Source: Candidatus Pampinifervens sinense
GTDB taxonomy: Bacteria > Aquificota > Aquificia > Aquificales > Aquificaceae
Assembly: GCA_037927135.1 (NCBI GenBank)
Contig: JAXSPP010000001.1
Location: 224,001-288,000 of the forward strand
DNA length: 64,000 nt
Direction of reading: 5' to 3'
In this document: piece by piece, positions 1 to 64,000 of the stretch
Position numbering within the stretch: the stretch's first letter is position 1
Layout: every line of letters starts with the position of its first letter
Translations under genes and position numbers: made by a program
Notes under the pieces: model-generated
Databases searched by the model: none
What the model was told of the DNA's origin: nothing
The model's input: only the letters and a program-made list of their open reading frames with translations

Positions 1-57
1 TATACCCCCTTTTTTGAAAAGATAGGCTAGGCTTACAGTTAAGAAGACCTCAAGCAT
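1..57 (-). CDS. 5' fragment of a membrane protein, possibly an AEC-family transporter (runs off the window)
   Basis: ATG at 57-55 overlaps the stop of the upstream ORF; reads MLEVFLTVSLAYLFKKGGI, a hydrophobic start. Confidence 0.4.
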   Translation of the reverse strand, partial: MLEVFLTVSLAYLFKKGGI

Positions 58-991
58 GCAAAAAGCTTTCTATCTGTCTTCTTATTATGCCATAGGCTCC
101 AAGGTGCAATCTTAAAAACTTTTCAAGCCTGCCTATAGGTAATAGGTTTTGGGGAGACCTCTTATCCTGGAAAGCCTTGCTGGCAAAAAGGGGCAAAAGT
201 CCAGCGGACAAATCTGCAAGTCTCTTTACCTTTTCAAAGTTCTCCTGAGGAAAGATCTCCACCCTTGCAATGCCATGAAGACCTTCATAATCGTTCAGCT
301 TTACATACCAGGTAAGCTTATCCACTTTTTCCTTTTCTTCTTGCCTTTGTTGATAGTGTAGCTTTATTATCGGGCTCCTCTGGCCGGGCTTTAAAGAATA
401 AAGAAGGTTCAAATACCTTTTATCAAAGTACAGTCTTTTTATGCTCTTTACAAATCCCAAGGCGGGTGTATTCCTAAGCTTGTAGCTAAGCGTTCCATCA
501 CAAAGGATTAAATCTTCTGGAAATTTCTTGAGAGCTTGTAGGGCTATGCTGGCTTCCAGCTCCTCCCTCATGTACCTGTTTATCTCAACAGATATTTCCC
601 CATTTACAGGAAAAGGCCTGAAGTTGAGAAGGCTTTGAAGCAGAAAACTTCCCCTGAAAGCCATCAACCTTTCTACAGTGCTCAGGATCAGAGACTCCTC
701 CACATGGTTTAACCTTCCATACTCTACCCTTAAAGCACCAGCACCTAAAGAAACAAAGGCTCCTTCGGAGCTCTCACCAGTCTCCTCATCCCTTATATAC
801 ACCAAACACTCCGTCCTTCTAACACCGTCTATAAAGATCAGGCTAAAAAATCCTTCAGGCTTTACACCATCATAAACCTTTGGCTCTTCTGCAAAATCTA
901 AAAACTGTTCGGACTCTTCCACCTCAACCTGCTCTATCTCCACAGGCTGTTGGGGGCTTAGGGATATGCTGTACCTTCCTAAAAGCTTCAT
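50..991 (-). CDS. NurA-like nuclease (RNase H-like fold)
   Basis: FIDGVRRTE, LCDGTL, GFVKS and D-x-RSPQNLLPIGRLE motifs typical of bacterial NurA-domain proteins. Confidence 0.7.
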   Translation of the reverse strand: MKLLGRYSISLSPQQPVEIEQVEVEESEQFLDFAEEPKVYDGVKPEGFFSLIFIDGVRRTECLVYIRDEETGESSEGAFVSLGAGALRVEYGRLNHVEESLILSTVERLMAFRGSFLLQSLLNFRPFPVNGEISVEINRYMREELEASIALQALKKFPEDLILCDGTLSYKLRNTPALGFVKSIKRLYFDKRYLNLLYSLKPGQRSPIIKLHYQQRQEEKEKVDKLTWYVKLNDYEGLHGIARVEIFPQENFEKVKRLADLSAGLLPLFASKAFQDKRSPQNLLPIGRLEKFLRLHLGAYGIIRRQIESFLHA

Positions 992-1991
992 GGCCTAACT
1001 CCTTAAGCTTTTCCACTATAAGGTATTTTAGTTTATCAAGGTTTTCACCCGTTATGGCCGAGATGGCCAAAAAGGGATAACCTCTGGAGCTAAACTCTTT
1101 TTCCAACAGACCTACATAGGATCTATCTGTGAGGGCATCCAGCTTAGTGCCCACCACTATCTGTGGCTTTTTTAGCAGGTCTTTGCTATAGCTTTCCATC
1201 TCTTTATTTACCACCTCAAAGGCTCTTATGGGATCTTCGCTCCTTCCATCAGAGATGTCTATAAGGTGCAAGATTAGCTTTGTCCTCTCTATGTGTCTTA
1301 GAAACTCATGACCAAGACCTCTTCCTTGACTTGCACCTTCTATAAGCCCGGGTATATCTGCAAGGACAACCTGAGTTTCTTCATCCACTTCCATTACACC
1401 CAAAACGGGCGAAAGGGTTGTAAAGGGATAATCCGCTATCTTTGGCCTTGCCTTTGTAAGCCTTGATATGAGAGTAGATTTCCCCGCGTTTGGAAGGCCA
1501 ACAAGACCCACATCGGCTATAAGCTTTAGCTCAAGTATGAGCCATTTTTCCTCTCCCTTTTCTCCCTTCTCCGCATACCTGGGCGTTTGATTTGTAGGCG
1601 TAGCAAAGCGAGCATTTCCCCTTCCACCCCTTCCACCCCTTGCCACTACACACCTCTGACCATCCTCCACAAGATCGCATATCACCTGTCCCGTTTCCGC
1701 ATCTATAACTACAGTGCCCACAGGCACATAGATGATGAGATCTTCACCGTTTTTACCATGCTGGTTTTTACCCTTTCCATGTTCTCCTCTTTGTGCTCTA
1801 AAGTGTGCCTGAAATTTAAAGTCGTAAAGGGTATGTTTACGGCTTGTGGCCACCAAGATAACATCTCCACCCTTTCCCCCATCACCACCCGCTGGTCCAC
1901 CAAAGGGCCTATACTTCTCCCTTAAGAAGGCTACAGCACCATCTCCACCATCTCCAGCCTTGACATAGATCTTTACCCTATCAACGAACAT
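924..1991 (-). CDS. obgE: GTPase ObgE/CgtA
   Basis: MFVDRVKIYVKAGDGGDG Gly-rich Obg domain; GLPNAGKST, YPFTT, DIPG. Confidence 0.97.
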   Translation of the reverse strand: MFVDRVKIYVKAGDGGDGAVAFLREKYRPFGGPAGGDGGKGGDVILVATSRKHTLYDFKFQAHFRAQRGEHGKGKNQHGKNGEDLIIYVPVGTVVIDAETGQVICDLVEDGQRCVVARGGRGGRGNARFATPTNQTPRYAEKGEKGEEKWLILELKLIADVGLVGLPNAGKSTLISRLTKARPKIADYPFTTLSPVLGVMEVDEETQVVLADIPGLIEGASQGRGLGHEFLRHIERTKLILHLIDISDGRSEDPIRAFEVVNKEMESYSKDLLKKPQIVVGTKLDALTDRSYVGLLEKEFSSRGYPFLAISAITGENLDKLKYLIVEKLKELGHEAFRKVQHIPKPPTACGDRAG

Positions 1992-2004
1992 AAAGTTAAG
2001 TATA

Positions 2005-2013
2005 TGCTATAAT
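2005..2013 (+). promoter_or_regulatory. Extended -10 promoter (TGcTATAAT) 7 nt before ATG, leaderless-type
   Basis: TGCTATAAT at 2005-2013, ATG at 2021, no SD. Confidence 0.6.
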
Positions 2014-2020
2014 TGAAGGC

Positions 2021-2656
2021 ATGAAAAGAGCGATGCTATACCTATTAGCAGTTCTAAGCCTTTTTAGCACTTCTTATGCCCAGCAGGCAAACATCTTCCT
2101 CACACCAGAGAGGGCAAACGCCCGCATAAACGCCAGCGTGGAGATAGCAAAACTACTCAAGGCTATGGGCTATAACCGCATAGCGGTGGTGTATATGGAG
2201 AGTGCAGACCTTTGTGCCCTCTTTGCTGCTTCTTTAGTGGCATCTTTGAAAAGCCTCGGGATAGAAGCCTACTATGTGAAGGGTGGTGAGGGTTTGGAAA
2301 ACAGGCTAAAGCTAATAGAGCCTTTTTATGTCTACATGGCCTACTACGGAGAAAGACCCCATGAGGAAGTGCAATCTCAACTCAACCAAGACCTTAAAAG
2401 AGTACTTGCATATAATCCAAAACCAAGCCTCATACTTCAGGCTCCGCTGCTTGGCTTTGGCTTTGTGAGCGGTCTGCTGGCAGACGAAGAGCTATCTTCC
2501 AAGCTTGAAAACCTCCCCATGCTAAGCTTTGTCTTTGAGGAAGGAAAGCCAAAGCCCGCAAGGGTAGTTATTAAGGACTTTGAAGTAAAGGTTTCCATCT
2601 TGGAACCGAAGCCTTCTGAAACCAAACCTACTAAGACCCAAAGAAGAAAGAAGTGA
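2021..2656 (+). CDS. Secreted hypothetical protein
   Basis: 211-aa ORF with signal peptide (MKRAMLYLLAVLSLFSTSYA); stop overlaps the next start (GTGA). Confidence 0.75.
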   Translation: MKRAMLYLLAVLSLFSTSYAQQANIFLTPERANARINASVEIAKLLKAMGYNRIAVVYMESADLCALFAASLVASLKSLGIEAYYVKGGEGLENRLKLIEPFYVYMAYYGERPHEEVQSQLNQDLKRVLAYNPKPSLILQAPLLGFGFVSGLLADEELSSKLENLPMLSFVFEEGKPKPARVVIKDFEVKVSILEPKPSETKPTKTQRRKK

Positions 2657-3528
2657 AACTGCTTATACTTTTAGCTTTCATCTCCCTCTCCTTTTCTCAA
2701 GAGAAGCTTTTCCATCTTATGGGTACCTATGCACTCATAGAACTCCCAGAGGGCAAAGAATACCAGGCCTATAGGTATATGAGAAGCCTTGAGGAGAAGC
2801 TATCAGACTATATGGAAAACTCGGAGATATTAAGGATAAATAAGAGTGCTGGCCTTGGCTGTGAAAAGGCCTCAGAGGAGACCCTTGAGGTGATCAAAAA
2901 AGCCCTTGAAATCTCTAAAAAAACCTATGGCTTTTTTGATATAACGGTTGGTGCCTACACCATAAACTACAGAAGGAAAGGGCTAATAGGTGAAGAGGAG
3001 GCAAAAAGGCTAATAGACTACAGAAAGGTAAAAGTAGAAGATGATAGGGTTTGTCTTTTGGAGAAGGGTATGGCCATAGACCTTGGGGGCATAGGTAAAG
3101 GTTATGCAGTGCAAAAGGTCTATGAGAGGTTTAAAACACCTTGGGGCTTTATCTCCATAGCTGGAGACCTAAGGGTGTGGGGCCACAAAAGGCTTCTTGC
3201 CATCTTTAACCCTATAAACAACAGCCTTCTTGCCGAAGGCTACAACTCAAAGGACCTGTGCCTTTCCACTGGAGGCAACTACCTTAGAAAACACATAATA
3301 GGAAAGGAAAACAGCCTTCTTCAGGCAACGGTGGCATACCACGATTGCACCATAACGGACGCCTTAGAGACAGCCCTATTGGCAATGGACGATGAGAGCA
3401 GAGAAAGGTTCATAAGAGAAAACCCACATATAGGAGTGTTCTTGCTTTTTAAAGATGGAAGCTTTTTTATAAACAGGGCCTTTATGGAATACTTTGAAAG
3501 CCTTAAGATATACCCAGCAAGTCCTTAA
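2653..3528 (+). CDS. apbE: FAD:protein FMN transferase ApbE
   Basis: MGT, FDITVGA, IDLGGIGKGYA, STGGNY motifs; signal peptide. Confidence 0.88.
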   Translation: MKLLILLAFISLSFSQEKLFHLMGTYALIELPEGKEYQAYRYMRSLEEKLSDYMENSEILRINKSAGLGCEKASEETLEVIKKALEISKKTYGFFDITVGAYTINYRRKGLIGEEEAKRLIDYRKVKVEDDRVCLLEKGMAIDLGGIGKGYAVQKVYERFKTPWGFISIAGDLRVWGHKRLLAIFNPINNSLLAEGYNSKDLCLSTGGNYLRKHIIGKENSLLQATVAYHDCTITDALETALLAMDDESRERFIRENPHIGVFLLFKDGSFFINRAFMEYFESLKIYPASP

Positions 3529-4609
3529 AAAGCTCCTCATACTTATCCACAGTCCTTTCTATGGAATATTGCTGTGCCGTCTCTATGGCTCTCTTTGAAA
3601 GTCTTTCCCTTTCCTCCTCCGAAAGGTCAAGGGCCCTTTTTAACCTATCCACAAAGCCCTCAAGGTCTCCCACATCTACCGCAAAGCCATTTTCTCCATC
3701 CTTCAAGTAATCCCTTATACCACCCGCAAGAGTGGATATGACCACCTTACCGCAAGCCATAGCTTGAAGTAGGGCTCCAGCAATACCCTCAAAGTAGGAG
3801 GAAAAGACAAAGTAATCCGCCATGTTGAGGAGTTCTGGCACATCCTCTCTAAAGCCAAGGCCTATAAGCCTTTCACCAAGGCCGTACCTTTGGGCATACT
3901 TGGGCGCTTCTTTGTCTGTATTTATGCCTACCAGAAGGAGAAGGCACTGCGGGCAGTTTAGCCTACGAAAGGCTTCTATAAGAAAAGGCTGGCCCTTATG
4001 TTGTGGGTTCCAGTTAGCCACGTTTATAAAGACCTTTTTGTTTGGGTCTATACCAAGCTCCCTTCTCTTTGCCAAAGCCATCTCCTTACCCATAGGCTTG
4101 AACCTACTAAGGTCAAGACCGCTTGGTATATAAACCAGCTTCTCTGGAAAAAAGCCATCTTCTTTTAACCTTTCAAAGGTTGCCCTATCAACCACCACTA
4201 TCCTATCCGCAAAAGAATACTTGAAAAGCTTGGAAAAAAAGTTGGACCCTCTTCCAGTCCTTTTGTAGGCCACAAGCTTTGGCTTAGTTTTAAGAAAACT
4301 CATGGCAGTCCTTACAAAATCAAGGGCATGTGGAGAATTGGCTATCACTATGTCAAAGTTCTCCTCTCTCATTATCTTCCAAAGCCTGTAGTAGTTAAAA
4401 GGGTGAAACCTTGAGAGTTTATTATGGTTCTCAAAAAAATGAAGCTTTACATCATAACCCTTTAACTTGCTTACCATAAGGTCATACTGGAAGGAGAGGG
4501 CCATATGAACCCTAAAGCCCCTTTTGGATAGCTCCCTTGTTATGAGGTAGGTCTGCTCCTTTGTGCCGCCCCAACCTACACCGTCCACCACTTGCAGTAG
4601 CTTAACCAT
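3503..4609 (-). CDS. Glycosyltransferase family 4 (GT-B)
   Basis: GFREDV, FVFSSYFEGIAGALLQAMACG motifs; likely start MVKLL at 4609, overlapping the terC stop. Confidence 0.88.
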   Translation of the reverse strand: MVKLLQVVDGVGWGGTKEQTYLITRELSKRGFRVHMALSFQYDLMVSKLKGYDVKLHFFENHNKLSRFHPFNYYRLWKIMREENFDIVIANSPHALDFVRTAMSFLKTKPKLVAYKRTGRGSNFFSKLFKYSFADRIVVVDRATFERLKEDGFFPEKLVYIPSGLDLSRFKPMGKEMALAKRRELGIDPNKKVFINVANWNPQHKGQPFLIEAFRRLNCPQCLLLLVGINTDKEAPKYAQRYGLGERLIGLGFREDVPELLNMADYFVFSSYFEGIAGALLQAMACGKVVISTLAGGIRDYLKDGENGFAVDVGDLEGFVDRLKRALDLSEEERERLSKRAIETAQQYSIERTVDKYEELFKDLLGIS

Positions 4610-5513
4610 CCACCTTCTTTTTGACCACCAAAGAGGCCACTGCGGATACAAAGATGGCACTACCAATCAAAAGTAAGGAGACCTCTGCGGGTATCTTATA
4701 AAAGTCTGAGAGGATCATCTTTACACCGATAAATCCAAGGATAAAGGAAAGGCCGTAGTGTAGGTAGTGGAAAAGGGGCAGAATGCCTGCGGCGGCAAAG
4801 TAAAGGGATCTGAGGCCCAGTATGGCAAAGATGTTGGAAGTGTATACCACAAAGGGGTCTCTTGATATGGCTAATATGGCGGGCACCGAATCTATGGCAA
4901 ACATAATATCTGAACTTTCTACAAAGAGAAGGGCAAGGAACAATGGAGTGGCATAAATCTTTTTGCCTTCCCTTATGAAAAACTTACCATCTGCGCTGTT
5001 AGGCCTTAGAGGAATGACCCTCTTGGCTATCCTATAAACAAGGGTTTCCTCCGGGTGAAACTCCTTCTCCTCCGTGGTCAAAAGCTTTATAGCTGATATG
5101 ATAAGTATTATTCCAAAGACGTAGACCATCCAATGAAAGTGTTTTATCAGCTCAAGACCTGTAAAGATGAAGATGGCTCTAAAGACTATGGCACCCAAAA
5201 CGCCCCAAAAGAGGACCTTATGCCTATATTCTTCCGGTATCTTAAAATAGGAGAAGATAAGTATAAAGACAAAGATGTTGTCAAGGCTCAAAGACTTTTC
5301 AAGGAGGTAGCCAGTAAGGTATTCTACCGTTCTGTCATAGCCCCTTGTATAATACACAAAACCTGCAAAGGCAAGCCCAATGGCTATCCAAAAGGCGGAA
5401 AGCCATAGAGACTCCTTTATGGATATCTTGTGAGGATGTCTATGAAAGACAAAAAGGTCCAAAAAGAGGGCGACAAGCACCACAGTTCCAAAGACAAGCC
5501 AGCTTAGCTCCAT
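4602..5513 (-). CDS. TerC/Alx family membrane protein
   Basis: YLLEKSLSLDNIFVF, DIMFAIDSVPA, SNIFAILGLRSLYF motifs. Confidence 0.92.
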   Translation of the reverse strand: MELSWLVFGTVVLVALFLDLFVFHRHPHKISIKESLWLSAFWIAIGLAFAGFVYYTRGYDRTVEYLTGYLLEKSLSLDNIFVFILIFSYFKIPEEYRHKVLFWGVLGAIVFRAIFIFTGLELIKHFHWMVYVFGIILIISAIKLLTTEEKEFHPEETLVYRIAKRVIPLRPNSADGKFFIREGKKIYATPLFLALLFVESSDIMFAIDSVPAILAISRDPFVVYTSNIFAILGLRSLYFAAAGILPLFHYLHYGLSFILGFIGVKMILSDFYKIPAEVSLLLIGSAIFVSAVASLVVKKKVDG

Positions 5514-5521
5514 GCTCTCAA

Positions 5522-6466
5522 TTATACCACGCTACTCTTTATAAAGTCTATGACCCTTACTGGCAATGGGTCCTGCCCATATAGCTCCGCCAAGTAAAGG
5601 CTTGTCCAATCGCCAAGATAGGTAAGATAAAGAAGTCTTTCCATTAAATTCTGCCCTTCTCCTTCTATAACCTTTAGAACCACTCCCAGCTCTTTAAAAA
5701 TAGACTCTGTTATCTCAACCCTTTTTATCACCCTTGGATGATCCTGTGGGTCATAGAGTAAAAGAAAGCTACATAGGCTCCTTATCTGCGGGTTGTCTAG
5801 GCCCACCACCTCGTTATGATGCATCTCTGGAAGACAGGCGTTATAACAGAGGGTTTTTGAATTTTCGTTTATCTGGGTCTTCCACCTAAAGGCCACTGGC
5901 TCTGTAAGGGGTGTGCCATAAACCACGGGAAGGTAAGAAAAGAAAGATTGGGCTATGCCCTTTGCCTCCGACTTTATCCTTTCCTTCTGTGCTTTAAGAT
6001 GCTCTCCTATTCTTTCTACCTCTTCCTTCATTCCAAAAAGGCACATAAGGGCAGAAAGCATAAAGCCAAGGGCATACCTTGGTGCGTACCCTGTGGGCAA
6101 AGGAATATGCATTAGACCTTCCCTTTGGGCTATCTCCTTTATCTTTCCACCCGAGCTTACACATATAGGTTTTAGACCCTTTTTTAAAGCCTCCTCAAGC
6201 ACGCTTATGGTCTCTTCCGTGTTTCCACTGTAGCTTGTGCAAACCAGCAACCAACCTTTTTTAATAAAGGGTGGAAGCTCATAACCCCTTAGGGAAAGCA
6301 CAGGCCTGTCTGTTTTCAAAAAGGTTCTCATAAAGTCCCCCACTATGCCAGACCCTCCCATGCCACTGAAGGCCACACCTTCATAATCTTCAAGGTTTAT
6401 AGTTTCGACCTCAACCACTTTAAACTGTTCTGGAAAGCTCTCCAGCATATCCAAGGCATCCATCAT
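5522..6466 (-). CDS. Bifunctional phosphoglucose/phosphomannose isomerase
   Basis: GMGGSG, SYSGNTEET, RWKTQINENSK, PEMHHNE; SD AGGAGG upstream. Confidence 0.92.
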   Translation of the reverse strand: MMDALDMLESFPEQFKVVEVETINLEDYEGVAFSGMGGSGIVGDFMRTFLKTDRPVLSLRGYELPPFIKKGWLLVCTSYSGNTEETISVLEEALKKGLKPICVSSGGKIKEIAQREGLMHIPLPTGYAPRYALGFMLSALMCLFGMKEEVERIGEHLKAQKERIKSEAKGIAQSFFSYLPVVYGTPLTEPVAFRWKTQINENSKTLCYNACLPEMHHNEVVGLDNPQIRSLCSFLLLYDPQDHPRVIKRVEITESIFKELGVVLKVIEGEGQNLMERLLYLTYLGDWTSLYLAELYGQDPLPVRVIDFIKSSVV

Positions 6467-6499
6467 CCTTGACCTCCTTTAATCTTTGCTAAAATTATA

Positions 6500-7378
6500 A
6501 TGGTGGTAAGTGTAATCATTCCACTCTATAACGGTGAGAGGTTTATTAGAAAAACTATACAATCTGTTTTAAATCAAACCTATAAAGATGTGGAAGTTGT
6601 TATAGTAGATGACTGTTCTACAGACAATTCTAAGGAAGTCATTTTTAATGAATTTGGTGATCTTATAGGGAAAAAGATAATTTATGTGAGAAACCAGAAA
6701 AATATGGAAAGGTCCTACACCAGAAATAAAGGCTTTGAAGTTAGCAAAGGGGAGTATATTTTCTTTTTGGATCAAGACGATGAATGGGAAGAAGACTACA
6801 TTGAAAGTTCTTTGAAAGAGCTTGAAAAACATCATATTGTATATTCTGTGCCAAGAACTTTTATAGATCAAGGCTCAAGGGTAATAAGAGTATCAAAGAA
6901 AAGGATTCCAGAGGACGTTGGGAAGTTAATATTCTCTGGCCAGATTGGCTATCCTTCCGCAAGCGCCTTTAGAAGGGAAGCTTTCTTAGGTTATAGAGAT
7001 GAGGCATCATACCGAGATGATTGGGAAATATACATAAGAAGCTATCTTTCTGGCCTAAAGATAAAGGTGCTTGATAACAACAAGGTTAGGATAAGGGAGC
7101 ATCCCTACAGGAGCAGTAAAAATATGAGAAAATTCTTCCTTGCCACTATGAAAGTTTATCAAGAATACAAAGAAAGGGTGCCTTTGGAGTATAAAAAGGA
7201 TTTTTTGTTTCATATGGCTGATATTAGCTTCCGTGCAGGAAACCTTCCCCTTGGCTGGAAGTTCTTTTTTGAATCTTTGAGCCTTGAGGTGATGAAAAAT
7301 CCGAGGAACATTCTTACCCTTCTGAAGCGCGGCTTTAGGATAGATAGGTATGTGGATTATTTGAGAGAGGGTATATAA
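6500..7378 (+). CDS. Glycosyltransferase family 2
   Basis: VSVIIPLYNGE, VDDCSTD, FLDQDD; AT-rich relative to flanks. Confidence 0.9.
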   Translation: MVVSVIIPLYNGERFIRKTIQSVLNQTYKDVEVVIVDDCSTDNSKEVIFNEFGDLIGKKIIYVRNQKNMERSYTRNKGFEVSKGEYIFFLDQDDEWEEDYIESSLKELEKHHIVYSVPRTFIDQGSRVIRVSKKRIPEDVGKLIFSGQIGYPSASAFRREAFLGYRDEASYRDDWEIYIRSYLSGLKIKVLDNNKVRIREHPYRSSKNMRKFFLATMKVYQEYKERVPLEYKKDFLFHMADISFRAGNLPLGWKFFFESLSLEVMKNPRNILTLLKRGFRIDRYVDYLREGI

Positions 7379-7386
7379 TTAAAACT

Positions 7387-7737
7387 ATGAAGAAATTTTT
7401 AGTCTTAGTATTCCTACTGGGATTTATTGCTTCCTCCTTTCCTCGTGAAACAAGTTTGGAGCTTAAGGTTGAACGATTTGATGTAAAGTTGGAAGAGGGC
7501 TTTAAGGCAGTCAATCAGAGAATGGATGATATGAATAAGAGGATTGACGATATAAATAGGAGGATTGACGATACAAACAAAAGGATTGATGACCTTCAGA
7601 CTATAATGCTTTGGGGCTTTGGTGTGCTTTTTAGCGGTATGGGAATTCTTATAGGTCTTGTAATTTGGGATAGAAGGACAGCCATTTCGCCCGTAGTTAA
7701 GAAGGCTAAAGACCTTAATCTTAAAATTGCCTTATAA
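7387..7737 (+). CDS. Small coiled-coil membrane-anchored protein (signal peptide, N-K/R-R-I-D-D heptads, TM helix); possibly truncated
   Basis: N-terminal hydrophobic signal, four heptads, TM segment MLWGFGVLFSGMGILIGLVIW. Confidence 0.65.
   Translation: MKKFLVLVFLLGFIASSFPRETSLELKVERFDVKLEEGFKAVNQRMDDMNKRIDDINRRIDDTNKRIDDLQTIMLWGFGVLFSGMGILIGLVIWDRRTAISPVVKKAKDLNLKIAL
7513..7596 (+). repeat. Four degenerate 21-bp tandem repeats encoding coiled-coil heptads
   Basis: aatcagagaatggatgatatg / aataagaggattgacgatata / aataggaggattgacgataca / aacaaaaggattgatgacctt. Confidence 0.85.
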
Positions 7738-7744
7738 TAGCTTT

Positions 7745-8920
7745 ATGCTTGCAAAGAGAGTCTCCCACATAAAGCCAGCGCCTACCCTTGCCCTCACAGC
7801 CAAAGTAAATCAGTTAAAAGCTCAAGGTGTGGATATAATAGGCTTTGGTGCCGGTGAGCCAGACTTTGACACACCAGACTTTATAAAGGAAGCCTGTATA
7901 AAGGCTTTAAAGGATGGCAAGACTAAATATGCGCCTTCCGCAGGCCTGCCTGAACTGAGAGAGGCCATCGCAGAAAAGCTTTTGAAGGAAAACTCCGTAG
8001 AGTATAAGCCTTCGGAGATTGTGGTAACAGCGGGTGCCAAGATGGCCCTCTTTTTGGTCATGCTTGCCGTCCTTGAAGAGGGAGATGAGGTATTGCTTCC
8101 CTCACCCTACTGGGTTAGCTACCCAGAGCAGATACTTTTATGTGGTGCCAAGGTGGTGGAAGTGCCGCTAAAGGAAGAGGAAGGCTTTGTGCTAAAAGCT
8201 GATATGCTAAAGGATTACATAACACCAAGGACCAAGATGCTAATACTCAACTCACCTTCCAACCCAACGGGTGCGGTGGTGCCGGAAGAAGAACAAAGAA
8301 AGATAGCCCAGCTTTGTCTTGAAAGGGGTATATTTTTGGTCTCCGATGAGTGCTACGAGGCCTTTCTCTACGATGGTGAGAGGTTTGTGAGCCCAGCCAG
8401 CTTTTCAAAGGAGGTAAGAGAAATTACTTTTACCATAAATGCCTTTTCAAAGACCTTTTCTATGACAGGCTGGAGGGTGGGATATGTGGCCTGCCCAGAA
8501 AAGTATGCCAAAGTGATAGCGGACCTAAACAGCCAAAGCATATCTAATGCCACCACCTTTGCCCAGTATGGGGCCCTAGAGGCCCTAAAAAACCCAAAAG
8601 CTAAGGAGTTTGTGGAGAATATGAGAAGGACCTTTGAAAGGCGAAGGGATCTAGCTTATGAACTTCTGAAGGAAATACCAAAGGTGAGCGTGGTAAAGCC
8701 CAAGGGGGCCTTTTATATATTTCCAAACCTCAAGGCCTACTCTGAGAAGCTTGGCTCCGACCTGAGGCTTGCGGACTACCTTATAGAAAAGGGAAGAGTT
8801 GCTGGCGTGCCAGGCTCTGCCTTTGGTGCAGAAGGATACTTGAGGCTTTCTTACTGTGTTTCAGAGGACCACATAAAGGAAGGCATAAAAAGGTTAGGAG
8901 AAGCCCTAGCCCTGCTTTAG
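7745..8920 (+). CDS. aspC: Aspartate aminotransferase (class I/II PLP)
   Basis: GAGEPDFDTP, NSPSNPTG, SDECY, FSKTFSMTGWRVG; start MLAKRV at 7745. Confidence 0.92.
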   Translation: MLAKRVSHIKPAPTLALTAKVNQLKAQGVDIIGFGAGEPDFDTPDFIKEACIKALKDGKTKYAPSAGLPELREAIAEKLLKENSVEYKPSEIVVTAGAKMALFLVMLAVLEEGDEVLLPSPYWVSYPEQILLCGAKVVEVPLKEEEGFVLKADMLKDYITPRTKMLILNSPSNPTGAVVPEEEQRKIAQLCLERGIFLVSDECYEAFLYDGERFVSPASFSKEVREITFTINAFSKTFSMTGWRVGYVACPEKYAKVIADLNSQSISNATTFAQYGALEALKNPKAKEFVENMRRTFERRRDLAYELLKEIPKVSVVKPKGAFYIFPNLKAYSEKLGSDLRLADYLIEKGRVAGVPGSAFGAEGYLRLSYCVSEDHIKEGIKRLGEALALL

Positions 8921-8938
8921 GTGCTATAATTAAATCTT

Positions 8939-9490
8939 ATGGAAGAAATGGAAAAGAAAGAGGAAGCTTTAGAACAGACAGCGGAAGCACCTGTAGAGGA
9001 TGAAAAGGATATTAGGATAAAGGAGCTGGAAGAGAAGGTTTTAAAGCTTGAGAATACCGCAAGGGTTATAAACCAAAGATACATGGAGCTTCAAAGGGAG
9101 ACAGAATACCTCAAGGAAAGATACAGGAGAGATCTTGAGGAGCTAAGAAAGTATGGCCATGAAAAGCTTGCCCTTGACCTCCTTGAGATAGTGGATAACT
9201 TTGAAAGGGCCTTCCAGTATGAGGGTACAGACTTGGAGGGCTTTAAAAGGGGCTTTGAACTCATATACAAAGAACTACTTAGAATACTGGAAAAGCATGG
9301 CATAAGGCCTATGGAACTGGAAGGGAAGGAGTTTGACCCATACCTTGCAGAGGCTGTGGATAAAGAATACAATCAAGATGTGCCACCCAATACTATAATA
9401 AGGGTTGAAAGGAAGGGCTATATGCTGTACGACAAGGTTTTAAGGCCCGCAAGGGTGGTAGTATCTTACTACGAAGAGGAAATTACCTGA
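8939..9490 (+). CDS. grpE: Nucleotide exchange factor GrpE
   Basis: LLEIVDNFERA, FDPYLAEAV, GYMLYDKVLRPARVVV. Confidence 0.95.
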   Translation: MEEMEKKEEALEQTAEAPVEDEKDIRIKELEEKVLKLENTARVINQRYMELQRETEYLKERYRRDLEELRKYGHEKLALDLLEIVDNFERAFQYEGTDLEGFKRGFELIYKELLRILEKHGIRPMELEGKEFDPYLAEAVDKEYNQDVPPNTIIRVERKGYMLYDKVLRPARVVVSYYEEEIT

Positions 9491-9681
9491 TGGAGCTAAG
9501 ATTTAAGGATTTTTATAGAAAGCTTACACCTTTTAAGGATGAGAGTATGGAACAGCTCCTTGAGGAGCAGGTAAACCAATGGATAAAACTGAATAAGCCT
9601 AAGATAGTCAGCGTGGAAACCCTTTGGGAAAGGAATTCGCATGTCTCGGTGGGGATAAGGATATGGTATATCCAGGAATAA
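9490..9681 (+). CDS. Small hypothetical protein (63 aa)
   Basis: TGATG coupling to grpE, GAGGA upstream, host-like codons. Confidence 0.65.
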   Translation: MELRFKDFYRKLTPFKDESMEQLLEEQVNQWIKLNKPKIVSVETLWERNSHVSVGIRIWYIQE

Positions 9682-10175
9682 GGAGAAGGGCATGCATATT
9701 TATTGATGGACCAAACTTTTATTTTATACAGAAGAACATACTCCATCAAAGGATTGACCTTGTAAAGCTTGTAAACTACTTCAAAGTGGAGTTTGACATA
9801 TACAACACCTTTTTTTATCTTGCCTACAGGGAAGGGGATGAAAAGCAGGAAGACTTTGTAAAGACCTTAATCTTTAGCGGTATAACCGTGGTGAAAAAAC
9901 CCATAAAACAGCTAAAGGATGGTACATATAAGGGTGATATTGATGTGGATCTAACTATAGATGCCCTCTTGACAAGGGATAACTACCATACGGCCATACT
10001 TTGCACAGGCGATGGGGACTTTGAAAGGCTTGTGTGGACCTTAAGGAACTTTGGCAAAGAAATAATATGCCTTTCTACAAAGGAGGCCACGGCCGTTGAG
10101 CTTGTAAACGCCTGCGACAGATACATAGACCTAAGGGACCTCCTACCTCTTGTAAAGCTGGAGGAAAGGGAATGA
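9663..10175 (+). CDS. NYN-domain (LabA/DUF88, PIN-like) protein
   Basis: IFIDGPN, DIDVDLTID, TGDGDF, ACDRYIDL; start chosen at ATG 9663. Confidence 0.88.
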   Translation: MVYPGIRRRACIFIDGPNFYFIQKNILHQRIDLVKLVNYFKVEFDIYNTFFYLAYREGDEKQEDFVKTLIFSGITVVKKPIKQLKDGTYKGDIDVDLTIDALLTRDNYHTAILCTGDGDFERLVWTLRNFGKEIICLSTKEATAVELVNACDRYIDLRDLLPLVKLEERE

Positions 10176-11095
10176 ACTTTTTGATAGTGGGTGTGGGTGC
10201 CCTTGGGAGCACCTACCTTGCCTTTTTAAGCAAGGCTGGACACAGGGCTGTGGGGCTTTTAAAGAAGGGAAGGAGTCTAAACAGAATAAGGGTGGAGGGC
10301 CTATGGGGAGAGTTTGAACAAGAGGTAAAAGCCATAGACTCTTTGGAACTTCTTGACTTTGAACCAGACCTAATAATCCTTACAGTGAAGAGCTATGACA
10401 CAGAGAGGGCTTTGAAGGATATAGAGCCTTTAAGCAAAGGGAAAAGCCTTTTGATGGTAGCCCAAAACGGCTATGGCAACTACGAGAAGGCTGTAAAGTA
10501 TTTTGGAAAGGGTAAAGTTATTCTCTCTAGGGTAATCTTTGGTGCCAAGCTTTTGGAGTGGGGCCATGTGAGGATAACGGTGTGCGCCGATGATGTGGTG
10601 ATAGGAGACCCTTCTGGCATTTTGGAAGAAGGATTTTTGAAAGATCTGGCAGACCTTTTTTCCAAGGCTGGCATACCCACAAGGTATGAGAAGGAGGTTT
10701 ATAAATACCTCTGGGACAAGATACTATATAACTGCGCCTTGAACCCTCTTGGAGCCCTCTTTGAAAGAAGCTACGGAGACCTTGCAAAGAATCCATACAC
10801 AAAGGAGATTATGGACAGGATAATAGAGGAGGCCTTTGAGGTCCTAAGGGCAAACTCCATAGAGACCTTTTGGAAGGACCCAGAAGATTACAAAAGGCAC
10901 TTTTATGAGAGGCTCATACCGCCAACGACGGACCACTTCCCTTCCATGCTGGAGGATGTAAAGAGGGGCAAAACGGAGATAGACGCCTTAAACGGTGCCT
11001 TGGTAGAGCTTGCAAAGGAAAAGGGAATAAGGGTGCCTACAAACGAGATGATAGTAAAGCTTATAAAAGCGAAGGAAAGGTTTAATCTACCTTAA
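10172..11095 (+). CDS. panE: 2-dehydropantoate 2-reductase
   Basis: [44 protein letters not shown]. Confidence 0.92.
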
Positions 11096-12881
11096 GCACA
11101 GTTAAAAAGGCCTCCTGAGGAAGTTCTACCTTCCCAAACTGCTTTAGCCTCTTCTTTCCTTCCTTTTGCTTTTCCAAGAGCTTTTTCTTCCTTGTCACAT
11201 CTCCACCGTAGCACTTGGCTGTCACGTTTGCCCTAAGGGGTGGAATTCTTTCTGAGGCTATGATCTTTGAGCCTATACCAGCCTGAACCTTTACCTCAAA
11301 GAGCTGTCTTGGTATGACTTCCTTTAGCTTTTCTACAAGCTGTCTTGCCCTCCTGTAGGCCTTGTCCCTGTGAACTATAAAGGATAAGGCATCCACTGGC
11401 TCGTTGTTTATGAAAACATTTAGCCTTACAAGGTCCTCTTCTCTAAAACCTATAAACTCATAATCGTAGGAGGCATAGCCCCTTGAAAGGCTCTTTACCT
11501 TATCATGAAAGTCCATGATTATCTCACTCAAAGGCATTTCATACTCAAGCATCACCGTGTTTGGGTCAAGGTATATGAACTTCTTCTGAATGCCCCTTTT
11601 TTCTTGGCAGAGGTTCATTATGTTGCCTACGTAGTCCTTAGGAGTGATGATGGTAAGGAGCACAAAGGGTTCCTCTATGGCCTCTATTAGGCCCCAGTTT
11701 TCTGGAAGTTCGGAAGGGTTCCTTATCTCCTTTACTTGACCGTTCCTGAATCTGACCCTGTATACCACGCTTGGTGCGGTGGTCACTATACTTACACCAT
11801 ACTCCCTTTCAAGCCTCTCTTGCACTATCTCCATGTGCAGAAGGCCCAAAAAGCCAACTCTGAAGCCAAGGCCAAGGGCTGGAGAGGTCTCAGGCTCAAA
11901 CTGTATGGCCGCATCGTTTATGGCGTATTTTTCTAAAGCATCCCTTAATTCTTCGTAGGTGTAGCCCTCGGAGGGGTATATGCCTGCATAGACCATGGGC
12001 TTGGCAGGCCTAAAGCCAGGCACAGGTTCCGGAGTTGGATTTTTGGCATCGGTTATGGTATCACCTACCCTTATGTCTCTCACATCTTTTATGGAGGCCG
12101 CAAGGTATCCCACGTCTCCCGCAGAAAGCTTTTCAAACTTTGTGAGCTTTGGCGTTTGGGCACCCACCTCTGTCACTTCAAACTCTTTGCCTGTAGAAAA
12201 GAGCCTTATGCGCATGCCCGGCCTTACCTCACCGTCAAAGACCCTAACAAAGGCTACCGCACCCCTGTATTGGTCATAGTAGGAGTCAAAGATGAGGGCT
12301 TTTAGAGGCTTTGTAGGGTCTCCCTTGGGTGGTGGTATCCTTTTCACTATGGCTTCCAACACCTCTTCTATGCCTATGCCTTCCTTTGCTGAGGCAAGGA
12401 TTACCTCCTCCGATGGAAGCCCCAACACTTCTTCTATCTGCCTTTTTACCCTCTCTGGGTCTGCCGCCGGAAGGTCTATCTTGTTTATGACTGGTATGAT
12501 CACAAGGCCCTGCTCTACAGCCTTCCAGAAGTTGGCAACCGTTTGGGCCTCTATGCCCTGGGTTGCATCCACCAAGAGCAAGGCTCCTTCGCATGCGGCC
12601 AAAGCCCTTGAAACCTCATAGGAAAAGTCCACGTGCCCCGGTGTATCTATAAGGTGCAAGGTATATACCTCACCATCCTTTGCCCTGTAAAACATCCTTA
12701 CGGCCTGGAGCTTTATGGTTATGCCCCTCTCCCTCTCAATCTCCAAAGTGTCCAGCATCTGCTCCCTTAGCTCTCTCCTAGATACTGCACCGGTGAATTC
12801 TAAAAGCCTGTCCGCAAGGGTAGACTTACCGTGGTCCACATGGGCTATGATGGAAAAGTTCCTTATCTTGCTTAGGTCCAT
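11082..12881 (-). CDS. lepA: Elongation factor 4 (LepA)
   Basis: [43 protein letters not shown]. Confidence 0.98.
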
Positions 12882-12891
12882 AATTTATATT

Positions 12892-15378
12892 TTAAGCCTC
12901 CAAAAGCCTTTCAACCTCTTTCCTTACCTCTTCCACAATCTCCTCGTAGCTTTTGCCTTCCGGATAAATGGGCCTTCCAAAGATAACCTCAATCTTCTTT
13001 GGTCTTGGTAGTTTGTGGTAGATGGACATGGCTTCATAGGTTCCCTTTATGGCCACTGGCACCACCGGCACGGACAGTTCTTTGCTCAGTATGGCAAAGC
13101 CTTTTCTAAAGGGCAAAAGCCTGCCGTCCCTTGTCCTTGCACCCTCTGGAAATATGACCACCACCCTTCCAAGCCTTAAAGCCCATGCGGTCTTTTGCAA
13201 AGATTCTTTTAGCCTTTTGTCAAGGTTTACCGTTATCACATGGGCAAGCCTTCCAAAAAGGGAAGTTAAAGGATTTTTAAAGTATTCCTCCGCACCTAAA
13301 AAGTAGGTCCTTTCCGCTACGGAAGGTGGAAGGGCGCTGGCTATCACAAAGCCATCCAAGTAGCTGGCGTGGTTTGGAGCAAGGATAAAGGGCGCCTTCG
13401 GCAGGTTTTCCAAGCCTTTTACACTAAGCCTGTTGTAGAGTTTAAAAAAGAGCTTTAAAAGAAGCCTACCAGCATGGAAAATAGGAGCATAGTCCTTTAA
13501 AGCGTATGGCTGTGCTTCCAAGAGTATGTCCTTCCAACTTTTTTCTGAAACCTCCACCTTTTCCTTTTTTTCTATTATGAGTCCTACAATCTGGTCCACC
13601 CTTGGGTTTTGGGCTAGGTCCTCCTCTGTAAGCCTTATGCCAAAGGAAGACTCAAGGAAGCTCAAAAACTCCACCTTACCCAAAGAGTCAAGGCCAAGGT
13701 CAAGCTCTACATGGTGGTGGCCCTTTACCTTCCTCTGGGTGGCCTTTTCAAGGTAGGACCTTATTATCATACCTTCCTGAGTGTTCAAAAGGGGGCTTTC
13801 TTCTTCTCTTTCTAAGGCTTCCTCTTGGGAAAGGTATATCTGTGGCAATAAAAACCTTCTTATCTTCCCAAGCCTTGTCTTTGGAAGTTCTTCTTTGATG
13901 ATTTTAAACCCTGTTATCCTTTTCCAATCGGGTAGTTTTTGATTTACCTTGTCTATTACTTGCCATCTTATGTACTCTTCTATGTTTAGAATGCCTTGGC
14001 TCCTTAGCCTTTCAAAGTCTGGAAGCACAAGGGCCTTTACATAGCCGTCTATTTCTAAGACCGCCACCTCCTTTATGCCTATGCCTTCTTTCATAATTAG
14101 AGCTTCCAGCTCCTCCGGGTTTACCTTTTTGCCACCGGAAAGCACAAGAACTTCTTTTTTTCTGCCCGTTATGTACAGGTAGCCCTCTTGGTCAAGGTAG
14201 CCCAGGTCTCCCGTCATAAGCCAGCCGTCTTTGAAGGCTTTCTTTGTCTCCTCTGGCTTTTTGTAATAGCCCTGCATCACATTTACACCCCTTACAAGCA
14301 CCTCTCCCTCTTCGGATATCTTTACATAAACCTCCTCTATGGGAAGGCCTACAGAGCCAAGCTTGGGCCTTTGGGGTGGGTTAAAGGAGACTATGGGAGA
14401 GGTTTCTGTAAGGCCATAGCCTTCAAGTATGGTAAATCCAAGCCTATTTAGGTCAAGGGCTATATCTAAGGGGAGCTTGGATCCACCACTCACAAGGTAC
14501 TTTATCCTTCCGCCGAAGGCTTTATGAACCTTTTTAAAAAGGAGCCGTCTTAAAGGTGGGTTAAGGAAAGGAGATATGGCAAAAAGTAACCTGCCTGCTG
14601 GGTTTGACCTTATGCCTTCCATGATCCTTTGGTGCAAAAGCTGGTATAGCCTTGGCACTCCCACAAGTATGGTTATTTTGTGTTCTTGCAGAGCCTTTAT
14701 GAGTTCTTCAGAGCTTAGCCTTTCCAAAAAGACTATGGTGGCACCAAGGTAAAGTGGCACAAGCATGGTGACCATAAGGGGGTAAGAGTGATGAAAGGGC
14801 AAAAGGGCAAGGGTTATGTCCTCTTTTCCCGCCACTCCCACCTTTTCTATAGCCTTTATGTTGGAAAGTAGGTTTTTAAAGCTTAGCATGACGCCCTTTG
14901 GCTCTCCGGTGGTGCCAGAGGTATAAAGTATTAGGGCTGTCTCATGAAGGGACCTGCTAAGGACTTTGCCAAAGGGCTTGGGAAGGATAAGGTCATCAAA
15001 GTTGTAAATGGTAGCCTTTATACCAGACCTTTCAAGGGCTTCCCTTATGGTCCTTTGAGTTTGGTTTGAACAAAAGACTACCGCAGGTTCAACTTCCTTG
15101 ACTATGTAATGAGCCTCCTCCACAGAGGCCATATAGTCTATGGGAACCACTATGCCCCCCCTTTGCCATGCGCCATAAAAGGCATAGATCCACTCTGGCC
15201 TGTTTTCCGCGCATATTACCACCCTCTCTCCGGGCAGTATGTCCACCAAGCTGGCAAAGCTTGATATGCTTTCAATGAGCTCCCTGTAGCTTATCCTTTT
15301 ATCTCCCTTTATGAGGGCAGTTTTTCCAAAGTCTTCTATCTCTGGAAGGACCACCCCCTCCTCTAAGAGTAGCTTCAT
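12892..15378 (-). CDS. Acyl-CoA/ACP synthetase - carrier domain - acyltransferase fusion (Aas-like)
   Basis: YTSGTTGEPKG and GYGLTET (adenylation); LGLDSL (phosphopantetheine site); NHASYLD and FPEGARTRDG (LPLAT). Confidence 0.88.
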   Translation of the reverse strand: MKLLLEEGVVLPEIEDFGKTALIKGDKRISYRELIESISSFASLVDILPGERVVICAENRPEWIYAFYGAWQRGGIVVPIDYMASVEEAHYIVKEVEPAVVFCSNQTQRTIREALERSGIKATIYNFDDLILPKPFGKVLSRSLHETALILYTSGTTGEPKGVMLSFKNLLSNIKAIEKVGVAGKEDITLALLPFHHSYPLMVTMLVPLYLGATIVFLERLSSEELIKALQEHKITILVGVPRLYQLLHQRIMEGIRSNPAGRLLFAISPFLNPPLRRLLFKKVHKAFGGRIKYLVSGGSKLPLDIALDLNRLGFTILEGYGLTETSPIVSFNPPQRPKLGSVGLPIEEVYVKISEEGEVLVRGVNVMQGYYKKPEETKKAFKDGWLMTGDLGYLDQEGYLYITGRKKEVLVLSGGKKVNPEELEALIMKEGIGIKEVAVLEIDGYVKALVLPDFERLRSQGILNIEEYIRWQVIDKVNQKLPDWKRITGFKIIKEELPKTRLGKIRRFLLPQIYLSQEEALEREEESPLLNTQEGMIIRSYLEKATQRKVKGHHHVELDLGLDSLGKVEFLSFLESSFGIRLTEEDLAQNPRVDQIVGLIIEKKEKVEVSEKSWKDILLEAQPYALKDYAPIFHAGRLLLKLFFKLYNRLSVKGLENLPKAPFILAPNHASYLDGFVIASALPPSVAERTYFLGAEEYFKNPLTSLFGRLAHVITVNLDKRLKESLQKTAWALRLGRVVVIFPEGARTRDGRLLPFRKGFAILSKELSVPVVPVAIKGTYEAMSIYHKLPRPKKIEVIFGRPIYPEGKSYEEIVEEVRKEVERLLEA

Positions 15379-15388
15379 AGGAAAAAAT

Positions 15389-15730
15389 TTACTCTTCCTT
15401 TTCCTTTTCTTCCCTCTTGTAGCCTGGCTGGTAGTGGGATATGGCCTCTTTGGTAAAGGTTATCCTCGTGTTGGCATCCACTTTGAGAGTGACAGTCTCA
15501 TCCCCTATCTCTACCACCGTGCCCCATATGCCACCGCTGGTGACCACCCTGTCTCCCTTCTTTAAGTTCTTCAAAAACTCCTGATGCCTTTTCCTCACCT
15601 TCACCTGTGGCCTTATAAGCAAGAAGTAAAACAGGACAAAGAGTAGGATGAGGAAGATAAACTGAAAAAGTAGGGCTTCTACAGCATTTGAACCATGTCC
15701 TGTCTGCTGTGCAAAGGCTATGTCTATCAT
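15389..15730 (-). CDS. yajC: Preprotein translocase subunit YajC
   Basis: FYFLLIRPQ, LKKGDRVVTSGGIWG. Confidence 0.95.
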   Translation of the reverse strand: MIDIAFAQQTGHGSNAVEALLFQFIFLILLFVLFYFLLIRPQVKVRKRHQEFLKNLKKGDRVVTSGGIWGTVVEIGDETVTLKVDANTRITFTKEAISHYQPGYKREEKEKEE

Positions 15731-15787
15731 GGTGTTTAATTATAACATTAACCCACGTAGAAGTAGAATGCTAAATAAAATACTAAT

Positions 15788-18700
15788 ATGGGGATGGAAA
15801 TAAAAAAGGGAAGTGTCCTTAGGGGGCCTTTTTGGTCTGAGCCTGTAGAGGTTATTTATACGGAGGACCAAGGTAATTATGTGTTAATTATCACAAAAGG
15901 TAAGAATACGGGCGGAATTGATAACAGATTAATTCCTAAGGATGAATTGCCTAAGGTGGAAGTTATAGGTGGTGAATTAAGCTTTTCTGAAGAGACGTGG
16001 AAGGTATTTCTTGCCCTTGAAACCATACGGTATAGGTATGCCTCTGTGTATGACCCTCTGTTGGCTGTAAATGTATCAAAGATTGACCCACTTCCACACC
16101 AAATAGAGGCTGTGTATGGTTATGTTCTTAAACTTCCAAGGATAAGGTTTATGATAGCGGATGACCCTGGTGCTGGGAAGACCATTATGGCCGGCTTAAT
16201 CATAAAGGAGCTAAAGCTTCGCCATCTTATAAAGAGAATTTTGATTGTGGTGCCCGGACATCTCAGAGATCAGTGGCAGAGGGAGCTTTCTGAAAAATTT
16301 GACGAGCATTTTGAGATAGTGGATAGAGGGAGGTTTAATTCCAACTTTGGTATAAACCCCTGGCAAAAGTATTCTCAAATCATCACTTCCATGGACTTTG
16401 CCAAAAAGAAAGAAGTGCTTGAATCTTTGGAAGATGCTGATTTTGACCTTGTTATAGTGGATGAGGCTCACAAGATGAGCGCTTATAGGTATGGCAATAA
16501 AACGGAAAAGACTGACAGATATAAGCTTGGAGAAGTGCTTTCCAAAATAAGCAACCACCTGCTTTTCCTTACAGCCACGCCACACAAGGGAGACCCGGAG
16601 AATTTCAGATTACTTCTTGACCTGCTTGAACGGGGCTTTTTTGCAAACGAGGAGATTATGAGGGAGGCAATACAGAGTGGAAACAATCCTTTGTTTATAA
16701 GAAGGTTAAAGGAGGACCTAAAGGATTTTGAGGGTAGGCCCTTGTTCCTACCAAGGCGTGTTAATACAGTTCCTTTAGAACTTAGCGATAGGGAGATGGA
16801 GCTTTATAATGAGCTTTCAAGGTATGTAAAAAGCCAGTATGATAAGGCTATAAAAAGAGACAGAAGGAGGAATGTGGCCTTTGCCCTTGTTATTTTGCAA
16901 AGAAGGTTCTCTTCCAGTGTTTATGCTTTGCTTGAGTCTTTGAAAAGAAGGAAAAAAAGACTTGAAGAGCTTAAAAGCAGTGCATACCAACAAAGAGAGC
17001 CTGAAGAGGTCATTAACTTTGAAGAAGTGGAGGATATGTCCGAGAGTGAGAGGTGGGCCGAAGAGATCAAATGGGAAACCATAACCCTTTCTGAAAATAT
17101 GAAGGAGTTGGAGGAAGAGATAAGGACGGTGGACGAGCTTATAAGGAGGGCCGAGGATATATTAAGGAATGAAGAAGAGACAAAGCTTAAGGAGCTTAAA
17201 GAGACGCTTCTTGGACTTAAAGAGGAGTTTAAAGATTTCAAAATTATCATATTTACAGAGTCAAAGGATACGCTTGAATACTTGAATGAAAAGGTAAAAA
17301 GCTGGGGTTTTTCAACGGTTATCATCCATGGGGGTATGAATCTATACGAAAGGATAGACGCGGAGAAAAGGTTTAAGAATGAGGCAGAGGTTTTGATAGC
17401 TACAGAGGCGGCTGGAGAGGGTATAAATCTTCAGTTTTGCAATCTTATGATTAACTATGACCTACCATGGAATCCAAACAGGCTTGAGCAAAGGATGGGA
17501 AGGATACATCGCTACGGACAGCAAAGGGAGGTGCATATATACAATCTTGTGGCAAGAAGAACCAGGGAAGGAAAAGTTCTTTACAATCTCCTTGAAAAGC
17601 TTAATAAGATAAGGGAAGCACTTGGTAGTGATAAGGTTTTTGATGTGATAGGGGAGATTTTGCTTAATAAAAACCTTTCACAGCTTTTGGTGGAGGCTGC
17701 TGTGAACGCAAGGGATATGGATGAGATTCTGAAGGAGATTGATATAAAGGTTGATGAGGAGTATATAAACAGAATAAAGGAGAGCTTGGGGGAGGCTCTT
17801 GCCACAAGACATATTGACTTGACAAGGATAAGGGAGCTGGCACAAAAGGCCAAGGAAGAGCGCCTAATTCCAGAATATACGGAAAACTACTTTAAGAAGG
17901 CTTTTGAGAAGGCTGGTGGAAAGATAAGGGAACGCAAGGATGGTTTTTTGAGTGTGGAAAGCATTCCACTGGATATAAGACGGGTTGCCGAGGAGGAGGA
18001 ATTTAAAAGGAGCTTTGGACAGCTTCAGAGCAAATATCCTAAGATCACCTTTGATAAGGAGAAGGCCTTTAGAACGCCCGATGCGGAGTTTGTATCCTTT
18101 GGGCATCCACTTTTTGAAGCTGTTATGAGGTGGGTAGAAAAGCATTTAAGGGATAGTCTTTTGAAGGGTGCGGTATTTTTTGACCCAGATGGGAGGCTGG
18201 ACGGTTATATGCTTTTTTATGAGGGTGAGGTGAGGGACGGAACGGGGTCCATAGTAGGCAAAAGGCTTTTTGCTTTTTATGATGATGGAAGGAAGGTGGT
18301 GGAAGTTTCTCCTGCTATCTTGTGGGACCTGGCGGAAGGTTTTACTACAGAAAAGGAAGCTGTGAATATGGAGGAGTTAAGGAAAAGGGTGGAAGATGTT
18401 GTTATTAAAGGGCTTGAAAGATATAAGGAGGAGCTTTTAAAGGAAAGGCTAAGGCAGGTGGAGATAAAAGAAAGGTATGGTGTTAAATCCTTGGAATATT
18501 TGATCTATCAATTGGATGGGGAGATTTTGGACCTTTATGGAAAAAAGGATAAGGGCGAGGATGTGGATAAGATGATAAACAGAAAAAGGGAGAAAAAGCA
18601 CGAGTATGAAAGGGGTTTGGAGGAGCTAAAAGAAAGATTGGAAAGGGAAAAGGCCCTGTCTCTTTCTCCACCAAACTTTTTGGGAGTCATAAGGATAAAG

Positions 18701-19114
18701 CCTATGAGGGAAAGGATTGGTGTGGAAGGTGATCCGGAAGTGGAAGCCGTAGGTATGAAGGTGGCTATGGAGTATGAGATAAGGGAAGGTAGAAGACCGG
18801 AGGATGTTTCTTCTCAAAACCTTGGCTTTGATATAAGGTCTGTGGATAGGGATGGAAGGGTGAGGTATATTGAAGTGAAGGCAAGGGCTGGTGTGGGAGA
18901 GGTGGCTTTAACTCAAAACGAGTGGTTTAAGGCCCAAAGGCTGAAGGATGATTACTACCTTTATGTGGTCTTTAATGCAGTAAGTTCTCCACGGCTTATC
19001 ATAATCCAAAACCCCGCAGAGAGGTTAAAACCCCAAGAGAAGGTGGAGGTGGTAAGATATATTGTGGATGAGAGGGAAATTTTGAAGTATGTGGGAGGAA
19101 AGGATGAGCCATAG
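15788..19114 (+). CDS. SNF2/SWI2 (RapA-like) helicase with C-terminal DUF3883 PD-(D/E)xK-type nuclease
   Basis: [53 protein letters not shown]-terminal [13 protein letters not shown]...RYIEVK. Confidence 0.9.
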
Positions 19115-20705
19115 GCGCTTTATAGAGGAGTCTTTTCCTGTAAAGGAGGTCGGTCAAGAGTCCGCAAGGGAGAAAAACATACGCCATGGACATATTTCTA
19201 CCCTTCATATTTGGTGGGCAAGGAGGCCCTTGGCAGCTTCCAGAGCCACCATATACGCAAGCCTTATACCCGCACCAAAGGATGAGCTGGAACGCAACAA
19301 CCGGCTTGCCTTTATTATAGACCTTTGTAAGTGGGAGAATTCTTTAAACAGGACCATTATAGAGAAGGCGAGGAGGGATATTCTTGCCTCTAATGGAGGA
19401 AGGCCCCCGAGAGTTCTGGACCCCTTTGGAGGAGGTGGTTCCATACCCCTTGAAGCCTTGCGCCTTGGCTGTGAAGTCTATTCGGGTGATTATAATCCTG
19501 TGGCCGTTTTGATACAAAAATGCACCCTTGAATACCCTCAAAAGTATGGAAAGCCGGGAGAGGTAGAGATAGAGGTGGAAGAGTTTGGTAAGAAGGTAAG
19601 GAGAAAGGTAAGGGTTGAGAATGTGCTATTGGAGGATGTAAAAAGATGGGGGGAGTGGGTTTTGGAGCTTGCAAAAGAGGAAATAGGTAGGTTCTATCCG
19701 GCAGAGGAGGATGGTTCTATACCGGTTGGATACCTTTGGGCAAGGACTATACCCTGCCAAAACCCTAACTGTGGAGCGGAAATTCCTTTGATGAGACAAT
19801 ACTGGCTGGCAAAGAAGGATAAGAAGAAAGTAGCCCTATACCCCTATAAGGAGGGCAATAAGGTGCTTTTTAAAATAGTGGGAGATGGATATGAGCCTAT
19901 GCCAAAGGATTTTGACCCAGAGGAAGGCACCATTTCAAGGGCTGTGGCGGTATGTCCTGTGTGTGGTTCTGCTATTGATGACAAAGATGTGAGAAAGCTA
20001 TTTCAAGAGGGAAAGGCGGGTCAAAGGATGGTGGCAGTGGTTTTGCATCATCCAAACAAAGAAGGAAAAAGCTACAGGCTGGCAACGGAGAAAGACTTGG
20101 ATGTTTTTAAAGAGGCAGAAAAATACCTTGAGGAGAAAAGGAAAAAGCTTATGGAAGAATGGGGAATAGACCCTGTGCCGGATGAACCGTTGCCGCCAAA
20201 GGAGACTCTTGGTTTCCGTGTTCAAAGATACGGTATGCTCAAATGGGGCGACCTTTTTAATTCTCGCCAAAAATTGGCTTTGATTACCTTTACGGAAAAG
20301 GTAAGGCTGGCTTACAAAAGAATGGTTGAAGAAGGCTATGATGAAGAATATGCAAAGGCAGTGGTGAGTTATTTGGCGTTGGGAGTGGATAGGTTGGCGG
20401 ACTATAACTCAATTCTGTGTGTTTGGGCTGTGGCAGGAGAATTTGTGGCACACACTTTTGGGCGACAGGCTCTTCCTATGATATGGGACTATTTTGAGCT
20501 TTGTCCTTGGAGTGGATCAACAGGAGACTGGAACTCAGCTATGGATTGGATTTTGAGAGTTTTAGAACACACTTCTCGCATCAATTCAATCACCCACTTT
20601 TCCACCCCACCTTTACCCAATGAAGAAGATGAGGAAGAAGATAAATCAAAGAACTTGATAAAAGCAGGTGGTCTATATATGAAACTAATAGAGGAAGGGC
20701 TATGA
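19104..20705 (+). CDS. DUF1156 adenine DNA methyltransferase, N-terminal part (SAM-binding motif I, Zn-ribbon, probable target recognition)
   Basis: [39 protein letters not shown]...[21 protein letters not shown] at 19094-19098 before ATG 19104. Confidence 0.9.
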
Positions 20706-20755
20706 AAAGCTTACACATTCCAGTCATCACCCAATTCTCCGCCACCTCTCTACCC
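20589..20755 (+). repeat. Degenerate 30-bp direct repeat pair (20589-20618, 20726-20755) bracketing the MTase split
   Basis: atcacccacttttccaccccacctttaccc vs atcacccaattctccgccacctctctaccc, 23/30 identical, 137 nt apart. Confidence 0.7.
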
Positions 20756-21931
20756 TATCCAGACAACTACTTTGATGCAGTCATTACAGACCCACCTTAT
20801 TATGATAATGTGAATTATGCAGAGCTTTCTGACTTCTTTTATGTATGGCTAAAAAGAAGTATTGGAGATTTATATCCTGAACTATTTTCCACTCCACTCA
20901 CTCCAAAATCTCAAGAGATTGTAGCAAATCCTATTAGACATGAAAGACAAGATAGAGCAAAAAAATTCTTTGAAGATATGCTTAAAAAAGCCTTTCAAGA
21001 GATACACCGAGTTTTAAAGCCCTATGGCATTGCGGTAATTGTATATGCCCATAAATCTACGGAGGGATGGGAAACGCTTATAAACTCTCTTTTGGATTCT
21101 GGCTTGGTTATAACGGGCGCATGGCCCATAAATACGGAGATGCAGGCAAGGTTAAATGCTAAGGAGACGGCTTCTCTTTCATCATCCATCTACATAGTTG
21201 CCAGAAAGATGGAGCGCGAGCCTATTGGTATGTATAATGAGGTTAAGCATCAATTGAAAGAGCATTTGAATAGAAGGCTTGAAAGGTTATGGCAGGAGGG
21301 GATAGGTGGGGCTGACTTTTTTATATCGGCCATTGGTTCCGCCATAGAGGTCTTTGGAAAGTATGAAAAGGTTATGGACTATGAGGGCAAGCTTATACGG
21401 GCGGATAGGCTGTTGGAAGATGTGAGGAAGATAGTCACAGACTTTGTCATAAGGCAAATACTCCACAATGGTTTTTCTGGGGAGATCTCCGAGCTTACCA
21501 TGTTTTATGTGCTATACAGGTGGAACTACGGTGAGGCAAAGGTGCCTTTTGATGAGGCAAGAAAGCTTGCCACCAGTTGTGGTATAGACCTTGCCACCCA
21601 TTGGAACAAAAATAGCTTTATAAAAAAGGAGAAGGAATTTATAAAGGTGCTGGGGCCACAGGACAGGAAGATGGAAGAGCTTGAGGGTTCTACGGAGCTT
21701 GTTGATGTTTTGCATCTTGTCCTTTTGTTGTGGGAGAAGGGAAGAAGGGACGAGATGATCAGGGTGCTAAGGGAGACGGGCTTTGGAGATAGGGAGGTTT
21801 TTTACAGGGTGGCCCAAGCCATATCTGAAACATTACCGCAGGAGAGTAAAGAGAAAAAGCTTCTTGACGGCTTTTTGGTTGGAAGAGAAAGATTAAAAGA
21901 AGAGATTAGAAAGCAAGGGAGGTTGTTCTGA
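20702..21931 (+). CDS. DUF1156 methyltransferase, C-terminal catalytic part
   Basis: [51 protein letters not shown] overlap with the upstream ORF. Confidence 0.9.
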
Positions 21932-24486
21932 TGAGGCCCTTTCATACCATAGCCATACCACACAAAGACATCCTTGAAGGAAGGCTTGAGCAGGATGTTT
22001 TTGCTGCAGACCTATACGAGGTAAGTCAAGGTAGGGGCCCAGAAGAGTATAAGGACCCAGACATCTTTTTCCAAAGGACCTACCTTACGGAGGGACTAAG
22101 GAACCTTTTGAGCATGGTGGAGAGAAGATTAAAAGGCGAAGGCGGGGACCATATTATTCAGATTCAAACACCCTTTGGAGGTGGAAAAACCCACAGCCTT
22201 ATAGCCCTCTATCACAAGGCAAGGGAATGGAAAGCCAAGCCTGTGGTAATAGTAGGAACTGTTTTGGGACCGCGGGATACTCTGTGGGGAGCCTTGGAAA
22301 GGGGACTAACGGGTCAAAACACAAGGCTTACTGGCTATACTTCACCGGGTAGAGAGGCCATAAGGGAACTTCTCTTAAGCCATGAGCCTGTGCTTATTCT
22401 TATGGATGAAGTGCTTGAGTATGCGGTAAAGGCTGCCGGTCAAAGGGTGGGTGATAGCACCCTTTACGCCCAAAGCCTTGCCTTTATGCAGGAGCTTACA
22501 GAAGCGGTAAAAACCTTGGATAAAGTTTGTCTTGTGATAACTCTTCCATCCAGCCTTTTGGAACACTACGATGAGAACGCAGAAAGGTTTTATAATCAAC
22601 TTCAGAAGGTAATAGGAAGGGTAGAAAAGGTATATACACCAGTGCAAGAAGGAGAAATAGCCAAGGTTATAAAAAGGAGGCTTTTTAGCCATATTGACGA
22701 AGAGGAAGCTAAGAAGATAGTTCAGATGTTTGTGGATTATGCCCAAAAGGAAAATATACTTCCCGCGGGTATGGAGCCAAGCGAATACAGAGACAAATTT
22801 CTTGATTCCTATCCTTTTATGCCAGAGGTTTTGGATGTTCTATATCATCGTTGGGGGAGCATTCATACCTTTCAAAGAACGAGGGGTGTCTTAAGGCTTT
22901 TGTCCTTGGTCGTATATTCTTTAAAAGACAAAAACATACCCTATATCAGCCTTGCGGATTTTGACCTTTCAAACCAAGAGCTACGCCAAGAGCTTATAAA
23001 ACACATAGGAAATGAGTATAACAGCATATTGGACCAAGATATTACTGGCCATTCTGCTGGTGCCAAAAGGGTGGATAGGTCCTTGGGGAATGCCTATCAA
23101 GGTTTGAAGCTTGGAACAAGGTCTGCAAGGGTTATATTCCTTTATTCCTTTTCCAGTGGTCAGTCAAAGGGTGCTACCTTGGGAGAGATAAAAAGGTCTG
23201 CCACCACAATGAACAACCCAGCCAGCGCCGTGGTAGAAGCGGTAGAACAGCTAAAAAATAACCTCTTCTATTTACAAGCTACGGAGGATAGATACTTCTT
23301 TTCCAACATTCCTAACCTAAACAGAATATTGCTTACCAAAATGGAGAATGTAAAGGATGAGGATATAGAAAAGCTGGAAAGCGAACTGCTAAGAGGTAGA
23401 TTAAAGGGAGAAAAGCTAAAGGTATATATTTGGGTGGAGAACTCTGTCAATATTCCGGATACAGAAGACCTAAAGCTTGTAGTTTTGAGGAAAGATGATA
23501 GAAGTTTGATTGACAGTATATTAAAGAACAAGGGGTCCTCTCCGCGCATAAACAGGAATACTCTGTTCTTCCTTGTGCCTATGGAGGGGGAGAGAAATAA
23601 CTTTGAGAGAGAGGCAAGAAAAAGGATAGCTTATCAATCTATTGAAAAGGACAAGAGCCTAAACCTAAGGGAAGAACAGAAAAAGGATTTAAAGGACAAA
23701 CTAAGTAAAACGGAGGAAGTTCTTAAGGAGCTTATAAGGAAGTTATACAGGATGGTCCTTATACCCTCTAAGGATGGGGTCAAAGAGCTGGACCTTGGAG
23801 TGCCAACTTATGGGGACTCAAGGGGTATTGATGAGGAGATATATGATGCGCTAAAGACGGAAAATGAAATCATTGAAAGGCTTGACCCTTTGGTGATAAG
23901 GGAAAAGTATCTTAGGGATAATGATTTCCTTTATACGGGTAAGCTTTATGAGGCTTTCCTTAGGACGCCGGGAGAGCCAAGGCCTGTAGATAAAGAGGTT
24001 ATAGAAAGGTCCATATCTGAGGGAGTGGCCAAGGGGCTGTTTGGGCTTGGAGAGATGCTTGAGGATGGAAGGGTGGAATGCAGGTATTTTAAAGAGAGTG
24101 CGTCAGTCTATTTTTCTGAAAGAGAGGTTATTGTAAGGGCAGAGCTTTGTAAAAAGGAAGAGGAGGAAGGGGAGATAGGTTGTAGAATACCAGTAGGATC
24201 GCCGGATGTAAAAATAGATAATAAACCAGTAGAAACTATAAAACAGCCTGTAGGTAGTGCATTACTTGAAAAAAAAGCTATAAGTGGGCTTTCTTTGAGC
24301 TTTGTAATTCCAAGGGGTAAGTTGTCGGATGTGATGGGTGTGTTGAGGCTTTTAAGCGAGAGGTTTCAAAGGATTGAGTTTGAGCTTAGGGCGGTTGAGG
24401 GAGAAATATCTGAGAATGAGATAGAGGAAAGGATAAAAGAGGCCTTTAACCAGATGAAGATTGAGGTTAATATCACTCCACACTAA
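21931..24486 (+). CDS. DUF499 family AAA+ ATPase
   Basis: PHKDILEG..FAADL, FFQRTYLTEGL, Walker A TPFGGGKTHS, Walker B LILMDE, SYPFMP, FQRTRGVLRLL. Confidence 0.9.
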   Translation: MRPFHTIAIPHKDILEGRLEQDVFAADLYEVSQGRGPEEYKDPDIFFQRTYLTEGLRNLLSMVERRLKGEGGDHIIQIQTPFGGGKTHSLIALYHKAREWKAKPVVIVGTVLGPRDTLWGALERGLTGQNTRLTGYTSPGREAIRELLLSHEPVLILMDEVLEYAVKAAGQRVGDSTLYAQSLAFMQELTEAVKTLDKVCLVITLPSSLLEHYDENAERFYNQLQKVIGRVEKVYTPVQEGEIAKVIKRRLFSHIDEEEAKKIVQMFVDYAQKENILPAGMEPSEYRDKFLDSYPFMPEVLDVLYHRWGSIHTFQRTRGVLRLLSLVVYSLKDKNIPYISLADFDLSNQELRQELIKHIGNEYNSILDQDITGHSAGAKRVDRSLGNAYQGLKLGTRSARVIFLYSFSSGQSKGATLGEIKRSATTMNNPASAVVEAVEQLKNNLFYLQATEDRYFFSNIPNLNRILLTKMENVKDEDIEKLESELLRGRLKGEKLKVYIWVENSVNIPDTEDLKLVVLRKDDRSLIDSILKNKGSSPRINRNTLFFLVPMEGERNNFEREARKRIAYQSIEKDKSLNLREEQKKDLKDKLSKTEEVLKELIRKLYRMVLIPSKDGVKELDLGVPTYGDSRGIDEEIYDALKTENEIIERLDPLVIREKYLRDNDFLYTGKLYEAFLRTPGEPRPVDKEVIERSISEGVAKGLFGLGEMLEDGRVECRYFKESASVYFSEREVIVRAELCKKEEEEGEIGCRIPVGSPDVKIDNKPVETIKQPVGSALLEKKAISGLSLSFVIPRGKLSDVMGVLRLLSERFQRIEFELRAVEGEISENEIEERIKEAFNQMKIEVNITPH

Positions 24487-24961
24487 ACTTTACAGGCCTT
24501 CCCTCTTGGTCTCTTATCTCAAAAAGTAGGCCACAGCCTTCCCTATCTTCTCCCACCCTGCCTAAGGGCTGGCTTTTCTTTACCCACTCACCCCTTTTTA
24601 CCAATAGGCTACCAGCCTTTGCATAAACGTAGACAAATCTTTCATCGCTTTCTACCATAACCACCCAGCCGTAGTTTTTAATATCGTTTCCCGCATACAG
24701 AACTTTGCCCTCGCCCACGGACCTAAAATACTCTCCGCAGGCTGTGTTTATATAGTAGCCCCTATCTGTGGGCATAGCCTTTCCCTTTACTGGCAAAGGA
24801 ACCTTAAGGGCTTCCGCTGGTGGCTGATAGGTTCTCTGTGGAGCTTCCACCCTTCTTTGTGGCCTTTGCACCTCCCTTTTTGGCGTTTTGTCCCTTATCT
24901 CTATATGCACTATGCCACAGCCACTAAGGAATATAAGAGATAGGGCTATCAAAGGCTTCAT
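24473..24961 (-). CDS. M23-family (NlpD-like) lipoprotein, probably catalytically degenerate
   Basis: Lipobox LSGC; GKVLYAG...YGWVVMV...YVYA...VKRG...LLFEIR; HxxxD/HxH motifs absent. Confidence 0.75.
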
Positions 24962-26447
24962 TTTCAATAAGATTATAAGCCTCTGGAATAGCTTCCACAA
25001 GGTCAAGGGCCCTTAGGCTCTCCTTGTGCCTTTTCCTTTCCGCTATCTCTCCAGCCAAGCCGTGTAAAAAGACTCCAAGCCGTAGGGCCTCTTCCGTTGG
25101 CATGCCCCTGCCAAGGAGGGCCACAAGGATGCCAGATAACACATCTCCCACTCCCCCCTTTGCCATGGCTGGTGTGCCTCTGATGGAAAGGTAGGCCCTT
25201 CCCTCCGGTGTGGCTATGACGGTCCTTGAAGACTTTAGCACAAGGTAGCATCCGTATTTTACCGCAAAGTCTTGGGCCACATCTATTAGGTTTTCCACTA
25301 TGTAATCCTTCCTTAGCCCGCTTAGCCTTTCAAACTCTCCCACATGGGGCGTCAAAACAGTGATGCCCTTCCTCTCTTTTAGCACTTCCACGCCAAGGTC
25401 CGCAAGGTTGTTAAGGCCATCTGCGTCTATAAGAAGGGGCCTCTCAAGGCCAAGCAAAAGCTCTCTTATGATAAGCCTTCCCTCTTGGTATCTGTCCATG
25501 CCCATGCCAACGGCCACGGCGGAAAACCTGCTTTGGATTTCAAGCACCTCTTTTACAGCCTCCACCGAAAGCCTTCCCTTGCCCCCTAATGGTATGCTCA
25601 TCTCCTCCACAAGGCTTGATTCAAAGATGGAGTTTAAATCTTCTGGGATGCCAACGCTTACAAGCCCAGCACCTGTCCTTGTGGAGGCCCTTGCGCTCAT
25701 GATCACCGCCCCAGTCTTTCCAGTGCTTCCCCCAATTATAAGCACATGGCCCATAAGGCCCTTATGCACGTCTGGTTCCCTTTTGGGTGGGTTTGTCTTC
25801 AAAAGCACTTCCCTCTTTATCTCCTGCGCAAGCCATGTGGGTATGCCTATGTTTGCCACATAAAGCCTTCCACACCTTTTGGCAGAAGGATATAGAAGGT
25901 GGCACACCTTAGGAAATTGGAAGGTAACGGTTATGTCTGCCTTTACAGAAGGCTCGTATTCCTTTGCGCTGTCTGCGGAGAGGCCAGAGGGTATGTCTAC
26001 GGAGACCACGGGAAGGTGAGAGTTGTTTATAAGTTCAATCCATCTGAGGGCCTCTCCCCTCACGGGTGGTTCAAAGCCTGTGCCAAAGAGGGCATCCACC
26101 ACAAGGTCAAAGTCTTTAAAATCCACCTCTCTTAGAGGCTCAAGACCAAGGCTTTTTAGGATTTTTAGCTGTAGGCCTGCATCTCCCTTTAAATCCTCTC
26201 CCAGGGCAAGCACATAGCCCACCTTGTAGCCCAAAAGGTATAAGTGCCTTGCCACCACAAGTCCATCTCCGCCGTTGTTGCCCTTGCCTGCCACCACAAG
26301 TACCCTTTTTACATGCGGAAACTCACGCCTTATGGCTTCAACTACTGAGAGGCCAGCCTTTTCCATAAGCAAAATAGAAGGCACACCAAGGCCCTCTATG
26401 GTCCTTTGGTCCAAAAGTTGCATCTCTTTGGCCTTTAGGACCTTCAT
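24924..26447 (-). CDS. nnr: Bifunctional NAD(P)H-hydrate epimerase/dehydratase
   Basis: [44 protein letters not shown]. Confidence 0.92.
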
Positions 26448-28504
26448 CAGACCTTTATTGGCAGTCTGTTTACCTTTATGCCGTAGGCCCAAAGCAAGGC
26501 GTTGGCTACCGCCGGTGCTATGGGTGGGAGTCCCGGCTCTCCCACTCCACCCATCTCACGCTTAGAGTTGAGTATATACACCTCCACCTTGGGGGCCTCA
26601 TCCATCCTCAGTATTTCATACCCGCTGAAGTTGGTGTTTGCCACACCACCACCTTTAAAGCTTACTCCCTCCTTCAAGGCCATGCTGAGGCCCATCATTA
26701 TGGCACCTTCCACTTGAGATTTAATCAGGTCCGGATGGACCGTTATGGGACCCACATCTATTACAGCCACCACCCTATGGACCCTTACCTTTCCCTTTTC
26801 AAGGGACACCTCCGCCACATGGCAGGCATGACTTCCGAAAGAGTAGTGGTAGGCTATGCCAAGGTTTCTTTTCTTGCCCCAGCCCGACTTTTCCATGGCA
26901 GTTTGGACCACCCTGTAGGCCACAGGGTTATGCTTCAAAAGCCTTAGCCTAAGCTCTGCAGGGTCCTGTCTTGTCTGGTAGGCTATACGGTCAATCATGG
27001 TTTCAAGGCTAAAGGCGTTATGGGTGGAGCCCACAGACCTCCAAAACCAAACGCTCACCGGAAGCTCCACATCCACCCTTTCCACATATAGGTTTGGTAT
27101 CTGATAGGGTGTGTTTGCCACACCTTCCACAGAGGCCCTGCCACCAAGCAAGGGTTGGACCGCTATCTTAAAGATCAAGGAGTTCAAGTTTCCGTCTTTG
27201 TCCGCCGAGGCCTTAATGTGGGTTATGCTGTAGGGCCTAAAGTAGCCAGACCTTATATCGTCCTCCCTTGTGTATATGAGCTTTACTGGCCTTTTTAGCC
27301 TTTTGGATATCTCAAGGGCTTCCGCCACAAACTCCACGTTTGCCTTCCTCCCAAAGCCACCACCCAAGTATGTGGTCATTATCTTTATCTTGCTCTCTGG
27401 AAGCCCGCTTATCCTCTTGGCAGTCTCTAAAGCCCATGTCTGGGACTGAATGGGTGCATAGACTATGCATTCATCCTCCTTCACCCAGGCAAGGCAGGCC
27501 ATAGGCTCCATGGTAGCATGGTATAGGTAGGGCTGTATGTAGGTCTCCTCCACCTTTATGGGTGATTCTTCAAAGACCTTTTGCGGGCTTCCCTTTACCC
27601 TTACCACTTCCCCCCTATCCTTTAGCTTTTGCAAAAAGTATCTTTCAAAGTCCCTGTCTTCCCAGCCCTTTACAAAGCTCTCGCTCCACTCTACTTTTAG
27701 GCTCTGCCTTGCCTTCTGGCATGCCCAAAAGGACTCTCCGCATATTGCTACGCCTGTGGAAATAGGGAATATATCTACCACCTCCGGCAGTCTCCTTGCA
27801 GATGTGGCATCTACCTTCAAAGGTCTTGCGCCAAAGTAGGGAGGCCTTTCCACTACCGCATAGACCATGCCCTCCAAAAAGCTGTCTATGCCGAATATAG
27901 CACTCCCTTCCACCTTCTCTGGCACATCAACCCTTGGTACAGATTTACCTATGTATATAAACTCCTCAGGTGTCTTTAGCCTTGGCTTGGGTGGTATGGG
28001 TTCTTTTATGGCAAGGTCCACAAAGTCCCCGTAAGGGTAGCTTTTTCCCTCCACCATTATAAAGCCATTTTTTGCATTTATCTTTTCCCTTGGCACTTTT
28101 AGGCTTTTGCTGGCAGAGGTTATTATCATCTCCCTCATGCTTGCGCCCGCAAGCCTTAGCACCTCATACATGTTCCTCACGCTTGTGCTTCCACCAGTTA
28201 GCTGTATGCCCATCTTTGGGTCCACATAGGCCCTTCCCGCCGGCGCAGGCCTAACTCTTACCCTCTCCCAAGGAAAGTCCAGCTCTTCTGCCACAAGCAT
28301 GGCAAGGCCTGTATAAACACCCTGCCCCATCTCAGACTTGTTTACAAAGACTGTAAGGTAGTTGTCCCTTGATATGTTTACCCATAGGTTGGGTGCATAC
28401 CTTCTGGGAAGCTCCTGTGCCTTTAAAACCTTGTATCCTTCCGGAGTTAGCATTACACAAAGGGTCAAGCCACCAGCCTTTATAAGGTCTCTCCTTGTAA
28501 TCAT
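26447..28504 (-). CDS. Xanthine-oxidase-family molybdopterin subunit (IorB-like), Tat signal
   Basis: TRRDLIK, SEMGQG, TGGSTS, GGGFGRK, WRSVG, GGVGEPG. Confidence 0.9.
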
Positions 28505-28962
28505 GCCTTACCTCCCCTTATTGCCCTTTCTACCGCGCTTATTATCCTGTTGTAGGTCCCGCACCTACAGATATGGGATGAGAGCCTTTGGACTATCTGG
28601 TCCCTTGTGGGTCTTGGGTTTTCAAGAAGCAAAGCATAAGCCTCCATTATCTGTCCTGGCTGGCAGTAGCCACATTGGGGCACCTGAAGCTCTATCCAAG
28701 CCCGTTTTAGAGGGTGGTTTGAGGGAATGCCCTCTATGGTTATTATCTCCTTTCCTACAGCGGAAGACACTGGCACAAGGCAGGACCTTTGGGCCCTTTT
28801 GTCTATAAGCACAGTACAGGCACCGCACAGGCCCATGCCACAGCCAAACTTGGTGCCTGTAAGCCTTAGCCTCTCCCTTATGACCCAAAGAAGAGGCTCA
28901 TCCTCGTAGGCTTTCACTTTGTATAGCTTGCCGTTTATCTTTAGCTCAAAATTCTTCACCAT
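28501..28962 (-). CDS. (2Fe-2S)-binding small subunit (IorA-like)
   Basis: GTKFGCGMGLCGAC, QCGYCQPG, CRCGTY. Confidence 0.93.
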   Translation of the reverse strand: MVKNFELKINGKLYKVKAYEDEPLLWVIRERLRLTGTKFGCGMGLCGACTVLIDKRAQRSCLVPVSSAVGKEIITIEGIPSNHPLKRAWIELQVPQCGYCQPGQIMEAYALLLENPRPTRDQIVQRLSSHICRCGTYNRIISAVERAIRGGKA

Positions 28963-29513
28963 GGAAACTTACCCCCAAAGCTTCTTATATGTTCTATAAG
29001 CTCCTTCCTTCCATCGTGAAGGACTGCCACATACTGGGCAAGCCTCTCACCAAGCCTCATACAGGCTTCCTTTTCTTCCTCCGTCCTTGGCTCTCCAGCC
29101 ACCACAGCCCCATAATGCAAGGTGAACTTTTTCCCCACATAGTCTGTGAGGCCAAAGACCAAAAAACCGTAGTTTATGAGCATATATAGGACAGAAAGAC
29201 AGGCCACTTCATTGCCACCGCCCCAACCGCCGGAGGAGGAGAAGGCACAGCCTATCTTGCCGTCAATGGTGCCCCAAAGGTCTCCCATCACATCATCAAA
29301 GAACCTCTTTAGCCTCCAAGAGACTATGCCCATATGGGTTGGCGTGCCTACCGCAAGACCATGGCACCAAAGGATATCTTCCTTTGTGGCCTCCTCCACA
29401 TACTTTAGTCTTACTTCTGTACCTTCCACCCTTCTTGCCCCCTCTGCTACAAGCTCGGCCATCCTTTTTGTATTCCCAGTTCTGCTATCGTAGATAATTA
29501 GTACGTTGCCCAT
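28956..29513 (-). CDS. Flavodoxin-like / WrbA-type NAD(P)H:quinone oxidoreductase
   Basis: YDSRTGNTKRMA, GTPTHMG, FSSSGGWGGG; start MGNVLII at 29513. Confidence 0.88.
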   Translation of the reverse strand: MGNVLIIYDSRTGNTKRMAELVAEGARRVEGTEVRLKYVEEATKEDILWCHGLAVGTPTHMGIVSWRLKRFFDDVMGDLWGTIDGKIGCAFSSSGGWGGGNEVACLSVLYMLINYGFLVFGLTDYVGKKFTLHYGAVVAGEPRTEEEKEACMRLGERLAQYVAVLHDGRKELIEHIRSFGGKFPW

Positions 29514-29547
29514 CCTTTCCCTCCTTTGCCTTATAATTTTAATCAAA

Positions 29548-29619
29548 GGGGACGTAGCTCAGTGGGAGAGCGCCTGCATCGCAAGCAGGAGGTCGGGGGT
29601 TCAAATCCCCTCGTCTCCA
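29548..29619 (+). tRNA. tRNA-Ala (CGC), CCA not encoded
   Basis: GGGGACG/CGTCTCC acceptor with G3:U70, anticodon arm CCTGC-ATCGCAA-GCAGG, GGTTCAAATCC T-arm. Confidence 0.96.
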
Positions 29620-29620
29620 C

Positions 29621-30634
29621 TTATAAACACATGTAATAGGACCCACTCCTGAATATCTTCCCATCCATCTCAAGCTGTAAAAGCCTTGCAGATAGCTCGG
29701 AGGGTGAAAGCCTTGTAATCTCCAATAGCTCATCAAAGGTTTTAGGTGTTGTCAAGAGGTCAATTAAAGGGTCGTCAAAGGATGAAGAGGAGGGGAGGTC
29801 TTCAAAGAGAAGGGCTGGGCTATACAGAACCTTAGCCTTCCCTTCATTGACAAGCTTTATACATCCAATCCACCTCTGACTTAAGACGTTGCCTATGTAT
29901 ACCCACAGTGGCCTTCTCTGTCTTACAGCATAGTTGGCTGTTATCAAGGCTCCACTCTTTTCTCCTGCCTCTGCTACCACCAGCGCCTTTGAAATACCGC
30001 TTATAAGCCTGTTCCTCCTTGGGAAGGTGTATTCTTCAGGTGGTGTATCGGGTAAGAATTCGGAAAAGAAGAGTATATTGTCCCCCTCAAGCCTTTTAAG
30101 GTAGGGTGGCATCCTTAGTATGCCCATACCAAGAAAGCATACCGTATAACCACCACAGGCCAAACACTCCTTGTGGCTATAAAAATCACAGCCTATAGCA
30201 CCACCAGAACACACACCATACCCCCTTCTTACAACCTCTTTAACCAAGCCTCTTATAAAGCCTAAGCTTTGGCCGTCTGGCCTCCTTGTGCCCACCACAC
30301 CAATAAGCGGTATGCTTCTGATATTACCCCTGTAGAAGAGTACAGGGGGTGGGTCTTCTATCTCCTTAAGGGAGGAGGGATATTCCTCGTCCTCTAAGGT
30401 AAGCCAGCCTATCTCCTCCCTTTCCACCACCTTTATGACCTCTTCAGGGTCAAAGGTAAGCTCCTTCCTCTCTATGGCCTTTGCCTTTTCTTCACCTACC
30501 ACCACCCTTAGATCTTCGTAGGTTGCAGAAAGTATTTCCTGCGCTGATCCAAAGTAAAGCCAAAGCTTTTTTATTGATACCTCCCCAAGCCCCCTTATGG
30601 CCTTCAAAAAAAGCCAACTATAAAGCCTCTGCAT
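29621..30634 (-). CDS. dprA: DNA-processing protein DprA
   Basis: YPSSLKEIEDPPPVLF, VVGTR, SGGAIGCD, FPRRNRLISG, EAGEKSGALITA, C-terminal wHTH. Confidence 0.93.
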   Translation of the reverse strand: MQRLYSWLFLKAIRGLGEVSIKKLWLYFGSAQEILSATYEDLRVVVGEEKAKAIERKELTFDPEEVIKVVEREEIGWLTLEDEEYPSSLKEIEDPPPVLFYRGNIRSIPLIGVVGTRRPDGQSLGFIRGLVKEVVRRGYGVCSGGAIGCDFYSHKECLACGGYTVCFLGMGILRMPPYLKRLEGDNILFFSEFLPDTPPEEYTFPRRNRLISGISKALVVAEAGEKSGALITANYAVRQRRPLWVYIGNVLSQRWIGCIKLVNEGKAKVLYSPALLFEDLPSSSSFDDPLIDLLTTPKTFDELLEITRLSPSELSARLLQLEMDGKIFRSGSYYMCL

Positions 30635-31382
30635 CTATCCAACAGCCTAAAAGATGGCCAAAGCTGTCAAAAAAGGATCTTACAACCCACTCATCCTCTT
30701 GAATCTCCACACATAGCCTACCCTCTAGCCTCCCAACCCTCACACCCTCCTTTAGCCTCTCTGGCACCAAAGAAAACAGCTTCTGATTTATGGCATGGGA
30801 CACTCCCCAAACTTCGGAAAGGTCAAGCCTTTTTGTGCTCACTATGAGTTTGAAGCCATCTTCCGTAAGGAAGGCACCTAAGGCCAAAAGCCTATCTTTT
30901 ATATAATCCCCTATGCTACCTTCCGACAACACCTTCACACCAACCCCATCAAGGCCTTTGGCCCATTGGGATTTACCACCAGACTTTTCCAAAAGCCTTA
31001 CCTCCTCTATAACCATGCTATCATCCATCCCCTTACACATATCGTATATGGTAAGAAGGGCTACACTTACAGCGGTCAAGGCCTCCATCTCGTAGCCTGT
31101 CATGTTAACACCCTTTACGAAGGAGAAAACCTCTATAAAATCCTTTCCTACCTTCACTTCCAGCTCCACATGCTGAAAGCTTACAGGATGACAGAAGGGT
31201 AAAAGCTCAGAGGTCTTCTTTGAAGCCATAATACCCGCAAGCCTACAGGAGGAAAGCACATCACCCTTAGGCACCCTCCCTTCCCTTATTGCCCTAACCG
31301 TCTCCTCCTTTAGTCTTATCCTACCGTAGGCCTTTGCAGACCTTAACGTTTCTGGCTTTAGGCTGACGTCTATCGTCTTCAT
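30618..31382 (-). CDS. moaC: Cyclic pyranopterin monophosphate synthase MoaC with C-terminal extension
   Basis: KGDVL..AGIMASKKTSELLPFCHP, TGYEMEALTA, IYDMCK, LEKSGGKS. Confidence 0.9.
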   Translation of the reverse strand: MKTIDVSLKPETLRSAKAYGRIRLKEETVRAIREGRVPKGDVLSSCRLAGIMASKKTSELLPFCHPVSFQHVELEVKVGKDFIEVFSFVKGVNMTGYEMEALTAVSVALLTIYDMCKGMDDSMVIEEVRLLEKSGGKSQWAKGLDGVGVKVLSEGSIGDYIKDRLLALGAFLTEDGFKLIVSTKRLDLSEVWGVSHAINQKLFSLVPERLKEGVRVGRLEGRLCVEIQEDEWVVRSFFDSFGHLLGCWIDAEAL

Positions 31383-32293
31383 TGTGAGAAGAGGAATTTA
31401 AGAAGGGCTTTTTGGGTGTGTAGCCTGTTCTCGGCCTGTGTGAATATAAAGTCCGCATGCGCCTCAAAGATATCCTCCGTTATCTCTTCCCCCTTTTTGG
31501 CAGGAAGGCAGTGCATGACTTTGACCTCGGGCCTTGCATGAGAAAGAAGGTTAGCATTTACCTGATAAGGCATTAAAGCCTGGATCTTTTCTTCATCTCT
31601 GTTTTGGTTCATGCTTACCCAGACATCCGTATACACCACATGGGCTTCCTTTACCGCCTCAATGGGGTTTGTGGTAAGGTATATGCTTCCGCCCGTTATC
31701 TTACAAAGGTCCTCCCCCGCCTGATAGTATAGACTGCTTGGCTCATAACCCTCAGGAGTGGCCACAAATAGGTTTAGGCCAAAGAGGCCTGCACCCACAA
31801 GCCAAGTGTTGCACACATTGTTCCCATCTCCCACATAAGCTATCTTTATGTTTCTTATATCTTCTCCAAAGACCTCATAAAGGGTAAAAACATCGCTCAG
31901 TATCTGACAGGGATGGGACATATCGGTAAGGGCGTTTATAACAGGAATGTCCGCATACTTGGCAAACTCCTCCAGCTTTTTATGAGAGTCTGTCCTTATG
32001 ATTATGCCGTCCAGATACCTTGATAAGGTTCTGGCCGTGTCCTTTAGGTCCTCTCCCCTTGCCACCTGTAGACTCTCCTCTTGTAAAAAGATGGCGTGGC
32101 CTCCAAGCTGGCATATGGCCACCTCAAAGGAAACCCTCGTCCTTGTAGAAGGCTTGGTAAAGTATAGGGCTAAGGTCCTTCCCTGTAGGTATTTTTCTTT
32201 ATCTCTTCCCTCCTTTATCTCCTTTGCCCATCTTATTATTTCCCAACCTTCCTCTGGGCTTATGTCCCAAAGGTCCACAAAGCTCCTTTTCAT
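31379..32293 (-). CDS. argF: Ornithine carbamoyltransferase
   Basis: STRTRVSFE, HPCQ, GDGNN, DVWVSM, HCLP, QAENR. Confidence 0.96.
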   Translation of the reverse strand: MKRSFVDLWDISPEEGWEIIRWAKEIKEGRDKEKYLQGRTLALYFTKPSTRTRVSFEVAICQLGGHAIFLQEESLQVARGEDLKDTARTLSRYLDGIIIRTDSHKKLEEFAKYADIPVINALTDMSHPCQILSDVFTLYEVFGEDIRNIKIAYVGDGNNVCNTWLVGAGLFGLNLFVATPEGYEPSSLYYQAGEDLCKITGGSIYLTTNPIEAVKEAHVVYTDVWVSMNQNRDEEKIQALMPYQVNANLLSHARPEVKVMHCLPAKKGEEITEDIFEAHADFIFTQAENRLHTQKALLKFLFSQ

Positions 32294-32298
32294 CTTAT

Positions 32299-32718
32299 CT
32301 ATTTTAGCATAGTGTAGTATTTTTTGTAATTTCTAAACACCCTCTCCACATAGGCACCATGGCCCTTGGCCTTGTTCCCTTTGTTGTAGCAATCTACGGC
32401 TACGGCTATGTTTGGGCTTTGGTCCAAGCATTTCCTTAACACCATGGCTCCAAAGTGTATGTTGTAGCAAGGCTCAAAGATCCACTCCTTTGGTATTTTG
32501 TACCTTTCAAGCCAGTAAGAGTTTATCTGCATGATGCCATAGTCCTTTGTGCCGTTTTTGTTCGTGTTTATGGCCTTTGGGTTAAAGCCACTTTCGCTCT
32601 TGGCTATGGCTATGAGAAGCAAAGGGTCCACCTTGTACCTTTCTCCCGCATCAAAAAAGCAATGATAAAAGGAAAAGGCATGAGAGGTAAGCAAAAGCAA
32701 GAAGATCAAAAATATCAT
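32299..32718 (-). CDS. Lytic transglycosylase (SLT domain), secreted
   Basis: IAKSESGFNP, DYGIMQINS, NIHFGA, YN. Confidence 0.88.
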   Translation of the reverse strand: MIFLIFLLLLTSHAFSFYHCFFDAGERYKVDPLLLIAIAKSESGFNPKAINTNKNGTKDYGIMQINSYWLERYKIPKEWIFEPCYNIHFGAMVLRKCLDQSPNIAVAVDCYNKGNKAKGHGAYVERVFRNYKKYYTMLK

Positions 32719-32751
32719 ATAATAATCATATCCTTTCTTTGGAGGTTCAAG

Positions 32752-33786
32752 ATGGAGAAAAACTGGAATGTGGGCACCGTTTATCTCAACGATAGGACAA
32801 GGATACTTGTTATGGGTATCACTGGAAGGGAGGCCTCACAGGTGGTGGCCGAGTCGGAGGCTCTATACCCGGGCTTTATAGTGGCTGGTGTGACACCGGG
32901 TAAGGGTGGCTCTGAAGTGGCGGGAAAGCCTGTGTATAACACGGTAAGGGAGGCCCTTGAGAAGCATCCGGAGATAAACACTGGATTGGTGTATGTGCCA
33001 CCGGCATCTGTGAAGGATGCGGTCATTGAACTTGTAGATGCAGGCATAAAGCTCATATACATAATCACCGAACATGTGCCCATAAGGGACACAGTTTATT
33101 TTTACCACTACGCAAAGGAAAGGGGTGTTATCATAGTAGGCCCCACATCCCTTGGTTGCATGATGCCTTGGATACCAGCAAGGATAGGGGCCATAGGCGG
33201 AAAGAACCCATCCATAGCCTACGAAAAAGGTGGCCTTGTAATCCTCTCCAAGTCTGGTGGCCTTACCACTACCACTGCGGAGATGTTCAAAAGAAGGGGT
33301 TGGGGCGTTTATATGGCCCTTGCCTTGGGTGGTGACGTGATCTCTTGTACCACCTTTGCGGATGCCTTAGAAAACATTGCAGATGATCCCAATGTAAAAG
33401 GTGTGATAATACAAGGTGAGGTGGGCGGTTCCTACGAGGAGAAGGCTGCGGAGACCATCTTGAGGCTTTGGAAAGAAGGAAGGTGGAACAAGCCAGTGGC
33501 TGCCTTTGTGGCCGGAAGGTTCCAAGAGAAGCTTGAGGGTGTGGCCTTTGGACATGCAGGCGCCATAGTGGAAAGGGGTAAAGGAAAGGCAACAGACAAG
33601 ATAAGGGCCTTTAACGAAGTTGGAAAGATCACAGGCCTTGTAAAGGTGGCCGAGTTCTACCACGACCTTGTGCATTGCATAGAGGAACTTGGAGTCCCAA
33701 GGGACTTTGAAGACACCACACCGGAAGGAAGGGTAAAGCCCCTATATTCTACCATTGACGAAGAGACTTGCCAGTTTAAAGGCTAA
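32752..33786 (+). CDS. ccsB: Citryl-CoA synthetase small subunit (SucD/ACL-alpha-like; reverse TCA)
   Basis: GITGRE, GVTPGKGG, SKSGGL, FGHAGA phospho-His; SD GGAGG at 32741-32745; next to acn/mdh/fumA. A divergent SucD is not excluded. Confidence 0.75.
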   Translation: MEKNWNVGTVYLNDRTRILVMGITGREASQVVAESEALYPGFIVAGVTPGKGGSEVAGKPVYNTVREALEKHPEINTGLVYVPPASVKDAVIELVDAGIKLIYIITEHVPIRDTVYFYHYAKERGVIIVGPTSLGCMMPWIPARIGAIGGKNPSIAYEKGGLVILSKSGGLTTTTAEMFKRRGWGVYMALALGGDVISCTTFADALENIADDPNVKGVIIQGEVGGSYEEKAAETILRLWKEGRWNKPVAAFVAGRFQEKLEGVAFGHAGAIVERGKGKATDKIRAFNEVGKITGLVKVAEFYHDLVHCIEELGVPRDFEDTTPEGRVKPLYSTIDEETCQFKG

Positions 33787-33796
33787 TAAAAAATAA

Positions 33797-33816
33797 GGGC
33801 TGGGCCTTCCCAGCCC
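33797..33816. terminator. Intrinsic terminator hairpin between convergent genes
   Basis: GGGCTGGG-cctt-CCCAGCCC with an A-tract on the left (U-tract for the minus strand). Confidence 0.8.
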
Positions 33817-33823
33817 AAAAGCT

Positions 33824-34561
33824 TTAAAACTCAAAGCCAGCCTCTACAAAAGGTCCTTTTAGCTTAACCTTAGATTTTACATCCGATACATCTATCTTAA
33901 GCTCTTGATACCTGTAGCCACCAGCCAAAAAGACATATTTTACAGGCTTTACCTTTAGCCTGCCGATTAGGTCATAATAGTGGTTGGAGCTATAGGCCAC
34001 ACCCCTTAGCTCACCCTCTATGCTAAGTAGATTGACAGGCCTTATCTGCAAGCCCGTGTATAGCATAGGGATTGGAACGGTCACACTTTTTGATTCTGAT
34101 TTATCATTCTGTTCTACCTTTGCATAAAGGTCCATGACCCTCACGTTTAGTCCAAGCTCTGCGGAAAGCACTCCATTTGTTAGCTTCTTTAGGCCGGGTA
34201 TTCCATAATAAAGGGCTATATCATAGTGGTCAAGCCTTGTTTTAGAGTAGAAATCTACACCCCCTTGAAATTGTTCACCACCAAAGGTAAATTCAACATC
34301 CTTTCTACCTATAGCCTCAAACCTGCTGGGTGTTGCCATAAGGTATATGTTGGGCAGAATAGAAGGCATATCAATCTTTAGCCTGCTCATGGGCCTTGTC
34401 TTTTTGCCATACCTTAGGTCGCCATCCACATCAATCCTGTCTCCCTTGTAGCTTATGTAGCCTCCCGGGTCTTGGTTCCACACTCCAATGCTGCCCTCCA
34501 CACCGATGGCAAAGCTAAAGGCAGGCAAAAGGACAGCTGAAGTTAAAAGGAGTTTTTTCAT
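33824..34561 (-). CDS. Outer-membrane beta-barrel protein (TIGR04219-like)
   Basis: Signal peptide, P.ILPNI, HYDIALYY, PIPMLY, GYRY, C-terminal GPFVEAGFEF; SD GGAGG before ATG 34561. Confidence 0.8.
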   Translation of the reverse strand: MKKLLLTSAVLLPAFSFAIGVEGSIGVWNQDPGGYISYKGDRIDVDGDLRYGKKTRPMSRLKIDMPSILPNIYLMATPSRFEAIGRKDVEFTFGGEQFQGGVDFYSKTRLDHYDIALYYGIPGLKKLTNGVLSAELGLNVRVMDLYAKVEQNDKSESKSVTVPIPMLYTGLQIRPVNLLSIEGELRGVAYSSNHYYDLIGRLKVKPVKYVFLAGGYRYQELKIDVSDVKSKVKLKGPFVEAGFEF

Positions 34562-34600
34562 GGAACGCACCTCCCTAAATTTTTGTTGCCAGATATTATA

Positions 34601-34693
34601 TCAAAGCCTTTCCCGCATCAGCCTAAAAGCCAGACCGCTTAAGAAGATCACCGTTATGAGGCCTATAAAAGCCAATATGAGTATATACTTCAT
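34601..34693 (-). CDS. 30-aa single-TM protein (below ORF-track cutoff)
   Basis: MKYILILAFIGLITVIFLSGLAFRLMRERL*, ATGA overlap with the fumA stop. Confidence 0.55.
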   Translation of the reverse strand: MKYILILAFIGLITVIFLSGLAFRLMRERL

Positions 34694-35535
34694 AGCTCTA
34701 TCTCTGCATGTCTGTTGGCATGGCATTGAATGTTGACAGCTACCGGCAAGGAAGCTATATGACATGGGTATAGCTCCACCTTTACATCCACAGCGGTCAC
34801 CGTTCCTCCAAAGCCCATAGGACCCCAGCCTATCTTGTTTATCTCCTCTATCAGCTCCTCCTCTATCCTCCTTGCCACTGGATCTTTGCTCCTTTCTCCT
34901 ATAGGTCTTAACAGGGCCCTCTTGGCAAGAAGGGCGCAGTATTCAAAGGTTCCACCTATGCCCACACCCACCGTAAAAGGCGGGCAGGCATTGGGACCTG
35001 CCAGTTTTACCGTCTCAAGTATAAACCTCTTTACACCTTCCCAGCCATCCGCGGGCTTTAGCATGGCAAGGCGCGATGTGTTTTCTGATCCAGCACCCTT
35101 TGGTGCAAAGATAAGCCTTAGCTTGTCTCCCGGCACAACCCTGTAGTGTATAACTGCTGGCGTGTTGTCCTTTGTATTCTTCCTCTCAAAGACTGGGTCA
35201 TAGACCATAGAAGCCCTAAGGTAGCCCTCCGTGTATGCCCTTCTCACACCTTCGTTTATGGCATCCTCTAAGGAACCACCTACCACATGCACATCCTGAC
35301 CTATATCCACAAAGACCACAGCCACACCCGTATCCTGACAGTAGGCCATCTGTTCCTCTCTTGCAGCTTTTATGTTCAAAAGGATCTGCTGCAAGACTTC
35401 CCTTCCCAGTTCTGACTCCTCTCTTTTTAGGGCGCTCTGATAGGCAAGCTCCACATCCTCCGGAAGCTCATAGTTTGCCTTTATGGCTATTTTTTTTACT
35501 GCCTCTACTATCTGTTCATAGTGTATTTCTCGCAT
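34690..35535 (-). CDS. fumA: Class I fumarate hydratase, alpha subunit
   Basis: CQDTG, KGAGSEN, ACPP, GIGG, HIASLPVAVNIQCHANRH. Confidence 0.92.
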   Translation of the reverse strand: MREIHYEQIVEAVKKIAIKANYELPEDVELAYQSALKREESELGREVLQQILLNIKAAREEQMAYCQDTGVAVVFVDIGQDVHVVGGSLEDAINEGVRRAYTEGYLRASMVYDPVFERKNTKDNTPAVIHYRVVPGDKLRLIFAPKGAGSENTSRLAMLKPADGWEGVKRFILETVKLAGPNACPPFTVGVGIGGTFEYCALLAKRALLRPIGERSKDPVARRIEEELIEEINKIGWGPMGFGGTVTAVDVKVELYPCHIASLPVAVNIQCHANRHAEIEL

Positions 35536-36520
35536 TTAAAAGCTCCTCCACAAGGGCTATGTTTTTTCTTACGGACTCTACAGACCTTTTCCACATCTGG
35601 CGTTCCTCTTCTATCATGGGTATTTTAATTATCTCCTCCACTCCGCAGTTTCCAAGCTTTACTGGCACACCTACACAAAGGCCCTCTGCCTCGTAGTATT
35701 GTCCCACCTCTCCTTCTAGATAGACCGAACATGGAAGTATTCTCTTGTTGTCTGTCACTATGGCCTCTACCATCTGCACTATGGAAGCGGCTGGGGCATG
35801 GTAGGCCGATGTGCCCATAAGGTCCACTATCTCTCCACCACCAAACTGGGTCCTCTTTATAAGCTCCTGTATTTTATCCTTTGGTAGCATATCCTTTAAA
35901 GGTATGCCTCCCACGTTGGAAATGGATATGAGCGGGACCATCTCATCACCATGACCACCTATCACATAGGCGTGTATATCCATGGGTGATACCTTAATCT
36001 CTCTTGATATAAAGGTCTTAAAACGGGCAGAGTCCAAAACGCCAGCCATACCCATTACTCTGTTCTTTTCAAAGCCCAAGATTCTATAGACCGCATAGGT
36101 CATAAGGTCCACAGGGTTTGTAACCACTATCACTATAGCCTCCGGCGCATATTCTTTTATCTTGTTTGCTATAAGAGAGAGGATGGACAGGTTCTTTTCA
36201 AGAAGGTCCTCTCTGGACATGCCCGGCCTTCTTGGAAAGCCAGCCGTTATCACCACTATATCGCTACCCTTTAGGGCCTCATAGCCCTCTCCCTCCGGGC
36301 TGACCGTATAGCCCTCCACCTTTCCATCAATGTTTAGTGCTGAAAGCATCTGTTGGATGTCAAGGGCTTTGCCCTTTACAGGTTCTATTATCCTTTCACC
36401 ATCCTTTTTGGGAAGGTCAAACATGCGTACATCCACAAGCCCCCTCAAGGCCAAAAGGCTGGCCGTATGCTCCCCCACGTTACCCGCACCTATTACAGAG
36501 ACCACTTTACGCATCTTCAT
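35516..36520 (-). CDS. mdh: Malate dehydrogenase (LDH-like)
   Basis: IGAGNVG, TAGFPRRPGMSREDL, NPVD, LDSARF, GGHGD. Confidence 0.95.
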   Translation of the reverse strand: MKMRKVVSVIGAGNVGEHTASLLALRGLVDVRMFDLPKKDGERIIEPVKGKALDIQQMLSALNIDGKVEGYTVSPEGEGYEALKGSDIVVITAGFPRRPGMSREDLLEKNLSILSLIANKIKEYAPEAIVIVVTNPVDLMTYAVYRILGFEKNRVMGMAGVLDSARFKTFISREIKVSPMDIHAYVIGGHGDEMVPLISISNVGGIPLKDMLPKDKIQELIKRTQFGGGEIVDLMGTSAYHAPAASIVQMVEAIVTDNKRILPCSVYLEGEVGQYYEAEGLCVGVPVKLGNCGVEEIIKIPMIEEERQMWKRSVESVRKNIALVEELLNARNTL

Positions 36521-36523
36521 AGT

Positions 36524-38500
36524 TTATACCTCCACTTTTTGCTTCTTCTTTATCCAGTTCAAAAGACCACCAGCCAAAAGGACGGATATCTGCTTGGGAG
36601 TAAGGTTATACTTGCAAACTATCTCTTCCCCTGTGGTCTTGTTTATCACCACCACCTCCTTTCCAGCCTTTAGCCTTTCTATAATATCCGGTATCTCTAT
36701 CTCATCGCCCAAGGAGAACTTGTTGTAGTCCTCCTTATCCACAAACTCAAGGGGCACTATGCCAAAGTTTACAAGGTTGGCATGGTGAATTCGGGCAAAG
36801 GACTTGGCAATGACCGCACGCACACCGAGGAACCTTGGGGCCAAGGCCGCATGCTCCCTTGAAGAGCCTTGTCCATAGTTTTCACCACCTATGATGATGT
36901 TGGCCTTGCCCTTCTCATCCCTTATCCTTTTGGCCCTTGAGACAAAATCTGGATCCACATAGTGATAAACGTATTCGCTTATGGCGTAGATGTTGGACCT
37001 AAGGGGTAGGATTTTGGCTCCCGCTGGCATAATGTGGTCTGTAGTGATGTTATCGCCCACTATTAGGCTAACTTCTCCAGAGATGCTTTCTGGCAATTCG
37101 TCAAACTCGGGCAGGGGCCTTATGTTGGGACCTCTGTATATCTCCACCTTTTTCGCTTCTTCCTCCGGCAGCGGTGGTATAAAGGCCTCATCACCATATG
37201 GGAACCTTTCGGGCATCTCCACCTTTATCCACTTTATTCCTTCCCTCTCTGCCAGCTTCCTTGGGTCTATGATCTCTCCCGCTATGGCCGCGGCCACACA
37301 GACCTCTGGGGAGGCCAGGTAGACTTTGGCATCGGGTGTTCCAGACCTTCCTTCAAAGTTTCGGTTGAAGCTGCGCAAAGAGACACCACCGCTAGGTGGT
37401 GCAAAGCCCATGCCTATACAAGGCCCACAGGCGCTTTCAAGGATTCTGGCTCCAGCCTTCAAAAAGTCAAGCAAAATACCGTTCTGTGTTATAAGCTCTA
37501 GGGCCTGTTTTGAACCTGGTGCTACCGCAAAGATCACATCGGGATGCACCTTTTTACCTTTCAGCATGGTGCCCGCGCGTATGAGATCCACAAAGGAGGA
37601 GTTGGTGCAAGAGCCAATGACCACCTGATCCACCTTTATGCCCTCTACCTCTCTTACAGGCACCACATTGTCGGGAGAGTGGGGGCAGGCTATCAAAGGC
37701 TCAAGCTCAGAGAGGTTTATCTCAATGATCTCATCGTACTCCGCATCCGGGTCTGGAAGTAGCTCTATCCAATCCTCCTCCCTTCCCTGTGCCTTGAGGT
37801 ATGCCCTTGTTATCTCATCGGAAGGGAAGATAGAAGTGGTGGCTCCAAGCTCTGCACCCATGTTGGTTATGGTGGCCCTCTCTGGCACAGATAGCTCCTT
37901 TATACCTTCTCCAAAGTATTCAAATATCTTTCCTACACCACCCTTTACCGTTAGCCTTCTTAGAAGTTCAAGGATTATATCCTTTGCGGTCACCCATGGC
38001 GGAAGCTTGCCAGTTAGCTTTACACCCACTATCTTTGGCATCTTAAGGTAAAAAGGTTCTCCAGCCATTGCGGCGGCCACATCAAGGCCACCAGCTCCTA
38101 TGGCCAGCATGCCTATACCACCGGAGGTGGGTGTATGAGAATCGGAACCCAAAAGGGTCTTTCCGGGCTTTGCAAACCTTTCCAAATGCACCTGATGGCA
38201 TATACCATTGCCAGGCTTTGAAAGCCAAATGCCATACCTTTTGGCAATGCTCATAAGGTATTTATGATCATCGGGGTTTTTAAAGTCCGTTTGAAGCATG
38301 TTGTGGTCTATGTAGCTAACAGAGAGCTCCGTCTTTACCCTATCTACGCCCATGGCCTCAAACTGCAAATAGGCCATGGTTCCAGTGGCATCTTGGGTAA
38401 GGGTCTGGTCTATCTTTATGGCTATCTCCTCTCCTGGCACAAGCCTTCCGCTAACAAGATGCTCTTTAAGTATCTTATAAGCTACCGTTCCTTTTGCCAT
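36524..38500 (-). CDS. Aconitate hydratase
   Basis: QDATG, DHN, GICHQ, DSHT, GSCTN, CGPCIG, NRNFEGR, TTDHI, GSSREHAA. Confidence 0.95.
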   Translation of the reverse strand: MAKGTVAYKILKEHLVSGRLVPGEEIAIKIDQTLTQDATGTMAYLQFEAMGVDRVKTELSVSYIDHNMLQTDFKNPDDHKYLMSIAKRYGIWLSKPGNGICHQVHLERFAKPGKTLLGSDSHTPTSGGIGMLAIGAGGLDVAAAMAGEPFYLKMPKIVGVKLTGKLPPWVTAKDIILELLRRLTVKGGVGKIFEYFGEGIKELSVPERATITNMGAELGATTSIFPSDEITRAYLKAQGREEDWIELLPDPDAEYDEIIEINLSELEPLIACPHSPDNVVPVREVEGIKVDQVVIGSCTNSSFVDLIRAGTMLKGKKVHPDVIFAVAPGSKQALELITQNGILLDFLKAGARILESACGPCIGMGFAPPSGGVSLRSFNRNFEGRSGTPDAKVYLASPEVCVAAAIAGEIIDPRKLAEREGIKWIKVEMPERFPYGDEAFIPPLPEEEAKKVEIYRGPNIRPLPEFDELPESISGEVSLIVGDNITTDHIMPAGAKILPLRSNIYAISEYVYHYVDPDFVSRAKRIRDEKGKANIIIGGENYGQGSSREHAALAPRFLGVRAVIAKSFARIHHANLVNFGIVPLEFVDKEDYNKFSLGDEIEIPDIIERLKAGKEVVVINKTTGEEIVCKYNLTPKQISVLLAGGLLNWIKKKQKVEV

Positions 38501-38548
38501 GCGGACCTCCTTTCAAAAAGTTATGATTTATATTATAGCCTTAGGAAG

Positions 38549-38785
38549 ATGTTAAAAGAAAGGCTCAAAAGGATAGAAAGGTTGGCCCTTGACCCTTTTA
38601 ACCCGGAGGCCTTAAAGGTAGAACTGGAAAAGCTCATGGAAGATATTCCCTCCATGAAGAGGGAGGAGCTAGAGGAGCTAAGAGATTTCCTACACACTTT
38701 GAAAAAGAGGCTTGAGGAGAACTACACCATATGCTTTGGCTGGGTGGAAAAGGCTTTGAAAGAGGGCTTCAGAAGAGAAGCATGA
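38549..38785 (+). CDS. Small helical hypothetical protein (78 aa)
   Basis: Start MLKERLKRIE at 38549; ATGA overlap with the next gene. Confidence 0.65.
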   Translation: MLKERLKRIERLALDPFNPEALKVELEKLMEDIPSMKREELEELRDFLHTLKKRLEENYTICFGWVEKALKEGFRREA

Positions 38786-39912
38786 TAGCCCTTTTTGTGC
38801 TCTTCCTTTTTAACCTTGTCTATGCTCTCAACGTGCCGCTTATAAACCAGCAGTCCTACGCTCTCATTGACCATATGAAAAGGATTGAAGACTTTCCCCA
38901 AGTGCTGGAGGGCAAAAGGGTAAAGGATTGGATAAGGGAGGATGAGCTACCTAAAGGGAAGCTTTTTATAAATGACAGGGAGCTTAAAAATGAGGACCTT
39001 TTGACCCTTATGGAAAAAACAAACCTTGAAAGCATACCAGACCTTGTGCCTGTAAAGTTTGGATGGACGCTAAAAAGGACCAACATGCGCATGTATCCAA
39101 GCCAAGACATTATCCACAAAGGGAACCCAGCCATAGACTACAACCAATACACCCTCCTTGAGCCCTTCACACCCCTTGCCATACTCCATAGTTCAAAGGA
39201 TGGAGAGTGGCTTTATGTGCATGCACCCTATATGAGGGGTTGGGTAAGGAAGGAAGATGTTCTTGTAAGAAGCAGGGAGGAACTTCTAAAAATCATAAGA
39301 ATGCCCTTCCTTGTGGTTGTGAAAAATAAAGTGGAGATAGGTGGCTTTGTCTTTGGCCTTGGCTCCAAAATACCCTATGTGGAGAAGGGGAAGGAAGGCT
39401 ACAAGGTGATGCTTCCAGATTTAAGAACCCTATGGATAAAAAAGGAAGAGGGCCTTTCAGAGGGCTTTTTAAACTTCAGCGAAGAGAGGGCAAGGTACAT
39501 TCTTGAAGGCCTTCTTGGCATACCTTACGACTGGGGTGGAAAGGAGGGAAGGTGGGACTGCTCTTCCCTTGTGCAAAGCCTTTATGCAGTCTTTGGCCTT
39601 GAACTTCCAAGAAACTCAGCTCAGCAGGCAAAGATAGGAAGAGTGGTGACCAAAAGCTTTTCCTCTTATGAGGAATTTAAAAGCCTTTTAAAAAGTCTTC
39701 CACCTTTTAGGACGCTTATATTCATGAAGGGCCATGTGATGATATACGGCGGTATGGAAGGGGGAGAACCTGTTATCTACCATGCGGTCCACAGCATCAC
39801 CCAAGAGGATGGCAAAAGGAATCATATAGGCGCCATAGCCAAGAACTACCTTGAAAGGCACAGGCTAAGAAATATTTACAGGTCTGTGGTGAGCGTGAAT
39901 GTGCTAGATTAG
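38782..39912 (+). CDS. SH3-domain NlpC/P60 peptidoglycan endopeptidase
   Basis: Signal peptide, LHSSKDGEW...GWV, PYDWGG...DCSS...LPRNS, GHVMIY. Confidence 0.88.
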   Translation: MIALFVLFLFNLVYALNVPLINQQSYALIDHMKRIEDFPQVLEGKRVKDWIREDELPKGKLFINDRELKNEDLLTLMEKTNLESIPDLVPVKFGWTLKRTNMRMYPSQDIIHKGNPAIDYNQYTLLEPFTPLAILHSSKDGEWLYVHAPYMRGWVRKEDVLVRSREELLKIIRMPFLVVVKNKVEIGGFVFGLGSKIPYVEKGKEGYKVMLPDLRTLWIKKEEGLSEGFLNFSEERARYILEGLLGIPYDWGGKEGRWDCSSLVQSLYAVFGLELPRNSAQQAKIGRVVTKSFSSYEEFKSLLKSLPPFRTLIFMKGHVMIYGGMEGGEPVIYHAVHSITQEDGKRNHIGAIAKNYLERHRLRNIYRSVVSVNVLD

Positions 39913-41291
39913 AACTCTATTACCTCTCCCTCCTCTGGTATGTGCCAATGGAGGCCAAGCTCATTCTTTATGGCCTCACCGAAAACCTTCATCTTCTCCT
40001 CCTCTCCATGTATGAGGAAGACCTTTTTGGGCCTTTGGGTAAAGGAGAGCCACTCTAAAAGGCCCCTTTGGTCCGCATGGGAAGAAAAGCCGTTTATGGT
40101 AAAGACTTTTGCCCTCACGTTTATCTCTTCCGAGAATATCCTTACCGTTTGAGCCCCTTCTATGATCTTCCTTCCGAGGGTGCCCTTTGGCTGGTAGCCC
40201 ACAAAGACTATGGAACACTCCTCCCTCCAGAGGTTGTATTTGAGATGATGTAAAACCCTCCCACCGTTTAGCATGCCAGACCCTGCGATTATTATGGCAC
40301 CAGAGCTTATGGAGTTTATGGCCTTTGACTCCTCTACATCCTTTGTATAGATAAGGTTTGGAAGTTCAAAGGGATTCTTCTCAAGGAAGACCCTATAGGT
40401 CTCTTCATCATAAAACTCTGGATGGGAAGTGAAAAGCCTTGTTATGCTTATGGCCAAGGGACTATCAAGGAATATTTGGCACCTGGGTAGCTTTCCCTCC
40501 TCATAAAACTCCCTCAAAACGTAGAGTATCTCTTGGGCCCTCTCAAGGGCGTAGGAGGGTATGATGAGGTTGCCACCCCTTCCTATGGTGTATCTTATGG
40601 CCTCAAGAAGCTCCTGCTTGGACTCTTCAAAGCTCTTGTGGTTCCTGTCTCCGTAAGTGCTCTCTATAAAGACATAGTCGGCAGGTGATGGACTTTCTGG
40701 ATCTCTCACTATGGGCTTGTTCTTGTTGCCAAGGTCTCCAGAGAAGATGACCCTTTTGGGCCTGTTGTCCTCGTATACATCAAGCTCCACAAAGGCAGAC
40801 CCTAATATATGCCCCGCATCCCTCAGCCTCAGCACCACGCCCTTTGAGAGCCTGTAGTCCTTGTTGTAAGGAAGCCTTATTTTGAAAAGCTCTGTGGCTT
40901 CAAGGACATCATACTCTTCGTAGAGTGGCTCCCTTGGCACCTTGCCCGTCCTTGCAAGCTTTTTCAAAAGGGTCTTGTAGTTTTCATACATAACCTTGCT
41001 TGCATCCAAAAGCATAAGTCTTGAGAGTTTGGCCGTAGGCTCTGTGCATATGATCTTCCCTTTAAAGCCCTCCCTTACAAGCAAGGGTATCCTTCCACAG
41101 TGGTCTATGTGGGCATGGGTAAGCACTAAGTAGTCTATCTTTTTGGGGTCAAAGGGAAAGGGCTCGTAGTTTTTCTCCTCGTCCTCCCCCTGAAACATGC
41201 CACAGTCTATAAGAAGCCTTACATCCCTCACCTCCACATAAAAACAGCTACCCGTCACCCTTTTGGCACCACCGTAGGGTATTACCTTCAT
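39909..41291 (-). CDS. MBL-fold beta-CASP ribonuclease
   Basis: [44 protein letters not shown]. Confidence 0.92.
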
Positions 41292-42130
41292 GCCAAGGTT
41301 TCTAAATACATCTTTGCTATCCTTTGGGCCAAGGTGTTCATCCTCCTTATGTACCTTGCCCTCTCTTGCACCGATATTACACCCCTTGCATCAAGCAGGT
41401 TAAAGGTATGAGAACACTTAAGAAGATAGTCGTAAGCTGGTAGCACAAGCCCCTCCTCCAAAAGCCTCTTTGTCTCCTTTTCATACATCTCGTATAGTTC
41501 AAAGAGCATCTTGGGGTCTGACTTTTCAAAGTTATACACGCTCCACTGGTATTCTGAGACTTTGAAAACATCGCCGTAGGTTAGCCACTGGTTCCACTTT
41601 ATATCAAAGACGCTGTCCACATCTTGTAAATACATGGCTATCCTCTCAAGGCCGTAGGTGATCTCTACCGATATCTCCTCAAGGTCAAGGCCTCCGGCCT
41701 GCTGGAAGTAGGTAAACTGGGTTATCTCCATGCCGTCAAGCCAAACCTCCCACCCAAGACCCCAAGCACCAAGGGTAGGAGACTCCCAATCATCCTCCAC
41801 AAACCTGATATCATGCTCCCTTGGGTCTATGCCAAGGGCCTTAAGGCTCTCTAAGTATATCTCCTGAGGGTTTTCTGGTGCGGGCTTTAGGATCACCTGA
41901 AATTGAAAGTAGTGCTGTAGCCTGTTTGGGTTCTCCCCATACCTTCCATCCTTGGGCCTCCTTGATGGTTCCACGTAGGCCACATTCCAAGGCTTTTTCC
42001 CAAGCACCTTTAAAAAGGTGGCTGGGTTCATCGTTCCTGCGCCCGTCTCTATATCGTAGGGTTGCCAGATGGCACAGCCCCTCTCTGCCCAAAACTTGTG
42101 CAAGGCCATTATAAGGTCCTGGAAGTACAT
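41288..42130 (-). CDS. glyQ: Glycine-tRNA ligase alpha subunit
   Basis: [30 protein letters not shown]. Confidence 0.97.
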
Positions 42131-42136
42131 GGAAAA

Positions 42137-42790
42137 CTATTTTAAACCCTTTCTTACCCTTTGAAGTATGTTGTGGGCAAGCCTTGTAGGCTCTGGTATT
42201 CGGTAAATACAGGTCTTTAAAACAAGGTCCATGGCAGTTTTTAGGCTTATAAGATGGCCAACGGAAACATAAATTGGGTCCGCCCCATCCTTTGTTCTGA
42301 GGGCCGCGCCCACTATATGGCCCCTGTAAGTCAAATAGGAGTAGCTTCCCCTTTTTTCTCCAAGGTTTTTGTAGTAGCCAAAGAGCCTTGTCTTTGCCAC
42401 ACCCACGCTTACGCTGTTTGTCTCCACGCCAAAATGGGAGGCTATGCCACAGCCCCTCGGATGGGCCACACCCTGACCGTCTATAAAAAAGACATGGGGC
42501 CTTACCTCCGCCTCTTGGTAGAGTTTTAGCATAAGAGGAAGCTCTCTGAAGGCCAAAAAAGTAGGTATGTAGGGAAAGTCCACCACACCTTCCACCACTT
42601 TATAATAGACAAGCCTCAGGTCTGAGAGCCTCACCACCGCAAGGCATGCCCAGGCACGTGTAGGGTTCTCTTCTATCCTTTCAAAGGTGAGGTCAATGCC
42701 CCCTATTAGCTCCACCTTTTCAAACCTGTCCTCTTGTATCACCCTCTTTGCACAATCAAGCTGTATGCTCTTTAGCCTCTCAAGGTCCAT
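42137..42790 (-). CDS. nfi: Endonuclease V
   Basis: [46 protein letters not shown]. Confidence 0.95.
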
Positions 42791-42813
42791 GGGTTTATAA
42801 TTTTAGTTTAATA

Positions 42814-45600
42814 ATGTACAACTTTCCCCCCCAATGGTGGGCCAAGGCGGAAGAAAAGGTTTTCAACCTACCAAAGGCAAAGGAGGCCTTAGAGAAGCTC
42901 CTCAGCCTTCATCCAAACCCGCAGAGCCTTATAAACTATCTTAACGAGAGGAGGTTTATACTTCTCCTTGAACTCCTTGACAGGTCCGAGTGCATAAAGA
43001 AGTTCCTTATAAACCACCCGGAGGACTTTCAAAATACCATACCGGGCCTTTGGTATGTCTTCAAGGACAAAAAGGCTTACTTAAAGGAACTAAAAGAGCT
43101 TGTGCATGATGGCATGTCCGATGAAGATTTTTCAAAGACCTTGGCCTACTACAGGCACAGGGAGCTTATGAGGATAATGTCAAAGGAGATCCTTGGCACC
43201 GCCAAGCTTGAAGACATCCTTTATGAATACTCCCAGCTTCCCGATGCCATGCTGGAGCTGTGTTATGAGAGGGCCTATAAGGAAATGGTGGAAAAATATG
43301 GAGAGCCTGTAGGTGAGAACGGAAAACCAGCCACAGGATGCATAATAGCACTTGGAAAGCTTGGAAGCTATGAGCTAAACTACTACTCAGACATAGACAT
43401 AATGTTTTTGCACTCTACAGACAAGGGCCAGGCTGGCAAGCTAAACCTAAACGAGTTCTTTTCAAAGGTCTTTCAAAAGGTTTTCAAGCTCATGACTCAG
43501 GTAACACCAGAGGGAAAGCCCTATGAGGTGGACTTGGATCTTAGGCCCTTTGGAAAGTCTGGCCCAATAAGCATGTCTTTGAGGAGCGCAGAGCTCTATT
43601 ATGAATCTTATGGTAGGACTTGGGAGAGGTTTGCCCTTTTGAGGGCAAGATACTGCGCAGGAGATGAGGAGCTATATAGGGCCTTTGAGAGGGAGGTGAA
43701 AGAGCCCTTTGTCTTCAGAAGATCCATAGACTACAGGATCATTGAAGAGATAAGGCTTATGAAGGCTCAGATAGCCAGCGAGGCAAAGAAAAAGCTATTA
43801 AACAAGGAAAATGTAAAAACGGGTGAAGGCGGTATAAGAGAAGTGGAGTTTGCCGTTCAGGCCCTTGTTATACTTCTTGGTGGAAAGTTCCCCTTTTTAA
43901 AAGAGAGCAACACCTTTAGGGCCATATGGAAGCTAAACCAAAAGGGTATCTTCTCCAACGAGGAAGCCCTTTTATTGGAGAGAGCCTATGAATTTCTAAG
44001 ACGCTTGGAGCATGCCATTCAGGTCTATGGATGTATCCCCACACAGAGCTTCTCAGACTCAGAAGTAAAAAGACTTGCAAAGGTCTTAAACATGAAGGAG
44101 GAGGAGTTTATAAAGGCATACAAAGAATACACAAAGGGTGTAAGCCTTATCTTCTCTGGCATAATGCCCTCCCAAGAGGAGGAAGAGCTACATCCCATTC
44201 AAAGGGCCCTCCTCAATGAAGACGTAGAAGAGGCAAAAGAAATCCTAAAAAGCCTTGGCTTTAAAGAGCCAGTGAGAGCCTATAACATACTTTCTAGCTA
44301 TATAACAGGAAGGGAAGGTATAAAGCTTTCTACGCAAGAAAAGCAAAGCTTTATAAAGCTACTTCCAAGGCTTGTAGAGAGCATGTCCCAGACATCAGAC
44401 CCAGATGAAACCCTCGCCAACTTTGACAAGTTCTTCTCAAACCCTACAGGCAGAAAGATAGTCTTAAGCCCGGCAAAGGAGGATGTAAACAAGACCCTCT
44501 GTAGGATCTTTTCCCTCTCTTCTTACATCTCCACCCTCATAAGCAGGTATCCGGACCTTGTGGAAGATGTGCTAACCCTGTATCAGGACTTTCCAACCTT
44601 GGAAGACCTTAAAGAAGAGTTTGAAAAGTACAGAAGCACCCTCGGCCTTAGCCTGGAGGACCTATACAGAAGGTTCAAAAGGGTTTGGGAGATAAGGATA
44701 ACACTCGTTTACCTTATGAAGAAGGATGAAAGGTATAAAAAGCTCTTTGAATTCTTCCAAAAGCTCTCCGAGCTTTCCGACTTTCTCCTTCAAAGGCTGT
44801 GGGAGGACCTCAAGATAAAAGACATGCTTCTTATAGCCTTGGGCAAATATGGAAGCAGAGAGCTAAACATAGGATCAGACCTTGACCTTGTCTTTGCATG
44901 CAGGTCAGCAAGCGTAGAAAACACAAAGAAGGCCCAAGAGTTTATAGCCTTTTTGACCAAGCACACCTCAGAGGGCTACCTATACAAGGTAGACTTTAGG
45001 CTCAGGCCCATGGGAAGGGCTGGAGAGATAGCACCTTCCATAGACTTTTACAGAGATTATTTCCAGGCTCAGGCAAGGACTTGGGAAAGGATAGCTTGGA
45101 CAAGGTGTAGGTATGTGGCCGGTGAAGAGAGTCTTATAGAAGAGTTTGAAAGGCTATTAGAAGACTTTCTTTTTAACAAGCCCATTGGTCCTAAAGAGAG
45201 GAAAGAGATAAGGGATATGAGGCTTGCCCTTGAGGGCAACGCCAAAAGGGTAAAAGGATACATTGACCTTAAATTTTCACCGGGAGGGCTAATAGATGCG
45301 GAGTTTCTCATTCAATACTATATCCTACTGGAAAGGCTAGGAGAACCTTCCATGATCAAGGCCTGTGAAGCCCTTATGCAAAAATATAGCACACTAAAAG
45401 AGGTTTATGAAAACTACCTATTTTTGAGGCTTGTGGAGACAAGGCTTAGGCTTTCTAAGGAGTCTGCTGGGTCCTTGATCTCTCCCCAAGATATGAAAAG
45501 GCTTGCAAGCTCTTTGGGTATGCAAAAAGAGGAGTTAGAAGAAAGGATAAAGGAGAGCATGAAAAGGTTAAGGGAGGTGTTCCTTGAGGTTTTTGATTAA
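42814..45600 (+). CDS. glnE: Glutamine synthetase adenylyltransferase
   Basis: Two NTase repeats: LGKLGSYELNYYSDID/VDLDLRP and LGKYGSRELNIGSDLD/VDFRLRP. Confidence 0.93.
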   Translation: MYNFPPQWWAKAEEKVFNLPKAKEALEKLLSLHPNPQSLINYLNERRFILLLELLDRSECIKKFLINHPEDFQNTIPGLWYVFKDKKAYLKELKELVHDGMSDEDFSKTLAYYRHRELMRIMSKEILGTAKLEDILYEYSQLPDAMLELCYERAYKEMVEKYGEPVGENGKPATGCIIALGKLGSYELNYYSDIDIMFLHSTDKGQAGKLNLNEFFSKVFQKVFKLMTQVTPEGKPYEVDLDLRPFGKSGPISMSLRSAELYYESYGRTWERFALLRARYCAGDEELYRAFEREVKEPFVFRRSIDYRIIEEIRLMKAQIASEAKKKLLNKENVKTGEGGIREVEFAVQALVILLGGKFPFLKESNTFRAIWKLNQKGIFSNEEALLLERAYEFLRRLEHAIQVYGCIPTQSFSDSEVKRLAKVLNMKEEEFIKAYKEYTKGVSLIFSGIMPSQEEEELHPIQRALLNEDVEEAKEILKSLGFKEPVRAYNILSSYITGREGIKLSTQEKQSFIKLLPRLVESMSQTSDPDETLANFDKFFSNPTGRKIVLSPAKEDVNKTLCRIFSLSSYISTLISRYPDLVEDVLTLYQDFPTLEDLKEEFEKYRSTLGLSLEDLYRRFKRVWEIRITLVYLMKKDERYKKLFEFFQKLSELSDFLLQRLWEDLKIKDMLLIALGKYGSRELNIGSDLDLVFACRSASVENTKKAQEFIAFLTKHTSEGYLYKVDFRLRPMGRAGEIAPSIDFYRDYFQAQARTWERIAWTRCRYVAGEESLIEEFERLLEDFLFNKPIGPKERKEIRDMRLALEGNAKRVKGYIDLKFSPGGLIDAEFLIQYYILLERLGEPSMIKACEALMQKYSTLKEVYENYLFLRLVETRLRLSKESAGSLISPQDMKRLASSLGMQKEELEERIKESMKRLREVFLEVFD

Positions 45601-47000
45601 AGCTCCAAAGCCCTTAAAATCCTCTTAATCACCCTCTCCTTTGGCAAGACATCACAGAGTATATCCACACCCACGCCTTCCAGCTCTCCCGTAAGGGAAG
45701 CCCTCAAAGCATGCCACACATCCTTAGCCTTAACATTTAACTCCCTTTGTATCTCTTTGGCTATGGCCTTTACCCTTTCTGCACTCAGGTCTGTGTCTTG
45801 TATCTTTTGTAGAAAGGCCTCAAGCACAGCCCTTGAGGTCTCATTCTCAAGCACGGACAAGGCTTCCTCCGAGTATTTTACCTCTTCCACAAAGAAGGGC
45901 TTTAGCCTTTCCACACCTTCCCTCAAGGTTTCAAAAGAGTCCCTTGTCCTTTCAAGCACCCTCTTTACATAGTCCCTTTCCGCTTTATAGCCAGCCTCCT
46001 CAAGGAAGGGCATGAACTCATCCACAAGCCTATCAAGGGAAAGTACCTCCCTTATATAAACACCGTTCATCCATCTTAGCTTCTCCTTGCTAAAGACTGC
46101 CGGTGAAGAGTTCACATCCTCAAGCCTAAAAATCCTTATCAGCTCCTCCTTTGAAAAGATCTCCCTTCCTTCTTCTGGAGGGCTCCATCCCAAAAGACAA
46201 AGGTAGTTAAACAAAGCCTCTGGAAGGTAGCCCTCTTCTCTGTAGTTTCTCACAGAGACAGCACCATGCCTTTTGGAGAGCTTGCTCCTGTCCTCTCCAA
46301 GTATTACAGGAAGATGGGCAAAGGCAGGCACCTTAAAGCCAAGGGCTTCGTATATGAGTATCTGCTTTGGCGTGTTCGGTATGTGGTCCTCACCCCTTAT
46401 CACATGGGTCACACCCATCAAAGCATCATCTACTACCACCGCAAAGTTGTATGTAGGCGTCCCATCGCTACGCACTATTACAAAGTCCCCAAATTCATCC
46501 ACGCTTATGGCTATGTGTCCTTTTATTAGGTCCTCAAAGACCACCACCCTGCCATCGGGCACCCTAAACCTTATAGTGTATGGCCTCCCAGACCTTATCA
46601 GCTCCTCCACCTCCTCCTTGCTCAAGGCCCTACACTTACCTGAATATCTATAAGGAACGCCTTTTTCTTCCGCTCTTTTCCTTTCTTCTTCCAGCTCCTC
46701 TACCGTGCAAAAGCATGGGTAGGCATGTCCGCTTTCCAAGAGCCTTTGGGCATATTCCCTGTATATATCAAACCTCTCCGACTGGCGATAAAGCTCGTCC
46801 CACTCAAGACCAAGCCATTTTAGGTCCTCAAGGAGCATCTCCTCAAACTCCTTTGTAGAACGCTCTTTGTCCGTGTCTTCTATCCTGAGGATGAACTTTC
46901 CGCCCATGTGTCTTGCAAAGAGGTAGCTGAAGATGGCCGTTCTGGCATTGCCAAGGTGCAGATAGCCCGTTGGACTTGGAGCAAAGCGTGAAACTACCAT
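45597..47000 (-). CDS. gltX: Glutamate-tRNA ligase
   Basis: RFAPSPTGYLHLGN, RIEDTD, IRGEDH, KLSKRHG. Confidence 0.96.
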   Translation of the reverse strand: MVVSRFAPSPTGYLHLGNARTAIFSYLFARHMGGKFILRIEDTDKERSTKEFEEMLLEDLKWLGLEWDELYRQSERFDIYREYAQRLLESGHAYPCFCTVEELEEERKRAEEKGVPYRYSGKCRALSKEEVEELIRSGRPYTIRFRVPDGRVVVFEDLIKGHIAISVDEFGDFVIVRSDGTPTYNFAVVVDDALMGVTHVIRGEDHIPNTPKQILIYEALGFKVPAFAHLPVILGEDRSKLSKRHGAVSVRNYREEGYLPEALFNYLCLLGWSPPEEGREIFSKEELIRIFRLEDVNSSPAVFSKEKLRWMNGVYIREVLSLDRLVDEFMPFLEEAGYKAERDYVKRVLERTRDSFETLREGVERLKPFFVEEVKYSEEALSVLENETSRAVLEAFLQKIQDTDLSAERVKAIAKEIQRELNVKAKDVWHALRASLTGELEGVGVDILCDVLPKERVIKRILRALEL

Positions 47001-47037
47001 GACTGAATATTATAAAGGTTTGTTATAATCTTTAAGC

Positions 47038-47955
47038 ATGGAGTACGCCTTCTTTGAAGGAAAGTTTGTTCCAATAGAAGAGGCAAAGATCCACATAAAG
47101 ACCAATTCTTTCCATTATGGGACTGCTGTCTTTGAAGGCATAAGGGCCTATTGGAACGAGGAGCAAAAACAGCTATATATCCTCTTTGCCAAAGAGCATT
47201 ATCAAAGGCTTCTGAAAAACTGCAAGGCCATGTTTATGGAACTTCCTTACACTGTGGAGGACCTGGTGAACATAACGGTGGAGCTTTTAAGAAGAAATCA
47301 AGTAAAAGAAGATGTTTACATAAGGCCCATAGTTTATTTTAAAGACCTAAAGCTCACACCCAAGCTCATTGATTACACACCGGAGATAGCCATATATACT
47401 TATAACTTTGGCAGGTATTTGGATACCTCCAAGGGCATAAGGGTTAAGGTCTCCTCCTGGAGAAGGAACGACGATAACTCCATTCCCTCAAGATGGAAGG
47501 TGGCAGGAGCCTATGTGAACAGCGCCTTGGCAAAAACGGAGGCCATACTCTCCGGCTACGATGAGGCCATTATGCTAAATCAACACGGCTTTGTGGCCGA
47601 AGGCTCTGGGGAGAACATATTCCTCATAAGGGACGGCAAGGCCATAACACCCTCCTATTCTGAGCACATACTGGAAGGCATCACAAGGGCTGCGGTTAAA
47701 AAGCTTTTAAAGAACGAGCTTGTAATAGAGGTAGAGGAGAGGCCTGTGGCCCGTAGCGAGCTTTACGTGGCCGATGAGATATTTATGACGGGTACTGCGG
47801 CTGAGATAACACCTGTGGTAGAAGTGGACAATAGAAAGATAGGAAAGGGTGAGGTGGGGCCTATAACAAAAGAGCTCCAAGAGATATACTTCCGTGCGGT
47901 GAGGGGCATGATAGACAGGTACATGGGATGGCTTACACCCGTTTATGAAAAGTGA
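47038..47955 (+). CDS. ilvE: Branched-chain amino acid aminotransferase
   Basis: HYGTAVFEGIRAY, K..GAYVNS, EGSGENIF, LEGITR, TGTAAEITPV. Confidence 0.95.
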   Translation: MEYAFFEGKFVPIEEAKIHIKTNSFHYGTAVFEGIRAYWNEEQKQLYILFAKEHYQRLLKNCKAMFMELPYTVEDLVNITVELLRRNQVKEDVYIRPIVYFKDLKLTPKLIDYTPEIAIYTYNFGRYLDTSKGIRVKVSSWRRNDDNSIPSRWKVAGAYVNSALAKTEAILSGYDEAIMLNQHGFVAEGSGENIFLIRDGKAITPSYSEHILEGITRAAVKKLLKNELVIEVEERPVARSELYVADEIFMTGTAAEITPVVEVDNRKIGKGEVGPITKELQEIYFRAVRGMIDRYMGWLTPVYEK

Positions 47956-49027
47956 AAGGTTGGACCTTTTTCAAGAGATAGTTTATCAAGTGGCATGTCT
48001 CAATAGGTTGGTTGGAACAGATGGACACAGAAGAGTTCATAAGCTTATAGAATCCTTCTTTGAATACCTCTCCATACCTTATGTGAAGGAAGTTTTCCAT
48101 TTTAGCAAGTTTATACCTAAGGAGGCTTGGATAGAAGTGGAGGGCAAAAGGATAGAAGCTGTAGCCTTTCTGGGAAGTAAGGGAATAGAGGTGGAAGCAT
48201 ATGTGAAAAGGGATTATCTAGAGGGTGATATAGCTCTTATTCCAAATGTCACTAGAGAAAAGGCCATTGAGGCCCAAAGGAGGGGGGCCCTCGCCATAAT
48301 AACTTACATGGATAAGATGGCCGACGGTTACCTGTATGGAGAATACATGGGCCTTGACTTACCTATAGTAAGCCTGCAAAGGGATCATGTAAACAAGGTG
48401 GAAGATTACAAGGTGAAGCTTTGTGTGAAGTCTAAGGAAGAGAGGCTAAGGGGGCAAAACTGGTTGCTGGAGTTGGGGAAGGGTCCTGTCATATACCTTG
48501 TGGCCCATATGGATACGGTGCACAGGGTCTACGGTGCCATATCAAACGCCGTAAGCTTTCTCCTGCTTATCTTTCTCTACGATGAGCTGAGGGAAGGCTA
48601 CCGCACTCCTTACAGGCTTAGATTTCTAATAAGCGATGGAAGAGAGTTAGGCTTGGAAGGAGTAAGGTTTCATCTGAAAAGGGAACCAAAGCATGTTTTT
48701 TACTGCATAAACCTTGAGGGGTTAGGCTGGCATAATCCCTGCGTCATATACGAAGATTCAGCGGGCTACAACGGAGAGAGGATCAACGAGCTTTTTTATA
48801 AACACGTAAACGAGCTAAAGGTGCTTATAGAGTTTAAAAAGGCCAAAGAGAGGGATGGAGACCATGTGCCCTTTAAAGAGAGGGGAATTCAGGCACTTTT
48901 CCTTAGTTCCTATCCCTTTACCTTGAGGCATACCATGTATGACAACTACGATGCCATAAGTTGGGACAAAGTTCTCATGTGGTATGAGGTTATACTATCT
49001 TTTCTTAGGAGGTTTCACAGACTATGA
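47945..49027 (+). CDS. M28-family peptidase homologue with PA domain (degenerate active site)
   Basis: AHMD, GAISNAVS, GRELG, NLEGLG, GDHVPF, HTMYD. Confidence 0.75.
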   Translation: MKSERLDLFQEIVYQVACLNRLVGTDGHRRVHKLIESFFEYLSIPYVKEVFHFSKFIPKEAWIEVEGKRIEAVAFLGSKGIEVEAYVKRDYLEGDIALIPNVTREKAIEAQRRGALAIITYMDKMADGYLYGEYMGLDLPIVSLQRDHVNKVEDYKVKLCVKSKEERLRGQNWLLELGKGPVIYLVAHMDTVHRVYGAISNAVSFLLLIFLYDELREGYRTPYRLRFLISDGRELGLEGVRFHLKREPKHVFYCINLEGLGWHNPCVIYEDSAGYNGERINELFYKHVNELKVLIEFKKAKERDGDHVPFKERGIQALFLSSYPFTLRHTMYDNYDAISWDKVLMWYEVILSFLRRFHRL

Positions 49028-49632
49028 GAAGTATAGTTTTGCTTTTGCTTTTAATATTCTCCCTATCCTTCTCCCAGTCCTTTGAAGAGCTCCAAAAGAG
49101 GTTGGAAAGTATAAGGACTGTAAAGGTGGTCTTTATACAAAAGGTTCAGTATCCATGGCAGAATAACCCGGAGGTTTCAAAGGGCATATTCTATGCCCAA
49201 AGGGGAGGAAAGTTTAGGATAGAGTATGAGCACCCAAACAGAACGCTTATAGTTTCCGATGGCAGGAGGGTGCTTGTGTATTCTCCCAAGGACAAAACGG
49301 CCTTTATTGAAAGCGTAGATAAAAACAGGTCTCCTGTAGTTGAAGCCCTCTTTCTCGTATCAAGGCCCATAGGAGAGGTCTTTCAGCTGGTGGGTGAGGT
49401 AGAAAGGCCTGAAGGTAAGATATTTATCCTAAAGCCTAAGGTAAAGGATGAGTATTTTTCCAGAGTCTTTCTAGAGGTTTCCATCAGGGGAGAAATAAAG
49501 AGTATAAGGGTTGAGGAGAAGGAGGGTATAAGCACCACGGTAGAGTTCATAAAGGTGTCCTATAACTTTTTACCTTCGGAGGACCTTTTTAGTCTAAGGG
49601 TTCCTGAAGGGGTTAAGCTTCTTAAACCATGA
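49024..49632 (+). CDS. lolA: Outer-membrane lipoprotein chaperone LolA
   Basis: Signal peptide; F.Q...G.FY.QRGGKFRIEY..P...IVSDG; C-terminal F...VPEGV. Confidence 0.85.
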   Translation: MRSIVLLLLLIFSLSFSQSFEELQKRLESIRTVKVVFIQKVQYPWQNNPEVSKGIFYAQRGGKFRIEYEHPNRTLIVSDGRRVLVYSPKDKTAFIESVDKNRSPVVEALFLVSRPIGEVFQLVGEVERPEGKIFILKPKVKDEYFSRVFLEVSIRGEIKSIRVEEKEGISTTVEFIKVSYNFLPSEDLFSLRVPEGVKLLKP

Positions 49633-50090
49633 GGATACGCAGGGCAGAAAACGGAGATATAAAAGAGCTCATTGACGTTTATTTACAAGGCTATAAAGGG
49701 CTGGAAGAATACTCCTATACACATCCCGAGGATGTGCAGGCCTATTTAAACTGGCTTTTCAGAAGGGATGTGGCGGGCATATGGGTGGCAGAGGATGAGG
49801 ATGGTAAAATAGTGGGTTTTGTGGCAAGCGATGGAAACTGGTTTAGCAAAAGGGAAGGAAAGGTGGTGGGAGCTTTACATGAGCTTGTGGTCCTTCCAGA
49901 ATATAGGAACAAGGGTATAGGTAGGGCCCTTATAGAAAAGGCCTTGGAGTATTTTAAAAGCAGGGGGCTTGACACAGCGGAGCTTTGGGTAGGGGATCAA
50001 AACACACAGGCCATTGAGTTCTATAAAAAGCTAGGCTTTGAGGAAAAGGATAGGTTCAACTATTGGATAAGAATGACCAAGTCCCTATAA
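49629..50090 (+). CDS. GNAT family N-acetyltransferase
   Basis: VLPEYRNKGIGRAL, N..AIEFYKKLGF. Confidence 0.9.
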   Translation: MRIRRAENGDIKELIDVYLQGYKGLEEYSYTHPEDVQAYLNWLFRRDVAGIWVAEDEDGKIVGFVASDGNWFSKREGKVVGALHELVVLPEYRNKGIGRALIEKALEYFKSRGLDTAELWVGDQNTQAIEFYKKLGFEEKDRFNYWIRMTKSL

Positions 50091-50864
50091 GAAGAATACC
50101 TTTACCATACTCTTTGCCTTTTCTTTATACCTTCTGTAAATATCCCTTGCAAGGGCCAAGCTTTCCAAAGAGGAGCCTTTGGGTAGGCCTTTATCCCTTA
50201 GCCACTCTAAAAACCTAGCCCTTGCAAGAACGCTGGCCGTAGCCACCGCCACATTCTCTTCCCCTTTGTGTTCAAAGACCACTCCCTTACCAAAGGGGCT
50301 TCTCTTTGAATAGGCATCCACAAAAACCTCGGCAGTAGGATAAGCCTTTTTAATCTCCCTTAATATCTCAAGGTAAAGTCTGTCAAGTATCCTATTTAGG
50401 TTCTTTATCTCTTCATACATCTGGTTTAGCTCAACTGGTTCAACCACCCTGCATATGAACTCCCCAAAGCTTTCAAAAGCCTTAGCCTTTTTTATTACCT
50501 CCTCATCTCTCATCTTCTTACAGTCCCTTAGGTTTAGCTCAAGGACCCTTTTGTAATACTCTGGCCTTATGATGGCACAGCATAGCACAAGGGGGCCAAA
50601 AACGTCCCCCTTACCCGACTCATCACAGCCCACAAGTATTTTCTCGCTTGGAGTAAGAAGGGACAGTATAAACTCCCTCAGCTCCTGCGTTCCTTTTCCC
50701 TGCAAAAGAAGTGTGCCAGAAGGATAAAAGTGTATGTAAGTTTGTCCGTTGCTCAAAGACCAAAGGGTATTGGGAGAACTTATCTCGTAAAAGCCTCTGT
50801 TTAAAAGCTCTACTTTTAATCTATCTGAGTCTTCCTTGGGAACTTTAACCGTTAGATTTGTCAT
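50085..50864 (-). CDS. rnhC: Ribonuclease HIII
   Basis: N-terminal TBP-like YPSGTLLLQG; GCDESGKGDVFGPL; DCKK; VATASVLAR. Confidence 0.92.
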   Translation of the reverse strand: MTNLTVKVPKEDSDRLKVELLNRGFYEISSPNTLWSLSNGQTYIHFYPSGTLLLQGKGTQELREFILSLLTPSEKILVGCDESGKGDVFGPLVLCCAIIRPEYYKRVLELNLRDCKKMRDEEVIKKAKAFESFGEFICRVVEPVELNQMYEEIKNLNRILDRLYLEILREIKKAYPTAEVFVDAYSKRSPFGKGVVFEHKGEENVAVATASVLARARFLEWLRDKGLPKGSSLESLALARDIYRRYKEKAKSMVKVFFL

Positions 50865-50882
50865 GCTATACTATAATTTATA

Positions 50883-50969
50883 GCGGGTGTGGCGGAACTG
50901 GCAGACGCGCTGGACTCAGGATCCAGTGGGCTTACGCCCGTGAGGGTTCAACTCCCTCCACCCGCACCA
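50883..50969 (+). tRNA. tRNA-Leu (CAG), CCA encoded
   Basis: GCGGGTG/CACCCGC acceptor, CTGGA-CTCAGGA-TCCAG anticodon arm, long variable arm, ACCA end. Confidence 0.97.
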
Positions 50970-50976
50970 TAAAGCC

Positions 50977-51777
50977 ATGAAAGTGCTCATCTTTGGAGAC
51001 ATCATAGGAAAGCCAGGTAGAAAGGCCCTAAGGTATTTTCTTGCGGGCTACAGGGACCTTGTGGATGTGGTGCTTGTAAACGTGGAAAACTCTGCTGGAG
51101 GCTTTGGTATAACCAAAAAGGTCTATGAAGAACTCCTCCATATGGGTGTGGACGTGATGACCTCGGGAAACCACATATGGGACAAAAAGGAGGTCTATGA
51201 GTTTATAGATCAGTGTGATAACCTTTTGAGGCCAGCCAACTACCCGCCGGGAGTTCCAGGAAGAGGCTACGGCATATACGAGAAGAAAGGCATAAGGTTT
51301 GCCGTTATAAACCTTATGGGAAGGTCCCTTCTGGATTCAAACCTTGAAAACCCCTTTTTACTCTTTGACAGACTATATGAAGAGCTCTACAAAGAAACCC
51401 CAATAATCTTGGTGGACTTTCATGCGGAGACCACCTCAGAGAAGTGGGCCTTTGGCATATATGCGGACGGAAGGGCAAGCGTAGTCTATGGCACCCACAC
51501 CCATGTGCCTACAGCGGACCAGATAATTCTTAAGAAAGGCACGGCCTATGTGAGCGATGTGGGCATGACGGGATGCTGGTATTCCGTTATAGGCATGAAG
51601 TCAGAGCAAGCCATAGGGAGGTTTACAAAGGGCTTGCCTCAAAAGTATGAAGTGGAAGAAAAGGAGGATTTGGTGGTAAACGCTGTGATTGTAGAAGTTG
51701 ATGAATCAAGCGGAAGGGCAAAAAGTATAGAAAGATTACAGCAATATATAACGAGAGAAGAGCTAAGGGAAGCCTAA
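50977..51777 (+). CDS. YmdB/TIGR00282 metallophosphoesterase
   Basis: GDIIG, NVENSAGGFG, TSGNH, DFHAETTSEK, GTHTHV, DVGMTG. Confidence 0.93.
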   Translation: MKVLIFGDIIGKPGRKALRYFLAGYRDLVDVVLVNVENSAGGFGITKKVYEELLHMGVDVMTSGNHIWDKKEVYEFIDQCDNLLRPANYPPGVPGRGYGIYEKKGIRFAVINLMGRSLLDSNLENPFLLFDRLYEELYKETPIILVDFHAETTSEKWAFGIYADGRASVVYGTHTHVPTADQIILKKGTAYVSDVGMTGCWYSVIGMKSEQAIGRFTKGLPQKYEVEEKEDLVVNAVIVEVDESSGRAKSIERLQQYITREELREA

Positions 51778-51786
51778 ATTTATAGT

Positions 51787-52665
51787 ATGCAGGAAGTTAA
51801 AAAGAGACCCAAGATAAGCCTTATAGTGGAAAGCCTAAGCCAGCTGGAAAAGGCCTATGTGGATCTAAAGAAAAACTTAAGCCTTGGAAAGGAGGAGTTC
51901 ATATCCAACAGGCTAATTCAGGACAAGGTAAGGGTGGATTTTAACCTTGCCTTTGAGAGCTGTATGAGGGTATGCAGGCACCTTTCGGCTGTATACAATG
52001 TGAAGACCACATCAAAGGACTGTCTTCAGAAGATAGGCGAGCTTGTGGGCATAAAAGAGATAGAGGCCCTTGGAGAGCTTACAAGCTTTTATATAAAGCA
52101 TAGGGATCTGAGGGAGAGCCTTCCGGCGGAAGAGCTATATGAATTTTTGAGCAAAAACCTATACCTTTTCAAAGAGTATGCAAGGGCAGTGGTAGAGTTT
52201 GTAAAGAAGGAAACCAACAACCCACTCCTTATAGACTTTGACCTTCTTAACGAAAAGGCTGGAAGGATAAAGGAGTCTCTAAAGAAGATAAACTTTGTGT
52301 TATCTCAGGGAGAGGAGGAGTTTTGCAAAACCCCCATGTATTACGACAGGGTAAAGTATTTTTATCAGGTGGCCTATGATAGCCTTTTTGATATATGCAA
52401 GCACCTGGCGCCCAAGTTTGGCATAAAGAAGTTTGGAGATGATTGTCTTTCAAAGATGGTGGAGGTGGGTGTCATCCCCCAAGAGTACTATATGGATGTT
52501 TTTAAGATGACCAACTTGAAGAACAAGCTTATAAGCACTTGGGAGGTGGAGCCAAGGGAGCTATACAGAAGCCTCTTGGAGCTAAAGGATAAGATAGAGC
52601 CTGTGATGAAGGAGATAGCCAACAGTTTAAGAAGGCTTTTGAAGGAAAAGGCCGGTCAAGGATAA
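51787..52665 (+). CDS. Tandem DUF86/HepT-like HEPN protein lacking RNxxxH motifs
   Basis: Two similar halves (EEF..N/T...D.V...F..A......C.HL...DCL.K..E.G); no intact R-N-x3-H. Confidence 0.7.
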   Translation: MQEVKKRPKISLIVESLSQLEKAYVDLKKNLSLGKEEFISNRLIQDKVRVDFNLAFESCMRVCRHLSAVYNVKTTSKDCLQKIGELVGIKEIEALGELTSFYIKHRDLRESLPAEELYEFLSKNLYLFKEYARAVVEFVKKETNNPLLIDFDLLNEKAGRIKESLKKINFVLSQGEEEFCKTPMYYDRVKYFYQVAYDSLFDICKHLAPKFGIKKFGDDCLSKMVEVGVIPQEYYMDVFKMTNLKNKLISTWEVEPRELYRSLLELKDKIEPVMKEIANSLRRLLKEKAGQG

Positions 52666-53768
52666 ATGGCCACTGGCCTGTAAAAGGTGTCCCTCTCTAC
52701 CGGTATTTTGCCAGCGTCCCTTATAAGCTTTATAAGCCTCTCCTTTGTGTGGCCCAAGGCGGACTTTGCCCCCGCCGAATGGACTATCCTTTCCTCTTGG
52801 ATGGTTCCATCAAGGTCATCAGCACCCATGTTTAAGGCCACCTGCGCCACCCTTTCACCCAAGGTGACCCAATAGGCCTTTATGTGTTCAAAGTTATCAA
52901 GGAAGATCCTTGATATGGCTATGGTTTTGAGGTCATCCACAGAAGAGGTCCTCTTGCCACCAATCCTTGTGCCCTCAGGCCAGTAGGCCAAGGGTATAAA
53001 AACCTGAAAGCCCCCCGTCTCATCCTGCAGATCCCTTAGCCTTTCCATGTGTTCTACCCTCTCTTCGTAGGTCTCCAAGTGTCCATAAAGCATGGTAGCA
53101 TTGGTAGGAATGCCAAGCCTGTGGGCCGTTCTGTGCACCTCAAGGTATTCTTCTGCGTTGGCCTTGTAAGGTGCGATTATCTTCCTTACCCTCTCGGAGA
53201 AGATTTCCGCCCCACCACCAGGTATGGCATCAAGGCCAACGGCCTTTAGGTCCAGCAATACTTCTTCGTAGCTTTTACCAGATATCTTGCTCATATGGTG
53301 TATCTCTATGGCCGTCCAGGCCTTTACAACCATGTCTGGAAAGGCACTCTTTATTTCCCTTACCAAGTTTATATAATCCTCATACCTCCAATGGGGTGGT
53401 ATACCACCCACTATATGCACCTCCCTACCACCCATCTTATAAGTCTCTTCCACCTTTTTGAGCACTTCATCTAGGCTCATCTCATAGGCCCTTGGGTCCG
53501 ACTTTAGCACGCCAAAGCTGCAGAAGTTGCACTGGTATATGCATATGTTGGTGGGGTTTATCTGCCTGTTTACGATAAAGTAGGCAAACATGCCGTTCTT
53601 CTTCCTGTTTATGTATTCCGCTAGGGCTCCCACATAGGTAAGGTCCGCCTCGTAGAACAGCTTTACAGCCTCCTTGAAGCTTATTCTCCTTCCTTCTATT
53701 ACCTTCTCACCTATCTCCCTTAAACTCCTATCCCTTACCCTTTCCACAAGCTTCTCTACCTGAAGCAT
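52656..53768 (-). CDS. mqnE: Aminofutalosine synthase (radical SAM)
   Basis: NICIYQCNFCSF, HIVGG, PGGGAEIF, NATMLYGH, FLDNFEHIKAYW. Confidence 0.88.
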   Translation of the reverse strand: MLQVEKLVERVRDRSLREIGEKVIEGRRISFKEAVKLFYEADLTYVGALAEYINRKKNGMFAYFIVNRQINPTNICIYQCNFCSFGVLKSDPRAYEMSLDEVLKKVEETYKMGGREVHIVGGIPPHWRYEDYINLVREIKSAFPDMVVKAWTAIEIHHMSKISGKSYEEVLLDLKAVGLDAIPGGGAEIFSERVRKIIAPYKANAEEYLEVHRTAHRLGIPTNATMLYGHLETYEERVEHMERLRDLQDETGGFQVFIPLAYWPEGTRIGGKRTSSVDDLKTIAISRIFLDNFEHIKAYWVTLGERVAQVALNMGADDLDGTIQEERIVHSAGAKSALGHTKERLIKLIRDAGKIPVERDTFYRPVAIYP

Positions 53769-53777
53769 GTTTATATT

Positions 53778-55523
53778 TTATACCCTACTTAGCATCATCT
53801 TCCTTTTGTGCATTACAAACTCCCTCACACCCTTCACATCCCTTGTGTTTAGCACAAGCTCTGGCACAGCCCAGCCCCTTCTGGCAAGGCCCACGCCAAG
53901 CTCCATATAAGACAGATGCTTGGTAGAGTGGGCATCGGTAACAATGGCTATCATCACCCCCACTTCCATACACCTCCTTATGTTCTCTGGAGAGAGGTCC
54001 GCTCTGTAAGTGTTTAGCTCCAAGGCCGTGTTCGTTTCCTTTGCCATCTGTATTATCCTCTCCATATCCAAAGGATAGCCCTGCCTTGTGCCGTAGGCCT
54101 TTCCCGTAGGATGTCCTATGAGGTTTACAAAGGGGTTTTCCATGGCCTTTAGTATTCTGTAGGTGTTGTCCTGGTTAAACCTTGAGTGGATGGATGCTAC
54201 CACAAAGTCAAACTCCTCAAGCAGGCTGTCTGGCAAATCAAGGCTTCCGTCGGGCAGTATATCCACCTCACAACCCCTTAGTATATAAAAGCCCTTTGAA
54301 TTGTAGTATTGATTTAGCCTTTCAATAAGCTTAAACTGTTCTTTGTACCTTGCTGGGTCAAGGCCGTTGGCCACCCTAGCAGACTGGGAGTGGTCTCCTA
54401 TGACCATGTACTCATAGCCCAGCTGGTAGCAGGCCTCAGCCATCTCCTCCAAGGTGTTTAGGCCATCGCTCCAGTTGGAATGCATATGAAAGTCTCCCTT
54501 TATGTCCTTTAGCTCCACAAGCCTTGGCAGGGCCCTTTGCATGGCAAGCTCTATCTCCCCCGTGTTCTCCCTCAATTCTGGCGGTATCCACTCCATACCA
54601 AGAAGCTCATATATCTCCTCTTCCGTTGACCCCCCTATGCGCTCTTCCGTGTCCGCCTTAAAAAGACCATATTCACTCAGCTTTAGGCCCATGGCCTTGG
54701 CAATATCCCTTAGCCTCACGTTATGTTCCTTTGACCCTGTAAAGTATTGGAGTGCAGCCCCCCACTGGTGAGGTTCTACCGTCCTTAAATCCACCTGCCT
54801 TCCCTCTTGCAAGACCACGCTTGACTTGGTCTCACCGCTTAATAAAACCTCCTTGACGCCAGCATAAGTTATAAAGTGTTGGTGTAGCTTGGGCCAGTTT
54901 TCTCTCTTTGCTGAGATAAGTATGTCTATGTCTCCTATGGTTTCCTTCCTCCTCCTTAGGCTTCCGGCCAGCTCTATGTTCTCATAAAGGCCCTTTAGGG
55001 CCTCAAAGTGTTTGAGGATGGACCTTCCTATCTCATAAGCCTCCAAAAGGGTCATCCTTTCCTTGCTCTTCTCCCAAAGCTCAAGGCCTCTTAGGATGTT
55101 CTGAATCTTCTTCTCTCCCATTCCAGGCAAAAAGGCAAGCTTACCGCTCTTTACGGCATTTATAAAGTCCTCCTTTGTCCTCACCTTTAGCCTGTCATAA
55201 GCAAGCTTTAGGGTCTTTACGCCTATGCCTGGCACTTCAAGGAGTTCTAAGAGGTCCTCTGGCACCTTTTGTTTTAGCTCCTCATAGGCGCTCACCTTTC
55301 CGGTCCTTAGGTATTCCAATATCTTCTCTATGCTGGATTGGCCTATGCCATGTATATGGTATATCTTTCCTGTGCGCACAAGCTCTTCCACATCCTCTCC
55401 CAATTCTGATAATACTTCGGCCACCCTCCTGTAGGTGTTTATGCGGTAGGGGTTGTCGCCGAGGAACTCAAGCATATCTGCCATCCTCTCAAAGATACGG
55501 GCAAGCTCCTTGTTCTTCTCCAT
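53778..55523 (-). CDS. polX: DNA polymerase X / PHP exonuclease
   Basis: AGSLRRRKETIGDIDIL, YFTGSKEHN, DFHMHSNWSDG, TDAH. Confidence 0.95.
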   Translation of the reverse strand: MEKNKELARIFERMADMLEFLGDNPYRINTYRRVAEVLSELGEDVEELVRTGKIYHIHGIGQSSIEKILEYLRTGKVSAYEELKQKVPEDLLELLEVPGIGVKTLKLAYDRLKVRTKEDFINAVKSGKLAFLPGMGEKKIQNILRGLELWEKSKERMTLLEAYEIGRSILKHFEALKGLYENIELAGSLRRRKETIGDIDILISAKRENWPKLHQHFITYAGVKEVLLSGETKSSVVLQEGRQVDLRTVEPHQWGAALQYFTGSKEHNVRLRDIAKAMGLKLSEYGLFKADTEERIGGSTEEEIYELLGMEWIPPELRENTGEIELAMQRALPRLVELKDIKGDFHMHSNWSDGLNTLEEMAEACYQLGYEYMVIGDHSQSARVANGLDPARYKEQFKLIERLNQYYNSKGFYILRGCEVDILPDGSLDLPDSLLEEFDFVVASIHSRFNQDNTYRILKAMENPFVNLIGHPTGKAYGTRQGYPLDMERIIQMAKETNTALELNTYRADLSPENIRRCMEVGVMIAIVTDAHSTKHLSYMELGVGLARRGWAVPELVLNTRDVKGVREFVMHKRKMMLSRV

Positions 55524-55539
55524 AGAGTAAAATTTAGGT

Positions 55540-56361
55540 ATGGACCTTCTTTCTTACAGCCTATTTTTGGAAGGCTTCCTCTCTGCCTTTTTTATAGCCC
55601 TTTCCACAGCCCTCATTGGCCTTTTCCTTCTTATAAAAAGGCTTGCCATGCTTGGTGCAGGACTCTCTCACGCCGCCTTTGGTGGCATAGCTCTTGCCTT
55701 AGTTTTAAACATAGACCCAATGATATTTACCCTCTTTTACACAGTAGTGCTTGGCCTTTTAGTTCAGTTTTTGGTAGATAAAAAGTCCTTGCCTGCGGAC
55801 ACGGTTGTGGCCCTCTTTTTCTCCTTGGGTGTGGCCCTTGCCATAATCATACTAGGCATAACAGACAACCTTGGCACCAACGTCTTTTCTTACCTCTTTG
55901 GAAGCATGCTAACTGCTTCAAAGACAGACCTTATAATATCCTTTACCATCTTCCTTATAACCCTCTCCTTTATCCTTTTAAACTACAGGGGCCTTCTCTT
56001 TGTGTGTTTTAACGAAGAACTGGGTAAGCTAAGGGGCATAAGGGTAAAGGCTTTAAACTATGCCCTAATTGCCTTAGCTTCTGCCAACATAGTCCTCTCC
56101 ATAAAGGCTGTAGGCCTTGTGCTTTCGGCCAGCTTTATATCCATCCCAGCCATGACCTCCCTTATGGTCTCTAGCTCCTTCCTTCAAAGCCTTCTGTTTT
56201 CTGCTGGCTTTTCCTTTATTTCTCTCTTCTTTGGCATAGCCCTTTCCCTCCTTTTTGACCTTCCTCCCAGCGGTGCGGTGGTGGTCTGCATGGTTATAAT
56301 CTTCCTTACAACAGCCTTCAGTAAGATGGTGTTTAAAGGGCTTCAGAGGCTTTTAAGCTAA
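55540..56361 (+). CDS. Metal (Zn/Mn) ABC transporter permease, ZnuB family
   Basis: GLSHAAFGG, YLFGS, VGLVL, DLPPSGAVV. Confidence 0.9.
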   Translation: MDLLSYSLFLEGFLSAFFIALSTALIGLFLLIKRLAMLGAGLSHAAFGGIALALVLNIDPMIFTLFYTVVLGLLVQFLVDKKSLPADTVVALFFSLGVALAIIILGITDNLGTNVFSYLFGSMLTASKTDLIISFTIFLITLSFILLNYRGLLFVCFNEELGKLRGIRVKALNYALIALASANIVLSIKAVGLVLSASFISIPAMTSLMVSSSFLQSLLFSAGFSFISLFFGIALSLLFDLPPSGAVVVCMVIIFLTTAFSKMVFKGLQRLLS

Positions 56362-57241
56362 GCTTTTCCTTGAGCCTACATATGGAGCAAACCTCAGCGC
56401 TTGTAGGCTCACCGCATATCTTACAGGGTCTTAGCTGGGCCTTCCTTGATTGAAGTAGTGGATGTATCTTCCTCAAAAAGTCCATGTAGAACCTTAGCTT
56501 TGTGCCCGGGCTTTTCTCCTCTATCTCAGATAGTATCTTCTTGTACTCAATGGAGCTGGCACCTTCGGAAAAAGGACATTCCTCTTCCACAAACTCAATA
56601 CCGGACAGAAAGGCATAAAGGGCATTCTCCTTCTCTGTAAACTTAAACAGGGGCTTTACCTTACGCACAAAGCCTTCCTCCTCCCAAAGGACGGGGAACT
56701 GCCTTGAGAGGTAGTCCATATTCCAACTTAGCACGTTGGAAAGGAGAGTGGCGCTCTCATCGTCCAGGTTGTGCCCTGTGGCCACCACCCTATAGCCCTC
56801 CCTTTTGGCCACATGGTTCATATAATACCTCTTTATCTGACCACAGAAAGAACAAGCTGGCCTGCTTTCCCTCTCCTTTATCTCCGGTATGGTAGCTATC
56901 TCCTTGCCTAGCTCAACCACATGAAGCTTTAAGGACCTCTCTTTGGCAAACCTTTCACACACCTCCCTTGAACGCCTTGAATAGTCCCCTATACCAAGGT
57001 CTATATAAAGGCCATCGGCCTCGTAGCCAAGCCTGCACAAGGCATCCCACAGGGAAAGGCTGTCCTTTCCACCAGAGACGGCCACAAGCACCCTCTCCCC
57101 CTTCCTTATCATCCTAAACTCCCTTATGGTCTCCTTTACCCTCTTTAAATACCACTCAAGGTAATGCTCCTTGCAAAAAGCTATCCTGTATTGCCTCAGG
57201 TATACTACCGCCTTCTGGCCACACTTATAGCACCTTCTCAT
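56333..57241 (-). CDS. ttuA: tRNA 2-thiouridine synthetase TtuA (TIGR00269)
   Basis: N-terminal CYKC..C..H, SGGKDS, CSFC, TGHNLDD, C-terminal CKIC...CSIC. Confidence 0.88.
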   Translation of the reverse strand: MRRCYKCGQKAVVYLRQYRIAFCKEHYLEWYLKRVKETIREFRMIRKGERVLVAVSGGKDSLSLWDALCRLGYEADGLYIDLGIGDYSRRSREVCERFAKERSLKLHVVELGKEIATIPEIKERESRPACSFCGQIKRYYMNHVAKREGYRVVATGHNLDDESATLLSNVLSWNMDYLSRQFPVLWEEEGFVRKVKPLFKFTEKENALYAFLSGIEFVEEECPFSEGASSIEYKKILSEIEEKSPGTKLRFYMDFLRKIHPLLQSRKAQLRPCKICGEPTSAEVCSICRLKEKLSLKASEAL

Positions 57242-57257
57242 AGATATTAAAGATACT

Positions 57258-57983
57258 TCAGAGGCCAAAGATCACCTGCTTTCCACCTTGCACCTTCAAG
57301 GGTGTGGTATGCCTCAAAAGGTTTATGGAAAACTCCAGATTATCATAAAGGGTTATAGAATAGTTGTCCCAGAAGACGCAAGTGCCAGCCAGGCAGAAGT
57401 AGCCTCCGCTTGTGGGTGCCAGCTGTTCCGCTATCAAAAGGGTGTAGTTGCCCATGTTGGACTGGGCTGTGTCTTCAGCCCTTACCACCACCTTTATATC
57501 GGGCATGAGGGGCTTTATGGAGGCACTGCATGCAAGCATTATACGGTTTACATTCACCTCATTCTTCTCATTCTTGTTATACCTTCTTATCTTTGAAGTG
57601 ACCACAAAGTACTTGTCCCCTTGGTGGTTGTTTACCTCATCGGTCACCTCGTCGGGGTTTAGCTCCATGCCAAACCTTCTTGCAAGGCTGTTGCATGTGT
57701 CCGCTATGTGATCCTCATTCTTATAGTATCCCAAAAGGATCACCTTTTTGCCTTCTTCCCAAACCCACTTTTCTACTTCCTCCGCCTCCTTTTCACTAAA
57801 AGGCACCTCTGGATAGTTAAAGACTATAGTGTCATACTCTGGAAGCTTTTCCCACTTGTCCACCTCATGTATTATGAGGCCTCTCTTTTCTGCCTCCCTT
57901 TGGAGGATGGAAAAGTAGTAGTAGTCCGTTATGGTAAACTCTTGGTGTGTTATGCTCCAAGCCACTCTTGTTTGTCTGAGCAT
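57258..57983 (-). CDS. Hypothetical protein (possible GldG/DUF4350-like alpha/beta fold)
   Basis: 241-aa ORF, host-like codons, TGgTATAAT 6 nt upstream; fold guess is weak. Confidence 0.65.
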   Translation of the reverse strand: MLRQTRVAWSITHQEFTITDYYYFSILQREAEKRGLIIHEVDKWEKLPEYDTIVFNYPEVPFSEKEAEEVEKWVWEEGKKVILLGYYKNEDHIADTCNSLARRFGMELNPDEVTDEVNNHQGDKYFVVTSKIRRYNKNEKNEVNVNRIMLACSASIKPLMPDIKVVVRAEDTAQSNMGNYTLLIAEQLAPTSGGYFCLAGTCVFWDNYSITLYDNLEFSINLLRHTTPLKVQGGKQVIFGL

Positions 57984-57990
57984 AGCTTAA

Positions 57991-59961
57991 TTATACCACA
58001 GGCTTTAAAAAGGCTGTGTGTATGCTCTTTTTGCCCGATGGGAACTCCACAAGAGCCTTTGAATCCTCAAGGCTTAGAATGAGGCCCTCTCCAAAGACCT
58101 CATGCCACACCCTATCACCCACCTTGAACCTATGAAGGCTTTTTAGCTCTGGCATGTAGGTGGTCTTCTTCTTTACAAAGGCCGAAAGGTCAAGGAGGTT
58201 TTTGGGTATGTAAGATAGGAACCTGCTGGGCTTTGAATCCCTTGTGTAGCTCATAAAGAGTAGGTCCTTTGCCCTCGTTATGGCCACATAGAAAAGCCTT
58301 AGCTCCTCCTCAAGCTCCTCCTCGCTCTCCAAGGCCTTCTCATGGGGCAGTATGCCCTCTTCTAGCCTTGGAAGGAAGACCACATCAAACTCCAAGCCCT
58401 TGCTGGCATGTATGGTCATTATCCTCACCGCTCCCTCTTCCTCCTCCTGCTCCAAAAGAAAGTCTATCTCTTTGAAGACCTCCTCCAAGCTATAGCCCTC
58501 CTCTCTTTTCTGCCTTAAATACCTTATTAGCTCCCTCACATTCTCCTTTCTTTCCTCGCTGTCCTTGTATTCCTCCTCCAGGTAGGACCAAAAGCCTACC
58601 CTTTCAAGGAACTCTTCAAAGGATTTTGCATAGTCCTCAAGGCCCTTCTTCAAAAGGGATAGGTTTTTCAAAAGGCCATAGAGCTCTATGGCCTTACTTT
58701 GAGGAAGTTCTTTTAAGGCAAGCCTTGAGCCCTCCAAACAGTTGCCCTTGCCAAGCTCCACTATAAGCTCTAAGCTCTTTTCCCCTATACCCCTTGTGGC
58801 CACCCTTACAGCCCTCTCAAAGCTAAACCTATCGTAAGGGTTTACAAGAAGCTTTAAAAAACTCAAGGCATCCTTTATCTCAGCCCTTTCAAAGAACCTT
58901 ATGGCACCCACCACCTTATAGGGTATCTTAAAGCTATAAAGGGCCCTCTCAATAGCCTCCGTAATGTAGCCCACCCTAACAAGGATGGCTATCTGGGAGT
59001 GTTTGTAGTGGTTTAAAAGCTCTTTTACCTTTGAGGCTATCCATAGGGCTTCTTCTTCTGGTTTTTCAAACCTTCTTACCACAGGCCTCTCTTCCCCCTG
59101 CCTTATGGGCCTAAGGGTTGGCACAAGATCCTTCCATTGGGCCTTGGAAGCCTGAAGTATGGAATTGGCCACATACAGTATGTAGGGCTTTGAACGGTAG
59201 TTATACTCCAGCTTTATCACATCTGGGTTAAAGTCCTCCATAAAGCGCAGAATGTTGTCCGGCCTTGCATACCTCCACTCATAGATACACTGGTTTGGGT
59301 CCCCTATCACGCATACATTCTTGTCCGCAATGAGCCTTAGGACCTCATACTGCACCGTGTTCGTATCCTGAAATTCATCCACTAAAACAAAGTCAAAGTC
59401 TTCCCTTATGCTCGGCCTTAACTTCAAGAGTTTTAGAAGGTAGAGCATGATAAGGCTAAAATCAAGAAGGTTCATCTCCTTTGCAATGGTCAAATACTCT
59501 TTGAAGGCCATCTCAAGCCTCTCACTTCCCCCCGGCTCCTTTAGGTCCTCTATCCTGCGCAAAATGTAGGCCTTTAGGTCCTCCGGGTTTAGGTTTTTTA
59601 GCTGGGCTATCTTTTTGATAAGCTTGTTCCTGTCCTCTTCTGAGAGTAAAGTAAAGTCAGGCCTTAGCCCTATTTCCCTTCCCCTCTCCTTCAAAAGCCT
59701 TAGAGCTACAGAGTGAAAGGTGCCAGCCCAAGGAAGCTCCACTCCAGTCACCTTTTTCACCCTTTCCCTTATCTCCCTGCTTGCTTTGTTGGTAAAGGTG
59801 ATGGCCAAGATCCTTGAAGGGTCTATGGCCTTTTCCCTTATGAGAAACTCCACCTTGTGGGCCAAGGTCTTGGTCTTTCCAGAGCCAGCACCCGCTATAA
59901 CAAGAAGGGGCCTTCCAAAGTGTCTTACCGCCTCCTCCTGAGATGGGTTTAGCCTCTCCAT
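57991..59961 (-). CDS. uvrD: UvrD/PcrA family helicase
   Basis: AGAGSGKT, TFTNKA, VDEFQDTN, GDPNQCIY, NYRS, TIHASKGLEF, YVAITRAK. Confidence 0.93.
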   Translation of the reverse strand: MERLNPSQEEAVRHFGRPLLVIAGAGSGKTKTLAHKVEFLIREKAIDPSRILAITFTNKASREIRERVKKVTGVELPWAGTFHSVALRLLKERGREIGLRPDFTLLSEEDRNKLIKKIAQLKNLNPEDLKAYILRRIEDLKEPGGSERLEMAFKEYLTIAKEMNLLDFSLIMLYLLKLLKLRPSIREDFDFVLVDEFQDTNTVQYEVLRLIADKNVCVIGDPNQCIYEWRYARPDNILRFMEDFNPDVIKLEYNYRSKPYILYVANSILQASKAQWKDLVPTLRPIRQGEERPVVRRFEKPEEEALWIASKVKELLNHYKHSQIAILVRVGYITEAIERALYSFKIPYKVVGAIRFFERAEIKDALSFLKLLVNPYDRFSFERAVRVATRGIGEKSLELIVELGKGNCLEGSRLALKELPQSKAIELYGLLKNLSLLKKGLEDYAKSFEEFLERVGFWSYLEEEYKDSEERKENVRELIRYLRQKREEGYSLEEVFKEIDFLLEQEEEEGAVRIMTIHASKGLEFDVVFLPRLEEGILPHEKALESEEELEEELRLFYVAITRAKDLLFMSYTRDSKPSRFLSYIPKNLLDLSAFVKKKTTYMPELKSLHRFKVGDRVWHEVFGEGLILSLEDSKALVEFPSGKKSIHTAFLKPVV

Positions 59962-59987
59962 GGAAGGTTTAAAAATATGCTACCACA

Positions 59988-60011
59988 AGTTTATGTAAGC
60001 AAGCATAAACT
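59988..60011. promoter_or_regulatory. Putative TetR operator (8-8-8 inverted repeat)
   Basis: AGTTTATG-taagcaag-CATAAACT, abutting TGaTATAAT (60011-60019). Confidence 0.6.
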
Positions 60012-60026
60012 GATATAATATTCACC

Positions 60027-60581
60027 ATGCGACGCAAAGGAACAAAGGAGAAGATATTAGAGGCTTCCCTTAGGCTCTTTTCTGAAAAGGGAATAAGGGA
60101 GACCACCATTAAAGACATAGCCAAGGAGGTGGGCATAACAGAGGGAGCCATATACAGGCATTTCAAAAGCAAAGAGGAGATAGTGCTGGGGCTTTTTGGG
60201 TCCTACTCTGAAGAGCTTTATAATAGGCTAATCTCTGTAGTCAAGGAGGAAGCACCTTATAAGGAACGCTTTTACAAAGCTGTAGAGACCTTTCTCTCCT
60301 TTGCCTTTGAAAACCCTTCCGCCTTTAGATATCTAAACATCTTCCACTACCTTAGGGCTGAGGATATAAAAGGCTTTGAAAGGCTTCCAAAGGATGCCCT
60401 GCTTGAACTCATTGAAAGGGGCATAGAGGAAGGCCTCATAAAAATAAGAAAAGAGTATGCCCTTGCGGTCTTTGTGGGAACCTTAGAAAGGATCTTCCTT
60501 TTGGTGGAGGCGGGAGTATTAGGAAGAGAAGAAGTAAAAGGAGAGGAGATAGCCAACATAATATGGAAGGCCTTAGTATGA
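60027..60581 (+). CDS. TetR/AcrR family regulator
   Basis: ILEASLRLFSEKG...TTIKDIAKEVGITEGAIYRHFKSKEE. Confidence 0.95.
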   Translation: MRRKGTKEKILEASLRLFSEKGIRETTIKDIAKEVGITEGAIYRHFKSKEEIVLGLFGSYSEELYNRLISVVKEEAPYKERFYKAVETFLSFAFENPSAFRYLNIFHYLRAEDIKGFERLPKDALLELIERGIEEGLIKIRKEYALAVFVGTLERIFLLVEAGVLGREEVKGEEIANIIWKALV

Positions 60582-60583
60582 GG

Positions 60584-60662
60584 ACCCCGCACCCGAGACG
60601 GCGGGCCTACCGTTGCTCCCTTTCGGGCCTGGCGGGGTTCAACCCTGTCCCGTTGCGGGGCT
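60584..60662 (-). ncRNA. ffs: Signal recognition particle RNA (small type)
   Basis: Minus strand contains CCAGGCCCGAAAGGGAGCAAC helix-8 motif with GAAA tetraloop; terminal stem GCCCCGCA/TGCGGGGT; TATAAT 7 nt upstream. Confidence 0.93.
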
Positions 60663-61982
60663 ATTTATAATTATATCCTCATTGGCCTCCTTTGACCACT
60701 CTTGCATGGCCCTTAGGGCCCTCTCTGCCAAAAGCTTTTTCCTCTCTTGCTTGTCCTTTACCTTTACATCCAAAGGTGGCAAAAGGCCAAGCACTGGGGA
60801 CATGGGCTGAAGCGTTCCTTCTTTTGTGGTTATATACTTCACCAAAGCTCCAAGCATGGTTTCCTCTGGAGCCATAAGTAGCTTCTTTCCCTTTATAAGC
60901 CTTCCTGCGTTTATGCCAGCCAATATGCCCGTGGCTGCGGAGGCCACATAGCCTTCCACGCCCGTTATCTGCCCAGCAAAGAAGATGTTTTCATACTTTC
61001 TCATGTTCAAAAAGGGCGTTAGCACCCTGTTGGACTGTATGAAAGTATTCCTATGCATGGAGCCAAGCTTTACAAAGACAGCATTCCTCAAGCAGGGTAT
61101 TAGCCTTAGGACCCTCTTTTGCTCCGAGTAGGTCATCCTGGTCTGAAAGCCCACCAAGGAAAGAAGAGTTCCTTCCTTGTTTTCCTTTCTTAGCTGGACC
61201 ACCGCAAAGGGTTGTTTTCCAGTCCTTGGGTCCACAAGGCCCACGGGCTTCATAGGCCCAAAGAGCAAGGTCTTATAGCCCCTTTCGGCCATCTCCTCTA
61301 TGGGCATACAGCCCTCAAAACAAACAAGGTTTTCAAATTCCTTTGGCTTTATCTTCTCAGCCTTCAAAAGCTCCTCATAAAAGACCCTATACTCCTCCTC
61401 TGTAAGCACGCAGTTAAAGTAATCATCCCCACCCTTCCCATAACGGGAAGCCCAAAAGCCCTTTGAAAAGTCCACGCTGTCGGCCTCCACTATGGGAGCT
61501 ATGGCATCGTAAAAGTAAAGGTAATCAAAGCCTACCAGCTCCTTTATGTCTTCCGCCAGAGCTTCGGAGGTAAGGGGCCCAGAGGCCACTATCACCACCC
61601 TATCCCTTGGAACCTTCTTTACCTCTTCCCTTACAAGCCTTATGTTGGGATGATCTTGTATCTTCTTTGTTATATAATCGGAAAAGATTTCTCTGTCCAC
61701 CGCCAAGGCAGTGCCCGCAGGCACATAGGCATACCTGCCAGCGGAGACCACAAGAGAATCAAGCATCTCCATCTCAGCCTTAAGAAGCCCTGCACCGGAA
61801 GTGATTTCCATACTACCAAGGGTGTTGCTACATACAAGCTCGGCAAGCTTATCCGTCCTGTGAGCTGGCGTGGGCCTTTGAGGCCTCATCTCATAAAGAA
61901 GCACCCTTATGCCCATGTTGGCCAGCCTGTAGCTGGCCTCCACACCCGCCAAACCACCACCTATTACAATCACCTCTTCCAT
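60639..61982 (-). CDS. trmFO: tRNA (uracil-54) methyltransferase TrmFO
   Basis: GGGLAGVEA, AELVCSN, FYDAIAP, FEGCMPIE, GPMKPVGL, HRNTFI, AGQITGVEGY. Confidence 0.96.
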   Translation of the reverse strand: MEEVIVIGGGLAGVEASYRLANMGIRVLLYEMRPQRPTPAHRTDKLAELVCSNTLGSMEITSGAGLLKAEMEMLDSLVVSAGRYAYVPAGTALAVDREIFSDYITKKIQDHPNIRLVREEVKKVPRDRVVIVASGPLTSEALAEDIKELVGFDYLYFYDAIAPIVEADSVDFSKGFWASRYGKGGDDYFNCVLTEEEYRVFYEELLKAEKIKPKEFENLVCFEGCMPIEEMAERGYKTLLFGPMKPVGLVDPRTGKQPFAVVQLRKENKEGTLLSLVGFQTRMTYSEQKRVLRLIPCLRNAVFVKLGSMHRNTFIQSNRVLTPFLNMRKYENIFFAGQITGVEGYVASAATGILAGINAGRLIKGKKLLMAPEETMLGALVKYITTKEGTLQPMSPVLGLLPPLDVKVKDKQERKKLLAERALRAMQEWSKEANEDIIINSPATGQG

Positions 61983-62011
61983 AAGCTTTATTTTATAATA
62001 ATACGCTGGGG

Positions 62012-63022
62012 GTGGCACTTTTGAAAGAGCTTTGGCTTTTTATTGCTTCATTCCTTCTCTCTTTTACAGCCTGCTATCTTTTCATAAGGTTTAACCCCTT
62101 TGGCAGTTGGGCCTATGACCCTACCTCCGGTGGCCCTCAGAAGTTTCACACCAAGCCTGTGCCAAGGGTGGGAGGCCTTGCCATATTTATAACACTTTTG
62201 TTCTTCTCCCTCTTCGAAGGTTCCTATTGGACCCTTGTCCTATGCACTCTTCCTGCCTTTTTGGGTGGCCTTTTGGAGGACCTTACCAAAAGGGTGGGAG
62301 TAAGAGAGCGCTTTTTCCTTACCATGCTTTCCGGCGCCCTTGGCTACTTTCTCCTTGATGCCTACATAAACCGTGTGGACCTTCCCATCTTTGACCACCT
62401 TTTGAGCCTCTCCCTTGCATCCTTTGCCTTTACAGTCTTTGCAGTAGGTGGAGTGGCCAACGCCATAAACATAATAGATGGCTACAACGGCCTTGCCAGC
62501 GGCGTATCCCTCCTTAGCCTCTTGGCCCTTGGCTATGTGTCTTATTTGGTGGGGGACTATCATCTTGCCAAGCTGTGCCTCCTTTTATGCTGTGCCATCT
62601 TAGGCTTTTTCCTTTGGAACTACCCTTCCGGAAGTATCTTTTTAGGCGACGGTGGAGCCTACCTCCTTGGCTTCCTGATAGCGGAAGTGAGCGTGCTTTT
62701 GGTTCAAAGGAACCCAGAGGTCTCCCCATGGTTCCCCTTGCTTGTGGTAGCCTACCCGGTGGTGGAAACACTTTTTTCTATTTATAGGAGAAAAATTCTA
62801 AGAGATATTAGCCCAGGAGAGCCAGATAGACTACATTTACACTCTCTCATATACAAAAGGCTGGTAAAGGTGGAAGACAAGCTTCTAAGAAACTCCATGA
62901 CCTCCCCCTACCTATGGACCCTAAGCCTCCTAAGCATAATTCCCGCCGTGATCTTTTGGAGGAATACTTTAACTTATAGCACTTTTCCTTTGCTTTGTGT
63001 GGGTTTATGTGGTTTTTTATAG
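62012..63022 (+). CDS. MraY/WecA-family undecaprenyl-phosphate glycosyl-1-P transferase (likely frameshifted near the C-terminus)
   Basis: PRVGGLA, NAINIIDGYNGLA, IFLGDGGAY, PDRLHLH. Confidence 0.88.
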   Translation: MALLKELWLFIASFLLSFTACYLFIRFNPFGSWAYDPTSGGPQKFHTKPVPRVGGLAIFITLLFFSLFEGSYWTLVLCTLPAFLGGLLEDLTKRVGVRERFFLTMLSGALGYFLLDAYINRVDLPIFDHLLSLSLASFAFTVFAVGGVANAINIIDGYNGLASGVSLLSLLALGYVSYLVGDYHLAKLCLLLCCAILGFFLWNYPSGSIFLGDGGAYLLGFLIAEVSVLLVQRNPEVSPWFPLLVVAYPVVETLFSIYRRKILRDISPGEPDRLHLHSLIYKRLVKVEDKLLRNSMTSPYLWTLSLLSIIPAVIFWRNTLTYSTFPLLCVGLCGFL

Positions 63023-63065
63023 AAGGTTGGTGAGGTTTGGGAGGGTATGAAGGAGGTAATTTTAT

Positions 63066-64000
63066 ATGAGTGCTGAGTCAAAAGTCTCTAAGAATTATCC
63101 TACAAAATTGATCCTTGCTCGGAACACAATTTTCAATTTTATTGGACAGGCTATTCCTCTTATAGCAGGTATAATAACTTTACCATTTATAATTAAAGGC
63201 TTAGGTACACAACGTTTTGGCCTTCTATCCTTAGCTCTGGTTATTTTAGGGTATTTTGCGGTATTTGATTTAGGACTGGGACGAGCTACAACCAAATTCG
63301 TAGCCGAGTCTGTTGGCAAAGGTGAAAAAGAAAAAATTTCTATAATAGTTTGGACTTCCGTTACTATTCAGTTTATCTTTGGCATGATAGGAACCTTTAT
63401 ATTTTTAGCTATAGTTCCTGTATTAGCTACAAAACTATTGAATATTCCCCCAGAGCTTCAAACAGAAGCAAAATCTACCTTCTATATGCTTGCTTTTACT
63501 TTACCTATTCTTTTAATTTCAAGCTCCTTTAGAGGAGTTTTAGAAGCTTTTCAGAGATTTGATCTTGTAAATATAATAACAATTCCATCCAATAGTATGA
63601 CTTTTATTTTGCCATTAATTGGCATTCACTTAGGATTAAGCCTACCATGGATAGTGGGATTAATTTTAGTTACACGTGTTATGACTTTGTTAACATATTT
63701 GTTTTTCTGTATTCATCTAGTGCCAAGCTTAAAACAATATTCCTATTCCATTGAACTTTTTAAACATCTTTTTTCTTTTGGTTTCTGGATAATGATATCA
63801 AATATAGTCGGTCCAATTTTAGTATACTTAGATAGATTCCTAATAGGTGTTTTTTCCTCTCTTTCTCAAGTTGCATACTATACAGCCCCTTATGAAGCTA
63901 TAACACGTATATGGATAATTCCTTTTAGTCTTGTTTCTACACTCTTTCCCACATTTAGCTCGTTGAGTGCTATAAAAGATATAGAGAAAATAAAATCTCT
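63066..64000 (+). CDS. wzx: Wzx-type polysaccharide flippase (partial, runs off the window; not in ORF track)
   Basis: AGGAGG then ATG 63066: MSAESK...ARNTIFNFIGQAIPLIAG...LG..RFGLLSL...FDLGLGRATTKFVA; later LDRFLIG...VAYY..PY; low GC. Confidence 0.85.
   Translation, partial: MSAESKVSKNYPTKLILARNTIFNFIGQAIPLIAGIITLPFIIKGLGTQRFGLLSLALVILGYFAVFDLGLGRATTKFVAESVGKGEKEKISIIVWTSVTIQFIFGMIGTFIFLAIVPVLATKLLNIPPELQTEAKSTFYMLAFTLPILLISSSFRGVLEAFQRFDLVNIITIPSNSMTFILPLIGIHLGLSLPWIVGLILVTRVMTLLTYLFFCIHLVPSLKQYSYSIELFKHLFSFGFWIMISNIVGPILVYLDRFLIGVFSSLSQVAYYTAPYEAITRIWIIPFSLVSTLFPTFSSLSAIKDIEKIKS

Follow-up and report, generated by a model that had tools for sequence, protein, structure and literature searches.

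A putative two-chain HmaB methylase with a recurrent break site in an Hma defence island of Candidatus Pampinifervens sinense

Candidatus Pampinifervens sinense carries a compact plus-strand operon in which the predicted DNA methylase is encoded by two overlapping open reading frames. The locus raises the questions of which defence system it represents and whether a methylase in two pieces is an artefact, a decaying gene or a maintained enzyme. Here we report a computational analysis of the locus within a window (the whole stretch of DNA analysed, 64,000 nt) corresponding to positions 224,001 to 288,000 of the forward strand of contig JAXSPP010000001.1, assembly GCA_037927135.1; all positions are those of the window. 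The ORF coordinates bear out a preliminary description, made from the sequence alone, of four overlapping plus-strand frames among minus-strand genes, with overlaps of 11, 4 and 1 nt in operon order (Table 1); an alternative in-frame ATG at 19089 would lengthen the hmaB N-chain by 5 aa. The minus-strand neighbours were identified by Pfam match as yajC (left) and an M23 peptidase (right), beyond which lie minus-strand ORFs that we take, from their translations, to be lepA-like and acyl-CoA-synthetase-like on the left and Nnr-like on the right. The sigma-70-like match upstream of hmaA is weak, since 23 such sites were counted against 14.5 in shuffled sequences, and RNA run X15 held just short, low-depth pieces of the hma locus, which do not demonstrate transcription. 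No second hma copy was found in the organism's own genome.

Table 1. Features of the hma locus, in window positions
Feature	Position	Strand	Size, residues or content	Basis
Block near base-for-base common to window and same-genus genome G050, hmaB centre excepted	15688..24493	.		Pairwise comparison
Sigma-70-like consensus match upstream of hmaA	15742..15769	+	In 57-bp divergent gap	9/12 matches
hmaA	15788..19114	+	1108 aa; SNF2 helicase, predicted RapA-like with N-terminal small beta-barrel, C-terminal NOV_C/DUF3883 PD-(D/E)xK nuclease	PADLOC, Pfam, AF2
hmaB N-chain	19104..20705	+	533 aa	PADLOC, fold of fused relative, junction alignment
Variable patch 0	20186..20258	+	N-chain aa 361-385	Swapped between near-identical loci
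Variable region 1 (VR1)	20307..20600	+	N-chain aa 402-499, end of target-recognition insert	Replaced in G050
Segment creating the split, missing from fused G050 allele	20595..20719	+	~123 nt	Pairwise alignment of window and G050
End of deleted MNT (nucleotidyltransferase antitoxin) cargo gene	20662..20682	+	Final six codons with stop, other frame	Identity with L208
Mini-ORF overlapping MNT stop and C-chain start, now N-chain end	20679..20705	+	Eight codons	Same mini-ORF in L208
hmaB C-chain	20702..21931	+	409 aa	PADLOC, structure models
Variable region 2 (VR2)	20804..20959	+	C-chain aa 35-43 after DPPY and aa 74-86	Three main types
Variable patch 3	21156..21179	+	C-chain aa 152-160, low-confidence loop in fused-relative model	Sequence comparison, model
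hmaC	21931..24486	+	851 aa; DUF499 AAA+ ATPase without N-terminal HEPN	PADLOC, Pfam

Judged by its gene content, the operon is the known Hma, or Type-1 BREX-related (BR), anti-phage system, and as such is ordinary. The best PADLOC matches of the four proteins were HmaA (E 3.8e-207), HmaB twice and HmaC (E 5.1e-137), the N-chain covering positions 6-552 of the 973-position HmaB profile (E 6e-90) and the C-chain positions 571-849 (E 3.1e-54). Pfam assigned SNF2, Helicase_C and NOV_C (E 2.3e-24, aa 985-1073) to HmaA, and DUF499 as the sole match to HmaC. Both searches together place the three components of Hma, an SNF2 helicase, a DUF1156 methylase and a DUF499 ATPase, in one operon, in agreement with the BREX-related defence module first proposed. 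An SNF2-DUF3883 helicase with DUF1156 and DUF499, lacking DUF3780 and PLD, makes up the system named Hma (PMC8565338), which equals the DUF499-centred Type-1 BR, the commonest subtype according to PMC12839542. Its DUF3883 fusion was remarked upon in 2013 (PMC3710099), and the fused helicase was tested in 2024 as an anti-T4 nickase (PMC11232893). The two ORFs of the window depart from the one-polypeptide methylase implied by the ~970-position PADLOC models; we file them as an Hma variant, because a single polypeptide is no stated defining feature in the cited papers.

The preliminary description had instead suggested an uncharacterised subtype derived from Gao_RL (Type-2 BR) by loss of DUF3780 and replacement of PLD by DUF3883. 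Gao_RL, described by Gao in 2020, reportedly comprises a PLD-helicase, DUF1156, DUF499 and DUF3780. The window proteins do match the PLD_Helicase, DUF1156_MTase and DUF499 models weakly, but the Hma models outscore these by far (E 4e-207 vs 1e-31, 6e-90 vs 2e-23 and 5e-137 vs 4e-46) and scores against NCBIfam NF042962/3/4 fall far under cut-off. Pfam found no PLD on the helicase, of which the PLD_Helicase model covers aa 441-614 only; DUF3780 matched none of the four proteins, and between yajC and M23 there is neither room nor an ORF for it. The architecture matches Type-1 as described in PMC12839542, and the Gao_RL derivation was rejected as extremely improbable. The DUF3883 nuclease was rightly recognised (Pfam NOV_C, motifs), but it is standard in Hma and the claim of novelty for it fails; of the proposed new subtype, only the split methylase remains as a novelty.

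The expected patchy distribution was found, with strong matches in 13/90 Aquificaceae genomes and an empty yajC-M23 site in 17/21 genomes of the genus; among 214 plasmid records only distant relatives occurred, all below 60% identity. The motifs first listed as intact were all located in the translations. HmaA holds DDPGAGKT (aa 125), DEAH (225), TATP (262) and QRMGRIHR (568), and its predicted nuclease residues D1015, E1029-V-K1031 and E1045 are invariant in 52 aligned HmaA. HmaB carries motif I, DPFGGGG, at N-chain aa 106 and motif IV, DPPY, at C-chain aa 30, with zinc-finger cysteines C218, C223, C284 and C287 invariant in the N-chain alignment; HmaC has GGGKT (83) and MDE (158). In the AF2 model of HmaA (pLDDT 81) four strands lie within aa 10-50 and the best full-length PDB match is RapA (E 4.5e-34); an N-terminal Tudor domain with a RapA-like helicase, and an RRM-fold domain C-terminal on the DUF499 ATPase, are traits of Hma/Type-1 BR. 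The closest solved folds to HmaB are tRNA methylases (Trm11, Z 18), so that DNA as its substrate rests on context; Foldseek found no close solved relative (best query TM 0.11-0.12).

The split of the methylase proposed at the outset proved real: contigs span the split junction in 3/3 DNA runs from three studies, and the arrangement recurs across relatives. A sequencing or assembly error, or a one-off frameshift, was rejected, as was the classification of L151 and L206 as fused loci; both are independent metagenome contigs with the junction of the window. The break falls between the target-recognition insert and core strand β3, at one site in all split relatives. In the model of the fused HmaB of G050, a genome of the same genus, β2 spans residues 124-129, the recognition insert extends to ~490, and the break maps to the linker between helix 476-490 and β3 (499-502). 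The N-chain (~61 kDa, estimated from length) contains the DUF1156 helices, Rossmann strands β1 (motif I) and β2, and the whole target-recognition insert with a 4-Cys zinc finger, and its final ~35 aa form a duplicated-β3-like stretch, an acidic run and a read-through into a cargo relic. The C-chain (~47 kDa by the same estimate), starting at its own ATG coupled to the N-chain stop, contains Rossmann β3-β7 with the predicted catalytic DPPY, followed by C-terminal helical domains.

The same break site occurs in 68 loci in which a gap separates the two visible halves (62 of them distinct at 97% identity), from Aquificota, Campylobacterota, Planctomycetota, Ca. Aerophobetes, Ca. Calescibacterium, Deltaproteobacteria and one Archaeoglobaceae archaeon. 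L085 was rejected as a split locus, its interruption being an assembly gap of Ns. The metagenome scan is unsuited to the frequency of split versus fused genes, and the search pattern required the C-chain head (first 21 codons), which makes its conservation among the metagenome loci circular in part. No description of a split DUF1156/HmaB methylase was found in the literature searched, and the word 'split' has no occurrence in the main texts of PMC12839542 and bioRxiv 10.1101/2024.01.29.577857, whose supplements may show such loci. By this literature the split methylase appears to be new, and as a recurrent intragenic cargo site it goes beyond what the preliminary description could see.

The gaps measure 83-4,789 bp in 68/68 of these relatives. 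With L083 and L099 left out of the cargo counts (length and match positions equal to those of other counted loci), MNT/HepT/HEPN toxin-antitoxin genes occupy 53/68 loci and antisense CCDC90-like arrays 10/68; PIN/AbrB, ParE/RHH and DarT-macro cargo is also found. A plus-strand ORF ends -10 to +5 nt from the C-chain start in 55/107 loci. The bases closing the MNT reading frame in the window are identical in L208. There they terminate an MNT-type ORF that stays open across the 300 bp visible and precedes the same C-chain start. The overlapping mini-ORF bears the predicted purine-rich ribosome-binding site of the C-chain and is probably a collapsed HEPN gene, as its position suggests. Judged from these alignments, the window junction is a deletion relic of MNT-type cargo, reduced to a stump of ~45 nt.

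Could the halves be rejoined in the cell into one polypeptide, by splicing, a split intein or a programmed frameshift? Upstream of its ATG, the C-chain frame in the window has no stop for 19 codons, so that a frameshift there would yield a fusion. The gaps of the relatives, however, contain whole genes on either strand, no intron family was detected by Rfam in 16 loci and no intein family by Pfam on either chain, and the C-chain has a predicted ribosome-binding site and ATG of its own; rejoining is thus a very improbable explanation.

Fused alleles are close at hand. G050 has a near-identical island with a fused hmaB, and the differences are almost confined to the gene centre: within the shared block, which extends into yajC and M23 and contains no additional gene, only 2 SNPs lie outside 20307-21175, while the flanks differ by ~5-14%. 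This indicates that split and fused forms interconvert by recombination, together with putative specificity loops. Patch 0 has 18 differences in L151 and 32 in L206, and likewise varies in runs X6 and X12. VR1 falls into 34 classes among 89 loci; among its multi-locus classes, 10/15 are paired with more than one VR2 type and 11/15 occur in both split and fused genes. The split label requires 7 changes on the C-chain tree (100 rows; at least 5 forced), on which a 44-row branch holds 42 split rows, and 7 on the proximal N-chain tree (84 rows). It requires 6 on the distal C-chain tree (77 rows, left once 15 rows that were near copies or on long branches, and 8 lacking the anchor motif, had been dropped; AU test p 3.7e-10). 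A single split origin without later exchange was rejected on these counts, in which gain is indistinguishable from loss.

Run X3 contains both split and fused-size alleles on one backbone, one contig being 125 nt shorter across the 20595..20719 region, at depths of 25.5 and 23.1 vs 54-63 in the flanks, depth being no measure of the share of cells. Such coexistence would suit a recombination-driven switch in which split and fused are off and on, or weak and strong, states, the split lowering methylation or the cargo controlling the catalytic chain; the antisense CCDC90-like cargo would indeed break translational coupling. Against this, inspection by eye revealed no simple-repeat tract or inverted arms at the junction, and hundreds of substitutions separate the split alleles from the fused ones, which marks them as old alleles and not as a reversible switch. 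We regard a switch as improbable.

The split might also be a disabling insertion by selfish toxin-antitoxin modules, with hmaB dead or decaying and the island working through HmaA alone. Halomonas HmaA alone protects against T4, hmaB is absent near ~15% of hmaA, and HmaB overexpression leaves T4 infectivity unchanged (PMC11232893); the cited Hma papers contain no HmaB with demonstrated methylation, and MNT-HEPN modules are abundant mobile units of thermophiles (PMC3710099). Broken C-chains are also commoner in split loci, at 13/67 of those fully visible (~8 distinct events) vs 3/61 fused, the two sets being sampled differently; other genes of split loci are broken in 2/21 (hmaA), 4/49 (N-chain) and 5/40 (hmaC). 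Decay is nevertheless unlikely: across phyla the break site is fixed and comes with a conserved new start, DPPY is invariant in a 91-row C-chain alignment and the motif I glycines in an 82-row N-chain alignment, and in 3 assemblies and 3 runs the cargo-less form retains both frames, still coupled.

Median dN/dS is low at dS up to 1.5, being 0.12-0.13 for intact split C-chains (88 pairs) vs 0.15-0.19 for fused (20 pairs), and 0.15-0.34 for split N-chains (81 pairs) vs 0.28 for fused (21 pairs), in intact ORFs only and with non-independent pairs. By these ratios both halves are under purifying selection, which recombination with fused alleles could mimic. The model of the two-chain complex scored 0.95 and the best of 3 controls 0.00, on a scale where the mark adopted was reached by 116/157 solved pairs and 2/215 mismatched pairs; two halves of a split gene would be expected to score in this way, and the alignments include halves of fused relatives. 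Runs agreed in at least 92% of contacts with partner pLDDT of at least 77, and β1-β4 and β2-β3 pair across the chains to give one Rossmann core. The modelled chains probably reassemble into one enzyme.

The explanation we prefer, at a probability of about two in three, is an Hma island whose HmaB consists of two coupled chains forming one methylase, with the break as an intragenic cargo site and a centre that recombines. Comparison shows that the island moved recently, as one block, into the yajC-M23 gap. HmaA would be the helicase-nickase effector, as demonstrated for a homologue, HmaC an accessory ATPase, and HmaB a putative self-marking N6-adenine methylase made as two translationally coupled chains. 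In the model the N-chain would give β1-β2 (SAM binding) and the recognition insert, and the C-chain β3-β7 and DPPY, the two interlocking. The break would be a tolerated surface linker used for cargo, where relatives keep small toxin-antitoxin modules that, as the comparison shows, this strain has deleted down to the stump. The gene centre, with putative specificity loops flanking the break, is exchanged among alleles by homologous recombination, and the mosaic pattern shows that this moves split, cargo and loop combinations between backbones.

A wider reading, to which we give even odds, is that an Hma methylase lineage of hot-spring and other anaerobic or thermophilic prokaryotes is a natural two-chain amino-methylase whose break is a cargo hotspot for hitch-hiking toxin-antitoxin modules. 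Placed between two putative specificity regions, such modules would be carried along when new methylation specificities are selected and would stabilise the cassette, and common cargo sequence would offer crossover room for reshuffling both regions. If true, this would be an immune cassette nested within a single enzyme gene and overlooked by one-gene-per-component pipelines, and the notion of 'embedded defence genes', applied to sites between genes, would come to include the inside of a gene. The published embedded-gene pipeline kept loci only if each hma gene was single and none a pseudogene (bioRxiv 10.1101/2024.01.29.577857); the split loci would expose a class that current pipelines throw out as pseudogenes. 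The near-isogenic natural alleles (split or fused, with or without cargo, with varied loop combinations on backbones otherwise >99% identical) allow direct tests of whether DNA is methylated by HmaB at all and of which loops determine the target, and a thermostable, naturally complementing two-chain adenine methylase, putative as it is, would be a starting point for split-enzyme tools.

Among known systems, Gao_RL/Type-2 BR (Type-2 as described in PMC12839542) shares a homologous methylase, ATPase and SNF2 core with the window, which differs in having no HKD/PLD domain, no DUF3780 in the operon and a C-terminal REase. Hma (Payne et al. 2021, PMC8565338; Liu et al. 2024, PMC11232893) has the same gene set and order, with an SNF2-NOV_C/DUF3883 helicase-nuclease bearing all four catalytic residues, a DUF1156 methylase with a recognition insert after strand 2 and a 4-Cys finger, a DUF499 ATPase, and a patchy distribution with horizontal movement; the window differs by an HmaB of two chains broken inside the Rossmann core, three core genes without intervening cargo, and an HmaC without N-terminal HEPN. 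Hma-embedded genes and HEC systems likewise nest defence-type, mostly co-oriented cargo in Hma loci, but in the published loci (Payne et al. 2024, bioRxiv 10.1101/2024.01.29.577857; Liu et al. 2024, PMC11232893) the cargo separates hma genes from one another, whereas that of the split relatives lies inside hmaB and is mostly small type II/VII toxin-antitoxin modules. M.AquI and M.EcoHK31I are natural two-chain C5-cytosine methylases (PMC3404938), in which two polypeptides make one DNA methylase, as genes and model suggest for the window. Unlike them, the window encodes a predicted DPPY amino-methylase broken between β2/TRD and β3, and in the split HmaB family the cargo separating the two genes varies and fused alleles remain in circulation. 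Type I and III R-M systems exchange target-recognition domains by recombination. The swapping of mosaic variable segments between conserved flanks is alike here, but it involves several short patches on two chains, of putative role in specificity, and a swap can carry passenger genes.

The four overlapping plus-strand ORFs of the preliminary description were confirmed, with overlaps of 11, 4 and 1 nt, and every motif it listed was recovered in them. The island lies between two minus-strand genes, yajC on one side and an M23 peptidase gene on the other, its GC content (0.42-0.46) matches that of the genome (0.43-0.45), and no second hma copy was found in its own genome. The operon had been proposed as a possible uncharacterised subtype using a DUF3883 nuclease; PADLOC instead assigned it to the named Hma system, and the match of the HmaA model to RapA spans its length. 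Hma was named in PMC8565338, HmaA was already listed as a DUF3883 protein (PMC11232893), the SNF2-DUF3883 fusion was reported in 2013 (PMC3710099), and the three-gene form is the Type-1 BR, in which 79% of 2446 taxa have the helicase fused to the REase (PMC12839542). The PADLOC calls and this published architecture together identify the operon as a known system whose nuclease is not novel. Derivation from Gao_RL is barely credible, as PADLOC models of that type fell far below the Hma models and the corresponding NCBIfam models under cut-off.

Features of the window (plain coordinates) and of other hma loci (L numbers)
Feature	Position	Strand	Remark
HmaA (SNF2-DUF3883)	15788-19114	+	PADLOC best model HmaA, E 4e-207
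HmaB N-chain	19104-20705	+	PADLOC best model HmaB, profile 6-552
HmaB C-chain	20702-21931	+	PADLOC best model HmaB, profile 571-849
HmaC	21931-24486	+	PADLOC best model HmaC, E 5e-137
Stand-alone NYN-domain gene	9624-10175		Pfam E 1.6e-29; about 5.6 kb upstream of island
Low-GC end of window	63001-64000		GC 0.33 vs about 0.45 elsewhere; possibly another island's edge
Antisense coiled-coil cargo	L025:3803-5899, L029:1806-3719, L030:2415-2954
Antisense coiled-coil cargo, metagenome	L128, L140, L143, L149, L161, L172, L176, L188, L202, L203
Three-gene cargo inside split hmaB	L026:6416-7931, L027:231-1708, L028:1220-2736		about 172, 165 and 161 aa; two genomes
DarT fused to macro (DarG-like) domain, inside hmaB	L026:3597-4769		390-aa ORF
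112-aa unknown gene and PIN gene	L026:1355-2066		between hmaA and hmaB
Hydrophobic ORF in hmaB gap	L192:454-924, L175		156 aa; no Pfam match
tRNA gene	L026:12122-12194		immediately after hmaC
CRISPR repeats	L037:6492-6719		downstream of one split hma locus
Decayed hma locus (genome G028)	L022:6601-11081		truncated hmaA, no N half of hmaB, frameshift in hmaC

The split of the methylase gene recurs in other genomes and in metagenome loci. Among the best 80 genome loci, hmaB was fused in 62 and probably in 2 more, and split with both halves visible in 7; in 4 the C-chain start stood free, preceded by other genes, and 5 were cut by contig ends. Among the carriers identified by name are Ca. Calescibacterium, Campylobacteraceae, Ca. 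Aerophobetes, Deltaproteobacteria, Gemmatales, Syntrophaceae, Bipolaricaulota, Aquifex, Thermocrinis and one Archaeoglobaceae archaeon. Within the family, hmaB is split in genomes G019, G076, G078 and G080, with the two halves on a single contig; G069, G007 and G081 have a free C-chain start, and the gene is fused in G050 and G072. The 90 metagenome loci were retrieved with a C-chain head pattern that selects split forms, and their counts give no split frequency: 57 were split with intervening DNA, 2 had the window's junction, the N half was not visible in 31, and none was fused. The same head starts 15 of 120 protein homologues among the matches listed.

The fused 900-aa HmaB of the same-genus genome G050 was modelled with AlphaFold2 (49 sequences, pLDDT 87), giving strands b1 (103-106) and b2 (124-129), an insert that reaches as far as a helix (476-490), b3 (499-502) and b4 with DPPY (515-524). 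On this model the chains part in the linker that precedes b3, which divides a single Rossmann core between them. The structural matches, best of them Trm11 (Z 18.1, rmsd 2.9, 180 aligned), cover residues 9-661 of the model; the structure search found no close solved relative. The two-chain prediction scored 0.95 against 0.00 for the best of three controls, the mark being one that 116 of the 157 solved pairs and 2 of the 215 mismatched ones attained; contacts agreed to at least 92% between runs, partner pLDDT was at least 77, and the strand pairs b1/b4 and b2/b3 were predicted to bridge the chains. Since split-gene halves tend to pass this test and the alignments included halves of fused relatives, the modelling shows compatibility of the halves, not binding.

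We give a probability of about two in three to a restriction-like Hma system in which HmaB, presumably an m6A methylase, would act as two interlocked chains, with the break as a cargo site travelling with variable loops; this draws on the observed anatomy, recurrence, cargo, relic and mosaicism, and on chain assembly as modelled. A dead methylase with HmaA acting alone is a much less probable reading. In PMC11232893, HmaA alone blocks T4 via its NOV_C nickase and HmaB is without effect on T4. Lesions (nonsense, frameshift, deletion) occurred in 13/67 fully visible split C-chains (about 8 events by eye) vs 3/61 fused genes, sets that were sampled differently and to which metagenome errors may contribute; broken genes in the same split loci were 2/21 for hmaA, 4/49 for the N-chain and 5/40 for hmaC. 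Among intact ORFs, median dN/dS was 0.12-0.13 for split C-chains (fused equivalent 0.15-0.19) and 0.15-0.34 for split N-chains (fused 0.28), values comparable to those of fused genes.

The island is patchily distributed and not universal in Aquificaceae. C-chain matches occurred in 15 of 90 family genomes, 13 remaining once two weak unrelated ones are removed, and N-chain matches in 14 of 178 phylum genomes; of 21 genus genomes matching yajC, 17 have M23 directly adjacent, two have hma (G000, G050) and two neither. Across 15688-24493 the differences between the window and G050 are confined to 20307-21008, 21156-21175 and two single bases, within flanks diverging by about 5-14%; on this sequence comparison the block was exchanged recently, probably by recombination in flanking genes.

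The window's junction retains a relic of cargo. Locus L208 shares its C-chain start and about 45 bases upstream; before these lies an MNT-type ORF that stays open throughout the visible 300 bp. The last codons and stop of this ORF persist in the window at 20662-20682, followed by an eight-codon mini-ORF (20679-20705) whose position suggests a collapsed HEPN gene. The surviving ORF end marks the window as a cargo-deleted derivative, its N-chain reading through into the cargo stump. The junction is identical in L151 and L206 and is spanned by contigs of sequencing runs X3, X6 and X12 (three studies). The N-chains of L171 and L152 end, like the window's, in a partial b3 copy and an acidic tail, as might be left by crossovers immediately beyond the break that turned fused alleles into split ones more than once.

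Elsewhere, in the 68 loci that show the two halves separated by a gap (62 of them distinct at 97% identity), this gap measured 83-4,789 bp, median 722, and only one held no ORF. By BLAST clusters labelled from Pfam on 38 representatives, MNT and/or HEPN/HepT genes occurred in 53/68 loci, antisense arrays of CCDC90-like coiled-coil genes in 10, PIN/AbrB sets in 2, and ParE/RHH and a DarT-macro, ABC-ATPase and AbrB cluster in one each. Rejoining of the halves by splicing or frameshift is very unlikely; in the preferred two-chain reading the cargo may bring some benefit. The antisense arrays comprise one to four tandem, near-identical genes, which differ in copy number and length between strains and whose coiled-coil products carry a hydrophobic segment at the C-terminus (Pfam matches to CCDC90-like and apolipoprotein families weak, below cut-off). 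A conserved three-gene cargo had no Pfam match; its middle protein we take by eye to be SecB-like, and the set is a candidate defence or toxin-antitoxin-chaperone module. Locus L026, with genes between hmaA and hmaB as well as inside hmaB, combines intergenic and intragenic cargo.

Split rows do not form a single clade on trees of either hmaB flank, and in its proximal N-chain and distal C-chain the window matches fused G050 exactly. Loci that are otherwise nearly the same diverge in short patches dense with differences (N-chain aa 361-385 and 402-499; C-chain aa 35-43, 74-86 and 152-160), several coinciding with lower-confidence model loops and lying at or near the predicted chain interface. 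Given their place beside DPPY and within the recognition insert known from earlier descriptions, the patches may set DNA specificity, and cargo would move together with them. In 89 loci, 34 classes before the break meet three main types after it; among the 15 classes with at least two loci, 10 combine with at least two types, and 11 occur in split and fused genes alike. Two alleles are present in run X3, the window's and another that is 125 nt shorter across the junction and, by its length, presumably fused. That the split is an attenuating switch we consider improbable.

No report of split HmaB or intragenic Hma cargo was found in the literature searched, which lay mostly outside subscription journals and covered PMC12839542 and the 2024 preprint (10.1101/2024.01.29.577857) in their main text, and a term search of PMC12707154 gave nothing relevant. 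Published Hma cargo lies between genes, whereas here it lies inside hmaB; the preprint kept only pseudogene-free loci with each hma gene once, a filter that would exclude split-hmaB loci. Two-chain methylases have precedents in M.AquI and M.EcoHK31I (PMC3404938), which are C5 enzymes. The Hma operon and its nuclease are known; the split HmaB with an intragenic cargo site is undescribed in the literature searched, and is a variant of Hma.
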